From Pseudomonas phage UF_RH7: a stretch of DNA of 58,217 nt. Both the position numbers and the translations under genes were made by a program. The stretch is from sequence record OR589135.1; one strand, written 5' to 3'. The notes beneath the pieces are model-generated. The model saw only the letters and a list, made by a program, of their open reading frames with translations, ran no database searches and had not been told where the DNA came from. Positions 1-58,217 of this stretch are shown here, piece after piece; the stretch's first letter is position 1, and each line of letters begins with the position of its first letter.

Positions 1-38
1 GACTTTACTACTGATTTTATTATCTTTTTACCTATTTA

Positions 39-226
39 CCCTAAGTACCCTAAGTTAAGAAGAAATTAAGCGTGTATACAGAAAGAAGAAGTAAGGTCAT
101 CACATGATGTCGTGTCGCATTACGCGTATACGGAATTTTTGCAACTTAGGGCACTTAGCAGATCACCCCATAAATGTTTATATTCAACAACATAACGTGC
201 CCTAAGTTGATTTTCGGCACTTAGGG
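39..226. repeat. Left-end non-coding repeat cluster: 8-bp motif CCCTAAGT / ACTTAGGG in 5 copies (39-46, 48-55, 144-151, 200-207, 219-226). An 11-bp perfect inverted pair lies at 144-154 / 197-207.
   Basis: Read directly from the sequence. Non-coding genome end. Candidate packaging (cosB-like) or protein-binding sites. Confidence 0.7.
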
Positions 227-364
227 TGATCGGCAGGAAAATGACGAAAACATGGAAAATTTGGAAAATCGAATCAGGAAGTTTTTGTTTCCTGTTAACG
301 ATTATCTAGTATTGATCATTGAAAAACCGGCCATAGCACCAGTCTGTTTTTCGCAGAAAAAGAA

Positions 365-392
365 AAACCGCCCGAAGGCGGTTCTTTTTATC
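365..392. terminator. Bidirectional rho-independent terminator: aaccgcc-cgaa-ggcggtt hairpin flanked by T-runs on both strands.
   Basis: GC stem with U-tract immediately downstream of the primase-helicase stop (407) on the minus strand. Confidence 0.6.
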
Positions 393-406
393 GACGAAAT
401 TTCCAA

Positions 407-2992
407 TCAAAGATCGTCATCGACGTCTTCGAACGCAGTTTCCTCATTTTTATTGTGCTCAGCGAAGTGCAAACGCACCTTTTCCGGGTCTGGATTTCCG
501 TCTTCCTTCATCCATTTTCTCGGGTCTAACGCGTAAACATAGCCTTCCTCTCCATCCACCCTGACGCGAGACCAGGATTTCGTCCCGACCTTCTTATACC
601 CGAGGTCGGAAAGGCGGCGGTTGATAGCACTGGTACGGCCGATTTCCCGTTCTGGGATAGCATCCACGATGAACTTTTTCAGGTCTGGCAGGAAAATGAG
701 TTCGTTGCTGACGCCGCGAATCTTCCCGCTGTACGTCGCCTCTTTAATCGACCGCGTGATGTCGTCCACTGCGTAGTCGATCATGTAGTCGCGAGCTGCA
801 GTATCCCGCGGAGCCTGGCCGGCGTCGTGGGCAAACCCTTCGCTGAACTCCCATTCCGAAAACCACTTACGCAAAGCCCCAGGGTAGCGGCGGAACGCGG
901 CATCCATGCGACGGAAGAAGTTCGGGTCACTGCGCTTGAAGGCGTTCAACACTTCGGTATTCGTGAAGTAGGATTCGACGATCAGCCACCGACGGTCTTC
1001 GTTGTCGATCGGCAGCGCCGCCGGGTCGTTGGTGAAGGCGATATATGACGCGGTGTTCCTGATCTCGAAGGAGTCCACGCCTTTCCTTTCGCACGGAATG
1101 AATGGGTTCGTGATCTTGTCCTTCAGGTCGTTTATGACGTCATATTTGTGGCGCGGCACGGAGACTTCCTCGAGCACCTTGACCAAACCGCCTTCAGTCC
1201 ACCCGGTGAACTTACCCTGGAAAATCTTGTTGTTCACGACGTCGACGTTTGTGTGGCCAAGCAAGCATTTCAGCATCGAGGCGATGATCGATTTACCGGA
1301 GCCTTGCGTGCCGCGGATGACCAGAGCGTAGTCTACGCGCCGGCCGGGGTTTGCGATGACCCAGGCCAGCCAGTCCATGACATAGCGGCGCTCCTTGTCG
1401 TCCGGGAACTGGACGAAGAAGAAGTCCTTGAGCGTGTTGATCGCTTTCAGTTCCTGCTTCGAGTAGGACTCAGGCATCTTAGCCAGGGTATCCGGGTTGA
1501 AGGTGTTCAGGAACGTCCGTCCCAGCTCGTCTTTGAACAAGTCGGTGCCAGGCAGGCGCCAGTGACGCTTCCATTCGTTGTTCGGCAGGTCGCCGTGATG
1601 CAGCGGGTCATAGCGCTGGCCATCCACAACCGGAACCGGGAATATTTTCGTGGCCAGATCCACCGGCAACGCGCCGCCCTCTTTGTCGGAGGAAACGAAA
1701 CGCTGGTTTGCCATGTTGAAAGCGCCCGGCAAAACCTCGATGGCGTTATTCCGGTTGACGAACGCGCCGGCAACCTGGTCCAGGACCCACGGCTTCAGCC
1801 ACTCCGGCAGATCGTCGGAGTTCGGGCGGTAGTCCAGATAAGATTTCGCCTCGGCTTTATCCAGCGGGCGGTTGAATATGCGTTTGAACGCCTCAATGGC
1901 CACCGCGCGCACGTCGTTTCGAGCGACGCCGAAAATTGCCTCGCGTTTCAGGCGGTCAGCGGCTTCCAGCCATTCTTTTTTGGACGTGGCCATGTCGAAA
2001 AGCGGCATAAGCTCTTCTGCAACAACGGCCGCCTGCTCTTTTTCGATCTCGCGGGCTTGTTTTATGAACGTAGCCAGGGTGATCAGGCTATCGCCATCGT
2101 GGTGGAAGCCCTTCTGCCACTTGTCTTCGAAGGCGTCCATGTCGAAATTGAAGGCCTGCGCCGACCATTTCAGGGCAATATCGTAGGCTAAATCCTGATT
2201 TTCAACGCTTATTTGCAGCGCCGCAATCATCTCAATCCAGGTCTGGTAGTCCTCATACCCCGGAATGAGCATGACCAAACGCTCCAGTTCTTCGTCAGAA
2301 CCTTCCCATTTGCGCACCAGATCAGCGTCTGACAGGCCAAAAGCGTCATCATCGCCGATGCTGGTGGCCGCCGGCCGCGATTTTTTGGCCTTCAGCTTTC
2401 TCACCCAACCCGCTTCCTCTGCCATCTGGTCGAAGGCATCGCAAATGGCGCGCGCATCCTCCGGCGTCAGCGTTGGAAGTTCATCGACCGCCGTGTTCGT
2501 CGGGTCTTTTCCGTCAACCCACCAATACGGCTCGTCGGTGTCCGGGTGAATGCCGAAAGCCACCAGCTGCTGGCCATCGCCGAGGATTTCTACCTTGCTG
2601 GCGTGCCCGCTTGGCGAAGTCCAGGTGCCGGAGGTAATTTTGGTGAACGGTTCATCGGTTCTGAACAGCATCAACCGCTTCGGCGCCATGCCGAAACGAA
2701 CCGGCGCCATGCCGTAGTCGAACTCTACCAGCTCCTGAACCGCAGAAGCCATGGCGTCGTCGTAAACGTCAATATCAACAGCCGGGGTATAGGCGGTATT
2801 CAGGCCTGCGCCGCCATTTTTGAACTCTTTTTCCCAGCGTTTCGCCAGTTTTGAGTCCGCTTGATAGGTCGTCCATTCGTCAAATGGCGGCCGTTTTGTC
2901 TTGAATCGCAGAGGCAGAAAGTTATAGCCGTTCTCTAAAAGGTCGGGCCATACCTCTGCCAGTTTGGTTTTGTGCAGATTATCGTCCATCAC
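407..2992 (-). CDS. Bifunctional primase-polymerase (Prim-Pol N-terminus) / SF3 helicase (P4-alpha / D5-like); C-terminal acidic tail ...DVDDDL.
   Basis: 861 aa. N-terminal Prim-Pol-like region (LPLRFKTKRPPFDEW). Walker A RGTQGSGKS. P4/D5-family helicase core. SD-like gtggggcgg upstream of the ATG. Confidence 0.8.
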   Translation of the reverse strand: MMDDNLHKTKLAEVWPDLLENGYNFLPLRFKTKRPPFDEWTTYQADSKLAKRWEKEFKNGGAGLNTAYTPAVDIDVYDDAMASAVQELVEFDYGMAPVRFGMAPKRLMLFRTDEPFTKITSGTWTSPSGHASKVEILGDGQQLVAFGIHPDTDEPYWWVDGKDPTNTAVDELPTLTPEDARAICDAFDQMAEEAGWVRKLKAKKSRPAATSIGDDDAFGLSDADLVRKWEGSDEELERLVMLIPGYEDYQTWIEMIAALQISVENQDLAYDIALKWSAQAFNFDMDAFEDKWQKGFHHDGDSLITLATFIKQAREIEKEQAAVVAEELMPLFDMATSKKEWLEAADRLKREAIFGVARNDVRAVAIEAFKRIFNRPLDKAEAKSYLDYRPNSDDLPEWLKPWVLDQVAGAFVNRNNAIEVLPGAFNMANQRFVSSDKEGGALPVDLATKIFPVPVVDGQRYDPLHHGDLPNNEWKRHWRLPGTDLFKDELGRTFLNTFNPDTLAKMPESYSKQELKAINTLKDFFFVQFPDDKERRYVMDWLAWVIANPGRRVDYALVIRGTQGSGKSIIASMLKCLLGHTNVDVVNNKIFQGKFTGWTEGGLVKVLEEVSVPRHKYDVINDLKDKITNPFIPCERKGVDSFEIRNTASYIAFTNDPAALPIDNEDRRWLIVESYFTNTEVLNAFKRSDPNFFRRMDAAFRRYPGALRKWFSEWEFSEGFAHDAGQAPRDTAARDYMIDYAVDDITRSIKEATYSGKIRGVSNELIFLPDLKKFIVDAIPEREIGRTSAINRRLSDLGYKKVGTKSWSRVRVDGEEGYVYALDPRKWMKEDGNPDPEKVRLHFAEHNKNEETAFEDVDDDL

Positions 2993-3001
2993 CGCCCCAC
3001 T

Positions 3002-3295
3002 TTATTGGTCGATTTCATTAGGCAGACGTTCAAAATCATCCCTGGAAATCACATCCTTCCCGACGATCGCTTCGATCGCCAGCGGCACCGCCGGCGGAAT
3101 CGTCCGTCGATTGAGTGCGGAGTATAAAGCATTGTCACTCGCGTATCCGCACGCGCGACAAACAGATGAAATGCCGCCTTTTTCGCCGAGATAGGCTGCG
3201 GCTATGCGAAACATAAAACGGCATCTTGCCAGGTATCGCTCCGATGGCGATAACGTCGGGTCAGTGACCCACGCCGGCAGCGGGAAGTTCTTCAT
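3002..3295 (-). CDS. Small HTH DNA-binding protein (putative early regulator).
   Basis: 97 aa. Helix-turn-helix-like segment SSVCRACGYASDNALYSALNRR. First gene of the leftward operon from the divergent hub. Confidence 0.45.
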   Translation of the reverse strand: MKNFPLPAWVTDPTLSPSERYLARCRFMFRIAAAYLGEKGGISSVCRACGYASDNALYSALNRRTIPPAVPLAIEAIVGKDVISRDDFERLPNEIDQ

Positions 3296-3472
3296 GCACT
3301 ACCTCTCTTTCTCTCTTTTAGCAGTAATGTGAAACATCCTACTCTAGAAGAAATATCAAAATCAATGTGAAAAAGTATTTGACAACAATTTCAGGTTAGG
3401 CCATTCTGATTTGGCGGCGAACGAGAGTCGCCATTTTACAAAAACTGTTAATCATTTTTCGGAGAAGAAACC
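3296..3472. promoter_or_regulatory. Divergent intergenic control region: perfect -35 TTGACA at 3379-3384 and direct repeats AATGTGAAA at 3326-3334 and 3364-3372.
   Basis: 177-bp gap between divergent genes. Consensus -35 hexamer but only a weak -10. Repeated 9-mers are candidate operator sites. Confidence 0.4.
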
Positions 3473-3856
3473 ATGTCTGAAGTTACCGTTAAAATCGAAA
3501 TTGTAGGCCTGGCTGACCTGATCGGCGCACTGAACACCCACACCCAGGCTCTGGCCGGCGGTGCTGCACCGACCGAAACCAAAACCACCAGCACCAAAAC
3601 GACTCCGGCCAAGGAAACCAAGCCGAAAGTCACCAAACCTAAAGCCTCCAAAGCTGAAGTGAGCACCGCCCTGGGCGAAGTGAAAGCGGCCTTCGGCATC
3701 GACGCTGCTCGCGAAATCATGTCCGAAAACGGCGGCTTCGCTAAAATGGCGGACATCACTCCTGAGCACTACGATGCTATCGTTGCTGCCTGTGCTGCAA
3801 AAATCGCGGAAAACGATGACGGCGCCGGCACCGAAGAAGAAGGCGACGGTCTGTAA
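3473..3856 (+). CDS. Hypothetical protein with Lys/Thr/Pro-rich linker and acidic C-terminal tail ...EEEGDGL.
   Basis: 127 aa. Strong SD (ggagaag) before the ATG. Low-complexity TETKTTSTKTTPAKETKPKVTKPK linker. Confidence 0.6.
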   Translation: MSEVTVKIEIVGLADLIGALNTHTQALAGGAAPTETKTTSTKTTPAKETKPKVTKPKASKAEVSTALGEVKAAFGIDAAREIMSENGGFAKMADITPEHYDAIVAACAAKIAENDDGAGTEEEGDGL

Positions 3857-3877
3857 GGCCTGATCTCTTCATCTTAG

Positions 3878-3906
3878 CAATAAACAAAGCCTGCCATCCG
3901 GCGGGC
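3878..3906 (+). terminator. Hairpin aaagcctgcc-atcc-ggcgggcttt followed by gtt (weak terminator or attenuator).
   Basis: Read from the sequence. The T-tract is poor, so this may be a partial terminator or RNA-processing hairpin. Confidence 0.35.
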
Positions 3907-3907
3907 T

Positions 3908-5227
3908 TTGTTCCAGAAGGGGGTAGTCTTGACCGAGCATAAGCTAGACCTGGATAAACTTGTAGCCGATCGAAACGGCCATTCCGTTTTCGGGCCATCC
4001 GGCAGTGCTATGTGGTCGACCTGCGCCGGCTCGCTTATCCCCAACTTGCTCGCTCCTGATGAAACGTCGTTCGAAGCCGCCGAAGGCACCGTGGCGCACG
4101 CCATAGCTGAGGAATGGCTGAAAACAGGCATCAAGCCCAAGCACCACCTGGGCACGACGCAAATAGTCGAAGAAAACGGCCTAAGATTCGAAATTGTGAT
4201 CGACGTCATAATGTTCGATTACATCAAATCGTATGTCGACTGGGTTCGCTTCCTTCCCGGTCAGCATTATGTCGAAAGGCGGGTCGATTTTTCCCGGCTT
4301 ATGCCGATACCGAAGCAAACGGGTACTGCCGATTTCATCGCGCTGGAGCACGGCAAGATGTGGATCAGAGACCTGAAATACGGCGCTGGCGTATACGTTG
4401 AGGTCGAAAACAACACCCAGGCGCTGCTGTATGCCCTCGGGGCGTTCTACGAATACGATGAAATCTATGATATTCAAGAGATTGACATCGGAATCGGCCA
4501 GCCTCGAATGGATAATTTCAGCACCTGGACCATTTCACGCGAAGAATTGCTGTCATGGGAACCGTATTTCAGGGAAACTGCAGCAGCGGCATGGAAAGTC
4601 AACGCGCCGCGCCATCCTTCAGTGAAGGGTTGCCGGTGGTGCAAGGTCAAAGCGACCTGCGGCGCCCAGGCTAAACTTCAGGAAGAGCTGGCAACGTTGG
4701 CGTTTGACGACCTGGCGGAAGACAAAACGGAACAGGACATCGAAGCGTTGAAAAACAGGATTACGGACGACCTTGAGCCGTATAAACTGGAGTTCGTCTC
4801 TCCGAGTGACCTTACCGTGGAGCAGATGGCCATCCTCGTACCGTATCGCCGCCTGGCGGAAATGTGGTGGAAGTCAATCGAGGATGAACTGGAAAAACGC
4901 CTGCAGGAAGGGGCGAAAGTGCCAGGCTATAAACTTGTCGATGGGCGAAAGTCGCGAGACTTCATCAACGAGAAAAAGGCAGCAGAGGAATTGGAGTGGC
5001 TAGGCCTCGAACCGGGTGAGATTTTTGAGCGTAAAATGATCTCGCCGGCGGAAGCTGAAAAACGTCTTCGCAAAAAGGGGTATCGCATGGCTGACATGCC
5101 GTCCCTTCTGAAAAAGATCGTTTATGCCAAGCCAGGGAAGCCAACGATGGCACCCGAAAGCGACAAAAGGGAAGCAGTGCAAGACATGGCCGGTGACGCG
5201 TTCGAAAGTATGGACGACGACCTGTAG
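3908..5227 (+). CDS. PD-(D/E)XK Cas4/RecB-like nuclease (DUF2800-like) with C-terminal Cys cluster; acidic tail ...SMDDDL.
   Basis: 439 aa as listed in the ORF track, which uses a TTG start at 3908. The real start is probably TTG at 3929 with SD aaggggg, because 3908 lies inside the upstream hairpin. CRWCKVKATC Cys motif. Paired with a gp2.5-like SSB as in DUF2800/DUF2815 modules. Confidence 0.6.
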   Translation: MFQKGVVLTEHKLDLDKLVADRNGHSVFGPSGSAMWSTCAGSLIPNLLAPDETSFEAAEGTVAHAIAEEWLKTGIKPKHHLGTTQIVEENGLRFEIVIDVIMFDYIKSYVDWVRFLPGQHYVERRVDFSRLMPIPKQTGTADFIALEHGKMWIRDLKYGAGVYVEVENNTQALLYALGAFYEYDEIYDIQEIDIGIGQPRMDNFSTWTISREELLSWEPYFRETAAAAWKVNAPRHPSVKGCRWCKVKATCGAQAKLQEELATLAFDDLAEDKTEQDIEALKNRITDDLEPYKLEFVSPSDLTVEQMAILVPYRRLAEMWWKSIEDELEKRLQEGAKVPGYKLVDGRKSRDFINEKKAAEELEWLGLEPGEIFERKMISPAEAEKRLRKKGYRMADMPSLLKKIVYAKPGKPTMAPESDKREAVQDMAGDAFESMDDDL

Positions 5228-5280
5228 CCAGAAAACCAGAAACCGTGAAAATCACGAAACCCGAATAGAAGGAATATCAC

Positions 5281-5880
5281 ATGGCTTTAGAAGTCGCTAA
5301 GAAAGTAAAAAACGCCGTTCTGTACACCAACGGCTGCATTCGCATCGACGGCGTTCGCGCTTCGTTCCCTCACCTGGATAAGCCATACGCAGGTGAAGAC
5401 GGCGGCACACCGGCTTACGGTTTGGTGAGCCTGCTGGACAAAACCACTCACAAAGAGGCGAAAGATCTCATTGTTGAGCGGATTAACGAAGTCCTGGCGC
5501 AGAACAAAAATGCGAAAGTTGCTGCTGATCGCAAATTCATCCGCAACGGCGACGACTCTGCCCGCGATGAAGAGAACGGCCATTGGACAGTATCCGCGCG
5601 CGAAACCAAGCGCCCTAGCATCCGCGATAAGGATAAGTCGGTGCTGTCACCTGAAGAAGCCCTGGATAAGATCTACGGTGGCTGCTTCGTAAACGTGCTT
5701 ATCCGTCCGTGGTTCCAGGATAATAAGTACGGCAAGCGCGTTAACGCAGGTCTGGTAGCGGTTCAGTTCCTCCGAGACGGCGAGGCCTTCGGTGAAGGTC
5801 GCATCGACGACGAAGAGGCGTGGGATGATGTCGACGACGGAAATGAAGGCTTCACCGACGATGATGAAGACGGCCTGTAA
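5281..5880 (+). CDS. T7 gp2.5-like single-stranded DNA-binding protein (DUF2815-like) with acidic C-terminal tail ...DDDEDGL.
   Basis: 199 aa. Pattern similarity to T7 gp2.5 (YGLVSLLDK...LIVERINE; GCFVNVLIRPWFQ...VNAGLVAVQFL). Acidic tail as in gp2.5, but the terminal residue is Leu instead of Phe. Confidence 0.65.
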   Translation: MALEVAKKVKNAVLYTNGCIRIDGVRASFPHLDKPYAGEDGGTPAYGLVSLLDKTTHKEAKDLIVERINEVLAQNKNAKVAADRKFIRNGDDSARDEENGHWTVSARETKRPSIRDKDKSVLSPEEALDKIYGGCFVNVLIRPWFQDNKYGKRVNAGLVAVQFLRDGEAFGEGRIDDEEAWDDVDDGNEGFTDDDEDGL

Positions 5881-5957
5881 TACAGGGCGCTGAACCGCCG
5901 GTCTGCCAGCCGCCGTGGAGAAGTTTTCTCCGACGAATGACCGATGGAAGTTCTATT

Positions 5958-5985
5958 GCCCTCCTAACCGAGGGCATTTTTATTT
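5958..5985 (+). terminator. Rho-independent terminator gccctc-ctaacc-gagggc + tttttattt.
   Basis: Downstream of the SSB gene, before the strong SD (aaagggggagg) of the polymerase gene. Confidence 0.5.
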
Positions 5986-6000
5986 CGAAAGGGGGAGGCC

Positions 6001-8106
6001 ATGTCCCAAACCGTAATCAACCTTGACTACGAAAGTAAATCGCCGGTTAACCTAAAGACGGAAGGGTTAGACCGGTATTCCGCGCATCGAGATACCGAAG
6101 TGATGATGGCCAGCTGGTCAATTAACGAAGGTACTGTCCAGCACTGGGATTACAACAACGGCCGCATGCCAGGCGAACTTCGCGAAGCGCTTGAAGATCC
6201 TGACGTGGAGAAGTGGGCATTCAACGCTCAATTCGAACGCATCATGACCCAGCGCGTTCTGAAGATAAAAACGCCATACGAGTCTTGGCGCTGTACGATG
6301 GTGCTGGCCTACATGCAAGGTTTCTCCGGCACGCTTGAACAGGTAGGCCGCAACGTCGGTCTACCGGATGACAAGCAGAAAATGGCAGACGGCAAACGCC
6401 TTATCCGTCTATTTTGCACGCCCCAAAAGCCCACAAAAAACCAGCCGCATATCTGGCGCGATCTGCTTACCGACCCAGACGAGTGGGAGCATTTCTGCCT
6501 GTATAACATCCGAGACACCGAAACCGAGATGGCCATCAAGCGCCGGCTGATAAAGTACCCAGTCCCGGCCTCCGAGTGGGCCCTGTACGCGCTTGACCAA
6601 CAGATCAATGACCGCGGAGTTCCGGTCGACATGGATTTCGTCAACAATGCAATCTGGATGGCGGCGCGCCGAAAAAAGGAACTCATTGCAGACCTGAAAA
6701 AGATCACGAAACTCGCTAACCCAAACTCCACGCCTCAGCTGCTCCCGTGGTTAAAAGAACGCGGATACCCGTTTGACGACATCCAGAAAGATACGGTGAA
6801 AAAGGTTGTTTCGATCCCTCTCGGAAAGCTGAAGCGCCAGCTGGATATTCGCCAAATGCTCAGCGTCGACGAGTACCTCGATGCAGATGACCCAGGAACT
6901 GTTCCTGTTGAAAAACAGCAGGAGATGAATCGCGCGCTGGACGTTCGGAAGAATGCCTCGCGCATCAGCATTAAAAAATACAACGCCATCGAGGCGGCGC
7001 GCGGCGAAGATGACCGGTTCCGGTTCTCTCTGCAGATGCACGGAGCCAGTCGGACAGGCCGATGGGCCGGGCGCCGGCTGCAGACGCAAAACCTTCCCCG
7101 GACGCCGAAGTTCCTGGAGGAAGACGAGGACTTGGAAATCGCTACCGAGATGATTCGCGCCGGCGAGTATGACATGTTCCAGCTCTATGTCGGGGAGCCG
7201 ATGGAAGCCCTGGTTGGCCTTGTACGATCGTCAATCCGCGCGTCAGAAGGCCGTGAACTCCGGGTGTGCGACCTTGCCTCGATTGAATCCGTGGTTATCG
7301 GCTGGATGTGCAAATGTGCGTGGCTAATGGGCGTTCTCGACCGCGGGCACGATATTTATCAGTCGTTCGGTGTCCATTTGTTCGGCAAGCCGTATGAGCG
7401 GGTAACGAAGGCAGAACGAAACATCTCCAAACCACCAACACTCGGCTGCGGCTACCGCCTTGGCGGCGGCGAGATGCGAGACGGAAAGAAAACCGGCCTG
7501 TGGGGCTACGCAGAAAACATGGGCGTAAACATGACTCAAGACGAGTCGATTTACGCAGTAAAAGTCTTCCGTGAACTCTGCCCGGAAATCGTTCAGACCT
7601 GGTATGACCTCGAAAGGGCTGTAGAGAAATGCGTCAGAACCGGGGCAACCGTTCAATGCGGTGTCATTCGGTTCGAGATGAAAAAACCGTACCTTTGTGC
7701 CGTCCTGCCGAGCGGGCGCCGCCTCTACTACTTCAAGCCGAGGATCGAAACCAAGCAGTTCGAGGGTAAAACCGGTCCATACACCAAGAAGAGCTTCAGC
7801 TACGAGGGCCAGGATCAGAAGACAGGCCAATGGACGCGAATTTACTCCCACGGTGGTAAGCTGGTGGAAAACTTCGTTCAGGCGATCGCCCGTGACATCA
7901 TCAAGGCCGGCTTGCTTCGCGCAGACCGCGCGGGCTTCGACATCGTGATGCACGTTCACGATGAAATCGTCACCGAGCAGCCGAAGAACGATGACGTTCG
8001 CACAGTGGCGCTTCTGTCCGAGTGCATGACGGCACCGATCAGCTGGGCGCCAGGACTTCCGCTCAAGGCCACCGGCTGGGCGGGGCAGTTTTACAAGAAG
8101 GACTGA
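6001..8106 (+). CDS. Family-A DNA polymerase with 3'-5' proofreading exonuclease domain; no acidic tail.
   Basis: 701 aa. Exo I DxE (LDYESK). Pol motif A (VCDLASIESV), motif B-like (KPPTLGCGYRLGG), motif C (MHVHDEIV). Confidence 0.85.
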   Translation: MSQTVINLDYESKSPVNLKTEGLDRYSAHRDTEVMMASWSINEGTVQHWDYNNGRMPGELREALEDPDVEKWAFNAQFERIMTQRVLKIKTPYESWRCTMVLAYMQGFSGTLEQVGRNVGLPDDKQKMADGKRLIRLFCTPQKPTKNQPHIWRDLLTDPDEWEHFCLYNIRDTETEMAIKRRLIKYPVPASEWALYALDQQINDRGVPVDMDFVNNAIWMAARRKKELIADLKKITKLANPNSTPQLLPWLKERGYPFDDIQKDTVKKVVSIPLGKLKRQLDIRQMLSVDEYLDADDPGTVPVEKQQEMNRALDVRKNASRISIKKYNAIEAARGEDDRFRFSLQMHGASRTGRWAGRRLQTQNLPRTPKFLEEDEDLEIATEMIRAGEYDMFQLYVGEPMEALVGLVRSSIRASEGRELRVCDLASIESVVIGWMCKCAWLMGVLDRGHDIYQSFGVHLFGKPYERVTKAERNISKPPTLGCGYRLGGGEMRDGKKTGLWGYAENMGVNMTQDESIYAVKVFRELCPEIVQTWYDLERAVEKCVRTGATVQCGVIRFEMKKPYLCAVLPSGRRLYYFKPRIETKQFEGKTGPYTKKSFSYEGQDQKTGQWTRIYSHGGKLVENFVQAIARDIIKAGLLRADRAGFDIVMHVHDEIVTEQPKNDDVRTVALLSECMTAPISWAPGLPLKATGWAGQFYKKD

Positions 8107-8108
8107 CC

Positions 8109-8378
8109 ATGACTATCAGAGAATCAAAGGTCGAAAGCGATATTCGGAAATATGCGGAAAAACGCGGCTGGTGGCAGTGCAAGTTCACGTCTCCAAGCCT
8201 GCGCGGCGTGCCAGATCGGATATTTATTCGAGCAGGCAGACACGTTTTCATCGAGGTGAAGAGACCCGGCAAAAAGGCAACAGCTCAGCAGAAAAAGCGC
8301 CACGTTGACATGCGTGAAAAAGGTGCTGAAGTTTACGTCATCGACTGCGTGGAGGATGCATATGCGATACTCGAGTGA
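8109..8378 (+). CDS. VRR-NUC domain nuclease.
   Basis: ATG at 8109, 2 nt after the polymerase stop. Motif RGVPDRIFIRAGRHVFIEVKRPGKK (PD-(D/E)XK, VRR-NUC-like). The ORF-track start at 8022 lies inside the polymerase gene. Confidence 0.7.
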   Translation: MTIRESKVESDIRKYAEKRGWWQCKFTSPSLRGVPDRIFIRAGRHVFIEVKRPGKKATAQQKKRHVDMREKGAEVYVIDCVEDAYAILE

Positions 8379-9876
8379 CCTTTACGAGACAATCCGGCGC
8401 CGGTTCGCTGGTGTTGAGCTGCAGGAAAATCAGCTACACCTCTATCAGGAGGACGCGATAGACTTCCTCGATACGAACCGTTATAGCGCGCTGTTCATTG
8501 ACATGGGCTTGGGGAAAACGATCATCTCCCTGACGCTGGCGTCCCGGCTTTTGAACGACTTCAAGGCCAACAGAGTCCTGGTCATAGCACCACTCCGCGT
8601 GGCCAATACCACCTGGCCGAACGAAATACGCTTGTGGGAACACACGGCTGGGTTCGATTTCACGGTGCTGACCGGCAGCGCTGAAGAGCGAATGACCGCG
8701 CTCAAGGAAGGCATGCACCGCAACTGCCCGATATTCATCATCAATCGCGAGCAGATCGAATGGCTGGCCGACATCTACGGCAACAAATGGCCGTTCGACA
8801 CCGTGTTTGTCGATGAAAGCTCGTCGCTGAAGGATCACACGACAAAACGTTTTAACGCGCTGAAAAACGTGCGCCGGTACATCCGCCGTTTGCACGAACT
8901 CACCGCGACGCCGGCGGCCGAGACATACTTGCACCTCTTCGCCCAAATTTACCTCCTGGATCAGGGAAAGCGCCTTGGCAAAGACATGCGTAATTTCACT
9001 GATAAATATTTCACATACAATCATTACAATCGCAAGTATAAGCTCCGCCCCGGCGCCGAAGAGGAAATCGTCAACCTGATTTCCGACATTTGCCTCGTCA
9101 TGAAGCGAGAAGACTACCTGGAATTCCAGCAGCCGATCTTCCACAACGTGATGATCGACATGTCGGCTAAGCAGCAGGCGCTATACAAAACGATGGCAAC
9201 CGAGTTCATCGTCGAACTGGATAACGGCGTTGAGGTCGAAGCAGAAACCGCCGCCGCTCTATCGAGCAAGCTGCTGCAGATGGCCTCCGGCGTCCTTTAC
9301 GATACCGTCGATCTGGAAGACGCCACCACCGGCGACGTAAAGCAGTTGAAAAAAGTCTACGAGCTGCACCGGCATAAAATTGACGAACTGGAGCGAATTT
9401 ACGAAGAGGCGAACGGCGAACCGATCCTGGTATCCTACCACTTCAAATCGTCACTCGACCGGCTGAAGAAGGCCTTCCCGAAAGCGGTGGCGATGGACAG
9501 AGAAGGCAAGGCTGTCGCGCAGTGGAACAAGAAGAAAATCCCGATGCTCCTGGTCCACCCGCAGAGCGCCGGGCACGGCCTTAACCTCCAAAAGGGAGGC
9601 CATCACATCGTGTTCTACGACATCCCATGGTCGCTGGAGCTGTACCTGCAGCTGATAGGCCGACTCGACCGCCAGGGGCAGCAGCACCCGGTAATTGTCC
9701 AGCACCTGATTTGCAGAGGCACGGTCGATAACCTGGTTATTGCAGCGCTGATGAAGAAAAACGATGCGCAGGATGCGCTGTTCAGGATGCTGAAGCGCGC
9801 GAGAGCCAAACTGAAGAAAGACCGTGCGGCCAAAGTCGACCTGGCCACCGAGGCGTTTGACGACGACGATCTGTGA
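8362..9876 (+). CDS. SNF2/SWI2-family helicase (SF2 ATPase); acidic tail ...AFDDDDL.
   Basis: Walker A DMGLGKT. DEAH-like VFVDESS. Helicase C motifs (QSAGHGLNLQ). Start chosen at ATG 8362 (GGAGG 6 nt upstream), overlapping the VRR-NUC end. Confidence 0.8.
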   Translation: MRYSSDLYETIRRRFAGVELQENQLHLYQEDAIDFLDTNRYSALFIDMGLGKTIISLTLASRLLNDFKANRVLVIAPLRVANTTWPNEIRLWEHTAGFDFTVLTGSAEERMTALKEGMHRNCPIFIINREQIEWLADIYGNKWPFDTVFVDESSSLKDHTTKRFNALKNVRRYIRRLHELTATPAAETYLHLFAQIYLLDQGKRLGKDMRNFTDKYFTYNHYNRKYKLRPGAEEEIVNLISDICLVMKREDYLEFQQPIFHNVMIDMSAKQQALYKTMATEFIVELDNGVEVEAETAAALSSKLLQMASGVLYDTVDLEDATTGDVKQLKKVYELHRHKIDELERIYEEANGEPILVSYHFKSSLDRLKKAFPKAVAMDREGKAVAQWNKKKIPMLLVHPQSAGHGLNLQKGGHHIVFYDIPWSLELYLQLIGRLDRQGQQHPVIVQHLICRGTVDNLVIAALMKKNDAQDALFRMLKRARAKLKKDRAAKVDLATEAFDDDDL

Positions 9877-9956
9877 TTGACGGCCGCGCGCCGGTGGCAT
9901 ATTATCAAACCACTTCCCCGCACCCCACGCGGAGAGGCCATAGATAGGTTTCCCTT

Positions 9957-9984
9957 TTAACCCGCTTCGGCGGGTTTCTTTTTG
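9957..9984 (+). terminator. Rho-independent terminator aacccgc-ttcg-gcgggtt + tctttttg.
   Basis: Strong GC hairpin with T-run after the replication operon. Confidence 0.7.
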
Positions 9985-10029
9985 CCTGCAGTTGCCAGAC
10001 TGAAGATATGTGATATGTTCATTGCATAT

Positions 10030-10275
10030 ATGAGGACGCCTGCAGTGAACCAAACCCTGACCCAGTTCGAAGACCACATCGCCATGGGGCCAACATTCGC
10101 AGCGCGTTTGCTGGGGGTCGCCTACGCCACTTACGCCCAATACCGGAGCGGCCACCGCCGATTGCAGAAATACCACCAGCGCCACATCCAAGCGCTGATG
10201 CTGCTGAGCGACGAAGACCTGCAGAACTTAATAACGGAGCATATCCACAATGACCCAGGCAAAAAAGCCAGCTAA
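10030..10275 (+). CDS. Small hypothetical protein upstream of the terminase (possible DNA-binding protein).
   Basis: ORF 9982-10275, likely ATG at 10015 or 10030. Overlaps the small terminase start. Confidence 0.35.
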   Translation: MRTPAVNQTLTQFEDHIAMGPTFAARLLGVAYATYAQYRSGHRRLQKYHQRHIQALMLLSDEDLQNLITEHIHNDPGKKAS

Positions 10276-10825
10276 AAACAGCCTCGACGAAACGAGTTCC
10301 TCGATGCTTTATCAGGGCTGCAATTTATCGCAGCTCGGCATCTTGTTCCGCCGAGACCACCGAACTATTGTTGAGCGCATCCACGGCATAAAGCCGGCCG
10401 GCACGCGCGGCGGCCATAGCATTTATCAGGTTCACGAAGTTGCGCCGTACCTGGCCGACATTCCGCCGGACATCATTGAAGACCGCATCACGCGCATGCA
10501 CCACAATGAGCTGCCGAAGATGTTGACGAAAGAGTTCTGGGCCGGTCAGCGGAGCAAGCAGCTCTTCCAGCTGGAGGCCGGCGACCTTTGGCCGACCAGC
10601 AAGATCATCGATAAAGTCGGCGAGGCGTTCAAAACCTGTAAGATGTCGATCATGCTGCTGAGCGACGCGGTTGAGCGCGAGACCGAATTCACCGATCGGC
10701 AGCGCGAAAAGCTACGAGAATTAATTGACGGGACGCTCACCGATTTACACAAGTCGTTGGTTGAGCGCTTAACAGCGGACGATGGAGACGACAATGGCGA
10801 AAGTGACGAAGACGAAGACCTTTAA
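10250..10825 (+). CDS. Terminase small subunit, lambda Nu1-like (N-terminal wHTH); acidic tail ...SDEDEDL.
   Basis: 191 aa. Position immediately upstream of the gpA-like large terminase. N-terminal pattern resembles Nu1. Confidence 0.55.
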   Translation: MTQAKKPAKNSLDETSSSMLYQGCNLSQLGILFRRDHRTIVERIHGIKPAGTRGGHSIYQVHEVAPYLADIPPDIIEDRITRMHHNELPKMLTKEFWAGQRSKQLFQLEAGDLWPTSKIIDKVGEAFKTCKMSIMLLSDAVERETEFTDRQREKLRELIDGTLTDLHKSLVERLTADDGDDNGESDEDEDL

Positions 10826-12887
10826 GACGATCGGCAGCATCATCGCCGACCTCGCCGAACTCTTCCGTCCGCCGGAGCGCCTCTCCGTATCCCAAGCGGC
10901 GGAGAAATACGTCTACCTGAACACACCGGGCGCCTACGTCGGTCCGTACAAAAACGAAACCGCGCCGTACATGGTGGAGCCGATGGACACGATGACCGCA
11001 CGCGACAAAAGCGGCATTGCTTTCGTCGGGCCGGCCCAGTGTGCCAAGACGCAGTGTCTCCTGCTGAACTTCGCGGCATACAGCATCAAGGTCGACCCCA
11101 TGGACATGATCCTGTATTGCCCGACAAGCACGGCGGCGCGAGATTTCTCCATGCGCCGTATCGACCGCATGCACCGCTACAGCAAAGAAGTCGGTGCGAT
11201 GCTTATGCAAAAACGCGACTCCGACAACACGTTCGACAAGCACTACACCACCGGGCAGATCCTGACCATGAGCTATCCGTCAGTGACGGAAATGGCGGGG
11301 CGCCCGGTAGGCCGTATTATGCTGACGGATTTCGACCGCATGCCGGAAGACGTCGACGGCGACGGTAACCCATACGACCTGGCATCCAAGCGAACTACCA
11401 CATTCGGTTCATTCGCCATGACCGTTGCAGAAAGTTCCCCGAGCCGGCCGATAACCGACCCCAAGTGGATTCCAACGTCGCTGCATGAAGCACCGCCGAC
11501 GACCGGCATCCTGGCGCTCTACAACCGCGGCGACCGACGGAAGTGGTACTGGCCGTGTCCGCATTGCGACGAGTATTTCGAAGGTAAATTCAAACTGCTG
11601 GTGTGGGATGACAGCCTCGATAATAACCTGGATAAGGCCGAGACGACTCGCATGGCATGCCCGCATTGCGGTTGCCTGATTCACCCTGACGACCGATTCG
11701 AAATGCAGTTGTGGGGCCGCTGGGTCAAAGATGGCCAGGCGATCGATAAAAACGGACGGATTTATGGCCCGCCGATTAGAACGGCGATCGCGTCATTCTG
11801 GCTTAACGGCACGGCGGCCGCCTTCACCACCTGGAAAAAGCTGGTGAACGACTACCTGACGGCGCTGGACGAATATCACCGGACAAACAGCGAAGAGTCG
11901 TTGAAGAAATTCTTCAACAACGACCTAGGCGAGCCGTACTACCCGAAAAGCGACGGCGACGTCCGCTTCCCGGAACACCTGAAGAGCATGGCGTTTAAAC
12001 TGCCAGAGCGGGAGATACCAGAAAGCGTTCGTTTCCTGGTGGCCAATATCGACGTTCAGCGTTCTAGTTTTATCGTTCAGGTGCATGGCATATCGCCGGG
12101 CACGCCGTTCGACATCACGGTCATCGACCGCTTTGAAATCAAGAAATCCGATCGCGTCGATTCGGACAACGACCCGTTGCCGATAAAGCCGGCCAGTTAC
12201 CTGGAAGACTGGCGGAAGATCGAAGAGCTGGTCATGAACAAAACCTACCCGCTCAGCGACGGCAGTGGCCGCCGGATGGCGATAATGATGACCAGCTGTG
12301 ACTCCGGTGGTTATTCGAAAGGCAAAGGCGAGTCCGTTACAACCAAGGCCTATGATTTTTATCGTCTGCTGAAGAGCGAAGGGAAGCACGGCCGATTCGT
12401 CCTGATCAAAGGCGACTCGAAAAATAACCAACCTCGCACGCGGGTGACGTTCCCTGACGCGCAGAAGAAAGACGACAAGTCGGCCGCGCGCGGCGACGTA
12501 CCGGTTCTGTTCTTCAACTCCAACCTGCTGAAGGACGATCTGGACGGCCGACTGGATTGCGTCGAACCGGGTAAGGGGATGTTCATCACCCCGGACTGGT
12601 TATCCGACGACTTCTATCGCGAGCTTTGCGCCGAGACGCGAACGCCGCAGGGGTGGAAAAACATCGGCGGGGCACGGAACGAAGCCTGGGACTTGGCCTA
12701 TTATTGTATAGGGCTGTGCATTTCGAAATTCATCCGAATCGAGGTTATTGATTGGAACAACCCGCCGAGCTGGGCAGCGCCGTGGGACAATAACTTCCAT
12801 GTGTCAAGTGTTGACGACCCTGAAACATTTGCACAAACCAATGATAGCGGATACGATTTCGCTAAATTAGCGGAAACCCTTGCCTGA
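10782..12887 (+). CDS. Terminase large subunit, lambda gpA-like.
   Basis: 701 aa. LFRPPER (gpA LFRPEP). CPHCDEYFEGKFKLLVWDD Zn-ribbon-like segment as in gpA. Confidence 0.85.
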   Translation: METTMAKVTKTKTFKTIGSIIADLAELFRPPERLSVSQAAEKYVYLNTPGAYVGPYKNETAPYMVEPMDTMTARDKSGIAFVGPAQCAKTQCLLLNFAAYSIKVDPMDMILYCPTSTAARDFSMRRIDRMHRYSKEVGAMLMQKRDSDNTFDKHYTTGQILTMSYPSVTEMAGRPVGRIMLTDFDRMPEDVDGDGNPYDLASKRTTTFGSFAMTVAESSPSRPITDPKWIPTSLHEAPPTTGILALYNRGDRRKWYWPCPHCDEYFEGKFKLLVWDDSLDNNLDKAETTRMACPHCGCLIHPDDRFEMQLWGRWVKDGQAIDKNGRIYGPPIRTAIASFWLNGTAAAFTTWKKLVNDYLTALDEYHRTNSEESLKKFFNNDLGEPYYPKSDGDVRFPEHLKSMAFKLPEREIPESVRFLVANIDVQRSSFIVQVHGISPGTPFDITVIDRFEIKKSDRVDSDNDPLPIKPASYLEDWRKIEELVMNKTYPLSDGSGRRMAIMMTSCDSGGYSKGKGESVTTKAYDFYRLLKSEGKHGRFVLIKGDSKNNQPRTRVTFPDAQKKDDKSAARGDVPVLFFNSNLLKDDLDGRLDCVEPGKGMFITPDWLSDDFYRELCAETRTPQGWKNIGGARNEAWDLAYYCIGLCISKFIRIEVIDWNNPPSWAAPWDNNFHVSSVDDPETFAQTNDSGYDFAKLAETLA

Positions 12888-12904
12888 CCTAACGGAGACA
12901 CAAA

Positions 12905-13135
12905 ATGACGCCAGAAACCTGCCGGTCTTTACTGGAGGACGCCCGGAAAGCGTACCACAACCTTGTTACCGGGCAGATGGCGCGCGTCGTCGTCGATAAG
13001 GACGGTTCTCGGGTTGAATTTACAGCGGCCAACAAAGAGGCGCTCTACAACTACATCCTCCGCCTCGAAGCGATCTGCGGTTGTGGCGGTGCTGGCTCTA
13101 TGTCGCCAGGCGGTCCAGCGGGGTTCCTGTTCTGA
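12905..13135 (+). CDS. Head-tail joining protein, lambda gpW-like.
   Basis: 76 aa. RVEFTAANKE and C-terminal GPAGFLF versus gpW RVEFTATS and GPAGFYV. Confidence 0.8.
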   Translation: MTPETCRSLLEDARKAYHNLVTGQMARVVVDKDGSRVEFTAANKEALYNYILRLEAICGCGGAGSMSPGGPAGFLF

Positions 13136-14769
13136 TGAAAATCAACAAAGCCAATGTTCAGCCACTCCAGGAAAACGCCATCGGCGGCGGCCTGGAAGGG
13201 GCAGAAAGGACATCACGGGAAACGCTCCTGTGGAATCCTTCAAATCGTTCGGCAGACGCGCTGATTAACCCGGTCAAGGACATGGCAGATAACCGTGCCC
13301 GCGACATCGTTCAGAATGACGGGTACGCGCTCGGTGCCGTGGCCATCCACCGGGACAGCATTGTAGGTTCGCAATACCGGCTAAACGCCCAACCAAATAA
13401 CCGCGTCCTGAACGCCCCAGACGGCTGGGCAGAAGAGTTCCAGAAGGTAGTCGAAGCCCGATTCAACTTGGTGGCCGACTCCCCGGAAAACTGGTTCGAC
13501 GCCCAACGAATGGGCACCCTGACCGACATGATTCGCCTGGCAGTCGGCGGCATGGTCATGTCTGGCGAAGTGCTGGCCTCTGCAGAATGGATCACCGACG
13601 ACCCCCGCCGGCCGTTTAAAACCGCAATCCAGATGATCGCCCCGTCTCGCCTGTCAAACCCGGACGGGGTGAGCGACTCCAAAATACTGCGCCGCGGTGT
13701 GGAATGTGATCGCCGCGGGCGCCCGATTGCGTATAACTTCAGGAGTTCGCACCCAGGAGACGTTTACTGGGACACTGACCTTTTCACCTGGAATCGCGTT
13801 CCGGCGGAAACCCCATGGGGGCGCAAACAGGTCATCCACATCATCGAGCGGCTGATGCCAGACCAACACCGCGGTATCGCAGATATGGTCGCCACGCTCA
13901 AACAGATGCGCATGACCAAATCGTTCCAAGAGGTCGTTCTCCAGAACGCGGTTATCAATGCCAGCTATGCTGCGGCCGTAGAATCCGAACTGCCGTCCGA
14001 ACTTATCTGGAAAACGCTCGGCGCTCCTGGCCCGAATGATGCTAAAGACCCGATTAAGCAGATGCTGGGGTCGTACCTCGATTCCCTGGCCGCGTATTCC
14101 CGCGGCGGCAACAACATCGCGATTGACGGCTCTAAGATTCCGCATCTTTTCCCAGGCACCAAGCTCAACCTGAAGCCGATCGGCACACCTGGCGGCGTTG
14201 GCACCGGGTTCGAAGAGTCGCTGCTGCGCCATATCGCTTCGTCTCTCGGGCTGTCCTATGAGCAGTTCAGCCGTGACTACAGCAAAACGAACTACAGTTC
14301 GGCGCGCGCCTCGATGGGCGAAACGTGGAAATACATGCAGTCGCGAAAAAAAGTGGTGGCCGACCGCCTGGCGAGCCACATTTACGCTTTGTGGCTGGAG
14401 GAAGAGATTTCGGCCGGCAACGTTCCGCTACCACCGGGTGCCCGGCGTGACACGTTCTTCTACAAGCCGATGCACAAGGACGCCCTCTGCCAATGTTCTT
14501 GGATTGGGGCTTCCCGCGGCCAGATTGACGAACTGAAAGAGACCCAGGCGGCGCTGCTCCGCATCAACGCCGGCTTCTCTACTCGCGAGAAAGAGATCGC
14601 CCGCCTTGGCGAGGATTTCCGCGAAGTATTCGACCAACTGGCACGCGAGCAGAAACTGGCAGACGACCTTGGCTTGACGTTTGCTATTGACGCGCAGAAA
14701 CCGGGCGCTAATATGGCGCAGCAGACACTGACCGCCAACAACAAAAACGAGGACAACGCAAATGAGTGA
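13135..14769 (+). CDS. Portal protein, lambda gpB-like.
   Basis: ATG at 13135 overlapping the gpW stop (TGATG). About 544 aa; size and position match gpB. Confidence 0.8.
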   Translation: MKINKANVQPLQENAIGGGLEGAERTSRETLLWNPSNRSADALINPVKDMADNRARDIVQNDGYALGAVAIHRDSIVGSQYRLNAQPNNRVLNAPDGWAEEFQKVVEARFNLVADSPENWFDAQRMGTLTDMIRLAVGGMVMSGEVLASAEWITDDPRRPFKTAIQMIAPSRLSNPDGVSDSKILRRGVECDRRGRPIAYNFRSSHPGDVYWDTDLFTWNRVPAETPWGRKQVIHIIERLMPDQHRGIADMVATLKQMRMTKSFQEVVLQNAVINASYAAAVESELPSELIWKTLGAPGPNDAKDPIKQMLGSYLDSLAAYSRGGNNIAIDGSKIPHLFPGTKLNLKPIGTPGGVGTGFEESLLRHIASSLGLSYEQFSRDYSKTNYSSARASMGETWKYMQSRKKVVADRLASHIYALWLEEEISAGNVPLPPGARRDTFFYKPMHKDALCQCSWIGASRGQIDELKETQAALLRINAGFSTREKEIARLGEDFREVFDQLAREQKLADDLGLTFAIDAQKPGANMAQQTLTANNKNEDNANE

Positions 14770-16078
14770 ATCAGCAGCACGCGCCGCGTTATCTCGGATG
14801 AACATGCGACCTGCCGCCATTGCGCCCGTATACACCGAACTGGCCAGTGACCTGCAGAAATTGTCGCAAGTAACTCCGCAGCGCGCGAAAGAAATGCAGC
14901 TCGAAGTCCGGGCTGGTCTGGCCGCGCAATACGGCGATGACGAAAATGATTACGAAGAAGAAACCCAGAAGCCGTTCTACTTTTCGTCAGGCATGGCCAT
15001 CATCCCGATTTCCGGCTCACTGATTAACCGCTTCGGCGGCTGCTATGGCTGGATCACCGGCTACAGCTACATCCAGCGCCAGCTGAATCTTGCTCTCGGC
15101 GACCCGGATGTGAAAGGCATCATCTTCGACGTCAACAGCTACGGAGGGGAAGCGGCAGGGTGTTTCGAACTGGCAGATATGATTTTTCAAGCAAGATCTA
15201 TCAAGCCATCTATGGCGGTTGTTGATTCTAACTGCTATTCTGCCGCTTATGCACTTGCGAGCGCCGCCGGAAAGGTCGTTGTAACACCAACAGGCGGGGC
15301 TGGCAGCATCGGTGTAGTTGCTATGCACGTCGACTATTCTAAAATGATGGAAGAGTGGGGTCTGAAGGTCACCTTCATTTACGCAGGCGCCCACAAAGTC
15401 GACGGTAACCCATACGAAGAGCTGAGCAGCGATGTCAAAGCTGACATCCAGGCCAGCGTGAACAAATCGTATGAGATGTTTGTGAACGAGGTGGCACGGA
15501 ATCGCAACCTCTCTGCTGAGGCAGTGAAGGCCACGGAAGCGCGGGTGTACCGCGCAGATGAAGCCATGAGCCTCGGACTGATAGACGCCGTTGCCACGCC
15601 TACCCAGGCGCTGCAGGGGTTCTATAACGAGCTTTCCGGCTCGACAATTCAACTGGAGAACAGCAAGATGCCTCAAGAAAATCTCGAAACCAAGCCGGCC
15701 GTTGTAGACCAAGCGGCACTGGACCAGGCGACTCGCGCTGGCGCAGTGGCGGAACGTGCGCGCATCGGCGAAATCCTCGGCCACGAAAGTGCCCAAGGTA
15801 AAACCAAGATGGCCCAATTCTTCGCTTTCAAAACCGACATGTCGGTAGCGGATGCGGTAGTTGGCCTGGAAGCAGCAGCACTGGAAGTTGCTGCAGCGCC
15901 GGCGAAGGATGAAAAAGCGGAAACCACCCCGCTGGAGCAAGCCATGGCCAAGACCAAACAGCCGAACGTTGAAGCCGATGGCTCTGACGTGGATGGCGAA
16001 GGCAAGGAGAACATGTCCGCCGCCGACCGCATCCTGGCGAACCAACGTGTCGCCAACGGCACCGCTGTTAAACACTGA
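14762..16078 (+). CDS. Prohead protease, lambda gpC-like (S49/ClpP-family peptidase).
   Basis: 438 aa (gpC is 439). S49 peptidase core, with a scaffold-like Ala/Glu-rich C-terminal third. Confidence 0.8.
   Translation: MSESAARAALSRMNMRPAAIAPVYTELASDLQKLSQVTPQRAKEMQLEVRAGLAAQYGDDENDYEEETQKPFYFSSGMAIIPISGSLINRFGGCYGWITGYSYIQRQLNLALGDPDVKGIIFDVNSYGGEAAGCFELADMIFQARSIKPSMAVVDSNCYSAAYALASAAGKVVVTPTGGAGSIGVVAMHVDYSKMMEEWGLKVTFIYAGAHKVDGNPYEELSSDVKADIQASVNKSYEMFVNEVARNRNLSAEAVKATEARVYRADEAMSLGLIDAVATPTQALQGFYNELSGSTIQLENSKMPQENLETKPAVVDQAALDQATRAGAVAERARIGEILGHESAQGKTKMAQFFAFKTDMSVADAVVGLEAAALEVAAAPAKDEKAETTPLEQAMAKTKQPNVEADGSDVDGEGKENMSAADRILANQRVANGTAVKH
15668..16078 (+). CDS. Putative nested scaffolding protein (lambda Nu3-like), in-frame internal start within the protease gene.
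   Basis: In-frame ATG at 15668 (MPQENLETK...). Ala/Glu-rich helical C-terminal segment. Inferred by analogy with lambda C/Nu3. Confidence 0.4.
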   Translation: MPQENLETKPAVVDQAALDQATRAGAVAERARIGEILGHESAQGKTKMAQFFAFKTDMSVADAVVGLEAAALEVAAAPAKDEKAETTPLEQAMAKTKQPNVEADGSDVDGEGKENMSAADRILANQRVANGTAVKH

Positions 16079-16092
16079 TCGGAGAGAAAGAG

Positions 16093-16494
16093 ATGGGATA
16101 CCCAACTTTCGCAGGTTCTCAATCCCAGGCATTCGGTGCCGCGGTTGAGATTTTTTCTGGTGACTCTGACGTGGTTACCACCGACGGCCCAGTGGCCAAC
16201 GACGCAGTTCTGCCGCAATACTCGGTTATCGCGCTGAACGCCACTGGCCAAATCGTCGCGCTGAATCCAGCTGGTGCAGACGCTACCGCTTCTGAAGCAG
16301 TGGCGATCGGCATCACCTGCTACGCAGCAGACGCCAGCGCTTCCGGCGCGCAACGCGGTAAACGCATCGCCTACTACTCCGGCGGCTCGTTCAACCCAGC
16401 TGCTCTGGTATGGCCGGCAGCAATCGACACCCTGGCAGAGCGCACCAAGGCTTTCGCCGGGACTAACATCAACATTCGCGAAGTGCTGGCGTAA
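16093..16494 (+). CDS. Head decoration protein, lambda gpD-like.
   Basis: 133 aa. C-terminal RTKAFAGTNINIREV versus gpD KRTAFAGTAISIV. Confidence 0.8.
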   Translation: MGYPTFAGSQSQAFGAAVEIFSGDSDVVTTDGPVANDAVLPQYSVIALNATGQIVALNPAGADATASEAVAIGITCYAADASASGAQRGKRIAYYSGGSFNPAALVWPAAIDTLAERTKAFAGTNINIREVLA

Positions 16495-16506
16495 AGGAGC
16501 AGTATC

Positions 16507-17562
16507 ATGGCGTTTGAACTCTACGATATGGCGACCCTGGTACAGGTTCGCCGCCAACAAGTCGACGTGCCGGTGTTCTGGTTGAACTTCTTCACCCAGA
16601 CACTGACCTTCGAAACCCCGTACATTGACTTCGAGAAAGTATCTCGTCGTTACAAGAAACTGGCTCCGCTGGTTTCCCCTAACGTACAGGGTAAAGTAAT
16701 CAGCAGCCAAGGCAGCAACGTAATGCGCTTTGCGCCAGGTTACGTTAAGCCGAAGTCGGTGATCGACCCATCCAAAGTGGTAGCACGTCAGCCGGGCGAG
16801 TCTGCCTATCAGCCGATGTCCCTGGCAGCCAAGCGTGATGCCGTGATTGCGGAAACCACCCGCGACCACAAAGCGCGTCACCTGAACCGTCTGGAGTGGA
16901 TGGCCGCCAACGCGGTAATCAACGGCAGCATCACCCTGGAAAGCCCGGACTATCCTCTGTCCACCGTTGATTTCGGACGCGACGCCAGCCTGACTATCGT
17001 GCTGACCGGTGCGAACAAATGGGATCAGACTACTGCGAAACCTCTGACCGACCTGAAGCTCGGTAAGAGCCGTGTGTTTGACCTGAGCCAGCAGAAGCTG
17101 AACCGCTACATCTTCGGCCAAAACGCCTGGGATCTGTTCGCAACTCGCATGGGCTTCGACAATCCGCAAAGCGGCAACCTGCTCGATACTAACTTCCGCG
17201 GCTCTGAAACCAGCATCTCTCGCGTTCTGGATGGTTACCCAGGCGCAGAGTACGTTGGCACCGTGAAAGGTACTGCCGGCCAGGGTGCGATGGAGTGCTG
17301 GGTTTATCACGCGACCTACGAAGATGACGCCGGCGTGGAGCAAGACCTGCTGAACACCAACGACGTTGTTGGCCTGGCGGACATCCAGGGCTTCCGTTGC
17401 TTCGGTGCTATCATGGACGCAGACGCAGGTTACATCGCCACTGAAGTGTTCATGAAGAACTGGCGCGAACAAGACCCAAGCGTCGAATACCTGCTGAGCC
17501 AGTCAGCTCCGCTGATGGTTCCGGGCGAGCCGAACGGTGCATTCCGCATCCGCGTAGCTTAA
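16507..17562 (+). CDS. Major capsid protein, lambda gpE-like.
   Basis: 351 aa. PGYVKPK identical to gpE. C-terminal SQSAPLMVPGEP versus IQSAPLMLLADP. SD aaggag. Confidence 0.9.
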   Translation: MAFELYDMATLVQVRRQQVDVPVFWLNFFTQTLTFETPYIDFEKVSRRYKKLAPLVSPNVQGKVISSQGSNVMRFAPGYVKPKSVIDPSKVVARQPGESAYQPMSLAAKRDAVIAETTRDHKARHLNRLEWMAANAVINGSITLESPDYPLSTVDFGRDASLTIVLTGANKWDQTTAKPLTDLKLGKSRVFDLSQQKLNRYIFGQNAWDLFATRMGFDNPQSGNLLDTNFRGSETSISRVLDGYPGAEYVGTVKGTAGQGAMECWVYHATYEDDAGVEQDLLNTNDVVGLADIQGFRCFGAIMDADAGYIATEVFMKNWREQDPSVEYLLSQSAPLMVPGEPNGAFRIRVA

Positions 17563-17572
17563 CCGATACCTG

Positions 17573-17600
17573 ATCGCCTGCTTCGGCAGGCGTTCTTTCT
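17573..17600 (+). terminator. Hairpin cgcctgc-ttcg-gcaggcg + ttctttct after the capsid gene (probable partial terminator).
   Basis: Read from the sequence. Placement typical of a head/tail expression-ratio attenuator. Confidence 0.5.
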
Positions 17601-17643
17601 ATCGACCGAACGATTACAAGATTTTAATTTAAGGAATTAAGCC

Positions 17644-17901
17644 ATGCCAAAACGTATTGCGGTACACACCCTGGTTCTCACCCGCGACGGTAAACGTGTG
17701 AACGTTAAGCCGGGCACCCTGGTTGACCTGACTGCAGAAGAAGTGAAAGAGCTGAACGCCCTGAACGCGATCCGCCTGCCAGTCAACGAAACCGGCGCGC
17801 CGGAAGACGAAGCGCCAAAGGCAGAAGATAAGAAGTCCGAGGACAAAGCGCCGAAGACTGACGATAAGAAAGCCGGCGCCAAGAAGGAAGAAGACCTGTA
17901 A
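17644..17901 (+). CDS. Small protein in the lambda FI position; acidic Lys/Glu-rich tail ending ...KKEEDL.
   Basis: 85 aa. Sits between the MCP and the FII-like gene. Confidence 0.5.
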   Translation: MPKRIAVHTLVLTRDGKRVNVKPGTLVDLTAEEVKELNALNAIRLPVNETGAPEDEAPKAEDKKSEDKAPKTDDKKAGAKKEEDL

Positions 17902-18260
17902 TGGCCTTTGACTTCTCCGAAGCACTGGGGAAAATGCGGAGAGTGGTGCATGACACCCTCTCCCTTCCCGCCACATACCAGGATCATACTCTCGCTGATC
18001 CTGTCCCTCTGCGCATCCGCTGGCACACTAAACTCAACCTGACCGGCGACCTGGAAAACAACGGCTATGCGCAGTTCATTGAGGGCATCGAGAGTATCAT
18101 CTTTGACCGGACAGAGCTTGCGCTGAAAAACATTACGATCCGCGAACGCGGAAAAGTTACGATCACCGCCCCGAATTTCTCCGGTCAGGTGATTATGATT
18201 GGCCCTAAAGACCCGTTGTATGGGCCGATAGAAGAAGTCTACAAGGTCTCATTGACATGA
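17901..18260 (+). CDS. Head-tail connector, lambda gpFII-like.
   Basis: 119 aa. N-terminal MAFDFSEAL versus FII MADFDNLF. Position. Confidence 0.6.
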   Translation: MAFDFSEALGKMRRVVHDTLSLPATYQDHTLADPVPLRIRWHTKLNLTGDLENNGYAQFIEGIESIIFDRTELALKNITIRERGKVTITAPNFSGQVIMIGPKDPLYGPIEEVYKVSLT

Positions 18261-18880
18261 CGATAAAGGTCTCGGTGGATGGTCTGCTTGACGTACAGGA
18301 ATACTTCGAGCGCATGCCCGAGGCCACCACCATGGCCGCGAGAATGGCCGTGAACGATGTAGCTCAACGCGGTGCCTTAAAACTGGCACGCGACGAGATG
18401 ATGCAAGAAGTTGCCTTCCCCGCGAAGTACCTCGATGACAGCCGCCTCGGCGTAACCAAGAAAGCCCGAAATAACGACCTCGAAGCGATCATCACCGGCC
18501 GCAAGCGCGCCACCAGCCTCGCACGATTCGCCCCTGGCCAAACACCTTCCAGCACGGCGAAACGTGGCGTGTCGGTCACCGTGCAGCGCGGCCGGACGGT
18601 CACTCTTCGAGAAGGCTGGCTGGTTCGCCTGAAGCGCGGGGCGTCATTGACCGAAGACCAGTACAACCTCGGCCTTGCCGTCCGCATTGGTCCAGGCGAG
18701 AAAATCACTGGCAAACACACCAGCCACCAGTCATGGCTTGTTCGCGGGTCGGTCGCCCTGTTGTACGGGCCCTCCGTCGACCAGGTATTCCGTGATGTGA
18801 AAGAGGACATTGCTCTGCCGGTTCTCGATATGGTGGCCACTGAATTCCTCCGACAATTTACGAGGCTGACAAATGGCTGA
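18257..18880 (+). CDS. Tail completion protein, lambda gpZ-like.
   Basis: 207 aa. N-terminal MTIKV...MAARMAVNDVAQ versus gpZ MAIKG...AMAINRVAS. Confidence 0.55.
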   Translation: MTIKVSVDGLLDVQEYFERMPEATTMAARMAVNDVAQRGALKLARDEMMQEVAFPAKYLDDSRLGVTKKARNNDLEAIITGRKRATSLARFAPGQTPSSTAKRGVSVTVQRGRTVTLREGWLVRLKRGASLTEDQYNLGLAVRIGPGEKITGKHTSHQSWLVRGSVALLYGPSVDQVFRDVKEDIALPVLDMVATEFLRQFTRLTNG

Positions 18881-19406
18881 AATCCCACGCCGTCTGCTTA
18901 TCCTGCAGCGGTTAAGCGAACACCTGAAGGGCATCACCCCGCTCAACGGGTATAACTATGACCTGTCCCAGTCCGTCTACCGGGGCAAGCGCATGTTCGG
19001 CGCAGAGACGCAGTTGCCGGCCGTGTCGATCATCGAGTCGCCAAGGCCTGACGTCGGCGTCTATACTGGAACAGGCGACGAGCAGCGCTCCGAGAACTGG
19101 GTATTACTGGTTCAGGGATGGGTAGAAGACACGGACGATCTTGTTAATCCGACAGACGCCGCGTATTATCTGGCTGCTGCCGTTGAGGAAAGGCTCACCA
19201 TGATTATGGCGAAAAAAGCGAAGGGCACCCGGCCTATGCCGGTTTATCCTGACCTATATCGCCTGGGCGGTTTGATTACAGACCTGCAGCTTTCGCCCGC
19301 CGTGGTCAGCCAGCCTCAAGATGAAATCTCCAGCAAAGCCTTCTTCTACCTTCCGGTAAGAATCGGTCTCGCTGCAGATGTCGGCCAACCTTACGTTGAC
19401 GGCTGA
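18873..19406 (+). CDS. Tail terminator, lambda gpU-like.
   Basis: 177 aa. Position between the Z-like gene and the major tail gene. Confidence 0.45.
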   Translation: MAEIPRRLLILQRLSEHLKGITPLNGYNYDLSQSVYRGKRMFGAETQLPAVSIIESPRPDVGVYTGTGDEQRSENWVLLVQGWVEDTDDLVNPTDAAYYLAAAVEERLTMIMAKKAKGTRPMPVYPDLYRLGGLITDLQLSPAVVSQPQDEISSKAFFYLPVRIGLAADVGQPYVDG

Positions 19407-19437
19407 TGATTAATCCAATATTGAAGGAAACAAAATT

Positions 19438-20223
19438 ATGCGTACTCCAGTAGAACCGAACTACGTCATTGGCCGCGGTGAACTGCACTTCAATAAGTTC
19501 GCTACCGGCACTAAAACTGGCACCGGCGAGATGTATTTCGGGAACACCCCGGAGCTGTCCGCCGCATCCAGCATTGATACTCTCGATCACTATAACTCAG
19601 ACCACGGTCTGAAAGAGAAGGACGAGAGCGTCACGCTGGAAGACTCGCAGACCCTGACCTTCTCCACGGATCACATTGCGCCAGAAAACCTGGCTCTGTG
19701 GTTCGGCGGTGACCTCAGCACCCTGGCCATTACTGCCGCCACTGGGCAGACGTACTCCCTGGGTGCGGTAATCCTGGGTCGCTCCTATCAGATCGGAGCG
19801 TCTGCGACAACGCCATCCGGCGCTCGCAAGGTGACCAACGTCGTAGTTAAAAAAGGTGCGACGACTGTTGCCCCCGAAGGCAACTACGAAGTCGACCTTG
19901 AACTGGGCCGCGTCTACATTGAGTCCGATGCTACAGACGTCATCGAAGGCGACGTGCTGGAAGTGACGTTCGATCAGGAGGCCTACAGCCGCCAGGTTAT
20001 CGTCGGCAAGGCGAAGGAAATCCGCGGCGCCCTGCGCTTCATTTCTGACAACCCAGTCGGCAAGCAAAAGGACATGTTCTGGCCATACGTCAAGATCACC
20101 CCGAACGGCGATTACGCACTGAAGGGCGACGAATGGCAGGTAATGTCGTTCACCGTGGAAGTGCTGAAGTTGAACGGCACCACCGAACGTGTCTACATTG
20201 ACATGCGCGACGCCACCGTTTAA
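19438..20223 (+). CDS. Major tail protein (gpV position).
   Basis: 261 aa. Strong SD. Located upstream of the chaperone/frameshift/TMP set. Confidence 0.6.
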   Translation: MRTPVEPNYVIGRGELHFNKFATGTKTGTGEMYFGNTPELSAASSIDTLDHYNSDHGLKEKDESVTLEDSQTLTFSTDHIAPENLALWFGGDLSTLAITAATGQTYSLGAVILGRSYQIGASATTPSGARKVTNVVVKKGATTVAPEGNYEVDLELGRVYIESDATDVIEGDVLEVTFDQEAYSRQVIVGKAKEIRGALRFISDNPVGKQKDMFWPYVKITPNGDYALKGDEWQVMSFTVEVLKLNGTTERVYIDMRDATV

Positions 20224-20234
20224 AGGGGATTCAC

Positions 20235-20681
20235 ATGGGACTGATGGACTATCAGCCGCCAAGTGAAGAAGTCAAGTTTAAAGGGGGGTCCTTCGAATTG
20301 AAGGGCCTTTCTACTCAGGACTTCTCATTGTTGCTGGCGCGGCATTCAGTAGACCTGGAAAAGGTCTTCGATTTGTACGAGAAAGGCGGAGAAGACGGGA
20401 CAGACTTCACTGCCGCAGGACTGGCCAAGTTTGTCATGACGCTGATAAACGACGCTCCCGGATTGGTGGCCAACGCCATCGCGTTATCCGCCGGCGAACC
20501 GAAAGCGGCAGATCATGTCATGAAAACTTTCGGTATCGCGCTGCAGCTGCAGTGCTTAAAAATCGTGGGCCGGCTAACCTTTGAGGAAGCGGGCGGCGTA
20601 AAAAAGTTCGTCGAAAGCCTTCGGGAGATCTACGGGAACGTCCAGATCCCAGGGAAGAACTCAAACGAGCTGGGCGAGTAG
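20235..20681 (+). CDS. Tail assembly chaperone (gpG analogue).
   Basis: 148 aa. Contains slippery heptamer A_AAA_AAG at 20600-20606. Confidence 0.7.
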   Translation: MGLMDYQPPSEEVKFKGGSFELKGLSTQDFSLLLARHSVDLEKVFDLYEKGGEDGTDFTAAGLAKFVMTLINDAPGLVANAIALSAGEPKAADHVMKTFGIALQLQCLKIVGRLTFEEAGGVKKFVESLREIYGNVQIPGKNSNELGE

Positions 20682-20947
20682 ACAGCGAAACACCCGAGCC
20701 GGAGGAAACCCGGCTTATTCAGTTCTATCACTCGCTCCGGCGAGACGTATGCACGCTGTTAGCGGAAGGACATCAGCATGCCATGCACTATCCGTTGTGC
20801 CACGTCTGGTCGGAAGTTGAGTTAGTCAGGCAACGGGTACATCAGCGCATGGCTACTGAGGCTGTGCTACTTCAACAGGCCATTGTCTCTGTCCTCGCTG
20901 GCGGCAAAGATTTCTCGAAATTGCTGAAGGACTTGACCGATGGCTGA
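20235..20947 (+). CDS. Tail assembly chaperone G-T-like fusion (about 237 aa) made by a programmed -1 frameshift at A_AAA_AAG (20600-20606). The -1 frame stays open to a TGA at 20945-20947, overlapping the tape-measure ATG.
   Basis: Manual translation of the -1 frame shows no stop from 20585 to 20944. The heptamer is identical to the E. coli dnaX site. Canonical G/GT/TMP arrangement. Confidence 0.7.
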
Positions 20948-23900
20948 CAATGTGAAGGATGTAGAACTACGGATCAGGGCGAAGGACTATAGCCAGAAAG
21001 ACCTGAAAGCCCTGGTCAAAACTATCGACTCGCTGACGGCCGCAATGGCCGAGCAGCAGACCGCCGCGAAAAAGGGGGAGGCCAGTTCTAAACAACTGGC
21101 CGATTCCTATAAACGCATGGAGCTGGCGGCCAACGCCCTTCTGAAACAATCCGCGTTAATCGACACCTTCAAGCAGCAGGCGAAAGCCGTTGATACAGCC
21201 GCTCAGAAAACTGAGGTGGCGCAGCGCGCTTATGCTTCCCTGGCGACGACAATCGCATCCCTGGAAACGCCGACCAAGAAGCAAATTTCCGACCTGGCCA
21301 AACTGGAGCGGACTGTTTCCAACCTGACCGTTTCTGAGGCGCGCGCCGAAAACACCTGGCGGAACACCGGAACGACGCTGAAGGCCTTGGGCGTCGACAT
21401 CAATAACGTCGCGGCTTCCGAGCAGAAGATAGCGGCGGCATCCCGCACTGCCTCAGCGGCGCTGAAGGAACAAGAGACCGCGATCCTCGGCCTCGATGCA
21501 GCGCAGAAGCGCCTGGCTCAGCAGCAGGCCGCGGCGGCCGAACAAGAAAGGATCCGCGCGCAGCAGTCGCAAGCGGCGGCCAGCACCTATGCATCTTTCT
21601 GGGTGACGGCGCTGAACGCCAAAGAGGCGGCCGAGAAAAAGGCAGCGGCAGATACCGCGCTGCAGCAGGCAGTTACTGCTCAGCGGCAGGCGCTGCAGCA
21701 GGCCGCCAATCAGGCTATCGCTACGGCCAACGGCTACCGCTCACTGGCCAGTACGTTCCGCGATGCGGCCACCGGCGCTAACCCACTAGCCACGGCGCTG
21801 CGCCAAATTATCGATCCAGCTGGGCAGGCGAGAACTAACCTGAACGGCCTGGAGGCTCAGGTGCGCGAATTGGCCACCAGCATCTCCGCCATCCGTGGGC
21901 CAGTGGATAATCTGAAAACCTCGATGCAGCAGCTCGACGCCGCTCAGAAGGCGGCCGGCAGTCTGGCGCAGATGATCGATAGCTACAACCGACAGCTGCA
22001 GGTGTTACGCCAGGCGCGGCAGGAATACTCTGCATCGCGACAGGCGGTTCTACAACTGGCCGAACAGGTCAGGTCTGCCGTATCCCCTAACAACGAGCTG
22101 AACGCATCGCTGGCGGCCGCTCAGGCACGCTTAAAATCGGCATCGCAGGAGATGCAGAACGTCGTCAACACCACGCGGCAAATGCGAGCGGGTTTACAGG
22201 ACGCCGGCGTTAATACGCGAAACCTGCAGGGCGAAGCTGCTCGGCTGACGAATACGGTCAAACAGACCACCACCAGTGCCAACGATCTGACGGCCGCCGT
22301 CAAGCGGTACGGTATCGCCGCCAAGGACGCTGACACGAACACCCGAGCATTCGGCAACGGGGCGCGCCAAAGCCTGTCCTACGTTCAGCGCCTGCGCGGC
22401 GAAGTGCTCGGCATGGCCACGGCGTTCATCGGCATCCAGTCGGCGGTGAAACTGGCAAACGACTCGCTGGAAGCGTACCGCTCAAAACTGGCCATCCAGA
22501 CCCGGTTGTCGGTGCTGGTGGGCAACGATGCCAAAGCGATCGGCAACGAGTGGAACTATCTGCAGGGGCAGGCCGACCGCCTGGGCTTCGGCTTTGAGCA
22601 AATGGCCATGTCCTACTCCAAATTCGCTATCGCCGCCAAGATGTCTGGTTCGACGCTGCAGGAAGCGCGGTTCATCTTCGAAGGGTTCGCCGAAGCGGCG
22701 CGCGCCTCGAAAATGAGCACGGACGATTTCGATGGCTCACTGAAAGCGGTTGAGCAGATGCTCAGCAAGGGCACCATCCAGGCAGAAGAGCTGCGCCAAC
22801 AACTCGGTGACCGACTGCCCGGCGCATTCCAGCTGGCCGCCCGCGCGGCGAACATGAGCGTCGCACAATTCACGAAAGCCATGGAGAACGGGCAGATCAG
22901 TTCCGACTTCGTGGTCAACATCGCCCGCGAGCTGAAAACCGTTTACAAAGACATCCTGCCGACGGCGGTCGATACCATGATTGCCGCTGAAGGACGTCTG
23001 CAGACCGCCTACTACAATTTCCGCCTGTCTATCGCAGAATCCGGTTTGGTGGAAGCCTATTCGCAATTCGTCGCTAAACTTACGAACGTGCTGAAGGGCG
23101 ATCAGGGTGCCGCGCTGGCGGGTCAGCTGTCATCGATGTTCAGCAGCATCGTCTCGCTCCTGGGGTTCATCGCGGATCATGCTGACGTGGCCAAGACGGC
23201 GCTACTGGCGATGGTCGGGATTCAGGTGCTGATGCAGTTCAGCGGATTGGTTATGGCCATCGGCAACATCGGCACCGCATTGAAGACGCTGTACACGGTA
23301 ATCGTCACGGCTACCGTGGCCATGGTGAACTTCCGCACGACTATTGCAACGATCGCCGCGTCATCGTTCATCGTCTGGATGCGCAATGCGGCGGCGGCCA
23401 TGACGGCAGCGACTGCGGCAGCGACGGGACTCAGTGCGGCCACGGCGGCCATCGTCTGGCCGATTGCCTTGGCGACGGCGTTCGCTGGCGCGGTTTACTA
23501 CCTGGTCACCGCCTTCCAGCGCGGCCGGAAAGAGGCGCTTGATTTCGCCAACGCACTGGACGTTTCGGCAGACGCCCTGCGACGCATGACTGCAGCTCAG
23601 CGCACCGCGGCTCTCGATAAACTTGGCGACGCCGCCGACGAAGGCCGTCGTCAGCTGAAAGACCTGACGAGCGAAGTCTACGATCTGGATAAATCTCTGA
23701 AGGAACTGAAGGCGCGGGACAATGGCGGTATCGGGATGAAATCGTCCATCGATGCTCTGCAGCGCAAATACAACGAACGCCGCGCCCAACTGGATGACAC
23801 CGAGAAAACGCTGCGGGATACCGAAGCCAAACAGAAAGCGCTGCAGGACGCGCAGAAGGGGCAGTTCCAATCCACCCCTACAGCGGCCGGCACGGCTGAC

Positions 23901-25424
23901 CCGGGCACTGGTGGCAGCACTGACAACATCACGGCCGCCGCCCTGGAAAAAGAGCTGGCAAAAGCCCGCACCCGAGCTGACAAGAAACTCCACCAGCAAA
24001 GCCTCACGGATGCGAAGCGAAACTGGGAAGAGCGCAAAGCGCTGATTGTCGAAGAATACAAAGTCCAGCAGGACATGATCGACAACCTGGCGAAGACGCA
24101 GCCGGAGAAAGCCAAGAAGTTGAACGAGCAGCTGCAGGGCATCATCAACGACCGCGTTAAGGCCGAAGAGATGGCCTACAACCGGGAAGAGGCGAAGATC
24201 GGTGCCAAGGAAGAAGCGAAGGGCGCACGCCGGGTTCAACTGGCGCAGGAAGTCGCCAACCAGATTTCCGCTATCGAAGATGACCTGGCCAACCGCAATG
24301 CCAAGGTAGACGGGACAGTCTCGTTCGCCGACCGGCGCGCGGCCGCGATTCAGGCCGTCAGCAATTCGTATGATGCGTTGTACGCGAAGATCCAGAAACT
24401 CGGCGGTGCCGAAGGCGCGGCAGCAAAAACGCAGCTCGACGCCCTGGTTAAGCAGCGTCAGGAAGTCGAAGGCCTGAAGCAGGATACCGAGGAAATGACT
24501 CGCCTGCAGAACGTGCTCAACGAGCGCATCAAAACCCGGACAGCGTTACTTGATGTGATCGAGAAACGCCGTGCCGCCGGAACCATCGGCGCCGGGGATG
24601 CGATCGAGCAGACCAAGGGCGTGATGGCGCAGACGGGTCCAGGGATCAACGAAGCGGCCGATGCGGTGACCAAGTTCGCTGAGTCGCTGAAAACGATCAC
24701 CCCAGACCAACTGACGCAGATCAAGGCGGAGATGGAAGGCATCAAGTTGTCGACGGTTGACTCGACCAACGCCATGGCCAACTTCGCCAAGACGGCGGTT
24801 GACTCGCTAGTCGGTAACGCGCAGACCGCGTTTTCTTCAATGTCTGCGGCGCTGGGCGATTTCATTACCGGCATCAAGAGTGGCAAAGAGGCTATCGGGG
24901 AGCTGTGGGCAGCAACCAAACAGTTCTTCGCCAGCTTCCTGGCCGACATTGCGCAGGCGATCATTAAGCAGCTCTTGCTCAACGCCATTCAAAGCGCTGG
25001 CACGGCGATGGGCGGGACGTTCGGCACGGCGATTTCCGGCGCTGCAGCAGCGGTGAACCACGCGGGCGGCATGGCGGGCGGCAGCGGACGGTCGCGCGCC
25101 GTACAGTCCAGCTGGTTCGCCAACGCGCCACGCTTCCACGATGGCGGGTTCCCTGGCCTGAAGTCGAACGAGGTTCCCACCATCCTGGAGCGCGGAGAGG
25201 AAGTCCTGACGGCCAACGACCCGCGCAACGCGATGAACGGTGGTGCAGCGCCGGGTGCTGCTTCAAGCGGCGGACCGACAGCCCCTCCGCAGAACATTCG
25301 CGTGATTAACGCCATCGATTCGGGTAGCTTTATCTCGGCCGGCCTGTCCACCCCGGAAGGCCAGACGGCGATCTATAACTACATCAAGGCGAATGCGTCC
25401 GACTTGAAAACCTTCTTCAAATGA
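20940..25424 (+). CDS. Tail tape measure protein (1494 aa; predicts a tail of about 220 nm).
   Basis: Very long Ala/Gln-rich coiled-coil protein directly after G/T. Hydrophobic central segment. Confidence 0.85.
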   Translation: MADNVKDVELRIRAKDYSQKDLKALVKTIDSLTAAMAEQQTAAKKGEASSKQLADSYKRMELAANALLKQSALIDTFKQQAKAVDTAAQKTEVAQRAYASLATTIASLETPTKKQISDLAKLERTVSNLTVSEARAENTWRNTGTTLKALGVDINNVAASEQKIAAASRTASAALKEQETAILGLDAAQKRLAQQQAAAAEQERIRAQQSQAAASTYASFWVTALNAKEAAEKKAAADTALQQAVTAQRQALQQAANQAIATANGYRSLASTFRDAATGANPLATALRQIIDPAGQARTNLNGLEAQVRELATSISAIRGPVDNLKTSMQQLDAAQKAAGSLAQMIDSYNRQLQVLRQARQEYSASRQAVLQLAEQVRSAVSPNNELNASLAAAQARLKSASQEMQNVVNTTRQMRAGLQDAGVNTRNLQGEAARLTNTVKQTTTSANDLTAAVKRYGIAAKDADTNTRAFGNGARQSLSYVQRLRGEVLGMATAFIGIQSAVKLANDSLEAYRSKLAIQTRLSVLVGNDAKAIGNEWNYLQGQADRLGFGFEQMAMSYSKFAIAAKMSGSTLQEARFIFEGFAEAARASKMSTDDFDGSLKAVEQMLSKGTIQAEELRQQLGDRLPGAFQLAARAANMSVAQFTKAMENGQISSDFVVNIARELKTVYKDILPTAVDTMIAAEGRLQTAYYNFRLSIAESGLVEAYSQFVAKLTNVLKGDQGAALAGQLSSMFSSIVSLLGFIADHADVAKTALLAMVGIQVLMQFSGLVMAIGNIGTALKTLYTVIVTATVAMVNFRTTIATIAASSFIVWMRNAAAAMTAATAAATGLSAATAAIVWPIALATAFAGAVYYLVTAFQRGRKEALDFANALDVSADALRRMTAAQRTAALDKLGDAADEGRRQLKDLTSEVYDLDKSLKELKARDNGGIGMKSSIDALQRKYNERRAQLDDTEKTLRDTEAKQKALQDAQKGQFQSTPTAAGTADPGTGGSTDNITAAALEKELAKARTRADKKLHQQSLTDAKRNWEERKALIVEEYKVQQDMIDNLAKTQPEKAKKLNEQLQGIINDRVKAEEMAYNREEAKIGAKEEAKGARRVQLAQEVANQISAIEDDLANRNAKVDGTVSFADRRAAAIQAVSNSYDALYAKIQKLGGAEGAAAKTQLDALVKQRQEVEGLKQDTEEMTRLQNVLNERIKTRTALLDVIEKRRAAGTIGAGDAIEQTKGVMAQTGPGINEAADAVTKFAESLKTITPDQLTQIKAEMEGIKLSTVDSTNAMANFAKTAVDSLVGNAQTAFSSMSAALGDFITGIKSGKEAIGELWAATKQFFASFLADIAQAIIKQLLLNAIQSAGTAMGGTFGTAISGAAAAVNHAGGMAGGSGRSRAVQSSWFANAPRFHDGGFPGLKSNEVPTILERGEEVLTANDPRNAMNGGAAPGAASSGGPTAPPQNIRVINAIDSGSFISAGLSTPEGQTAIYNYIKANASDLKTFFK

Positions 25425-25432
25425 GGTGCTGA

Positions 25433-28144
25433 ATGGCAGGGGTTAACGATAATAAAATTGTGATGAATAGTTCCGGGCTTGTCGCCCGGAGCTACAACGC
25501 CCCCGGCGGCACAACAGATAGCGGCCTGGTAACTCCGTCGGACGGCACTAGCCTTGACCAGTTCTCGATCATCCTGGGTCTGCTGAACGCCTATGAAACG
25601 ATAGGAGACCCGCGTGCGTTGGTTCGGGCTGAGCAGGCGGTTAATGCCATCCTGCCGATCCTTCTGCGAGGCACCCCAGTCTCCGCCACGGCGAATAACG
25701 TTTTGCCGCATTGGCTGTTCAACGTCAAATACGAGCACGACGGAATCGCCATGGACCAGGTGTTCGAGTCGTTCGGTGGCATCCGTCCGTTGAACGCCGG
25801 CGAGATAAAAGCCGAAATGCGGATGATGTTGGCGGCGCCGCGCGCGCTGAATAAGTTTGCCAGCATCACCGGCAAAACGATGTTCGCTGACATGGCGCAG
25901 GCCATCATAAAGAATGCGCGAGACCTTGCATCAAGCATCGGGGTTATGCCGCGGTGGATCATCCTGAATACGCAGACGGGAGAGAAGTTGCCGAGCGCCG
26001 GATACCCCGTATGGGCGCAGCTCGGTTCCTCGTTTGACATTTCGATGGTGGACACCATAGCGGCGAGATTGCAGACGATGCAGACGTCATGGCAAACCGC
26101 GCTCGGAGAACTCGGGCCATTCGCGCCGATGTTCAACCGCGATACCGGCCAGGGCGACTGGAACACGCTGCTATCATATGACGTCGGCGGCCACGGGCAA
26201 TACTGGGCGTTGACCGACCTATCGCTTCACGTCGCGGCGTCACCTACCGCTCGCGGCATCGTCATCGAGTTCCTCGATTGGCTGGCGACGGACGCCAACT
26301 GGTTGCCGAACGCCCCGTCGTTTAACGATAAACTGACGGCAATGATCAACCGGTCTTCGCTGAACGACTTCCAGTCCTATGATGAAGTTCAGGCGACGAT
26401 CGATGCAGTCACCCTGCCGAAACTCGGACCTCCAGATTTCTACCGGGCAACTGGTGCAGCGCATGTTTCAGACGACCCGTGCTTCGCCGCCATGGTGATG
26501 GAAGCCGCCGTCCACCTGGATAACTATCAGCGCCCGAGCGGAACCGGTTCGATCTACCTGTCAGTAGAGAACGTCATCCATAAAGCCATGGCCATCATGC
26601 AGGTGACCTACCGGAACGCTGGCGAGATGGCCGGCACGTTCGCCGATGGCAACGACTGGACGTCCTACAAACATGGCGCGATGATGTCGGCGATCTCGTA
26701 CACCCTGCAATGGGCACAGAAAACCAAACGTCCGTCTATTGAGACGCTGTGCCGAGAGTGGCTGTCCGGGATGGTGAAGTGGGTGGATGCCAATACCCGG
26801 CGTGCCGGCTCTCCGTGGGGCGCTCGCCCGTGGCCTTTCGAGATTGACTGGGCGTCCGGCATGACGGAGAGCATTGAATTCTCCACCAACGTGATCACTT
26901 CTCGCAGCGGCCGGGAGCAGAGGATTTCCCGTCGCAGGAACTTCCGTCGGCGCCTGTCATACAATTACACGATGCTGACGTCGCAAGAGTCTTCCGATTT
27001 CCAGGCCATTCTCAAGTCTCGACAGAACTCGCCTGCCATGGTTCCGCAGTGGCAGTTCTCCATGGTGGCGGGACAGTTCTCAGCCGCGGGCACAAACGTC
27101 ATTCAACTGGCCGAAACTCCGCCTGACTTTGTAGAGGCGGGGGTCCCGCTTATCATCTCGCAAGGAGGCCTGCAGCAGCTGACTTACGTCCGGGAGATGA
27201 CCGACACGACGCTGACGCTGGAAGACGAACTGGATTTCCCTGTGTTCCCCGGCGGCCTGGCAGTGCCGAGCGTTAACGCAATAATTGACGCATCCACTTC
27301 GTCGACGAAACTCAGTGCATCCTACATGCAGGCGGTTGTTGGGTTCCAGGTTCTGCCGCAGGAAGATTACCGCACCTTGGCCAACCGGCCGCAGCCCGGC
27401 AACTGGATTTCCTTCATATCGACCGCCGGTTTCCTGTGGGCGAAGTACATCAACAATGCATCACTGCTGGAAGTAAAATTGCCGCTGTATTGGCCGGAGC
27501 CGGGTCGGTTCGATTTCCCCATCCCGACGTTCACCGTTGGGTCAGAAACGCGCGAGTTAATCGACCGCCGGCCCAACTGGGCATCCGCTGTTTCCGTTGA
27601 CGACACCTGGTCCTATGACCTGGTTTCCTATGACGCCGGCCCGATAACCCCAATGGGCGGGGAATCATTCGGGCGCCGGACAGTGAAGGCGACATGGACG
27701 TTCTTCACCAAAGAAGACCGGGAAGACTTCGAGTCACTGCTGAAACGCCTGCGCGGTATGCAGGTTGCGTGTTGGATCCCATCCTGGACCCGTGATTTCG
27801 AGATGCAGGCGGACATGACCCTGGGCAACCGCTTGGTTGTTCAGAAGAACGCCTTCATTGACGAAGGGCTGTTCAACGCGGCTTACACTGGGATCTGCAT
27901 CATGACAAAGGGCGGTGGAATGCTTTGCGCCCGCGTGGCATCATCCGTGATAAATGGCGACCAGGCGACGTTAACTCTCGATAGAGACCTCGGCTTCCTG
28001 GTCAAAATGGATGACGTGGCGAAAATCAGCGCGCTGTATCGAGTTCGCCAGGCGTCCGACACGGCAGAAATCCATTACCACACCAAGGCCGTGGCAGAGT
28101 GTTCAATCTCGTTTGTCACAGTAAACGACGGGCCGGTGGCATAA
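25433..28144 (+). CDS. Distal tail protein: about 470-aa N-terminal extension fused to a lambda gpM-like / DUF2460-like domain.
   Basis: 903 aa. Segment FEIDWASGMTESIEFSTNVITSRSGREQRISRRRNF...FQAILKSRQNSPAMVPQW matches the gpM pattern FRWKVKPGMDVASVPSVRKVRFGDGYSQRAP...LESFLEEHGGWKSFLW. Confidence 0.55.
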   Translation: MAGVNDNKIVMNSSGLVARSYNAPGGTTDSGLVTPSDGTSLDQFSIILGLLNAYETIGDPRALVRAEQAVNAILPILLRGTPVSATANNVLPHWLFNVKYEHDGIAMDQVFESFGGIRPLNAGEIKAEMRMMLAAPRALNKFASITGKTMFADMAQAIIKNARDLASSIGVMPRWIILNTQTGEKLPSAGYPVWAQLGSSFDISMVDTIAARLQTMQTSWQTALGELGPFAPMFNRDTGQGDWNTLLSYDVGGHGQYWALTDLSLHVAASPTARGIVIEFLDWLATDANWLPNAPSFNDKLTAMINRSSLNDFQSYDEVQATIDAVTLPKLGPPDFYRATGAAHVSDDPCFAAMVMEAAVHLDNYQRPSGTGSIYLSVENVIHKAMAIMQVTYRNAGEMAGTFADGNDWTSYKHGAMMSAISYTLQWAQKTKRPSIETLCREWLSGMVKWVDANTRRAGSPWGARPWPFEIDWASGMTESIEFSTNVITSRSGREQRISRRRNFRRRLSYNYTMLTSQESSDFQAILKSRQNSPAMVPQWQFSMVAGQFSAAGTNVIQLAETPPDFVEAGVPLIISQGGLQQLTYVREMTDTTLTLEDELDFPVFPGGLAVPSVNAIIDASTSSTKLSASYMQAVVGFQVLPQEDYRTLANRPQPGNWISFISTAGFLWAKYINNASLLEVKLPLYWPEPGRFDFPIPTFTVGSETRELIDRRPNWASAVSVDDTWSYDLVSYDAGPITPMGGESFGRRTVKATWTFFTKEDREDFESLLKRLRGMQVACWIPSWTRDFEMQADMTLGNRLVVQKNAFIDEGLFNAAYTGICIMTKGGGMLCARVASSVINGDQATLTLDRDLGFLVKMDDVAKISALYRVRQASDTAEIHYHTKAVAECSISFVTVNDGPVA

Positions 28145-28166
28145 AGCCGGCTTAGGAGACCTCCGA

Positions 28167-29015
28167 ATGTCCTACGATTCTATCGAGAACAGCATTGACA
28201 TCAGCAAGCCGGTATTTCTTTACGAGGTGGTCTACGGGCCGTCTCCGCAGGACGTTTACCGCTACATCGCCGAAGAACGCGATCAGACCGCCATGGGCGC
28301 CGTATGGAAAGCGCAGAGCATAAAACACGGCGACATCACCAGCGCGGGCACCCTGGATAAACAATCGCTGACCCTGACCGCGCGCCGGGATATTGACGTG
28401 TGGGACCTGTACCGCATCGGGCCGCCGAGTTATGTCGTTCAGCTGCGGATATACCGCGGCCAACTGGACATCAATGAGTTCTCCACGGAATGGGTAGGGC
28501 GGATTTTACTGGCGCAACGCCGCGATTCCGAAGTAGAGTTCAGCTGCGAGCCGATCTCCACGTCTTTGCGAAATCCCGGTTTGCGGCGGAAATATCAGTA
28601 CGGATGCCCTCACGTTCTCTACGACGATCAGAGCTGTAAGGCCGATGTCAACTTACACACGGCCGCCGGTTCAATCATCGCGATTGAGGGGGTCACAACG
28701 CCCGTGGTTCAGTTCGCCGGCGACCAGCATGGCGTAACCGCCGAAAACATGGTGGCCGGTATCTTTCGCACCTACGACTCCAAAGGCCTGATGATCAGGC
28801 GCGCGGTGGTTTCTGCAGAAGACCTGGGAAATCGGCAGTTCCGCCTGCACCTGATGACCTACGCACCGGACATGGCCGTCGGACGCATAGCCAACGTGTC
28901 TAAAGGTTGCCCGCACACCTTCGCCGCGTGCCGGGACACATTCAATAACGTGGGAAATTTCGGCGGATGTCCTAATATACCAACAAAGAATCCGTTTACT
29001 TCGAACCAGTTCTAA
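28167..29015 (+). CDS. Tail tip protein, lambda gpL-like, with a C-terminal Cys-rich (Fe-S-type) motif.
   Basis: 282 aa. NNVGNFGG identical to gpL. Cys pattern GCPHVLYDDQSC...CPHTFAAC...GGCP versus gpL C...C...C. Confidence 0.8.
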   Translation: MSYDSIENSIDISKPVFLYEVVYGPSPQDVYRYIAEERDQTAMGAVWKAQSIKHGDITSAGTLDKQSLTLTARRDIDVWDLYRIGPPSYVVQLRIYRGQLDINEFSTEWVGRILLAQRRDSEVEFSCEPISTSLRNPGLRRKYQYGCPHVLYDDQSCKADVNLHTAAGSIIAIEGVTTPVVQFAGDQHGVTAENMVAGIFRTYDSKGLMIRRAVVSAEDLGNRQFRLHLMTYAPDMAVGRIANVSKGCPHTFAACRDTFNNVGNFGGCPNIPTKNPFTSNQF

Positions 29016-29026
29016 GGAGAAACACG

Positions 29027-29248
29027 ATGCCAGTATGGGCGGTTCAGGTCATCATTGCCGTCGTTATGATGGTGGCCAGTTATCTTCTCACCCCGCGGCC
29101 TAAAACGCCGGAGAACAAACCGCAGGTGTTAGAGGCACCGACGGTTTCTGCCGGCCGGGCTATCCCGGTTCCGTTTGGCCGCGTCAGGGTAAAGTCGCCG
29201 AACGTGCTGTATTTCGGCGGCCAGCGAAACGAGGAAATCAAACGATGA
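29027..29248 (+). CDS. Small membrane-anchored protein (N-terminal transmembrane helix).
   Basis: 73 aa. Hydrophobic N-terminus AVQVIIAVVMMVASYLL. Sits where lambda has K and I. Confidence 0.4.
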   Translation: MPVWAVQVIIAVVMMVASYLLTPRPKTPENKPQVLEAPTVSAGRAIPVPFGRVRVKSPNVLYFGGQRNEEIKR

Positions 29249-29466
29249 CAATTTACGTTAAACCACAAGACCTGCCTAACGCGGGTCTCTGCGTAACTGG
29301 GGCGAAGGACTGGTTCCGCCAGTACAACCTGGATTTCCGCGAATTTATCTTCGGCGAAGGTTGCCCGGTAGAGGTGATGCGCGCTGCGGCGCCTAATGAC
29401 CCTCTCGGCGAACGTGCCTGTCAGGAAGCCGAAGCGCGGCATGCCCGCGAACAGGGAGCTGAATAA
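29245..29466 (+). CDS. Small hypothetical tail-module protein.
   Basis: 73 aa. ATGA-type overlap with its neighbours. Confidence 0.4.
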   Translation: MTIYVKPQDLPNAGLCVTGAKDWFRQYNLDFREFIFGEGCPVEVMRAAAPNDPLGERACQEAEARHAREQGAE

Positions 29467-31748
29467 TGGGTGGTAAGGGCAGCAAAAAGGCCGTCGTCGG
29501 CTACAAATACTTCATAACGATGCATGTGGCTATCTGCCATGGTGAGATCGACGCCATTCGCGGCCTCTGGTGGTCAGATAAAAAAGCGTGGGAAGGAAAC
29601 CTCGGTAAGACATCCGACGGCACCAGCGCGACTTTCTGGCAGACGAACACCGGGCTGTTCGGCGGTGATACGTCGGAAGGCGGCGTTGACGGACTGGTGG
29701 AAGTCGGGTTCGGCGGCGGTAATCAGCAGATGATCGGTATCCTGCCGAACGGCACCTACGACCCAGCGGTAATGCCGACGCTCGGCGGACGGTTCGGGTC
29801 ATACTGGCGTCCAGCGTGGCCGGAAATGGCATGCCAGTATCGCGGCCTCGCCGTTCTTTTCATGCACGGAAATTACATCGGCAACAACGCCTACATGAAA
29901 GAGATAAGTGTCGATGTAGAGCGTTTCTGGCGCGGCTGGTTCCCGGAGGTCGCGACGGTGAATGGCCATGCGAATGCGGCGCACATCATCTATGAATCGC
30001 TGACGAACCGTGTCTGGGGATTGGGGTACGACGTCGACTCCCTGGATGACGCGACATTCCGAGCGGCGGCGCAACGGCTTTACGACGAGGGCGTCGGCCT
30101 ATCGCTGCTATGGGACAGCGAGCAAGACCTGCAGGCCTTCATTGACGACATCAAGTCGTGTATCGACGCCTCGTTCTATCTGAACCGCCGAACCGGCAAG
30201 TGGGAACTGAAGCTGAACCGTCCCGGCGACCCGGTGAAAATGACGATCACCCCGGACAACGCCAAGCTGGTATCGTTCACCCGGAAGTCGCTGGGGGAAA
30301 CCTTCAATGAGATTTCGGTGAAATATACCAATCCCGAAACCGAGGATTACGTCAGCGTCACCGTGCAGGATACCGCGAACATCGAGTCGCAAGGCCGCGT
30401 CGTATCAACGACCAAGGAGTATATCGGCGTCCGGGACGAAGGCTTGGCGGTTCAGTTCGGCCAGCGCGACCTGCAGGTATCCTCGGCCACGTTGGCTACG
30501 GCGGAAGTGCTGTGTAACCGGGAAGCGTATGACATGTACCCCGGCGACGTCGGGCACTTCTCCTGGCCCGAGGACGGAATCATCAACCTTCGCATGCGCG
30601 CCGTCGAAGTTACCGTTAAGGCGGGCGGCGACGACCAGATCTCCATGAAGCTGGTGGAAGACGTCTTCGGCCAGGCGAATGGGTCGTTCAATGGCATCAG
30701 CCCGCCTGGCTGGGTTGACCCGCGCCAAAAAGCCACCCTGTTCGACGTTGTGCAGCCGTGGGAATTCCCGTTCTGGTTCGTTGTCCAGGGTTCGGGGATC
30801 TCCGTTGGTTCGCTGCCGACACTGGCCGCATACGGAACATCGTTTGCCGTCGGAACCAACCCAGACGCGCGGGCAGTGCGCCTGTTCGGCCGCCAGAATA
30901 CCCCGGATGGCGCTGCATGGGTGCTGGAGAACATCGGGCCGCAAACGCCTACCGCGACAACGGCCGCCGTGCTGCCACCCGCGCCGACCTCTACGTTCTC
31001 AATCGACCCCGGAACAGCGCGCCTGTTCAACAATATTGAGACGACCAGCTTCCTGGTGATGATCGGCGGCGGACGCCAAGAAATCATGTTGATCACTGCG
31101 GTATCGTCAGACCTGCAGACGTTCACCGTGATGCGCGGCTTGATGGATACGCACCCGTACAACTGGCCGGCCGGCACCCGTATTTTCTTCATGGGCGAGA
31201 ACTCATTCGTTTCCGATTACACACAGCGCTCGCTGGCAGAAACCGTGCAGTACCGTCCGGCCATGCAAACGTCGATTGACCAGATGGACGTCAACAGCGT
31301 GCCATCGGCGACGATCACAATGCGCGGTCGATACGAGCTGCCTTACTCAGTGGCCAACGTCCGCATTGAGGGGCAATACTGGCCGGCAAGCATTAACGCG
31401 GCCGACGTTTCATTCGAGGTTTCGTGGGCGAGCCGTAACCGCTTGCTGCAGGACGCCGCCACGCAGGTTCCGTGGGACGCCGGAAGCATCGCGCCGGAAG
31501 AAGGGACGCTGACGCACCTTGACCTCCTGGACGCCGGGGGAACCGCGGTAGTGGAGCTTCGGAACCTCACCGGATTGACGGCGGCCGTGCCGACTGACAA
31601 TCTGACGTCTGGTTCTTACACCGTGGTAGTGTGGACTACGCGAGACGGCCGCATGAACTACCAGGCATTCCGCCACACGTTTACCATTGACATCCCAACC
31701 CGCGACACCGGGTATGGCAACAGCTACGGCTTCGATTACGGCGAATAA
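29466..31748 (+). CDS. Tail tip / central fibre protein, lambda gpJ-like N-terminal portion (760 aa; lacks the gpJ C-terminal receptor-binding region).
   Basis: N-terminus MGGKGSKKAVVGYKYF versus gpJ MGKGSSKGHTP. Position after the L-like gene. Confidence 0.65.
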   Translation: MGGKGSKKAVVGYKYFITMHVAICHGEIDAIRGLWWSDKKAWEGNLGKTSDGTSATFWQTNTGLFGGDTSEGGVDGLVEVGFGGGNQQMIGILPNGTYDPAVMPTLGGRFGSYWRPAWPEMACQYRGLAVLFMHGNYIGNNAYMKEISVDVERFWRGWFPEVATVNGHANAAHIIYESLTNRVWGLGYDVDSLDDATFRAAAQRLYDEGVGLSLLWDSEQDLQAFIDDIKSCIDASFYLNRRTGKWELKLNRPGDPVKMTITPDNAKLVSFTRKSLGETFNEISVKYTNPETEDYVSVTVQDTANIESQGRVVSTTKEYIGVRDEGLAVQFGQRDLQVSSATLATAEVLCNREAYDMYPGDVGHFSWPEDGIINLRMRAVEVTVKAGGDDQISMKLVEDVFGQANGSFNGISPPGWVDPRQKATLFDVVQPWEFPFWFVVQGSGISVGSLPTLAAYGTSFAVGTNPDARAVRLFGRQNTPDGAAWVLENIGPQTPTATTAAVLPPAPTSTFSIDPGTARLFNNIETTSFLVMIGGGRQEIMLITAVSSDLQTFTVMRGLMDTHPYNWPAGTRIFFMGENSFVSDYTQRSLAETVQYRPAMQTSIDQMDVNSVPSATITMRGRYELPYSVANVRIEGQYWPASINAADVSFEVSWASRNRLLQDAATQVPWDAGSIAPEEGTLTHLDLLDAGGTAVVELRNLTGLTAAVPTDNLTSGSYTVVVWTTRDGRMNYQAFRHTFTIDIPTRDTGYGNSYGFDYGE

Positions 31749-31760
31749 CAGGAGAGCATC

Positions 31761-32528
31761 ATGGCAGCATCACAAGGCCCTAACCTCGGCATTAACTATG
31801 GCTGGAATCTCGGAGAGAACGGCTGGAAACCCGGCATGGATGCCAACCTGAAAACGGTTGATGCGCTCCTGCACTTGGCTGTTAACGGGGTGGTCAATTC
31901 ACCGAGCGTCACGACGAACGGCACTCGTTATCTGGTATCGACGTCTCCCTCTGGCGACTTCGCGGGCCAGGCGGGGAAAATTGCAGTGCGAGTTGCCGGT
32001 GCGTGGGAGTTCTACGCTCCGAAAGCCGGGATGATAGCGCAGGTGATAAACCAGGAAACAGAGTACCTGTATACAGGTGGCCTGTGGAAACTTCGGTTCG
32101 GTGAGCAGACGCGCCTCGATGTTTCTGACCCGGCTGGGTTCCTGCTGCCGGCATCCAACTTCGCCAAGATCCCCCTGAATACCGTTAACGTCGACAACCG
32201 TTCTGGCTGGGACGCCGGCTCTTCCTCTTACACGCCGCCGCAAGACGGGCTATATTTGCTAACAGGCATCGCGCGCCCACGGAGAACGTCAACCGGAGCC
32301 ATCCCCGATAGCATTCCTTTCGCTCTCGGCGTCGGCGGGACTGCTGCTGACTCGGAAAATGTGGTATATAACTCGGGTCCAGTGGGTGGCGGCATCTTTA
32401 CTGTATCGGTTTCCCGCGTTGCCCGATTGACCACCAGCAGCACTGTTTTCCTGTTTGGACGGCATTACCACTCGGCGTCGGTGGCAGTTGACTCGGCGAA
32501 CCTCACAGTGGTCAGGCTCTCCGCTTAA
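31761..32528 (+). CDS. Tail-associated hypothetical protein (fibre or adaptor candidate).
   Basis: 255 aa. Sits between the J-like gene and the large fibre gene. Confidence 0.4.
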   Translation: MAASQGPNLGINYGWNLGENGWKPGMDANLKTVDALLHLAVNGVVNSPSVTTNGTRYLVSTSPSGDFAGQAGKIAVRVAGAWEFYAPKAGMIAQVINQETEYLYTGGLWKLRFGEQTRLDVSDPAGFLLPASNFAKIPLNTVNVDNRSGWDAGSSSYTPPQDGLYLLTGIARPRRTSTGAIPDSIPFALGVGGTAADSENVVYNSGPVGGGIFTVSVSRVARLTTSSTVFLFGRHYHSASVAVDSANLTVVRLSA

Positions 32529-32557
32529 TCACCAGAACTTATTGGAAGGACTTCAAC

Positions 32558-34630
32558 ATGGCAGACCAAGATTACCCGCAGCTATATCAGCAAATGAAGG
32601 ACTCGGCGCAGGCCATGTCCGATGCTGCCGTGGCCAACAAGCAGATGATGACGGCGGATGAAAACACCGACGTGACGATTCCGGGGTATGGGCCGAAGCC
32701 TTCCTACTCCAAACAGATCCTGGCGATGACGCAGAGTGTCATATCCAACGCGCCGTATTCCTTTGCGGGCAAGGTATACGACACCCCGGCTCAAGGCGTC
32801 ACGCAACCGGGTGGCGTGGGCGAAGGGAAGTTCTACAATGCGCGCGTGCCGGGTAACGAAGACGTCTACATCGGGGAGTACCAGAACATCGGCGGCGTGG
32901 CCACTCCGGTTCTGAACTCTTCCGGCCAGCCCATCATCTACCCGACTGACGTGTTCATCCTGAAGAAGTTCAATCAGGTCGTCGACATGGTGAACATGCT
33001 GCTGCCGAACAACGGCATTTTCAACGTCGCCGGCGAGAATGCGATGGAGATCGCCGGCAGCAACAAGACAACGGCCGCGTCGATCGACAAACTCGGCATC
33101 CTAAATCTGTTCGGCGGGTTGAACGTGCTGGATCTTCAGGTTCTTCCGCTCAACCCCAACAGCGAATACTGCCATGCGTGGGGGTCTAAAACTCAAACCA
33201 TCCTTGGTATCGGTAAGGCAGGATGGATTGAGTTCTTTGGCATGTTCCGTCTGCAGATCGTAGAAGGCCCGAACATTATTGAAATCGTTGACATCAACAA
33301 CAAGATGACCGCAGGCCTGGATAAGGACGGAACGGCGTTTACCAAGGGCGTCGACGAGACACCGGAAGGCGATGCCTTCCTTGACTTCGTTGAGCGCATG
33401 CACCTGATCATCTACGGGCAGTCGCTGTCAAACGGTGCTGTTGGCGTTCCGGTATTGAATACGCCGGTTTCCGACGCCCTGATGTTCAATACCGGGGTTC
33501 GGAGCTATCAGAAAAATCCGGCGTCATTAGTCGACCTGAAAGAAAATCAAGAAGGGACTAACGGCGAAACGATCGCTTCCGGGCTTGTCCATGGTTTTGT
33601 CGCTAAGTGCGGCGGGATGTACGGGCGCAAACTTATCCTCAACGCTGGCGGCGTTAATGGTGCGACAATTCAGCAGATCTCGAAGGGCACGGCGTCCTAC
33701 AACCAAGTCATCACCAACGTCACCTGGACGGCGGGTCTGATGGCTACGGAAGGCCGTCAGTACAGCCCGGACTTCATGCCTTATCTGCAGGGCGAGGCCA
33801 ACATGAACATCGGGACGCCGAAGGAGACCTATAAGACGTTGCTATCCACACTCTACAGCGACTTCAACAACGATCTGCGTCCTGTTCGTGGTTCCGGCCT
33901 GGAGATGGTGATGCTGACCTATCAAACATCATCCCACGGCTACTACAACGGCGCGCCGGGGTTCCCGCCGGAGGATATTGCACAGGGGCAGTTGGAATTA
34001 GCGCTGACTCACTCTCACATTGATATGTGGGGGCCGACCTATATGTGCAAGAAAGGCGACTCGACAACGCCCGGCCACGCCAACGTTCACCACAACAACC
34101 ACGGCTACCGACTGCAGGGTCTGTATGCTCAGAAAGTCATCCGCCACCGCCTGCGCACCCGCAGCGCCGAAAACCCAGAAGGCGAGAAGTACATTCCGGT
34201 GCATGCCAAGTCGGCCAAGAAGATAAACGATACAACCGTGCTGGTGGACGTTCACACCTACCACCCGCCATTGGTGATTGATGCATCTCTGGTCACCGAA
34301 TTGCCGGACGGCAATCACGGGGTTGAGCTTCACGATTCCACCGGCCGTTTAACGATCGCCAGCGTTTCTATTGTCGGCGGTACTAAAATCAAGGTAGTCT
34401 CTCAAACAGCAATCGGCTCAGGCGCGTTCGTGGCGTTTGCCTGGACGCCGGATAACCGCGGCCCGCTTGACGAAAACAATAAATACCCTGAATGGTTCTT
34501 CGGGAGAGAAACTGGGGTGAGAACCACGATCCACGATTCTGACCCGGAGACCACTGATCTGGTCAACGAAAACGGCGCGAACTATCCGCTGTTCAATTAC
34601 ATGGCCATTCAAAAACTGGAGATCGTATAA
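32558..34630 (+). CDS. Tail fibre / receptor-binding protein with a possible SGNH/SASA-like esterase motif.
   Basis: 690 aa. GQSLSNG at about residue 280 resembles the GDS(L)/GQSNM nucleophile block of SGNH and sialate-O-acetylesterase-like hydrolases. Low-confidence domain call. Confidence 0.4.
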   Translation: MADQDYPQLYQQMKDSAQAMSDAAVANKQMMTADENTDVTIPGYGPKPSYSKQILAMTQSVISNAPYSFAGKVYDTPAQGVTQPGGVGEGKFYNARVPGNEDVYIGEYQNIGGVATPVLNSSGQPIIYPTDVFILKKFNQVVDMVNMLLPNNGIFNVAGENAMEIAGSNKTTAASIDKLGILNLFGGLNVLDLQVLPLNPNSEYCHAWGSKTQTILGIGKAGWIEFFGMFRLQIVEGPNIIEIVDINNKMTAGLDKDGTAFTKGVDETPEGDAFLDFVERMHLIIYGQSLSNGAVGVPVLNTPVSDALMFNTGVRSYQKNPASLVDLKENQEGTNGETIASGLVHGFVAKCGGMYGRKLILNAGGVNGATIQQISKGTASYNQVITNVTWTAGLMATEGRQYSPDFMPYLQGEANMNIGTPKETYKTLLSTLYSDFNNDLRPVRGSGLEMVMLTYQTSSHGYYNGAPGFPPEDIAQGQLELALTHSHIDMWGPTYMCKKGDSTTPGHANVHHNNHGYRLQGLYAQKVIRHRLRTRSAENPEGEKYIPVHAKSAKKINDTTVLVDVHTYHPPLVIDASLVTELPDGNHGVELHDSTGRLTIASVSIVGGTKIKVVSQTAIGSGAFVAFAWTPDNRGPLDENNKYPEWFFGRETGVRTTIHDSDPETTDLVNENGANYPLFNYMAIQKLEIV

Positions 34631-35335
34631 ATGACCTTACAAATCGTTGTTAAACAGCCGTTCACCAATCCGCTGTTCCCTCCGTCTGACGCGGTATCGC
34701 TTATTTACCGAGATTCCGCTCAGGGGATTTACGAAATGCTTTCGTCCTATGACCGCAGCGGCAAAGGAAACCACCTGAAGGTGAACGGCCATACGTTCGG
34801 GCCGCAAGGTCTCATTTCCACGCCGAACACCGCGCATTACGCCGACACGGGTATCATGCTGCCGAACACGTTTTCCATGATCTTCTCGCACTACATTGCT
34901 GCGGCGCCGACGGCTACCGGGAACATCTATTCTAACCTGAACCCAGGGGCGAATCCGTTCACCGGTACTCGAATGGCAGTTTCGTCTGCGGGCGGTGCCG
35001 GTAGCTTTGCGATCGGCCAACAAGGCGGATCGGCGTTCTTGTTAAATATTGGCGGCATTGTCTCCGGCTGGACGACTTATTGTTTCTCCGTGAATGGCGG
35101 CCACTACCGACTCACCCGTCAAAACGGACAGACGTTCGAGGGTGATATTCCGGGAACAGTAGCGCCGGGCATTGTTCCGGTTCGCCTGGCTGGTGGGTAT
35201 ATCCCAACCGTGAACATTCCGATGGACGGGATTTTGGGTCTGGCCGGGATTTACTTCGAAGATCTGACGGTAGCTCAGCAGCTTGACCTAATCACAAAGG
35301 CACGGCAAATATTAGCTCGGCGAGGTATTGCTTAA
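34631..35335 (+). CDS. Hypothetical tail fibre-associated protein (possible fibre assembly or second receptor-binding protein).
   Basis: 234 aa. Start overlaps the fibre stop (TAAATG). Gly-rich. Confidence 0.4.
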   Translation: MTLQIVVKQPFTNPLFPPSDAVSLIYRDSAQGIYEMLSSYDRSGKGNHLKVNGHTFGPQGLISTPNTAHYADTGIMLPNTFSMIFSHYIAAAPTATGNIYSNLNPGANPFTGTRMAVSSAGGAGSFAIGQQGGSAFLLNIGGIVSGWTTYCFSVNGGHYRLTRQNGQTFEGDIPGTVAPGIVPVRLAGGYIPTVNIPMDGILGLAGIYFEDLTVAQQLDLITKARQILARRGIA

Positions 35336-35345
35336 ACCAATCAGA

Positions 35346-35372
35346 AAAGCGCTCTACACGGGCGCTTTTTTA
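35346..35372 (+). terminator. Hairpin agcgc...gcgct + tttttt after the tail genes, followed by tandem TATAAT hexamers.
   Basis: Read from the sequence. May separate the tail operon from the lysis cassette, with a -10-like tataattataat just downstream. Confidence 0.45.
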
Positions 35373-35405
35373 TAATTATAATTAGTCCGAATCTTATAAC
35401 ACAGC

Positions 35406-35831
35406 ATGGGCAGGGTGATCATAATGTCAGAACCGATTTCTGCAGGAACGGCCACGGCCGTAGTCGGTGGTGTAGCAACCGCCGGCTGGTATGCCGGTAT
35501 CGACGCCGGCGTGGTTGTTTGTGCATTCGCGGGCGCCGTGTTTTACGTCACCCAGGCAAAGGATATTTCGAAGTGGGCACGGTTAGGTTTCTTCCTGGTG
35601 AGCTTCGTAGCAGGCATCGCCGCCAGCAGACCGGCCGCTGAACTAATCTCAGCCGTTGTTCCGACAAAAAGCCAGATCCCGGAAGCCGTCGGCGCGTTGG
35701 CCGCAGCTGCCTCCGCCGTGAACCTTCTGCTGGCTCTGAATGTCAAAACCATTGGCAGCAAGATTTTAGGTTTCGTCGGCTCGGCCATCGCCAACGGCAT
35801 GAATAAGGGCGGAGGGAACGATGGTAAGTGA
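35406..35831 (+). CDS. Holin-like membrane protein (3-4 TMs).
   Basis: 141 aa. Multiple hydrophobic helices. First gene of the lysis cassette. Confidence 0.5.
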   Translation: MGRVIIMSEPISAGTATAVVGGVATAGWYAGIDAGVVVCAFAGAVFYVTQAKDISKWARLGFFLVSFVAGIAASRPAAELISAVVPTKSQIPEAVGALAAAASAVNLLLALNVKTIGSKILGFVGSAIANGMNKGGGNDGK

Positions 35832-36156
35832 AATCCTCGTAACAGGAACCACGGTCGACGTGGTTCTTATCGCATACAACGCGATTGTGTGCTGCATCAC
35901 CTCCCTGGCGCTGATGTTCTTCGAGCGCAATGGGGCGACGCACCGCCGCTGGGCATCGTGGATTGCATGGGCGCTCTGCGTGTCCTACATGTCATTCCCG
36001 ATCCGATTCCTGTTTGGCCAGGTTCTCGCTATAGACTGGTCAACTCTCGTCATCAACACCGTCTTCTGTGCTGCGATCATCTGCCTCCGGGGCAACGTAG
36101 CGCAGCTATTCAAAAATTCTGGAGCCACGCATGGCACTAACGCAAAAAGATTATGA
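35821..36156 (+). CDS. Second holin/antiholin-like membrane protein (3 TMs).
   Basis: 111 aa. Hydrophobic helices. Directly upstream of the endolysin. Confidence 0.5.
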   Translation: MVSEILVTGTTVDVVLIAYNAIVCCITSLALMFFERNGATHRRWASWIAWALCVSYMSFPIRFLFGQVLAIDWSTLVINTVFCAAIICLRGNVAQLFKNSGATHGTNAKRL

Positions 36157-36715
36157 GCAGGCCGCCGGCCGCCTTTCAATTCAGGTCGCCGCGCTGCGGG
36201 CTTTCGCCGAAGTGGAAAGCAACGGCAGTGGGTTTATTGACGGCGTGCGGCCGAAAGTCCAGTACGAACCGCACGTCATGTATCGACGCCTGGTCCTGAA
36301 TAAAGATCGCGCGTTCGCCAATTACGCCCTGGGCAAGTGGCCGGATCTGGTCTCCACTAAGCCCGGCAGCTATCAGTCGCTGAACAAGGAAGACGAGGAC
36401 ATGGGGCGCGCCGCCAAGTTCATCGACCGTCGAAGCGCGCTGGAGGCATCGAGCTGGGGCGCATTCCAGATCATGGGTTACCACTGGAAAACCTGCGGCT
36501 ACGAAAACATCCAGCAGTTCGTCAACGCGCAATACAGCGACGCTGGCCAGCTCGATTCTCTGGTGCGCTTCCTGTTGGCCAACCCAGGCATCCTGAAAGC
36601 CATCCGCGAGAAGAACTGGGCGCGCGCCGCCGAGCTGTACAACGGTCCTGGGTACAAGGCCAATAAGTACGATACCAAACTGGACGCCGCGTTCAGGAAA
36701 TACGGGGGTGTTTGA
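36131..36715 (+). CDS. Endolysin, N-acetylmuramidase-type (DUF3380 / pfam11860-like).
   Basis: 194 aa. Motif AFAEVESNGSGF typical of phage muramidases. Followed by a spanin pair. Confidence 0.6.
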   Translation: MALTQKDYEQAAGRLSIQVAALRAFAEVESNGSGFIDGVRPKVQYEPHVMYRRLVLNKDRAFANYALGKWPDLVSTKPGSYQSLNKEDEDMGRAAKFIDRRSALEASSWGAFQIMGYHWKTCGYENIQQFVNAQYSDAGQLDSLVRFLLANPGILKAIREKNWARAAELYNGPGYKANKYDTKLDAAFRKYGGV

Positions 36716-37098
36716 TGCAGATAGTTAACTGGAAGGGCTACCTGGCCGCCAGTGCAGCGACAGCGGTCATCACGGCCGCTGTTTGCTTTTGGCTCGCCGG
36801 GCGGCATTATCAGCCGACGATCGATAACCTGAACCGCGAGCTGGGAACCTGCAGCACCGCGCGCCAGTCTGCCGAGAACACCGTCGCTTATCAGAACGGC
36901 ACGATCGAGCGAATGAAGGCCGACGCGGACAAACGGAAGCAGGACGGCGATAAGAAGCAGGATTCCGCGGCCTCAGAAGCCCGTGGAGACTATGCAAAGG
37001 CTCAAGAGGTAATGACGGAAGCCGTGGACATGGCGAACGAGTGTAGAAGCGCTCAGGAAGCCTTTGCGAACGAACTGAAACAGGAGCGCGCCAGATGA
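36712..37098 (+). CDS. i-spanin (Rz-like): N-terminal transmembrane helix plus coiled coil.
   Basis: 128 aa. Single N-terminal TM, charged helical periplasmic domain. Confidence 0.6.
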   Translation: MMQIVNWKGYLAASAATAVITAAVCFWLAGRHYQPTIDNLNRELGTCSTARQSAENTVAYQNGTIERMKADADKRKQDGDKKQDSAASEARGDYAKAQEVMTEAVDMANECRSAQEAFANELKQERAR

Positions 37099-37358
37099 TC
37101 AGAATTGCAGCCGTTGTGGCCATCGCTCTATCGATCGCCGCGTGCAGCACCAAGCCGGCGACGCCGACGTTCGTTGAAGTGAAAGTCCCGGTGACGGTGC
37201 CGTGCCAGGCTAAGCCGGTTGAGCAGCCCGTGTTCGCGGTTGACCTGCTGAAGAGTGATGCCAGTATCTCGGCGATGATGAAGGCTTTGAGGGCGGAGCG
37301 CCACCAGCGCATCGGGTATGAGAGGCAGCTGGTGGCAGCGATCGAGGCGTGTCGTTAA
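37095..37358 (+). CDS. o-spanin (Rz1-like outer-membrane lipoprotein), separate (non-embedded) architecture.
   Basis: 87 aa. Lipobox LSIAAC. Pro-rich mature region. Confidence 0.65.
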   Translation: MIRIAAVVAIALSIAACSTKPATPTFVEVKVPVTVPCQAKPVEQPVFAVDLLKSDASISAMMKALRAERHQRIGYERQLVAAIEACR

Positions 37359-37359
37359 C

Positions 37360-38052
37360 TCAGTCTTCCGCGGTTGTGCTTTCATCGAAATCCGATAGGG
37401 ACTTTTCATACCCGGAGTCCCAATCTCTCGCCTTTTGGTGTTCCTTTTCTCTGCTATACGGATTAATGCTGATCTTACCCGGACTCGCTCTGTCGAAAAG
37501 AAAAGCGTTGTAACCTTCGATCCATTCGCTCGAATTAACCGGCGCCTCTCCCTTATCCATGTAGAAATCAGAACGGGCTTTTTCATACCCGGAGTCCCAA
37601 TCTCTGGCCTTTTGGTGTTCTATCTTATTTTTAACCCTGCTGTATGGGTTAACGTTTATTGTAGTCTCGCTCCGACTATCGAGAAGGAAGGCATTATAGC
37701 CTTCGCTCCATTCTCGCGAATTACCCGGCGAAACGAACACACGTCTTTCGTTGGCTTCTATGGCCGATCTTATGGTGGCACGGCGTTGCGCGTCGAAGGA
37801 GTGGCGGACGGATTCCATCGTCAATTCTATCTTCGGGCCAGCCGGCATCTTGACGAACGTGTTGTACACATGGTTGATGTCCACGTTCGGGAACGGCAGT
37901 TCCATAGTGTCGTTGGCCAGCACCATGAACCAGCCATCTTCTAAACGGGTGATCGTCTGCCACGTTTCCCGAACCGCGTCGCTCGGGTCTTGGAAGAGGT
38001 CTTCGTACTGCTGCAGAGTGATGTCAGTGTCTTTGAAGAACAGATATTTCAT
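37360..38052 (-). CDS. Hypothetical protein with an internal tandem duplication of a ~60-aa module (…EW.EGYNAFL.D…NPYSR.K…HQKARDWDSGYEK..SDF ×2).
   Basis: 230 aa. The repeat is visible at both protein and DNA level (about 190-bp period, 37381-37640). Confidence 0.55.
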   Translation of the reverse strand: MKYLFFKDTDITLQQYEDLFQDPSDAVRETWQTITRLEDGWFMVLANDTMELPFPNVDINHVYNTFVKMPAGPKIELTMESVRHSFDAQRRATIRSAIEANERRVFVSPGNSREWSEGYNAFLLDSRSETTINVNPYSRVKNKIEHQKARDWDSGYEKARSDFYMDKGEAPVNSSEWIEGYNAFLFDRASPGKISINPYSREKEHQKARDWDSGYEKSLSDFDESTTAED

Positions 38053-38549
38053 GATTTAGCTCCAGTTGAAAAGTCCTGCCAGGCACCCCAGCAGTTGACA
38101 ATGGAAACGCCTTGTTTCATGGCGTAGTCCACACAGTTTGATGTGCCGCCTTTTGACCCGTTGTGCAGCGCCAGCAGCATCCCGCAATGGTCGACCATCC
38201 ACTGGTTGCGAATAGACATCTTCCCTGGCGCATAGGCCCCTCTGCTGACGACAACGGTCTGTGCCGCTACCTGAAGCAGTTGACGGTATCCCACCTGGTC
38301 GCCATTATTCCACATGGCTTCCTGCCCGATGAACGGTACTGCGGCGATGAACGGTATCTTCAGCAGCACGCATGCTTCGGCGACAGCCGTGTCCCAGCCG
38401 AGCGCCATGCCGGAAATGACCTTCTCGATGGGATGAACCTTGCCCATGGACTGCAGGCAATCCACGGCGAATTCGCGTAGCTTTTCACGGCTTTCTGCAG
38501 AGTAGCCGCCGAGCTTTTCCGGCCGGTGGCCAGTGGCTGCGATTATCAT
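38049..38549 (-). CDS. YpsA/DUF1273-like SLOG-family protein (Rossmannoid nucleotide-binding).
   Basis: 166 aa. ATGHRPEKLG, GMALGWDTAVAEACV and NQWMVDHCGMLLALHNGSKGGTS match the YpsA pattern (ITGYKPFELG...; NQFIVDHSD...LLYD...GST). Confidence 0.55.
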   Translation of the reverse strand: MIIAATGHRPEKLGGYSAESREKLREFAVDCLQSMGKVHPIEKVISGMALGWDTAVAEACVLLKIPFIAAVPFIGQEAMWNNGDQVGYRQLLQVAAQTVVVSRGAYAPGKMSIRNQWMVDHCGMLLALHNGSKGGTSNCVDYAMKQGVSIVNCWGAWQDFSTGAKS

Positions 38550-39157
38550 TCCCCGCCCCCTTGATAGCTGTCATCGTGCAGCCCGGACTGCTGGCGCTCG
38601 ATGATGATGTGATCCAGGCGGTCGGTCATCGCTTTGTTCTTCAGCGCGCGCCAGTGGGATACCATGGCTGACTTCTCACTACAGGTCACCCACTGTTCCC
38701 AGTGGAAGGACTCCTGACGCCCGGACTGGAAGAAGCGTTTCTCACGCCGGTATTTCTTGCCTTCCAGCTCCACGGTATACATGGGGTGCATCTTCCCTTC
38801 GGTGCCGCGCCAGCCGGTTACCGTTACGATGACCGGGTGGAACTCTTCAGTCAGCGTCTCCGGGTGGAGTATCGGCCGCTCGATCTTGGCCAAGTGGGCG
38901 ACGACCTCATTGTCATACGGCGACACCCGGCGCAGAGAGTAGCCGACCTCTGCCTTTCCGCGCAGCGTGAACGAGGAGTGCTCCACCCATTTGCGTTTAC
39001 GGATGCAGAAGTGACTGCATACGGCACGCGTCTTCGTGATGCGTGTAATTCTCAGGACCAGGTACATGGTGCCGAACGCGCATGGCCCGAAGAACATCAG
39101 GTCGCCGATCTTCGGTTCGCCATGGGCGTCCCAGCGTTTCTGGAAATCTCCGATCAT
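38546..39157 (-). CDS. Hypothetical protein.
   Basis: About 203 aa from ATG 39157 (ATGA overlap with the upstream gene). The ORF extends to 39193. Confidence 0.45.
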   Translation of the reverse strand: MIGDFQKRWDAHGEPKIGDLMFFGPCAFGTMYLVLRITRITKTRAVCSHFCIRKRKWVEHSSFTLRGKAEVGYSLRRVSPYDNEVVAHLAKIERPILHPETLTEEFHPVIVTVTGWRGTEGKMHPMYTVELEGKKYRREKRFFQSGRQESFHWEQWVTCSEKSAMVSHWRALKNKAMTDRLDHIIIERQQSGLHDDSYQGGGE

Positions 39158-39366
39158 AATTCGGTATCCTCTAAAAAGTTGATTAACCCGCATTCACGGC
39201 ACACCACTTCTCGCGGCAGGCCGTTCCAGTAACTGCTGATAACCTCGCAGTTGTAGTGGCTGCAGGCTTCCTGGCGGCGCTGCTCCGCCTCCCGCTCTGC
39301 GTAGTCCAGCGCCTCTTGCTGCCGGCGGCGCTCCTGCCGCATTCTCTGGCTATTGCTCATGGCCAT
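39154..39366 (-). CDS. Small Cys-pair (zinc-ribbon-like) protein.
   Basis: 70 aa. CSHYNC...CRECG. Confidence 0.4.
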   Translation of the reverse strand: MAMSNSQRMRQERRRQQEALDYAEREAEQRRQEACSHYNCEVISSYWNGLPREVVCRECGLINFLEDTEL

Positions 39367-39787
39367 CGTCAGACCCCCAGTCTACGAAGGCACAGCCGTC
39401 CTCCGTTCTGACTTCTGCCGTGCGGCTGCACGCAGGACATTGAACTTCGTCACCTTCGAACAGCAGGAAGGCGTTTCCTTTCGTCGTAAAGGCGTGCAAA
39501 ACACCAAATCCGCAGCTCTTGCATGGCCCGAGCCAGCTAAGCTTGAATTCGTCACGCCGAGGTTCCGGCAGCGGTGCCCATTTGATAGGGGCGATTTGGC
39601 TGGTGCAGAAGGTATCTTTGTTCCCGCACCACTCCCGCCACCTGCCGTCGACAAACCGACATTCGACCCAGGCATTCCCGTTGCGAACCATACCGTTAAC
39701 CGAACGGTCGTATTCGAAGGTGTGGGTCAGGATCAGCACGCAGGTGCCATCAGTTGGCGCGGCGGCCATGTCTTGAACGTTGCTCAT
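39350..39787 (-). CDS. Hypothetical Cys-rich protein.
   Basis: 145 aa. CPACSRT, CKSCGFG motifs. Confidence 0.4.
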   Translation of the reverse strand: MSNVQDMAAAPTDGTCVLILTHTFEYDRSVNGMVRNGNAWVECRFVDGRWREWCGNKDTFCTSQIAPIKWAPLPEPRRDEFKLSWLGPCKSCGFGVLHAFTTKGNAFLLFEGDEVQCPACSRTAEVRTEDGCAFVDWGSDDGHEQ

Positions 39788-39966
39788 AGCTCTTCATCCT
39801 CTTGCCAGTCATTGACCTCATAACCGGCTTCATATGCTTTACGGTAGCCCTGAAAATCAATCGGCTCTACGAGCTGACCGGATTCCAGGATTTCATCGAC
39901 ACGCGCTTCGTCGTGCTCTTTCCATGCGCATTCGCTTTCATGGTGTATCAGGTAGAACGTGGCCAT
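39784..39966 (-). CDS. 60-aa protein with acidic C-terminal tail ...DWQEDEEL (likely true product of ORF 39784-40140 from its internal ATG).
   Basis: ATG at 39966-39964 is coupled to the upstream zinc-ribbon gene via TAATG. Confidence 0.45.
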   Translation of the reverse strand: MATFYLIHHESECAWKEHDEARVDEILESGQLVEPIDFQGYRKAYEAGYEVNDWQEDEEL

Positions 39967-40172
39967 TACGCGTACCCCGAGCCTATGCCGTTTCCATGCC
40001 GACGGTGGCCGACGTGGAATTTCATGCAGAATGGGCACTGGTAGACGTGCAGCTGACCCTGGTGCCCGCGGCTCCTGACGAGCGATATGATCGCCCGCGC
40101 CGCCTTCTCTGCGGTTTCGTGTTTTATCTTCCCTTCGCACGTTCGCCGGCGAAGTCGTCTTTTGCTGGCCAT
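39966..40172 (-). CDS. Zinc-ribbon small protein (…YQCPFCMKFHVGHRRHG).
   Basis: 68 aa. Basic N-terminus, C-terminal CxxC. Confidence 0.45.
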   Translation of the reverse strand: MASKRRLRRRTCEGKIKHETAEKAARAIISLVRSRGHQGQLHVYQCPFCMKFHVGHRRHGNGIGSGYA

Positions 40173-40181
40173 GGCGCGCTC

Positions 40182-40889
40182 CTACAGCAGATTCGAATCA
40201 TCGAGGATGTGCCACCACTCTGTTCGCTTTTTATGCCCCCATGTCTTTTCTACATGGCGAACGTAGGCGCCGTTGATGTCCTTGGCCTTCTCGATCACCT
40301 GCAGCTCGTTGGCCAGTTGGGCATCGTCGTGGATGTTCGAATACGGCGAGATGACTACCGGGTGATTGAACATCGCCTGCCCGTCGGTGATTCCAGCGTG
40401 TCGGCGCTCCAGCGCGCGCTGAAGGACGAACCGGCGCAGCAGCAGGTGATAATCGTCATACTCCGTCGTCAGGCCGGTGGAGTACGGCGCGACCGAGTAG
40501 ATGACGAACTGCAGCTGATCTATCGGCCATTCGTCCATCAGGTCGTTCTCGCTCACAGGTTTCCGGCGCGAGCGGAGGATTCCGTCGAAGATGCAGCCGT
40601 CTTCCCAGACGTCCCGGTCATCGGTCTTGCTGATCATCCAGGTATCTACGCAAGACGGCATGCTGTTGGCCATGGCCATCAGGTGCTCGGCGACGGTCGA
40701 TACCGCGTAGTTGTTCACTTCCGGCGCCCGGCCGGCAGTACCGTTCAGCCACATAATGAAATCGTCAATGTCGATATGCGATTTCACGATCGCCTGGGCC
40801 GGCGTGCCGATTAAAGCCGGCATCATGATCGCCGGATACTCCAGACCAGTGCCTTCGAACGGCAGCGGCTCCTGCAGGTTTATCCTCAT
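40182..40889 (-). CDS. Hypothetical protein (235 aa).
   Basis: ORF with overlap-coupled neighbours. No confident domain. Confidence 0.45.
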   Translation of the reverse strand: MRINLQEPLPFEGTGLEYPAIMMPALIGTPAQAIVKSHIDIDDFIMWLNGTAGRAPEVNNYAVSTVAEHLMAMANSMPSCVDTWMISKTDDRDVWEDGCIFDGILRSRRKPVSENDLMDEWPIDQLQFVIYSVAPYSTGLTTEYDDYHLLLRRFVLQRALERRHAGITDGQAMFNHPVVISPYSNIHDDAQLANELQVIEKAKDINGAYVRHVEKTWGHKKRTEWWHILDDSNLL

Positions 40890-41173
40890 GGCAGATTTCC
40901 TTCAGTGGTCAGCAGGCACCCCAGCGCTTCCAGCATGTCGAAATACTTTTTCTTCTGCTGGTGGCACTGCTTGTTGATCTGCTGCACCTGAAGCTCGGTC
41001 ATCCGGTCTTGCTCCTGGCGGCGCGGGACATAAACGGGAACGGTCCTGGACCCGTATTCCGGCACCAGCAACAGACAGATGTTCCTGCTGTGGCGCGACA
41101 TTCCTACCCGGAGCGAGAATTTCATGCCGCTCGGGTAGGTGCTTATCACTTCTTTCAGGCGTTCAGGGGTCAT
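40886..41173 (-). CDS. Hypothetical protein (95 aa).
   Basis: ATGA coupling to neighbours. Confidence 0.35.
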   Translation of the reverse strand: MTPERLKEVISTYPSGMKFSLRVGMSRHSRNICLLLVPEYGSRTVPVYVPRRQEQDRMTELQVQQINKQCHQQKKKYFDMLEALGCLLTTEGNLP

Positions 41174-41361
41174 AGTTCGTCCCTCAAGTGCTCCCAGGTT
41201 TGTTGTTCACCCCGGTGCGCGGGCGTCAGTGTCGCGCCGCATGCCGGGCATTCGCAAAGGAGAACGTCATCGAGCCGGCCGCTCAGGTCGCTGTGCTCCA
41301 GGGCTTTCAGATGACAGGCTTCCACTTCAAAACGGGTATTGCATGACGAGCAGATTTTCAT
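41170..41361 (-). CDS. Small zinc-finger protein (CxxC…CxC…CxxC), ends ...RDEL.
   Basis: 63 aa. Cys pairs. Confidence 0.4.
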   Translation of the reverse strand: MKICSSCNTRFEVEACHLKALEHSDLSGRLDDVLLCECPACGATLTPAHRGEQQTWEHLRDEL

Positions 41362-41369
41362 AGCATCTC

Positions 41370-41966
41370 CTACTTCGACCGCTTGGTTTTTCCCCGGCTA
41401 CCGCGCTGGCGCTTCTGCTGGTTGTCCTGCAGCTGCATCCAGAAAGGCTTCTGCTTAACCGGCTCCTGCTGATTGTCGGTCAGGTATGTTTCAAGGTCGG
41501 ATAACGTTAAAGGACGGCCGCAGCGGGCAACATCAGCTTTCAAAATCAGAAAGTCTGTTTGCGCTACACGCCGAAATGCTTCTCGCCACTTGGCCATAAG
41601 GACGCCCAGGTCGTCCGGCAAGTGGGCGGTTATCTTCGTCTCAGCGAACCCGTAGGCGACCGTTTGGAATCGTCTTATGTGCTTCACATCGATGGCTCTC
41701 GGCATCTCCTTCAGCTGAGGATAGCGATGCGTCGGCGAAATCCCGCGGACAATTCGAGGACAGCTAGCGTAGATCTCTGCCTGGCTTTTGCCGCCGTGCA
41801 GACGCTCTTCCAGCTCTTCGTGGAGTTCTTCGCCCAGGGCTTTCATTTTTGAGCGGTAGTCGTCATCCGGCAGGCCGTTATGTTCGTAGATGAACTCGTC
41901 GTGGATGACGCGGGGGATTTTGATAGTCACGATATTTCTCCGATTATCTGTAGAAATGAAGGTCAA
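41370..41966 (-). CDS. Hypothetical protein with basic C-terminus (198 aa).
   Basis: C-terminal KRQRGSRGKTKRSK suggests nucleic-acid binding. Confidence 0.4.
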   Translation of the reverse strand: MTFISTDNRRNIVTIKIPRVIHDEFIYEHNGLPDDDYRSKMKALGEELHEELEERLHGGKSQAEIYASCPRIVRGISPTHRYPQLKEMPRAIDVKHIRRFQTVAYGFAETKITAHLPDDLGVLMAKWREAFRRVAQTDFLILKADVARCGRPLTLSDLETYLTDNQQEPVKQKPFWMQLQDNQQKRQRGSRGKTKRSK

Positions 41967-42294
41967 GAGATATGATCGTCTTTACCGGTATATTATCGAT
42001 GTGCTGTTTCTCAGAACAGGTCATGTAGTCCGCTTCTTTCCAGGTGCCGTATGTTTCCTGGTAGGCATAGCTGACCATCATTTTTCGGCGTTCATAAAGA
42101 CGGGTGTCCATTGCGCGGCGACCGAATCCGTTAAACCGGCGAAACCCGTGGATAAGGCCGTTGATGGAGTGCGACCTTTTATTTTCTGAAGTTATGGCCT
42201 GCAGGGCTTCTTTCAGCGCCGAATATTGCCGGAAGAAGTATTCGCCTTTCTCTTTGGCGACGATTGCTTCTGCGGTAGTGGTCAATGTTTTCAT
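41944..42294 (-). CDS. Hypothetical protein (116 aa).
   Basis: ORF only. Confidence 0.35.
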   Translation of the reverse strand: MKTLTTTAEAIVAKEKGEYFFRQYSALKEALQAITSENKRSHSINGLIHGFRRFNGFGRRAMDTRLYERRKMMVSYAYQETYGTWKEADYMTCSEKQHIDNIPVKTIISLDLHFYR

Positions 42295-42345
42295 GGCCGT
42301 CTTTTCTCTTTGAAGAGCGCCCTGTCCGGGCGCCGGGATTTCAGG

Positions 42346-42723
42346 TTAGCGAACGTCAATGTCCGGGATGATGACCGACGGCTTGAACGTGACACGGTAG
42401 AAATACTTGCTGGCCTTGGCGCCGTCGACCTGCTCCATGAACCAGGTCACGTTGTCACTCAGCCCCAGCATGTGCTTTTTGTAGGTCGCCGGCCCGGTCT
42501 GGCAGACGACACCAAGCGTGGTCGCCGTGCTGCTGTTGTCCTTCGAGCACAAGCCCTCGATGGTCAGCAGATACTCGCCGGTGATCCCGTTGTAGAAGAC
42601 AAAGCGGCGATTGACTTCGAAGTTGTCGCTGGCAGTGCTCAGGTTGCGGGAAACGACGTCGGCGTCGTTGACGTCGCAGCCGGCCAGGGCTAACAGAGAC
42701 AGGGCAATCAGGGATTTCTTCAT
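42346..42723 (-). CDS. Lipoprotein (signal peptide + lipobox LAGC); moron-like, candidate superinfection-exclusion factor.
   Basis: Real start MKKSLIALSLLALAGC at 42723. Own promoter (TTGCAA-17-TAAATT, 42802-42774) directly after a terminator. Confidence 0.55.
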   Translation of the reverse strand: MKKSLIALSLLALAGCDVNDADVVSRNLSTASDNFEVNRRFVFYNGITGEYLLTIEGLCSKDNSSTATTLGVVCQTGPATYKKHMLGLSDNVTWFMEQVDGAKASKYFYRVTFKPSVIIPDIDVR

Positions 42724-42773
42724 GGTGTTCCTCGTTTGTTGCGGGTTATCGCCGGTGTGGCGGGTTGATTTAT

Positions 42774-42802
42774 AATTTAGATGATACAAAACTTGTTTGC
42801 AA
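42774..42802 (-). promoter_or_regulatory. Candidate sigma70 promoter TTGCAA-17-TAAATT for the lipoprotein gene.
   Basis: Read from the sequence. -35 TTGCAA followed by a GTTTT tract as in the other putative promoters of this phage. Confidence 0.4.
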
Positions 42803-42826
42803 GGTTTTATTGAAATTAATTTAGGC

Positions 42827-42859
42827 AAAATAAAAGGCCTCTTATCGAGGCCTTCTGTT
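42827..42859 (-). terminator. Rho-independent terminator aggcctc-gataa-gaggcct + ttttatttt (minus strand; also hairpin-competent on the plus strand).
   Basis: Perfect 7-bp GC-rich stem with T-run. Confidence 0.65.
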
Positions 42860-42971
42860 ATCCGAGAAGCCAGACTGCCCACTTCAGGAACAGGCCGACA
42901 ATCGGGATGAAGATGACGATGGCCAGTACCGTGGCCAGCGCCGTTCCGAAGTCAGGTTTTTGCTTTTCCAT
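42858..42971 (-). CDS. 37-aa hydrophobic single-TM peptide (MEKQKPDFGTALATVLAIVIFIPIVGLFLKWAVWLLG).
   Basis: Manual translation. Not in the ORF track (below 60 aa). Ends at the terminator. Confidence 0.35.
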   Translation of the reverse strand: MEKQKPDFGTALATVLAIVIFIPIVGLFLKWAVWLLG

Positions 42972-43176
42972 GTGCCAATCGTCTCCGTGCTGCCGTCAGC
43001 GCAGATCGCACTGGGTGAAGCCGGCGCCGGTTCTCTTCCGCCTGGCGGTCGATGGCCTGCTGAAAAGTTTCAACGCACTCCGGCGGGTCGGGATCGTTGA
43101 CATCCCAAGTCTTGCCGCACGCGCTACAGGATACCTGATCGCTATACTGGCGCGGCTGGCGGTGTGGGTTCTTCAT
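42952..43176 (-). CDS. Small Cys-containing protein (74 aa).
   Basis: CSACGK...PPEC motif. The overlapping plus-strand ORF 42907-43617 is judged spurious. Confidence 0.35.
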   Translation of the reverse strand: MKNPHRQPRQYSDQVSCSACGKTWDVNDPDPPECVETFQQAIDRQAEENRRRLHPVRSALTAARRRLAHGKAKT

Positions 43177-43555
43177 CGTTGGTGTCTCCGTTTTGCTGCA
43201 TGTGATACCACGCTACGAGGTTCTCCAAGTGAGGGAACACCGGGATGCCGCAGTAATGCGCATGATACATTTCATTCCGCGTGCCTACGCTTTTATCATA
43301 GGCATGCGGCTCCGTTAGCAGCACTGCATCGCATTTCCGCATCATCTCCAGCGTGCCCTTCAGGAAATACTCGTCGCTTACCTCCGGCACGTCCAGCTCC
43401 ATGTGGGCAGTGCTCATGTGCGGGACTACCGGGAACATGTTCAGTTGCAACTGGATCACCTGCAGGCCGGTGCGCCGGGCGGCCAGAATATTCTGCTCGA
43501 CAGTCTTCCCGCCTTCGACGTGCCGGTATGGGCCGGCGATGTAGATCAGCATCAT
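43142..43555 (-). CDS. Nucleoside 2-deoxyribosyltransferase-like / dNMP N-glycosidase-like protein (DUF4406-like).
   Basis: About 137 aa from ATG 43555 (ATGA overlap with the upstream stop). Signature MMLIYIAGPY. Confidence 0.5.
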   Translation of the reverse strand: MMLIYIAGPYRHVEGGKTVEQNILAARRTGLQVIQLQLNMFPVVPHMSTAHMELDVPEVSDEYFLKGTLEMMRKCDAVLLTEPHAYDKSVGTRNEMYHAHYCGIPVFPHLENLVAWYHMQQNGDTNDEEPTPPAAPV

Positions 43556-44163
43556 GCTTCGTCTCCCAGGTTCAGGTGGGTGCAGCCTCGCATGCCTTCC
43601 CGGACGATGCGCCATAACACGACGGCCTGATGGCGGGCATCATCGATGCCGATGTGCGGCGTGCCGTCGAATGGGGTGTTGGATCGGAAGCCGGGGAACA
43701 GGGAATTCAGCGTTCTGAAGCACCGGTGACCCCACCATGGCCACGGCGTACCGAGGTCATGTCGTGCATAGGCATTGGCCAGCCATAACGCATCTGCCAG
43801 TTCGTCGTTACTCCACACCTCAACCTGACTGCTATCCACGCCGTGCTTAGCAGAGAGGCGCTCTATCCAGGCGGTCAGTGCAAGCAGAGCTTCTATCTCC
43901 GGGACAGCATTGCGTTGATGATGCGTGATATGCAGGCGCGAAGCGTCACCCTGCCTCATCCACCACAACACGGTTTGCGGGTCGACATGGCCGCCGGAAA
44001 ACGCGCTGTCTATCAGAATATGGCTGTCAAACGTTGAGATGATAAGGTCATGCCGGTTTCCGGCACTAAGGTCGAACGCGACGGCCGAGATAGACAGCAG
44101 GGCAGCATTGGCCTTGGTGCTGAGGCTTTCGCAGTCCAGCATAATTCGCAGCGGGGGAATCAT
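43552..44163 (-). CDS. DEDDh-family 3'-5' exonuclease (DnaQ-like).
   Basis: 203 aa. Exo I MLDCESLS (DxE). Exo III-like HIGIDDARHQAV (H-x4-D). Confidence 0.5.
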   Translation of the reverse strand: MIPPLRIMLDCESLSTKANAALLSISAVAFDLSAGNRHDLIISTFDSHILIDSAFSGGHVDPQTVLWWMRQGDASRLHITHHQRNAVPEIEALLALTAWIERLSAKHGVDSSQVEVWSNDELADALWLANAYARHDLGTPWPWWGHRCFRTLNSLFPGFRSNTPFDGTPHIGIDDARHQAVVLWRIVREGMRGCTHLNLGDEA

Positions 44164-44699
44164 AGTTCATCATCCTCTTCAGGTGCTGGCGCAGCAGCAG
44201 GTTTTACGGCGGGCGGGAATGCCCAGGCATGCAGGTCTGCCAGCAGCTCCATGCCTTCTTTTTCGTCCATCATCGGCAGCGCCAGCAGGCGGCTCTGCAG
44301 CGAATCCGGCAGCTTCGGTTCAACGTTCTCAGCGTCCTTGGCCTTCTGCCATGCGCCTTTCTGCGTTACCGGCGGCTTGACGCTGGCCGGGAATACAGCT
44401 TCGACGCCGTGCAGTGCCGCCTGGGTGGCGAGGTAGTTGAACGACCCTTGGCACTTCTCGGCGGTCTCTTCCAGCAACCACTGCATTTCCTGCAGGTCGC
44501 ACGCCGTGGACTCCAGCAGCTCGTTCTGCAGCATGCCGGTGACCAGGTGGCGGATCGTCGGGTAGAAGCCCACCAGCGCGCGGGTCTCTTCGCCAGGGTT
44601 CTTCGACTCCAGGCCTTTCTCTTTCAGCTGGTGGAGGATGAACTGGTATTTGTCGCTGGTGATGACGTAGGCATCGGCGACGCGGATTTCGATTGACAT
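44160..44699 (-). CDS. Hypothetical protein with acidic tail ...APEEDDEL.
   Basis: 179 aa. Own promoter upstream. Confidence 0.5.
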   Translation of the reverse strand: MSIEIRVADAYVITSDKYQFILHQLKEKGLESKNPGEETRALVGFYPTIRHLVTGMLQNELLESTACDLQEMQWLLEETAEKCQGSFNYLATQAALHGVEAVFPASVKPPVTQKGAWQKAKDAENVEPKLPDSLQSRLLALPMMDEKEGMELLADLHAWAFPPAVKPAAAPAPEEDDEL

Positions 44700-44720
44700 A
44701 TGGATTCCCCTTTATGAGAT

Positions 44721-44773
44721 GTCACCGGAAAGCATAATGCAATAAAAACGTGTTTGCAACGATTTCCGGTGAC
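44721..44773 (-). promoter_or_regulatory. Promoter TTGCAA(44759-44754)-17-TATGCT(44736-44731) embedded in a perfect 11-bp inverted repeat GTCACCGGAAA / TTTCCGGTGAC (44721-44731 / 44763-44773).
   Basis: Read from the sequence. The inverted repeat brackets the promoter, so a repressor operator or hairpin is likely. Confidence 0.45.
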
Positions 44774-44779
44774 TAATTA

Positions 44780-45229
44780 TCAGAACTTCTTGCCGCCTTC
44801 TTTTTCCCGGTTCTCCGGCTTGTGGTCGGCGCGGTCGACGTTGTATCCCCACTTCTCGATCAGCGCACCGCCGACGTCATAACCATGTGCCGCCGCGTAA
44901 TCCAGGATGCGGATAATGGCGTCGGCCAGTTCTACCTCCGGCATCTTGCGGTGAGGAAGATGGTCATCCATCAGGCCTTTCCGCTCACCTTCGAACGCTT
45001 CGACGATTTCGCTGACGATCAGCATCAGCGTCTCACCTTTGTTGCGCAGCACCAGCTGCCCGGACTCGTCCTTTTTCCACCAGCCGGCATTGATGTTTTG
45101 CTGCAGGATGCGTTTCTGCAGCCATTCGAAAGTGGACGCCACTTCGATCAGGTCAACCGGTTGAGCTTCCAGGTTCTCTACTTGTGACAGGCGGCGAGCC
45201 GCCCGGTAAACATTGGTTTCATTTTTCAT
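44780..45229 (-). CDS. MazG-like nucleoside triphosphate pyrophosphohydrolase.
   Basis: 149 aa. EVELADAIIRILDYA motif (MazG E-x2-E-L-A-D). Confidence 0.55.
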   Translation of the reverse strand: MKNETNVYRAARRLSQVENLEAQPVDLIEVASTFEWLQKRILQQNINAGWWKKDESGQLVLRNKGETLMLIVSEIVEAFEGERKGLMDDHLPHRKMPEVELADAIIRILDYAAAHGYDVGGALIEKWGYNVDRADHKPENREKEGGKKF

Positions 45230-45241
45230 TGGTTTTCTCCG

Positions 45242-46765
45242 TTAAAGCTCGTCAGCGGCCAGTTCAGCGTCGAACACGGCGGTCAGGATACGAACGCCGA
45301 TCCAGCGCATCACGTTAACCGCCATGCTGTTTCCCACCGCCTTATAGCGTGACGCGTCAGACGTGTGGCCTTTCTTGTAGGGTATCTTCGTCCAGCCGTC
45401 GGGCATGCCCTGCAGACGCTCGCACTCCACCGGCATCAGGCGCCGAACGGAAAGGTCGCAGTCTTCCTGCCGCACGGCCATGGAAAACACCGCATGGTTT
45501 CCTGCCGTATCAATCGTTGGGCATGGGTCAGTCGGGCGCCCAATGCCAAGACCGTTGGCGCTGCCATCTCCGTTCCGCGTTGGCCCGCCACCTTTGTACC
45601 GGGTGGCCTTGTCATGGATCGGAATGCAGTAGGCGATGCATGGCGCGGCGTCCCCTTTTCCTGTCTCGCCGGCGGTGGCCGTTAACGCGTTCACGATGTC
45701 GCCCATATCCCCGCGGCCATTGCGTGCGATACGCGGCTGGAACGCATGGACGATGGCCGGCGTCTGGCAGCAATTCAGCGCGCCGGAGATGTCATCCAGT
45801 CCGAGCGTCGACGATGTATTGCCGGCCGCCTGGTGGTTGAACGCCAGCACGACGGCCAGGTCAGTAGCGGATTTGTGGTCGCGCGACTGAACCGTGGACG
45901 AGCGCTCGTCATCCTCGTACTTCCCGAACTTCGACAGCCTGAAGGCCTTCTGGCCTATAAGGTGTCCTGCTCGGGCTTGGTTGTCGTCAGCACCACCGAC
46001 TCCAACGCCATTTGAAGTAAGGGCGGCAACGATCTCTCCCGTTTCGCGGCTCGGCTCAAGATCCCTTCGCACGCCGTCGAACTCAAATAATACTTGGGCG
46101 GGATCGATGTCCTTACGAGCACTTGCGACAACGAACACACGTCGGCGTCGTTGGGCCAGTCCGAAATATTGGGCATCGAGGATCCGCCACGCGACTGCCC
46201 TTTGGGGTCCATAGACACAACCAGCGTTTGCCCACTTCGGAACGTGCTTACCGGTTTTCGCGTCCCAGCGCCAATGGGTAGAACTCCGTCCCGATTCAGG
46301 TCGTGGTGATGGTTCGAGTTCATCATCTGCGCCAGCCAGTCCGGCAAGCAGGCATCCGAATGCGTTGGTTTTGTCACTGAGTACCCCCGGTACGTTTTCC
46401 CATACACTGATCACCTCCGGCTTTCCGTCTTCCAGGCGTATGTGATCGATCTCATTGGCCAGTTTGACGTAGGTCAGGGTGAGCTGTCCGCGCGGGTCAT
46501 TCAGGCCTTCGCGCAGACCGGCGATCGAATAGGCCTGACATGGCGTTCCGCCGACAAGGATGGCCGGCGCCGGAATCTCCCGGTTGGCCACCATAAACGG
46601 CAGGCAGGTCATATCGCCGTAGTTCGGCACATCGGGAAACCGTTCGGCCAGGATGGCCGACGGTATTTCCTCGATCTCGCTGAGCCACGCCGCCCGGAAT
46701 CCGAGCGGGTGCCATGCCAAACTGGCAGCTTCGATGCCACTGCATACGCTGCCAAAGTCGATCAT
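45242..46765 (-). CDS. DNA (cytosine-5)-methyltransferase, 507 aa with a long variable region (possibly multispecific).
   Basis: Motif I DFGSVCSGIEA. Motif IV GGTPCQAYSIAG (PCQ). Motif VI ENVPGVLS. ATGA coupling upstream. Confidence 0.85.
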   Translation of the reverse strand: MIDFGSVCSGIEAASLAWHPLGFRAAWLSEIEEIPSAILAERFPDVPNYGDMTCLPFMVANREIPAPAILVGGTPCQAYSIAGLREGLNDPRGQLTLTYVKLANEIDHIRLEDGKPEVISVWENVPGVLSDKTNAFGCLLAGLAGADDELEPSPRPESGRSSTHWRWDAKTGKHVPKWANAGCVYGPQRAVAWRILDAQYFGLAQRRRRVFVVASARKDIDPAQVLFEFDGVRRDLEPSRETGEIVAALTSNGVGVGGADDNQARAGHLIGQKAFRLSKFGKYEDDERSSTVQSRDHKSATDLAVVLAFNHQAAGNTSSTLGLDDISGALNCCQTPAIVHAFQPRIARNGRGDMGDIVNALTATAGETGKGDAAPCIAYCIPIHDKATRYKGGGPTRNGDGSANGLGIGRPTDPCPTIDTAGNHAVFSMAVRQEDCDLSVRRLMPVECERLQGMPDGWTKIPYKKGHTSDASRYKAVGNSMAVNVMRWIGVRILTAVFDAELAADEL

Positions 46766-47061
46766 AAATCGTCTTCCTCTTCGTCGGCGTTGCGGTAAAC
46801 CCGCGTGCCAGGCAGACCGTAGATCTCGTCCTCTTCTACCGCGAGGATGGAAATCTTGATGTTCGCGCTGGCCGCCAGCGGCCGCAGGAATTGCAGTTCC
46901 TTCGGCGCTACGCCTTCAATGAAAAACGATTCGCCCGGCTCTAGGCGCTTCATGCCGTCGCGATAGCGGCGGTTACGCTCGGACATCTGGCGCCCGTTTC
47001 CGGGACGCGATGCTGGGGGCCGGCCGACCCCTTTTTCGATTTTCACGTCCTTCTTGCTCAT
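46762..47061 (-). CDS. Small basic protein with acidic tail ...ADEEEDDL.
   Basis: 99 aa. Overlaps the MTase start. Confidence 0.45.
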   Translation of the reverse strand: MSKKDVKIEKGVGRPPASRPGNGRQMSERNRRYRDGMKRLEPGESFFIEGVAPKELQFLRPLAASANIKISILAVEEDEIYGLPGTRVYRNADEEEDDL

Positions 47062-48131
47062 AGCTCGTCATCCTCCGGGTCGACCTGGTGCTGGCCGAAC
47101 GTGGTTTTCAGGTCAGTGGGGAACGGATCGTCGCCGCACAGCGCCGGGTTGCTGTTCGGGCAACCATCATCGTCTGGTTCTGCGTCCGCTTCGCCGCCCA
47201 TGGCGTCCACGACATCGTTGAGCAGGCTGACCAGCTCGGCCGACACGATCGTGAAGTAGGAGTCAAAACTCTCCCGGCGTTCGTCAGCGTCGCCGCCCCC
47301 GCTCTTCAGGTTCTCGGTCACGATGTCCGGGAACTTGATGCGCTTGAACACGAATTTATCGTTGATAAAGAACTCGCTCTGCACCTCGCCGCGCGTGAAG
47401 TGGCGCAGCTGCACCTCGCGGACAACGTAGTCGTTATCGAGGTAGCTGGTCACCTGCTCGCTGGTCAGGTCTTCGTCCTTCAGGCGCGCGTTACCGCCGT
47501 CGTGGCCGGCCGGCGCATGCAGAGATGCCGCCGTGCCCAGCAGCAGGTTCAGTTCTTCGTCGCCACCGGAGCTGACCAGGCGTGTCAGGACATCGACCGC
47601 CAGCTTGTTGGTGGTGATGGGGGTCACTGGCAAACTGCCGAGCGCGGCGCGCAGTTCGTGCAGGCAATCCTCCGCCACTTTGACGCTGCTGGTCAGCACC
47701 AGGATCAGGTCGTCGATCAGCAGCATGAAGATGGTCTTGCGTTTGATAAACGCGGACTTCAGCAGCGCGGCTTCCGCCAGGTCTTTCAGCTGAGCGTACT
47801 CGTTTTTATAGGCCTTGCGGCCTTCCCGGCGCTCCAGCTCGGCGACGCGCTTACCGACTTCCTCGCGCAGCACCGTGCCCGGCAGGTCACGCAGGTTGAA
47901 CTGCGCCTTGATCAGCGTAGCGCCGCGATAGCCGCGGTAAACGAAACGCTCTTCAGCCGCCCACTCGATCGGCAGCACGATACCGAAGCCGCCGGAGCGC
48001 CAGGCACTGGCCGCCGGGTCTTGGACGTGACGGGCTTCGAGCAGCACTTCCAGCTCGTCTTCGTCCTTCAGCTTCTCGACCGTCTCCGGGTCGGTAATGC
48101 GGTATGCAATGAAATTCTTGAAATCAGCCAT
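47058..48131 (-). CDS. rdgC: RdgC-like recombination-associated protein with an added acidic C-terminal extension ...DPEDDEL.
   Basis: 357 aa. MADFKNFIAYRIT versus E. coli RdgC MLWFKNLMVYRLS. LRAALGSLPVTPIT versus LRKSLGSLPVVPLS. KRIKFPD... versus KRLKFCD... Confidence 0.75.
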   Translation of the reverse strand: MADFKNFIAYRITDPETVEKLKDEDELEVLLEARHVQDPAASAWRSGGFGIVLPIEWAAEERFVYRGYRGATLIKAQFNLRDLPGTVLREEVGKRVAELERREGRKAYKNEYAQLKDLAEAALLKSAFIKRKTIFMLLIDDLILVLTSSVKVAEDCLHELRAALGSLPVTPITTNKLAVDVLTRLVSSGGDEELNLLLGTAASLHAPAGHDGGNARLKDEDLTSEQVTSYLDNDYVVREVQLRHFTRGEVQSEFFINDKFVFKRIKFPDIVTENLKSGGGDADERRESFDSYFTIVSAELVSLLNDVVDAMGGEADAEPDDDGCPNSNPALCGDDPFPTDLKTTFGQHQVDPEDDEL

Positions 48132-48141
48132 CAGAGGCTCC

Positions 48142-48438
48142 TTATAGCGATTTGCCGGTGGTAGTGACCTGCAGGTGTGCGAACGCCTCTAAGAAGCGCT
48201 CACGGGCGGCCTGCAGGTGCTGCTGTTGAAGAGTGAGCAGCGCTTCTTCCGAGATGATCGGGTCTTTGCGCTTATCCTCTTCGCAGGCAGCGTAGAACGC
48301 CTGCAGCGCCATCTCTTCGACGCGCGTCAGCACATCGGATACGGCGTTGCGCACTTCGGCGATGTTCGAGTTCCTGTCCAGGAGAGCCGCGAGGCCGGCA
48401 TCCGTGCCGTACCACTTATTACGGTCGTTCAGGCTCAT
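48142..48438 (-). CDS. Hypothetical protein (98 aa).
   Basis: ORF only. Confidence 0.35.
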   Translation of the reverse strand: MSLNDRNKWYGTDAGLAALLDRNSNIAEVRNAVSDVLTRVEEMALQAFYAACEEDKRKDPIISEEALLTLQQQHLQAARERFLEAFAHLQVTTTGKSL

Positions 48439-49181
48439 GCATCGAGACTCGCGAGGCCGAGCGGGTCGCCGCGGTACTGCAGCATCATGGCGTAGGCAAT
48501 CACGTTGAGATGATCGCCGGTCTCGTCCAGGTGGCGCTGCAGTGCGGCGCGCAGTACGTCGGCACTGCAGTCGTTTTTATCCTGCCAGCCGCCCTTCCCT
48601 TCCATCCGCTTCTCGGCCAGGCGTTGCTTCAGCAGCTGCGCCAGGCGGTCTACCACGGAATTGTCGAACTGGCCGGCGTCAGAGGCATAGCCGTTGGCAA
48701 CACGCTGTTGCTCGATGGCTTCGTCTTTGTGCGTCAGGGTGTACATCAACGCGTCGCCGTTCCCGCTGCGCTTCTCCATGTTGATGTCGAACTGGTTTAT
48801 CAACATGGCCAAATCTGCGGTGGAGACTTCCAGCTGACGCATACCCATGTTCATCATGGCCATGCCGACGGCGAATTTCGAGATGTGCTCGATCTGCTCG
48901 TTGTGCTTGTTCTCAGCATTGGCCACCAGCGTTTCCGCTTCTACCGGCGTCATCAGTGACAGGTGAGCAGTGTCATCTTCCATCGCTGACTTGATGCGGT
49001 CGATGGTCTGCAGCTGCTTCTCCCAGTAGGACATGTCGCCTGGGTCAAGGGAAACGGCGCCGTGTGGATTGCAACAGTCCATGGCGATCAGCACCGCTTT
49101 GCGGAAATCGTCAAGATGGGTAAGCAGGTCTTCCGGCAGGTAGCGCCATTCGTTGGTCGGGATTGCTTTCGGTTCAGTCAT
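48435..49181 (-). CDS. Hypothetical protein (248 aa).
   Basis: ORF, coupled to neighbours. Confidence 0.45.
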   Translation of the reverse strand: MTEPKAIPTNEWRYLPEDLLTHLDDFRKAVLIAMDCCNPHGAVSLDPGDMSYWEKQLQTIDRIKSAMEDDTAHLSLMTPVEAETLVANAENKHNEQIEHISKFAVGMAMMNMGMRQLEVSTADLAMLINQFDINMEKRSGNGDALMYTLTHKDEAIEQQRVANGYASDAGQFDNSVVDRLAQLLKQRLAEKRMEGKGGWQDKNDCSADVLRAALQRHLDETGDHLNVIAYAMMLQYRGDPLGLASLDA

Positions 49182-49402
49182 TTCTTTTTCCTATCGTAGA
49201 TAGTGTCGAATGCCCAGGTGGCTAACGCCGTAGGGACGGTGATTGGCCAGGCGAGCGCGAACACCCAGATTTCCCGTTCGAAATTACGGGTGGAGATCCG
49301 CACCAGAAAATCGGATTTGGTCGCCCAGCGATGCAGGATGGTCAGCACCACGTTTATGATGACTGCCACCACCAGCCAAAGAATAACTATCGTTGGCATC
49401 AC
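49178..49402 (-). CDS. Small membrane protein (2 TMs).
   Basis: 74 aa. Hydrophobic helices. Confidence 0.4.
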   Translation of the reverse strand: MMPTIVILWLVVAVIINVVLTILHRWATKSDFLVRISTRNFEREIWVFALAWPITVPTALATWAFDTIYDRKKK

Positions 49403-49617
49403 AGGCTCCCTTTCGTTATCAGCATGAAGTCTTCCCGGTACGCTGCCTTGAGCGTGCCATCGGACATCAAGGATGGCAGTTCGTGGGTGAACACTGGGCG
49501 CCCGAGACGCTTTTCAACGTCTGCGTGGAACGCGCTGAACTCGCACATCATGATGCCGGTGAATCCGGTCAGGATAATGCCTTGTGCCTGGCTTATCCGT
49601 GGCTCTTTTGTTGGCAT
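49399..49617 (-). CDS. Small hypothetical protein (72 aa).
   Basis: ORF only. Confidence 0.35.
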   Translation of the reverse strand: MPTKEPRISQAQGIILTGFTGIMMCEFSAFHADVEKRLGRPVFTHELPSLMSDGTLKAAYREDFMLITKGSL

Positions 49618-50078
49618 GATGCAGCTCCTTTCATCAGGTCATCGACCAGGTTCATGCGCTGCAGGATCTCCTGCATCCGTGCCCGCTCATGACTGCCTTC
49701 CGGCGTGTCTTTGTAGCACAGCTCAGTAACGTTCCGCGCGGTATTGATCAGCGACGTCAGAATGCCGAGGCGAACCATGCGCGTTTGGCTGTTAGCGAAC
49801 AGGGTACTGAAGTCTTTGTTCAGCTCGACGCCGCGCTCTTCCGGTGACGGCTTCGACTCGAACTTCGGCTGGCACCCCTTGATCCAATAGCGGATGTTCG
49901 GGTTGCGGCCGGTCTTCACGATGCTGCCGTCGCGCGCCAGGTTGGACAACGTGTTCGAAACGTTGGCACCGTTCACACGGCCGGCCAGTGCGCGCCGGAC
50001 GTCGCCTCCATGGCACCCTGGGTTCTCAGCGATAAAGTTCAGAACCAGCGGGCGGTTCGGTGATGGGGGTTTGCTCAT
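49593..50078 (-). CDS. Winged-helix transcriptional regulator-like protein.
   Basis: 161 aa. N-terminal wHTH-like LVLNFIAENPGCHGGDVRRALAG...LSNLARDGSIVKTG. Confidence 0.45.
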   Translation of the reverse strand: MSKPPSPNRPLVLNFIAENPGCHGGDVRRALAGRVNGANVSNTLSNLARDGSIVKTGRNPNIRYWIKGCQPKFESKPSPEERGVELNKDFSTLFANSQTRMVRLGILTSLINTARNVTELCYKDTPEGSHERARMQEILQRMNLVDDLMKGAASCQQKSHG

Positions 50079-50080
50079 GG

Positions 50081-50557
50081 TTACTCTTCCTCTTCGTCAA
50101 AGGGGACTCCGCCGTATGGCGCTGCCATTGCAGGCGACATAGATGTCGCGCGGGGTAGCGCAGCCGGGCTTTCGACCTGTACATCTACTCGGCCTGTTTT
50201 GGTGCTGGGGCCTTCAGTCCATCCGCCCTGTTTCAGTTCCGCCTTCAGAGCACATCCCTGGTCGATCATGATTGCCGACAGCTCCGCCTGCAGCATCAGC
50301 AGTTTGTCTCGGCCGCGAGCCGCAACTTTGCGCAGGAACGCCGACATCAGGTCGCGGTTTTCTTCGGCGCCCAGCAGGTCAATGAAGCGGTGATGGCAAT
50401 CGTATTGACCGATTGGCTCATAGCGCAGGCCTGCTTCGTTATCGCCGGCGTTGATCTTCAGCGTGCCGGGCTTGGCGTTTTCGGTGGCCTTCTGCAGGAA
50501 GTCAAGGTCGCCTTGCAGCTTCTCCACTTCGGCCATTTTCTTCTGTAGTTCTTTCAT
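50081..50557 (-). CDS. Hypothetical protein (coiled-coil N-terminus; ends ...GGVPFDEEEE).
   Basis: 158 aa. Confidence 0.4.
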   Translation of the reverse strand: MKELQKKMAEVEKLQGDLDFLQKATENAKPGTLKINAGDNEAGLRYEPIGQYDCHHRFIDLLGAEENRDLMSAFLRKVAARGRDKLLMLQAELSAIMIDQGCALKAELKQGGWTEGPSTKTGRVDVQVESPAALPRATSMSPAMAAPYGGVPFDEEEE

Positions 50558-50663
50558 CTTAGGTCTCCGACAAGGGTGGTAACGGTTTTGCGAAGGGTCG
50601 ATCCCCTACGCAGGTATCTGGCGGCCGGCGCTGCTCTTCTGGCAGACATCCCGGCGCGCCGGA

Positions 50664-51014
50664 TCACTCAACGCGGATGACAACGATGGACGTCATCGCG
50701 CGGTACTGGGACGACACGAAAGAGCCGGTCTCCACGGTGAACTTGAGTTCGGGATTCGCCTTGGTCAGGCGGCTGGTGGCGTTGTTGATGATGCGGCGGC
50801 GGGTCAGCACCTCGCCCGTCATCCAGTCTCGCATGCCGGCAGATGACAGGCCTTCCGGGGCAATCATCGTTTCGCTGTATGCCTGGCCGACGCCCAGCTG
50901 GCTGATAAGACGATTGCGGGAGGTGGAGTAGCGGTCGGCCTTGCTGACGCCTTCTTCTGGCGACATCATGCTGGCTTCCAGCTCGGTATCCAGGGCAGTT
51001 TTGGTCTCGGTCAT
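50664..51014 (-). CDS. Hypothetical protein, first gene of the leftward early operon.
   Basis: 116 aa. Confidence 0.4.
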   Translation of the reverse strand: MTETKTALDTELEASMMSPEEGVSKADRYSTSRNRLISQLGVGQAYSETMIAPEGLSSAGMRDWMTGEVLTRRRIINNATSRLTKANPELKFTVETGSFVSSQYRAMTSIVVIRVE

Positions 51015-51120
51015 CGGGTTCTCTCTTTCCGTGTTCCTGTTAAACGTGTTTGAAGATTAGCTGCTACAAGTTTTTAATGCAATCTCTTTATGAAACTATT
51101 TATTGTTCATCCGCCATCCT

Positions 51121-51440
51121 GGAATTTTTCAGAACGGGCTGGGTCTGTGAAGTAAGCCTCATTGACCGGCCAGGGTGCTGAAGTAAGCCAGGGCGCCTGG
51201 TCCTGGGTCATTGCGGCATCGAGGACAACCGGCCAGGGTTCTGAAGTAAGCGACGCCAGCCGGCCAGGGTTCTGAAGTAAGCCAGGGCGCCCGGCACCAT
51301 CCAGGCGCATCTCAACTTTCATTTCAAAATAATCGGGAAAATTTTTGGAACGGGCTGGGTCTCTGAAGTAAGCGGCGGGGGTTGGCATTGGCGCCTGCCG
51401 GTTTTTCTATACCGAAAGCCGGGGTGAAGTAAGCCGGGAA
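51121..51440. repeat. Iteron array: six copies of the core TGAAGTAAGC (51148, 51179, 51242, 51272, 51364, 51425). Three sit inside 25-32-bp units CCGGCCAGGGT(G/T)CTGAAGTAAGC(CAGGGCGCC) and two inside 35-bp units AATTTTT(C/G)(A/G)GAACGGGCTGGGTCT(G/C)TGAAGTAAGC. An AT-rich tract lies at 51318-51345.
   Basis: Read directly from the sequence. Non-coding, between the divergent operons. The ORF 51107-51388 is an artefact of the repeats. Confidence 0.75.
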
Positions 51441-51546
51441 CTACCGCATTTCATGGCGCCTGCCTCGCGTGCGTATAAAGGATCACGCGCGCGTTTCACT
51501 ATCCGGCCGGGCGGATTGGTCATTTACAAAAGATTTACGGAAAGGC

Positions 51547-51575
51547 TTGCAATAAAGTTTTTAATGCCCTACATT
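51547..51575 (+). promoter_or_regulatory. Candidate promoter TTGCAA-17-TACATT for the rightward small-gene block.
   Basis: The hexamers and the GTTTTTAATGC spacer motif are shared with other putative promoters (51068, 54964 inverted). Confidence 0.4.
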
Positions 51576-51621
51576 AGTCACATCACCGCAGAACGCGGAC
51601 ACTTAGAAAGAGGGTTTTATC

Positions 51622-51921
51622 ATGGTTAAATTTACCCGCAGTCAGTACATGAAAGGCGAATGCACGCATCAAGATTACTATATGCAATTCGCCACCCCGC
51701 AGATCGTCGCCCGTGTGAAACGCTTTTGTGATTTAAAAGTGCTGCGATCATCCACTGACGAACATCTTAATGATGTTTACCGTCTTACCCACTGGGATAA
51801 TGTGATCGGCGCTTTCCCCGCCGACGTCGCCGCAATGATGCGTGAAGCGGGCGATTATCCAACGCTTGCCGGTTCGGTCAGTCTGGCGAAAGCCGTTGCC
51901 CGTTCACTGATTTCGGAATAA
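51622..51921 (+). CDS. Hypothetical protein (99 aa).
   Basis: SD agagggtt before the ATG. Lower-GC block. Confidence 0.45.
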   Translation: MVKFTRSQYMKGECTHQDYYMQFATPQIVARVKRFCDLKVLRSSTDEHLNDVYRLTHWDNVIGAFPADVAAMMREAGDYPTLAGSVSLAKAVARSLISE

Positions 51922-51931
51922 GGGGTTTATC

Positions 51932-52456
51932 ATGCAATCCATCATTACTAAATATCGCTCTGGTTCACGTCGCATTTCCGCTAAATGCTGGAACGGTCAA
52001 ACCACGCTTGATTATGATTTGGCGTTGAACAGTGAAGATAATCACAAGGCCGCCGCTGAAAAGCTGGTTTCAATTTTGAATAAAGGCCGCAATGTTTCGT
52101 GGGGTATCGTTTCCTCCGCGCCTTTGATTGACGGCGGGCAATGGATTTTCATTATCAATTATGTGCCGGACGTCCCACCGATGCATATGTCGATCACGGT
52201 TAAGTTTCTGCCGTGTAATAATTCCAAACCGGCGCGAATGAAAGTTTTTTCGTGGCTGTATGAAAAAGGTTTCGAGGTCGCATATTCGCCTAGCATTGCT
52301 GATGCCTCGGATATGTATCAATGTGCGCTGTATGCAGCAAACAAAATGCTGGAAGAAGTGAACGGCGTGGCGTTTGAACATAATTGCGAGTATCGCATTA
52401 AAGATTATGTGCATACTTTCGACGGTAACCGCATTTTCACCTTGGAGTTAATATAA
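51932..52456 (+). CDS. Hypothetical protein (174 aa).
   Basis: ORF with SD aagggg. Confidence 0.45.
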   Translation: MQSIITKYRSGSRRISAKCWNGQTTLDYDLALNSEDNHKAAAEKLVSILNKGRNVSWGIVSSAPLIDGGQWIFIINYVPDVPPMHMSITVKFLPCNNSKPARMKVFSWLYEKGFEVAYSPSIADASDMYQCALYAANKMLEEVNGVAFEHNCEYRIKDYVHTFDGNRIFTLELI

Positions 52457-52743
52457 TGGCTACGGTGATTACTTTATCTGAAGCGTGCCCGATTATATAC
52501 GGGCACGAATTGCCGGAAAACGTGCGGGAAGATTATGATTATATTTCCGACGATGAACTACCGGAAACCTCATTCTTTAAAATTGAGGGCGTTTATCATT
52601 GTATATCTGATTTCGTTAAATCGGATACCTACGCGGCGCAAGGTTTCCACGGCATAGCGGGCGAAACTGCGTTTAGTTCAATTCTTATCGGCGTCATTGA
52701 TGGCGATAGTGATCATTTAAAGGTAGGCCGCGTATGCTCATAA
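52456..52743 (+). CDS. Hypothetical protein (95 aa).
   Basis: ATAATG coupling. Confidence 0.4.
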   Translation: MATVITLSEACPIIYGHELPENVREDYDYISDDELPETSFFKIEGVYHCISDFVKSDTYAAQGFHGIAGETAFSSILIGVIDGDSDHLKVGRVCS

Positions 52744-52928
52744 TCGCAATCCTTGGCTATCTGGTCATCGCGCTTTACATCGCGCACGATGTCCGCGCAG
52801 TTATCAAACGTTGCCGCCCGGAGTTGCGCCAATGTTTCGGCCGCAAATCGGTTTACCTGCGTGAACGTAAAACAGGCCGCCTGATCGCCTGTTCCAATAA
52901 CCCTTTTACTTTATTGCTGGTGGCTTAA
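52734..52928 (+). CDS. Small membrane protein (1 TM).
   Basis: 64 aa. Hydrophobic N-terminus. Confidence 0.35.
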   Translation: MLIIAILGYLVIALYIAHDVRAVIKRCRPELRQCFGRKSVYLRERKTGRLIACSNNPFTLLLVA

Positions 52929-52929
52929 T

Positions 52930-53409
52930 ATGAAACTTTCTTCCGTTAATAAAGAGCAACGCCTTTATGTTATCCGCGCTGGCGCAGGTTATTCCTGCTA
53001 CGGGTTCGACTCACTCAACCGCCAAGCGGCTGGCGTTTTAAATTGGCTTAAAGAGCAAGGCCGCACGGCTGAATTATTGTTAGGCGCGCATAAAGTGGAT
53101 GTGAAAAGCCTTTCTATCCCGGAACGCGTCGGCACCAAAAAGCATTTTGAGGCGTGCAATTCAATATTGAACGCTGGTGCTCAATTTTCGCGTGATTCCG
53201 GCATCCGTTGCTTTGCCGAATTGCATCCGCAGTTATTGGGCATGGAAGGAAAGCGGGTAAAGATTATTGATGCCGCAGGAAACCCGCGCAGCTTTATTGT
53301 AGGGCGATCTTCTGGTTGGTTGCCGAATCATCTGGAAATATCACGCCGCGATTCATCCGGTGGCGTGCCGGTTTCGCGTGAATCTTTTCAGTCGGTTTCG
53401 CTGGTGTAA
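52930..53409 (+). CDS. Hypothetical protein (159 aa).
   Basis: ORF only. Confidence 0.45.
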   Translation: MKLSSVNKEQRLYVIRAGAGYSCYGFDSLNRQAAGVLNWLKEQGRTAELLLGAHKVDVKSLSIPERVGTKKHFEACNSILNAGAQFSRDSGIRCFAELHPQLLGMEGKRVKIIDAAGNPRSFIVGRSSGWLPNHLEISRRDSSGGVPVSRESFQSVSLV

Positions 53410-53414
53410 TCGCT

Positions 53415-53591
53415 ATGGAAAAATACAAAGTTGTTGAGAAGAAAAACCCGTTAGCGGTGCATTGCTTAACGTGGTCTAAACAACGGGCGCAGGAATGGAT
53501 CGAGAAGTACGGCGATTCTAAAATGTTCACTGACAAAACGTTAAATCGGGATAGTTTTACGATTGTTTGTCCTGATTCAGATAAAAATTGA
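53415..53591 (+). CDS. Small hypothetical protein (58 aa; below the ORF-track cutoff).
   Basis: Manual translation MEKYKVVEKKNPLAVHCLTW... Confidence 0.3.
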   Translation: MEKYKVVEKKNPLAVHCLTWSKQRAQEWIEKYGDSKMFTDKTLNRDSFTIVCPDSDKN

Positions 53592-53604
53592 TTGGGGGTT
53601 TACC

Positions 53605-54012
53605 ATGGATAAATTAAATATGTCCTACGCGCAGGCCGTTTCGTTTTTCACAATGGGCATGCTTAGCAACCCGGAAAGATTCGGCCGCGCGGTTGATTTG
53701 TACGACGCCGGGCAAATTGAATTCATGGAATCGGTATTGCCGTTAGCCGTTGCGATTGAGCGCGTTTATGATGCGATTGAAGAGCATCACGATAATTGTT
53801 CCGTTGTTTGGGGCTACGATATTTTGGAACCATTCGGCGCGTGGGTAGTTGAATTTATGTCAGACCCTGAAAATTGTGGTTGCGTGCCCGGACAAGAGGC
53901 GATCGACTATTTAGCGCCGCGCTTGTTGGAGGCGTTCAACGTAAGCAATTACCCGGACAAATTCGCTAAACAGGTTGCCGAGGCATTCCGCCACGGTGTA
54001 GGGGCTATCTGA
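53605..54012 (+). CDS. Hypothetical protein (135 aa).
   Basis: ATG 53605 with GGGGG SD. The ORF-track start at 53563 is less likely. Confidence 0.45.
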   Translation: MDKLNMSYAQAVSFFTMGMLSNPERFGRAVDLYDAGQIEFMESVLPLAVAIERVYDAIEEHHDNCSVVWGYDILEPFGAWVVEFMSDPENCGCVPGQEAIDYLAPRLLEAFNVSNYPDKFAKQVAEAFRHGVGAI

Positions 54013-54245
54013 TGGCACGCACCCCGGAGCAACAGCGCAGCGAGGCCGCCCGGTGGCGCGGCTACTGGAAAGCTAAGGGCTTTTCCATGGGTGGCGACCG
54101 TGATCGCGTCGTACTGACGCGCCCGGACTGCCGGATCGAATACAAGCGAGGCGGCTGGCACGTTGCCACTGCTGAAGGCGTTAACAGCATGCGGGCGATA
54201 GGCTGCGCGGAAATGCTGGTCGGCGCGTTAAAACTAGTTCACTGA
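54012..54245 (+). CDS. Hypothetical protein (77 aa).
   Basis: ATCTGATG coupling. Confidence 0.4.
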   Translation: MARTPEQQRSEAARWRGYWKAKGFSMGGDRDRVVLTRPDCRIEYKRGGWHVATAEGVNSMRAIGCAEMLVGALKLVH

Positions 54246-54254
54246 GGGGCTACC

Positions 54255-54482
54255 ATGAAAACTGTAAACGTTACCGCCGAGATCGTCGGCACTGGCGCGA
54301 ATCTGTATAACGTCGAATTAACCCCGGATGGCTGGGATTCGAACGCGCTTTATCTGGCCGCAGGCGATACCCCGGAGCAGGCCGCCGCCGCCGCGCTGGC
54401 TGATCTGAATAGTGACGGCGCAATTGATGGATGCGACGTTGAACAGGCCGTGCATATTATCGGGACTTTTTGCCATGGGTAA
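54255..54482 (+). CDS. Hypothetical acidic small protein (75 aa).
   Basis: SD gagggg. Confidence 0.4.
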   Translation: MKTVNVTAEIVGTGANLYNVELTPDGWDSNALYLAAGDTPEQAAAAALADLNSDGAIDGCDVEQAVHIIGTFCHG

Positions 54483-54768
54483 ACGCATCGTTTTAAACCC
54501 GCTTGTCGTGCGCCTGGCTAACCGGGAAGTAAAATTCCAGCTGGTGCGGGGATCCGTGCCGGGTGAGTACGATTTAGAGCGCTGCGATAGCCTGGCCGGT
54601 TGCGAGGTTGTCGGACGGGTTAGCTTTTGCAGTGGGGCGATGGAACCTTGTTACTTTGTCAAACCGTGGGGGCGGTGGAAGTCCGCGCCCCGTTACATTG
54701 AATCAACGTTGGCGGGCATTTTGGCAAAATCCGCTGAAAAAGAGGTGAAAGGCTATGATCAAATTTAA
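54475..54768 (+). CDS. Hypothetical protein (about 97 aa from ATG 54475).
   Basis: Overlap coupling with the previous stop. Confidence 0.4.
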   Translation: MGKRIVLNPLVVRLANREVKFQLVRGSVPGEYDLERCDSLAGCEVVGRVSFCSGAMEPCYFVKPWGRWKSAPRYIESTLAGILAKSAEKEVKGYDQI

Positions 54769-54964
54769 AATCATGATGATCGTCCGGCTGCTGTTGTCTG
54801 GCGTCGTGGCGGTCGCTGGTCTGGTCATCGCTGGCCGCTATTGGCTAATCGCGGATGACCTTGTGAACGCGGCGATCGTCGTCATTATCGCGGGCGTCGT
54901 CGTCTCAATCTGCGCCCCGGATGCCGCTGATCTGGAAGACTTGCAGCGGTTAATTGAAAAATAG
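54755..54964 (+). CDS. Small membrane protein (2 TMs).
   Basis: 69 aa. Confidence 0.4.
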   Translation: MIKFKIMMIVRLLLSGVVAVAGLVIAGRYWLIADDLVNAAIVVIIAGVVVSICAPDAADLEDLQRLIEK

Positions 54965-54986
54965 CGCATTAAAAACTTGTATCCCT

Positions 54987-55034
54987 CGTTATCTAGTGTT
55001 AGATTTGTTTTAACAGATTTACATTACTAGATAA
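54987..55034 (+). promoter_or_regulatory. 10-bp perfect inverted repeat GTTATCTAGT / ACTAGATAAC bracketing a -10-like TACATT (55019-55024) upstream of gene 55047.
   Basis: Read from the sequence. Architecture parallels the 44721-44773 element. Confidence 0.4.
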
Positions 55035-55046
55035 CAGGGGTTCAAA

Positions 55047-55883
55047 ATGGACATTATCACTTCAGAATCAATCATCAGCCTTTTCCTTTCTTACGCGTCG
55101 AAAGTCCATCATGGCAAGTCGACGATAAAAAATGCCCGTGAACGTATCGCGGCCGAGATGGCTGCATATCAAACGCAAGTCATTTGCCAGTATACCCGCC
55201 GCCGCATTGCGTTTTATGCGGATGCCGTGGCAAACGCCAAGGCAGCACGGAAAAACACGTTTTTCACGTTGCTGGTGGATCTGTCAAACGACGTGCGGGA
55301 AGAGGCGCGCCTGATGGCGGTTGCCCATAGTGAAGCGCTGATCGTCAATGAGTCATACGACGAAACGCCAGAATGCCCGAACGGTAACCGCCTGATCCAC
55401 GCCGTGGCGCGCGTATTCGGTCGCGCTGAATCACTCTCATGGGTTAGTACCGCTGGTGTGGTTAATGTCCGCTTTGATGGCGATGACGGCGTGATCTACA
55501 GCTACGACGAAGATTCAAACGGCAGCGGCACGATCGCCGAGTTTGACGGCGCGGCGTGGCATTTCGTGGGGTGGCTGGAAGTCAAAAACCCGACTGTAGA
55601 AAACCTGCGCGCCGCGCTGCCGAAATCCGCTATTGAACCATGGGGGCGGTTTACCTTGCAGATCGGCAATCACAATTACACGGGGTTCACGTCTGCCGCT
55701 GCGGCGCGTGATGCCTATGACCAAATGCGGGACGAATCCAACAAGGGCGCGCGTGATTGGTGGGTGCATTGCTCAATCACTGACGGCAAGGAACGCGTTT
55801 ACCTGTCTTACAACGGGCGCGCGTGGCGTGACAAGGCGCACACTAAAGAGGTTTTCTTAACGCTGAATACCGGGGGTTTTTGA
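55047..55883 (+). CDS. Hypothetical protein (278 aa).
   Basis: ORF only. Confidence 0.45.
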   Translation: MDIITSESIISLFLSYASKVHHGKSTIKNARERIAAEMAAYQTQVICQYTRRRIAFYADAVANAKAARKNTFFTLLVDLSNDVREEARLMAVAHSEALIVNESYDETPECPNGNRLIHAVARVFGRAESLSWVSTAGVVNVRFDGDDGVIYSYDEDSNGSGTIAEFDGAAWHFVGWLEVKNPTVENLRAALPKSAIEPWGRFTLQIGNHNYTGFTSAAAARDAYDQMRDESNKGARDWWVHCSITDGKERVYLSYNGRAWRDKAHTKEVFLTLNTGGF

Positions 55884-56011
55884 TTATGTGCGTGATTAAT
55901 TATCTGAATCGTTTTTCTAATCGCGGCGTGTGGTTGCACCTGATCGCCTTTTGTCTGGTGTGCCATGCTGCGGCGGCCGCTATCGTTATCAATCTGCTCT
56001 AAGGGGTTATC

Positions 56012-56758
56012 ATGGATCTTAAAAATATTCCCGTCCGTTTCGCGCTTGAGGTCGCCGCGTTTGCTGGCGCTGGGGCGTTGTCCGCGAAAGAGGCGATCGA
56101 AAAAGCGCTACGCGCGGCCGATCGTGATTACAACATGTACGACGCAACAGGCTACGGTGACCGGGAAACCGTTTCTCTGATTGTCCCCGCCGTGGTTTGG
56201 GCTTGTGATTCCCTGTACGGTAACCAACGCTTCAATCCTCCGGCTGATACGCTGATGTGCTACGACTACGTAGAACCTTGCGCCGGATGTTTAGCCGCGC
56301 GGCTGTTGCCTACCCCGGAAACCGGAGATCGTGATTTTGTTGATTTCATCCGGTCTTATGCGCTGGGGTGGATGGAAGACCTTGCTCGTCAGCGCGGCGA
56401 CCTCAAAGAGGAAAACCCGGATGAAATCGCGCCCGGTCTCGGCGTGTTTAAGACCGTGTGCGCATCAACCGATCACCTGCCTTTCGCCGATTATCAGCTG
56501 TTGAAGGCGCACGCGTACCGGGAAGACGTGGAAGCGGCCACCGCGCCGTATTGGATTATCAATCACCCCGTGGGCGTCCAGCTGCAGCCGGTTACCGCGC
56601 CATTGTGGGCGGATGAATTGCGGGAATTCGGCGTTAGTCTGGCAACCGTGAACATGATCCGCGACGTGCTGCGGCTTGGCTATGGCGCGGTGCTGTTCCA
56701 CGAAGACGCCGACGTCTTGGAGGGCGTGCCCGTGGCGCGGGATAACGATGGCGCTTGA
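56012..56758 (+). CDS. Hypothetical protein (248 aa).
   Basis: SD aagggg. Confidence 0.45.
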   Translation: MDLKNIPVRFALEVAAFAGAGALSAKEAIEKALRAADRDYNMYDATGYGDRETVSLIVPAVVWACDSLYGNQRFNPPADTLMCYDYVEPCAGCLAARLLPTPETGDRDFVDFIRSYALGWMEDLARQRGDLKEENPDEIAPGLGVFKTVCASTDHLPFADYQLLKAHAYREDVEAATAPYWIINHPVGVQLQPVTAPLWADELREFGVSLATVNMIRDVLRLGYGAVLFHEDADVLEGVPVARDNDGA

Positions 56759-56867
56759 TTGGGTATTGGCCGCGCTGGGTTTCGAGACGCTCGGCGGCCT
56801 GATTTCGTATGTGTCTATTTTCGTCGCCGTCGGCTTTATCGCGGGCAAGATTTTCAGGAGAAAGTGA
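56749..56867 (+). CDS. 39-aa hydrophobic peptide (MALDWVLAALGFETLGGLISYVSIFVAVGFIAGKIFRRK).
   Basis: ATGA-type coupling on both sides. The ORF-track entry 56676-56867 has a longer, unlikely N-terminus. Confidence 0.3.
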
Positions 56868-57025
56868 TGAAACAATTTTATGCAAATATTCCGGGCGTGG
56901 CGCACGCGCTTAAAGTTTTCGGGCGTGACGAAAAAGAAGCGCGCCAACGCCTGCGAGATCGTGAAGGATATGGCGACCGCCTGCCTGCGGGGACTAAATT
57001 GTATCCGGTTGAAGGGGTCAAATGA
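56867..57025 (+). CDS. Small hypothetical protein (52 aa, MKQFYANIPGV...).
   Basis: GTGATGA coupling. Confidence 0.3.
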   Translation: MKQFYANIPGVAHALKVFGRDEKEARQRLRDREGYGDRLPAGTKLYPVEGVK

Positions 57026-57231
57026 TGATCGTTCAAAAGCACATTTGCGATGTCCGTCCGGGTGACGTTGTGCGCCACGCAGGCGCAGATCGCACAGTCG
57101 GGAATGCCGACCTGAAGTCCGGGTTTATGGGTGTAACGTTATTCGGCGATTCGTACCGCCTCGGTCGCCAGCTGGTAGACGTGGTAGTCATTGAAAGCGC
57201 CATGCCTAACGCCGCAGGGGCGCAATCATGA
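57022..57231 (+). CDS. Hypothetical protein (69 aa).
   Basis: ATGA coupling. Confidence 0.35.
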   Translation: MMIVQKHICDVRPGDVVRHAGADRTVGNADLKSGFMGVTLFGDSYRLGRQLVDVVVIESAMPNAAGAQS

Positions 57232-57434
57232 ATGGCATTTTGTTATCCGCCATGGTGCTGTTGTTTCTGATTTGGGCGGATCTCTTTGTGCTGGATAGTG
57301 CCCGCAAAAAGTGGCAACGCGGCATTATCCACCGCGATCAGTTTCGACGTTTTGAGATAGCGATTCTGGCAAAGGGTTTAGTTATTTACCCGACGTTTGT
57401 TTTCCTTTTCATCCAACTGGTTTTAGCGAGGTAA
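57228..57434 (+). CDS. Small membrane protein (2 TMs).
   Basis: 68 aa. Confidence 0.35.
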   Translation: MNGILLSAMVLLFLIWADLFVLDSARKKWQRGIIHRDQFRRFEIAILAKGLVIYPTFVFLFIQLVLAR

Positions 57435-57436
57435 TC

Positions 57437-57643
57437 ATGATTATTCAATGGGCAATCGTTTTGACTATTTGCACGGCTGGCACGCCGGATAAGCCGGAAA
57501 GCTGCGATGACTGGGTGCGCGATATGCGCCCGACTTATTCCGAATGCGTTAAGGAGTTGCCCAAATATGCAGGGGAACCGGGGTTAGCCGTGGGTGCATG
57601 TGAACGCGCTATTCCGATGCCTGAAGGCACGCCACCCGCCTGA
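57437..57643 (+). CDS. Small secreted or membrane-anchored Cys-containing protein.
   Basis: 68 aa. N-terminal hydrophobic segment, 4 Cys. Confidence 0.35.
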   Translation: MIIQWAIVLTICTAGTPDKPESCDDWVRDMRPTYSECVKELPKYAGEPGLAVGACERAIPMPEGTPPA

Positions 57644-57668
57644 TCGTTTGTCCAAATCGCCACTAATC

Positions 57669-57698
57669 AAGCCCGCCACCCATGCGGGCTTTTTGTTT
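57669..57698 (+). terminator. Rho-independent terminator gcccgc-cacccat-gcgggc + tttttgtttg.
   Basis: Ends the rightward block before the non-coding right end. Confidence 0.7.
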
Positions 57699-57859
57699 GT
57701 GATCTGCAATCCGCATTTCTTCAACGCCTGGCCGCCTCGATTTAAGGGGTGTACAGCCTACCTACACGACGCGATCGCCCCTATAGGCAAGCCGTCATAT
57801 AGCTAACCCAGAATAACGCCGTCTCGGCCTTCTCAGAACGTTTTAAGCGAACATATACC

Positions 57860-58170
57860 CGCCCGCTACCCTGGCCGCCTGGTTTGTGGGGGTGTGGGCT
57901 GGCCGTGGTGCGCATGCATGGCTTGTTGTCTGGCTGTTGCGTGGCTGGGTGTGCTGCATGGCGTGGTGACGGTCTGGCATGGTGCGCATGCGTGGCTTGT
58001 TGCCTGTTGCTCTGATGTTCACGGGGTGGCTACGGCTACATGGTGCGCTGTATGCCCTGCTATCTGCGTATCAATCAACTAACAACGATTTAAATTTATT
58101 TGTCTAGGCTGGCTGGTCACCCGGTAGCGGTCAAAAGGAATCACATCGTAATCGGTCAAAAGGTACTCCT
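57860..58170. repeat. Right-end non-coding region with extreme G+T strand bias (almost no A across about 57880-58020). Direct repeats TGGTGCGCATGC(A/G)TGGCTTGTTG at 57906 and 57980, a partial at 58039, and CGGTCAAAAGG ×2 at about 58128 and 58160.
   Basis: Read from the sequence. The ORF 57894-58082 is judged spurious. Confidence 0.65.
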
Positions 58171-58204
58171 AAGCCCTTGTTTCTGCGGGGCGGGGGCGCG
58201 GAGC

Positions 58205-58217
58205 AGATCGGAAGAGC
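58205..58217. other. Illumina TruSeq adapter remnant AGATCGGAAGAGC at the contig end.
   Basis: Exact match to the universal adapter prefix. Marks a read or physical end. Confidence 0.9.

Follow-up and report, generated by a model that had tools for sequence, protein, structure and literature searches.

A family-wide array of asymmetric direct repeats beside the DUF7609 gene is a candidate replication origin of Chi-like phages

The complete genome of Pseudomonas phage UF_RH7 (58,217 nt, hereafter the window), a Chi-like member of the Casjensviridae, carries an array of direct repeats whose position and orientation are kept across the Casjensviridae and beyond. We tentatively favour the view that this array is a cis-acting double-stranded DNA site, one per genome, to which a protein would bind and which would serve as the replication origin of the Chi-like phages. 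The Casjensviridae are a large family, including the classic flagellotropic phage Chi and many therapy candidates, and this unannotated array of 300 bp, at a fixed place beside a gene of unassigned function, is their most conserved non-coding feature. It is the best candidate for a Chi-like origin and also a candidate for a switch between early and middle genes, with the DUF7609 protein as candidate partner.

The original prediction had described six direct copies of a 10-bp core, and the exact count agrees. The core TGAAGTAAGC has exactly six matches in the window, all on the plus strand and within 51148-51434 (starts at 51148, 51179, 51242, 51273, 51364, and 51425). Shuffling gave an expectation of 0.10 matches, with a maximum of two, and none of the 100 shuffles reached six. 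Both of the longer unit classes claimed for the array are present: class A, (A)CCGGCCAGGGTnCTGAAGTAAGC, in three copies (51165-51188, 51227-51251, and 51258-51282), of which two are directly followed by CAGGGCGCC, and class B, AATTTTT..GAACGGGCTGGGTCTnTGAAGTAAGC, in two (51123-51157 and 51340-51373). The array shows the direct repeats expected of an iteron origin, i.e., at least three repeats of around 17-25 bp in one orientation at one locus. No other clustered repeats of k>=10 were found in the UF_RH7 genome, and the array is the sole family-wide single-copy repeat cluster, the cos-proximal one excepted. The start-to-start spacing of the cores is irregular (31, 63, 31, 91, and 61 bp) and nearly matches whole helical turns for units 1-4 only. 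Helically phased spacing (around 22 bp or multiples of 10.5 bp) is absent from the arrays of UF_RH7, Chi, and SS2019XI.

The units, all on the plus strand, differ in how well they are kept. Unit 1 (class B, 51133-51157, AACGGGCTGGGTCTG-TGAAGTAAGC) follows the A/T tract AATTTTTCAG (51123-51132) and pairs in the alignment with the first unit in both MA12 and L105; 135 nt separate its core from the start codon of DUF7609, a distance shared with most relatives. Unit 2 (class A, 51165-51188, ACCGGCCAGGGTGC-TGAAGTAAGC, then CAGGGCGCC) is found in Smarc1 but is missing at that position in MA12 and L105. Unit 3 (class A, 51227-51251, AACCGGCCAGGGTTC-TGAAGTAAGC) contains ACCGGCCAGGGTnCTGAAGTAA, which is unchanged in all four genomes of our alignment A2, and the start-to-start distance from it to unit 4 (class A, 51258-51282, AGCCGGCCAGGGTTC-TGAAGTAAGC, then CAGGGCGCC) is 31 bp in UF_RH7, Smarc1, MA12, and L105. 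In unit 5 (class B, 51349-51373, AACGGGCTGGGTCTC-TGAAGTAAGC), GCTrGGTCTCTGAAGTAAG is unchanged in all four aligned genomes. The short unit 6 (51417-51434, AGCCGGGG-TGAAGTAAGC) is degenerate in MA12 and L105 (TCTGTAAATAG). A second conserved motif, TTTTTCTATACC (51402-51413), is a half-palindrome of TTTTnTATAGAAAA and lies around 20-40 bp after a core; GGTTTTTCTATACCGA is unchanged across alignment A2, and GTATAGAAA-type copies occur downstream of cores in Chi, PibeRecoleta, XAP3, MA12, and L105. As had been noted, the repeats flank an AT-rich tract, which lies between units 4 and 5 (51306-51350; 45 bp with 69% A+T, for 43.6% in the genome). This tract is specific to the UF_RH7/MA12 clade: MA12 and L105 keep part of it, Chi-type arrays lack it, and its duplex stability is not among the lowest of the genome.

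The cores are under purifying selection. In the comparison with Smarc1, a 92% identical Serratia phage, they show 0/60 substitutions, against 25/242 in the rest of the array (Fisher p=0.0066). Conservation in relatives had been proposed as a check on the array, and the repeats are kept, not degenerate, in both close and very distant ones. The family-wide unit, AACCGGCnAGGTTTnT(S)AAGTAAG, is bipartite and asymmetric and occurs in three to six copies, in the same orientation and at the same place. Such arrays were found in Chi, Smarc5, MA12, Redjac-like phages, XAP3, SS2019XI, FoX4, and BcepNazgul, where they are either without annotation or mis-called as an ORF. The array of Chi (NC_025442) spans around 53.6-53.9 kb, and that of JS26 around 6.7-7.0 kb. 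The consensus, built from 44 copies in 10 genomes, reaches 2 bits at AAGT and A. Around 120 phage records match the unit, and the hosts of the array-bearing phages include Salmonella, Serratia, Providencia, Pectobacterium, Xanthomonas, Pseudomonas, and Burkholderia. The AAGTAAG core together with the linked DUF7609 gene is a usable signature for the Chi-like control region.

Irregular spacings are kept from genus to genus (49/43/71/51 in both Chi and Smarc5, 45/71/51 in PibeRecoleta, 52/73/51 in XAP3), which implies a defined higher-order complex; the core spacings of SS2019XI are 37, 44, 35, and 33. The motif itself varies by lineage, being TCAAGTACC in JS26, GAAGGGCAC in AH2, and GAAGTGA in SNUABM08, and it has been replaced within nested lineages (JS26, AH2 versus Nazgul, SNUABM08, Carli). 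This pattern, seen in sequence comparisons, points to a phage-encoded protein that co-evolves with the array as its reader, rather than to a host factor.

We also looked for the array elsewhere. A scan of IMG/VR with GGGTNCTGAAGTAAG gave 102 single chance matches and zero arrays, a second one seeded with the 116-aa DUF7609 protein gave no match, and a search of the PLSDB plasmids with a 32-mer unit returned no array. Eight matches to a double Chi-type core in bacterial and archaeal genomes were rejected as unrelated tandem repeats in MAG chromosomal contexts, with neighbours that include P-type ATPase, LemA, and GTPase genes. A literature search for the core sequence returned primers only. Searches for origins, iterons, or repeats in Casjensviridae, Chivirus, or Chi found nothing relevant, and no mapped replication origin of a Chi-like phage was found in the searchable literature. 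The array is not mentioned in the Chi, Utah, and JS26 genome papers.

Could the region instead be expressed? We give very little credence to the idea that it is a structured non-coding RNA, or that the 93-aa minus-strand ORF running through it (51107-51388) is a gene. This ORF does span the array in UF_RH7, and comparable ORFs are annotated in JS26 (gp14), FoX4 (gp72), and SS2019XI (gp55). However, an Rfam search of the region gave no match at E<=1, its fold energies are unremarkable (z of -1.6 and -1.0), and the array lies upstream of both flanking promoters (see below). The spacing between conserved cores is 94, 31, and 91 in UF_RH7 versus 93, 31, and 92 in MA12, and such 1-nt differences mean that no common reading frame is conserved. 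In JS26, RNA-seq at 5, 20, and 40 min gave zero reads on gp14, the equivalent ORF (PMC8754663). On this one published JS26 observation, which carries a multimapping caveat, the array region would be untranscribed. We regard the UF_RH7 ORF as spurious, and the database ORFs gp14 and gp72, and probably gp55, as artefacts over the array.

The array was correctly placed between divergent operons. It sits in a 607-bp gap (51015-51621) between the leftward gene 50664-51014 and the rightward gene 51622-51921. The leftward one is the DUF7609 gene (minus strand, 116 aa), the first of its operon. It always adjoins the array, being at that position in every relative examined, an association that the original prediction had missed. 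The UF_RH7 protein matches Pfam PF24582 with E=3e-5 and 24.7 bits, under the 27-bit cut-off, and its homologues match with E between 1e-23 and 1e-35. At the equivalent locus of JS26, identified by genome comparison, the homologue gp15 is essential (bioRxiv 10.64898/2025.12.19.695335).

The DUF7609 operon has a putative leftward promoter, PL (51054-51082, minus strand), with -35 TTGCAT (51082-51077), a 17-bp spacer, and -10 TAATCT (51059-51054). We call it putative because the match is under the threshold of the consensus scan; GAAGATTAG and AATGCAA at PL are unchanged across alignment A2, and Chi-type genomes have TTGACA-17-TATTGT at this position. A putative rightward promoter, PR (51547-51575, plus strand; TTGCAA, 17-bp spacer, TACATT), precedes the small-gene (early) operon. 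Together with its leader it forms the most conserved block of the region, and the only segment matched to MA12 by megablast. The array is consistently around 50 bp upstream of the DUF7609 promoter, and in UF_RH7 the nearest core is around 65 bp upstream of the -35 of PL and 113 bp upstream of that of PR. Promoters within the array were considered and rejected. The reverse complement of the units has a -35-like TTGAAA or TTCAGA, with no consistent -10; the single promoter-scan match in the array (51151..51124) is not conserved in Smarc1; and a sigma-54-like reading of TTGGCATTGGCGCCTGC has the wrong spacing.

This layout brings in transcription control, a credible though somewhat unlikely alternative. 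A phage protein, for instance DUF7609 as an autoregulator or an early protein of the PR operon, would bind the array to time or balance the divergent promoters, with a multimeric complex shifting expression from PR (early operon) to PL ("middle" operon), in the manner of the phi29 p4 sites or the Mu operator/enhancer, which lie between divergent promoters. The array is exactly between the two promoters, and its first unit keeps a near-constant distance from PL and from the DUF7609 start across very divergent genomes (129-139 nt from first core to start codon in 7 of 10 genomes). A 13-mer, AAGTTTTTAATGC, common to both promoter spacers shows that there are regulatory sites in the region, and the conserved irregular spacing would suit a specific looped or wrapped complex. 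A regulator gene beside its own sites is also a common arrangement. Furthermore, the flanking operons of JS26, the one relative for which their timing is shown, differ in temporal class, with gp01-13 early and gp15-45 middle (PMC8754663; bioRxiv 10.64898/2025.12.19.695335).

Several features argue against this alternative. In UF_RH7 no core overlaps or abuts PL or PR, as those of an operator array would, although the constant spacing between unit 1 and PL would still allow an upstream-activator-type role. The Chi-type PL is near the sigma-70 consensus and should need no activator, the motif is confined to a single locus and other promoters lack it, and the distance from the array to PR varies from around 110 to around 350 bp. 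L133 has an inserted ORF of 180 aa that separates the array from the DUF7609 promoter; hence the array tolerates uncoupling from PL, as an autonomous site would. Finally, operator-regulator pairs usually diverge fast, whereas phages whose proteins are 15-35% identical have the same core.

A role in DNA entry seems improbable. The array would end the first-injected right-hand 11% of the genome, which holds the early genes, and pause or anchor the entering DNA like the injection stop signal (iss) of T5, after which the remaining DNA would enter, perhaps pulled in by transcription from PL. To the right of the array lie 6.8 kb, or 11.7% of the genome, a share similar to the 7.9% of the first-step transfer of T5, and PL is directed into the DNA that has yet to enter. 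The T5 iss is untranslated, full of repeats, and conserved in T5-like phages (bioRxiv 10.1101/866236), but the DnaA boxes and palindromes typical of it are absent here. In JS26 a transposon-insertion hotspot, interpreted as the first-injected DNA, spans gp01-gp13, and the array is just past gp13 (bioRxiv 10.64898/2025.12.19.695335). However, the boundary of this hotspot is not mapped onto the array, and the hotspot could equally mean a higher copy number near an origin. The authors of that study propose a continuous lambda-like slowdown, and two-step transfer in Chi-like phages is hypothetical.

It is also quite improbable that the array is another kind of single-copy cis site, such as one that works like a centromere or an anchor for a phage protein (ParB-like or nucleoid-associated), or one with an accessory role in packaging. 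In favour, the array consists of direct repeats at a single locus, and an HTH_ParB protein is encoded in the same leftward operon of SS2019XI and L135. Yet these are lytic cos phages with no need for partition, no ParB-family match was found among the UF_RH7 proteins scanned, and parS is palindromic whereas the array units are asymmetric. As for packaging, terminase-binding sites would be expected beside the cos end, and a separate lineage-specific repeat cluster lies there.

The original prediction of a replication-origin or operator array thus named the right pair of leading hypotheses, but the organisation is not the classic one it described. The spacing is irregular, there is no conserved DnaA box, the AT-rich tract is clade-specific, and the replication genes are distant. 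The origin reading is favoured by an array that is unique, at a single locus, family-wide, with selected cores, and beside a gene essential in JS26; recognition of an 8-nt site by a PrimPol has a precedent (PMC8718748). Inspection of the aligned regions revealed no conserved DnaA box or IHF site (TTATCCACA-like or WATCAANNNNTTR), and the weak 7-of-9 DnaA-like matches in the region are not conserved. The least stable DNA of the genome comprises positions 4-43 at its left end, positions 3340-3379, and the region of the PL promoter; the least stable 40-mer of the gap (51064-51103) ranks 16 genome-wide and coincides with the PL promoter. The replication genes (primase-helicase, exonuclease, SSB, PolA, and SNF2 helicase) are clustered at 0.4-9.9 kb, which counts against an origin at the array since they are around 7 kb away even across the joined cos, as does a primase C-terminus that is poorly conserved where the motif is almost invariant. 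The near-fixed distance between the first core and DUF7609 fits promoter-coupled regulation equally well. The GC skew computed for the window is uninformative on the origin, because its switch point coincides with the change in gene orientation, and hence in transcription direction.

If the array is an origin, a phage-encoded protein would bind four to six asymmetric units of around 24 bp, each with a left arm CCGGCnAGG, a T-rich linker, and a right arm SAAGTAAG. As all units point the same way, the nucleoprotein complex built in the untranscribed gap would be polar. The negative supercoiling behind RNA polymerases leaving PL and PR could help to open nearby A/T-rich DNA, the candidate sites being 51085-51130 beside PL and the 51306-51350 tract. 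The PrimPol-SF3 helicase fusion encoded at 407-2992 would then be loaded and prime DNA synthesis.

Which protein might read the array? Three binders were proposed originally. The MarR-like wHTH protein (49593-50078) is confined to the UF_RH7/Smarc1/MA12 clade, and is an unlikely reader because the motif is family-wide. The HTH protein (3002-3295; 97 aa) is family-wide but only 15-31% identical between phages sharing an identical AAGTAAG core. In the primase-helicase (861 aa), the C-terminal region (745-861), where a binding domain of the P4-alpha type would be, is the least conserved part, with 17-26% identity among core-sharing phages, and the C-terminal 200 residues gave no match in a homology search. 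Neither the small HTH protein nor the primase nor DUF7609 has a domain that covaries with the motif class. We also considered a 179-aa DUF5405 protein (44160-44699; "replication initiation protein" in PHROGs), which resembles P2 Orf83; it is absent from Chi-type phages and hence not a family-wide reader.

Two candidates stand out. The first is the DUF7609 protein, encoded right beside the array, since the succession of iterons, promoter, and small gene mirrors that of iteron plasmids; its structure model has no recognisable DNA-binding fold. A more specific proposal, which we consider rather unlikely, is that the array and the essential adjacent DUF7609 gene form a previously unrecognised origin-recognition module, in which a protein of around 12 kDa reads a bipartite 24-bp iteron and recruits the PrimPol-SF3 helicase. 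The core of this iteron has hardly changed among phages of gamma- and beta-proteobacteria, and its stand-alone reader would lack a known DNA-binding fold. In a variant of this proposal, the same nucleoprotein complex would also mark the boundary of the first-injected DNA. The second candidate is the conserved PrimPol/helix-bundle part of the primase, for which the core would be a priming site once single-stranded, as modelled on the NrS-1 PrimPol with TTTGGTTA; the candidate template would be TGAAGTAAG or its complement.

Among known systems, P4 alpha (ori/crr type I repeats TGTTCACC) and the Pri-Rep of SaPI/PICI have repeats beside or just 3' of the helicase gene that are read by its C-terminal domain. 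UF_RH7 resembles them in having a PrimPol-SF3 helicase fusion and an origin candidate made of short repeated motifs. Unlike in those systems, the array (51.1-51.4 kb) and the gene (0.4-3.0 kb) are around 7 kb apart, and conservation within the primase is lowest at its C-terminus while the motif barely varies. The primase gene does have lineage-specific repeats 3' of it, but these belong to the cos-proximal cluster. The phi29 p4 sites and the Mu repressor operators/enhancer are multi-site switches between divergent phage promoters. They share with the array several sites between divergent, differently timed operons, and a conserved geometry, but the array sites are off the promoters, in one orientation, and at a constant distance from one promoter only. 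The iss of T5 is likewise untranslated, repeat-rich, family-conserved, and at the inner edge of a terminal early-gene block; it lies within a terminal repeat and is made up of DnaA boxes, palindromes, and inverted repeats (bioRxiv 10.1101/866236), whereas the array has direct repeats only, without DnaA boxes or terminal redundancy.

Priming sites of PrimPols are TTTGGTTA and GTG for NrS-1 and GTG for pRN1 ORF904 (PMC8718748). The UF_RH7 helicase domain matches that of the NrS-1 enzyme, with the same PrimPol/helix-bundle/SF3-helicase layout, the PrimPol domain is the most conserved part of the phage primase, and the array core is, like these sites, short (7-9 nt), invariant, and strand-specific. 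Duplex recognition nevertheless fits better than a short single-stranded signal, because conservation spans around 24 bp with a second arm, CCGGCnAGG.

The iteron-type theta origins (pSC101, P1 oriR, F, R6K, and the lambda ori) have these features in common with the array: several asymmetric direct repeats of around 20-25 bp, in one orientation at one locus, beside A/T-rich DNA, just upstream of the promoter of a small gene transcribed away from them, and with strongly selected cores. They differ in their phased spacing of around 22 bp, when that of UF_RH7-type arrays is irregular (31-94 bp), in the conserved DnaA and IHF sites that the array lacks, and in their neighbour, since DUF7609 (around 12 kDa) is not a winged-helix initiator of the Rep family. 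The motif of the array is also conserved over far greater evolutionary distances than the iterons of plasmids.

Across the whole 58,217-bp window there are six matches to the 10-mer TGAAGTAAGC, each on the + strand, at 51148, 51179, 51242, 51273, 51364, and 51425, against a mean of 0.10 and a maximum of 2 in dinucleotide-preserving shuffles. The six-copy core of the original prediction is thus borne out, and both its classes of longer units were found: class A, (A)CCGGCCAGGGTnC-TGAAGTAAGC, has three members (51165-51188, 51227-51251, and 51258-51282, + strand), two of which run on into CAGGGCGCC, and class B, AATTTTT..GAACGGGCTGGGTCTn-TGAAGTAAGC, has two, whose last bases are 51157 and 51373 (+ strand). 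The sixth unit is short (51417-51434, + strand). Units 4 and 5 are separated by a 45-bp tract of 69% A+T (51306-51350), and a k-mer census of the UF_RH7 genome revealed no other clustered repeats of at least 10 bp. The array is held by a non-coding gap of 607 bp (51015-51621) between a leftward gene (50664-51014) and a rightward one (51622-51921). Downstream of cores, GGCGCCYG(S)C recurs four times (51192, 51286, 51390, and 51455), with GGCGCCTGCCG three times in MA12; this could be a portion of extended units or else a third motif for binding.

[quoted passage not shown] Its closest relative is Serratia phage vB_SmaS-Smarc1 (92% DNA identity), Pectobacterium phage MA12 (Newforgelanevirus) being more distant. 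The phage is named as infecting Pseudomonas aeruginosa, yet these nearest relatives infect Serratia and Pectobacterium, and SS2019XI, the Pseudomonas-infecting family member compared, stands much further off; the assigned host deserves checking.

The repeats are not degenerate in relatives. All six cores are kept in Smarc1, with 0/60 substitutions against 25/242 in the remaining array (Fisher p=0.0066), and the base triplets directly 5' to the cores are hypervariable, with 5 of 18 positions changed. In MA12 and the metagenomic relative L105, whose flanking-gene proteins are only ~60% identical, units 1, 3, 4, and 5 survive in the corresponding places, 93, 31, and 92 bp apart. To reach other genera, we retrieved their divergent gaps by anchoring on phrog_3199, the second of the rightward genes, which is conserved. 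Every gap so retrieved holds a same-orientation array, with five copies in Chi (TTCAACCGGGTAACTTTTT(C/G)AAGTAAG), Smarc5, and PibeRecoleta (Redjacvirus), four in Xanthomonas phage XAP3, and three, of a GAAGTGA variant, in Erwinia phage pEp_SNUABM_08. There are also five copies in Pseudomonas phage SS2019XI, four in Xanthomonas phage FoX4 (Foxquatrovirus, outside Casjensviridae), and three in Burkholderia phage BcepNazgul. The consensus of 44 copies from ten genomes is AACCGGCnAGGTTTnT(S)AAGTAAG, where AAGTAA comes close to 2 bits. Even the irregular spacings are kept between genera: 49/43/71/51 in Chi and Smarc5, (72)/45/71/51 in PibeRecoleta, and 52/73/51 in XAP3. A 32-nt consensus unit matches 127 phage records, ~120 of them Chi-like and usually in 3-4 places each, nearly all in unannotated DNA. 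A second, near-palindromic motif, TTTTnTATAGAAAA (TTTTTCTATACC in the window, 51402-51413), is also family-wide, with one to six copies per control region (seen in Chi, PibeRecoleta, XAP3, MA12, and L105); in most genomes it trails some AAGTAAG cores by ~20-40 bp.

The motif itself may be replaced. In Serratia phage JS26 (Dunedinvirus) the same locus holds GGTCTsGCTGGCTTTCTCAAGTACC six times. The units of Burkholderia phage AH2, at least six in number, read (C/T)GAAGGGCACC, while BcepNazgul keeps GAAGTAA despite their common host genus. SNUABM08 and its relative L134 carry GAAGTGATAG, and the repeats that occupy the equivalent place in Sphingomonas phage Carli are unrelated. Since a universal host factor would not permit such lineage-specific switches, these comparisons suggest that the protein reading the repeats is probably phage-encoded.

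The evidence speaks against an RNA or a gene. The array region had no Rfam match at E<=1, and folding energies were unremarkable on either strand (z of -1.6 and -1.0). A 93-aa minus-strand ORF (51107-51388) was rejected because relatives have no common reading frame: homologous core spacings of 94/31/91 in UF_RH7 vs 93/31/92 in MA12 destroy it. The reverse complement of the repeat is stop-codon-free, and this ORF and the others called across the array, JS26 gp14 (MN505213, 6676-6918), FoX4 gp72 (NC_055839, 54554-54757), and SS2019XI gp55 (NC_053013, 39178-39669), are very probably artefacts. The equivalent gp14 translates to a VLEKASQTQ repeat; it was omitted from the published expression map for having no RNA-seq reads at 5, 20, and 40 min, multi-mapping repeat reads having possibly been discarded (PMC8754663). 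The best-supported reading is of an untranscribed duplex-DNA array, putatively bound by a phage protein and used once per genome. Repeat arrays at control or origin regions are a well-known kind of element. The available literature yielded neither an account of this one, which is absent from the Chi and Utah genome papers, nor an origin mapped in any Chi-like phage. Three things make it notable: phages of gamma- and beta-proteobacteria alike have kept its core, it is linked in every case to a domain of unknown function that is essential, and several records currently mis-annotate it.

That domain is DUF7609 (PF24582), encoded by the first leftward gene in every genome examined, with 129-139 nt from the first core to its start codon in seven of ten. 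Identity between lineages is 13-39%, and the family's ~500 representatives are all stand-alone (85-170 aa). A confident AlphaFold model (pLDDT 82) predicts an alpha-beta-alpha-beta-beta order with a disordered, Arg/Ser-containing N-terminal arm. JS26 gp15, assigned by position and alignment, takes its place by the array; its product is 14-23% identical to DUF7609 proteins and has a C-terminal (I/V)TRT motif in common with them.

The putative leftward promoter, PL, reads TTGCAT (-35, 51082-51077), a 17-bp spacer, and TAATCT (-10, 51059-51054) on the minus strand. Both hexamers are invariant in the alignment of UF_RH7, Smarc1, MA12, and L105, and Chi-type genomes have TTGACA-17-TATTGT at matching gap coordinates. 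Its rightward counterpart, PR (TTGCAA-17-TACATT, 51547-51575), is, together with its leader, better conserved than any other block there. Both fall below threshold in a generic promoter scan, so we treat them as putative. These positions place the array upstream of both, with the nearest core ~65 bp from the -35 element of PL and 113 bp from that of PR. The two putative promoters share a 13-mer, AAGTTTTTAATGC, within their spacer regions (51068-51080 and 51555-51567), in the same absolute orientation; only partly kept in MA12, it may be an operator separate from the TGAAGTAAGC repeats. The leader of the rightward operon has a small hairpin, CCGC-AGAAC-GCGG (51586-51598), within a block, CATCACCGCAGAACGCGG, invariant in the same four genomes.

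An array switching transcription, which we rank second and regard as doubtful, would account for the fixed distance to PL and for two flanking operons timed differently, but no site overlaps a promoter and all sites are at a single locus. One metagenomic Chi-like phage, L133 (Logan contig SRR7498027), is a natural experiment separating the array from the DUF7609 promoter: a 180-aa ORF (815-1357) that matches nothing in Pfam is inserted between them, so tight spacing is not obligatory. In JS26, the small genes flanking the array on one side (gp01-13) form an early, non-essential operon where transposon insertions cluster in a hotspot, which the authors of that work put down to first injection; gp15-45, on the opposite side, is middle, gp15 being one of two isolated essential hypothetical genes, and the replication genes are middle-late and essential (bioRxiv 10.64898/2025.12.19.695335; PMC8754663). 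The array appears to coincide with the end of this hotspot, and T5 offers a precedent (bioRxiv 10.1101/866236) for a DNA-entry boundary like its iss, a speculative reading that we rank third and hold to be improbable.

First in our ranking, though still tentative, comes a replication origin. Direct, asymmetric repeats at a single locus and an iteron-promoter-small-gene layout, as in iteron replicons, argue for it, as do the position between divergent promoters, where negative supercoiling would aid strand opening, the separation from PL tolerated in L133, and the array being the sole family-wide repeat cluster besides a cos-proximal one. The origin reading is weakened by irregular spacing, the lack of DnaA or IHF sites, an AT-rich tract that is clade-specific and not very unstable, and the distance to the replication genes. 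These are grouped at the left end: a PrimPol/PriCT_2/SF3-helicase protein (407-2992), a small HTH protein (3002-3295), a PD-(D/E)XK exonuclease (3908-5227), an Enc34-type SSB (5281-5880), a family-A polymerase (6001-8106), and a SNF2-type helicase (8305-9876). A second divergent AT-rich control region (3296-3472) separates the small-HTH/primase operon from the exonuclease-SSB-polymerase operon, and its segment 3340-3379 ranks among the least stable DNA of the genome.

The final 13 bases of the deposited genome (58205-58217, AGATCGGAAGAGC) are an Illumina adapter remnant. The 12 bases ahead of it (58193 on), GGGGCGCGGAGC, are similar to the cohesive end of Chi, GGTGCGCAGAGC (PMC4342425), so the window ends are the physical cos ends, the right one with contaminating adapter. 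Close to the end of the genome and directly 3' of the primase-helicase gene, the cos-proximal cluster (36-227) has three direct copies of CCCTAAGT and inverted ACTTAGGG within very AT-rich DNA, by the genome's least stable 40-mer (4-43). Relatives have lineage-specific motifs at the equivalent place (GTGCCCTAAGTTG, GGGTTACAAGTT/AGGTTACAAAC, and ATTGCGTAGG), in L105 (3160-3440) and in the retrieved sequences of Chi (L129, 224-505) and JS26 (L128, 9634-9918). The cluster is probably a cosB-like terminase-binding region, though it is a rival candidate for the origin too. A G/T-rich segment with strong positive GC skew (57890-58050), just inside the right cos end, holds direct repeats of TGGTGCGC at 57906, 57980, and 58041, the first two lengthening to (CA)TGGTGCGCATGCrTGGCTTGTTG.

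Which protein might read the repeats? Among the binders originally proposed, the MarR-like wHTH protein (49593-50078) occurs only in UF_RH7, Smarc1, and MA12, making it an unlikely reader of a family-wide motif. The small HTH protein is family-wide, its gene always preceding the primase gene in the genomes compared, but is only 15-31% identical among phages with the same core. A DUF5405 protein (44160-44699, minus strand, 179 aa) was rejected, being P2 Orf83-like and absent from Chi-type phages; it matches PHROG 154, whose label 'replication initiation protein' appears to derive from position near P2 gene A and is not to be relied on. The primase-helicase, likewise proposed, shows 30-51% identity overall; its best-kept part is the PrimPol domain (residues 54-173, 45-56%) and its least-kept part the C-terminus (745-861, 17-26%). 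Two candidates stand out: DUF7609, on adjacency and essentiality, and the PrimPol/HBD module, on conservation and precedent. By analogy with P4-alpha, an origin-binding domain would be expected C-terminal, whereas this is the worst-conserved part of the UF_RH7 primase. The helicase domain of the UF_RH7 protein matches that of NrS-1 PrimPol, an enzyme that picks out particular priming sites, TTTGGTTA and GTG, through its helix-bundle domain (PMC8718748).
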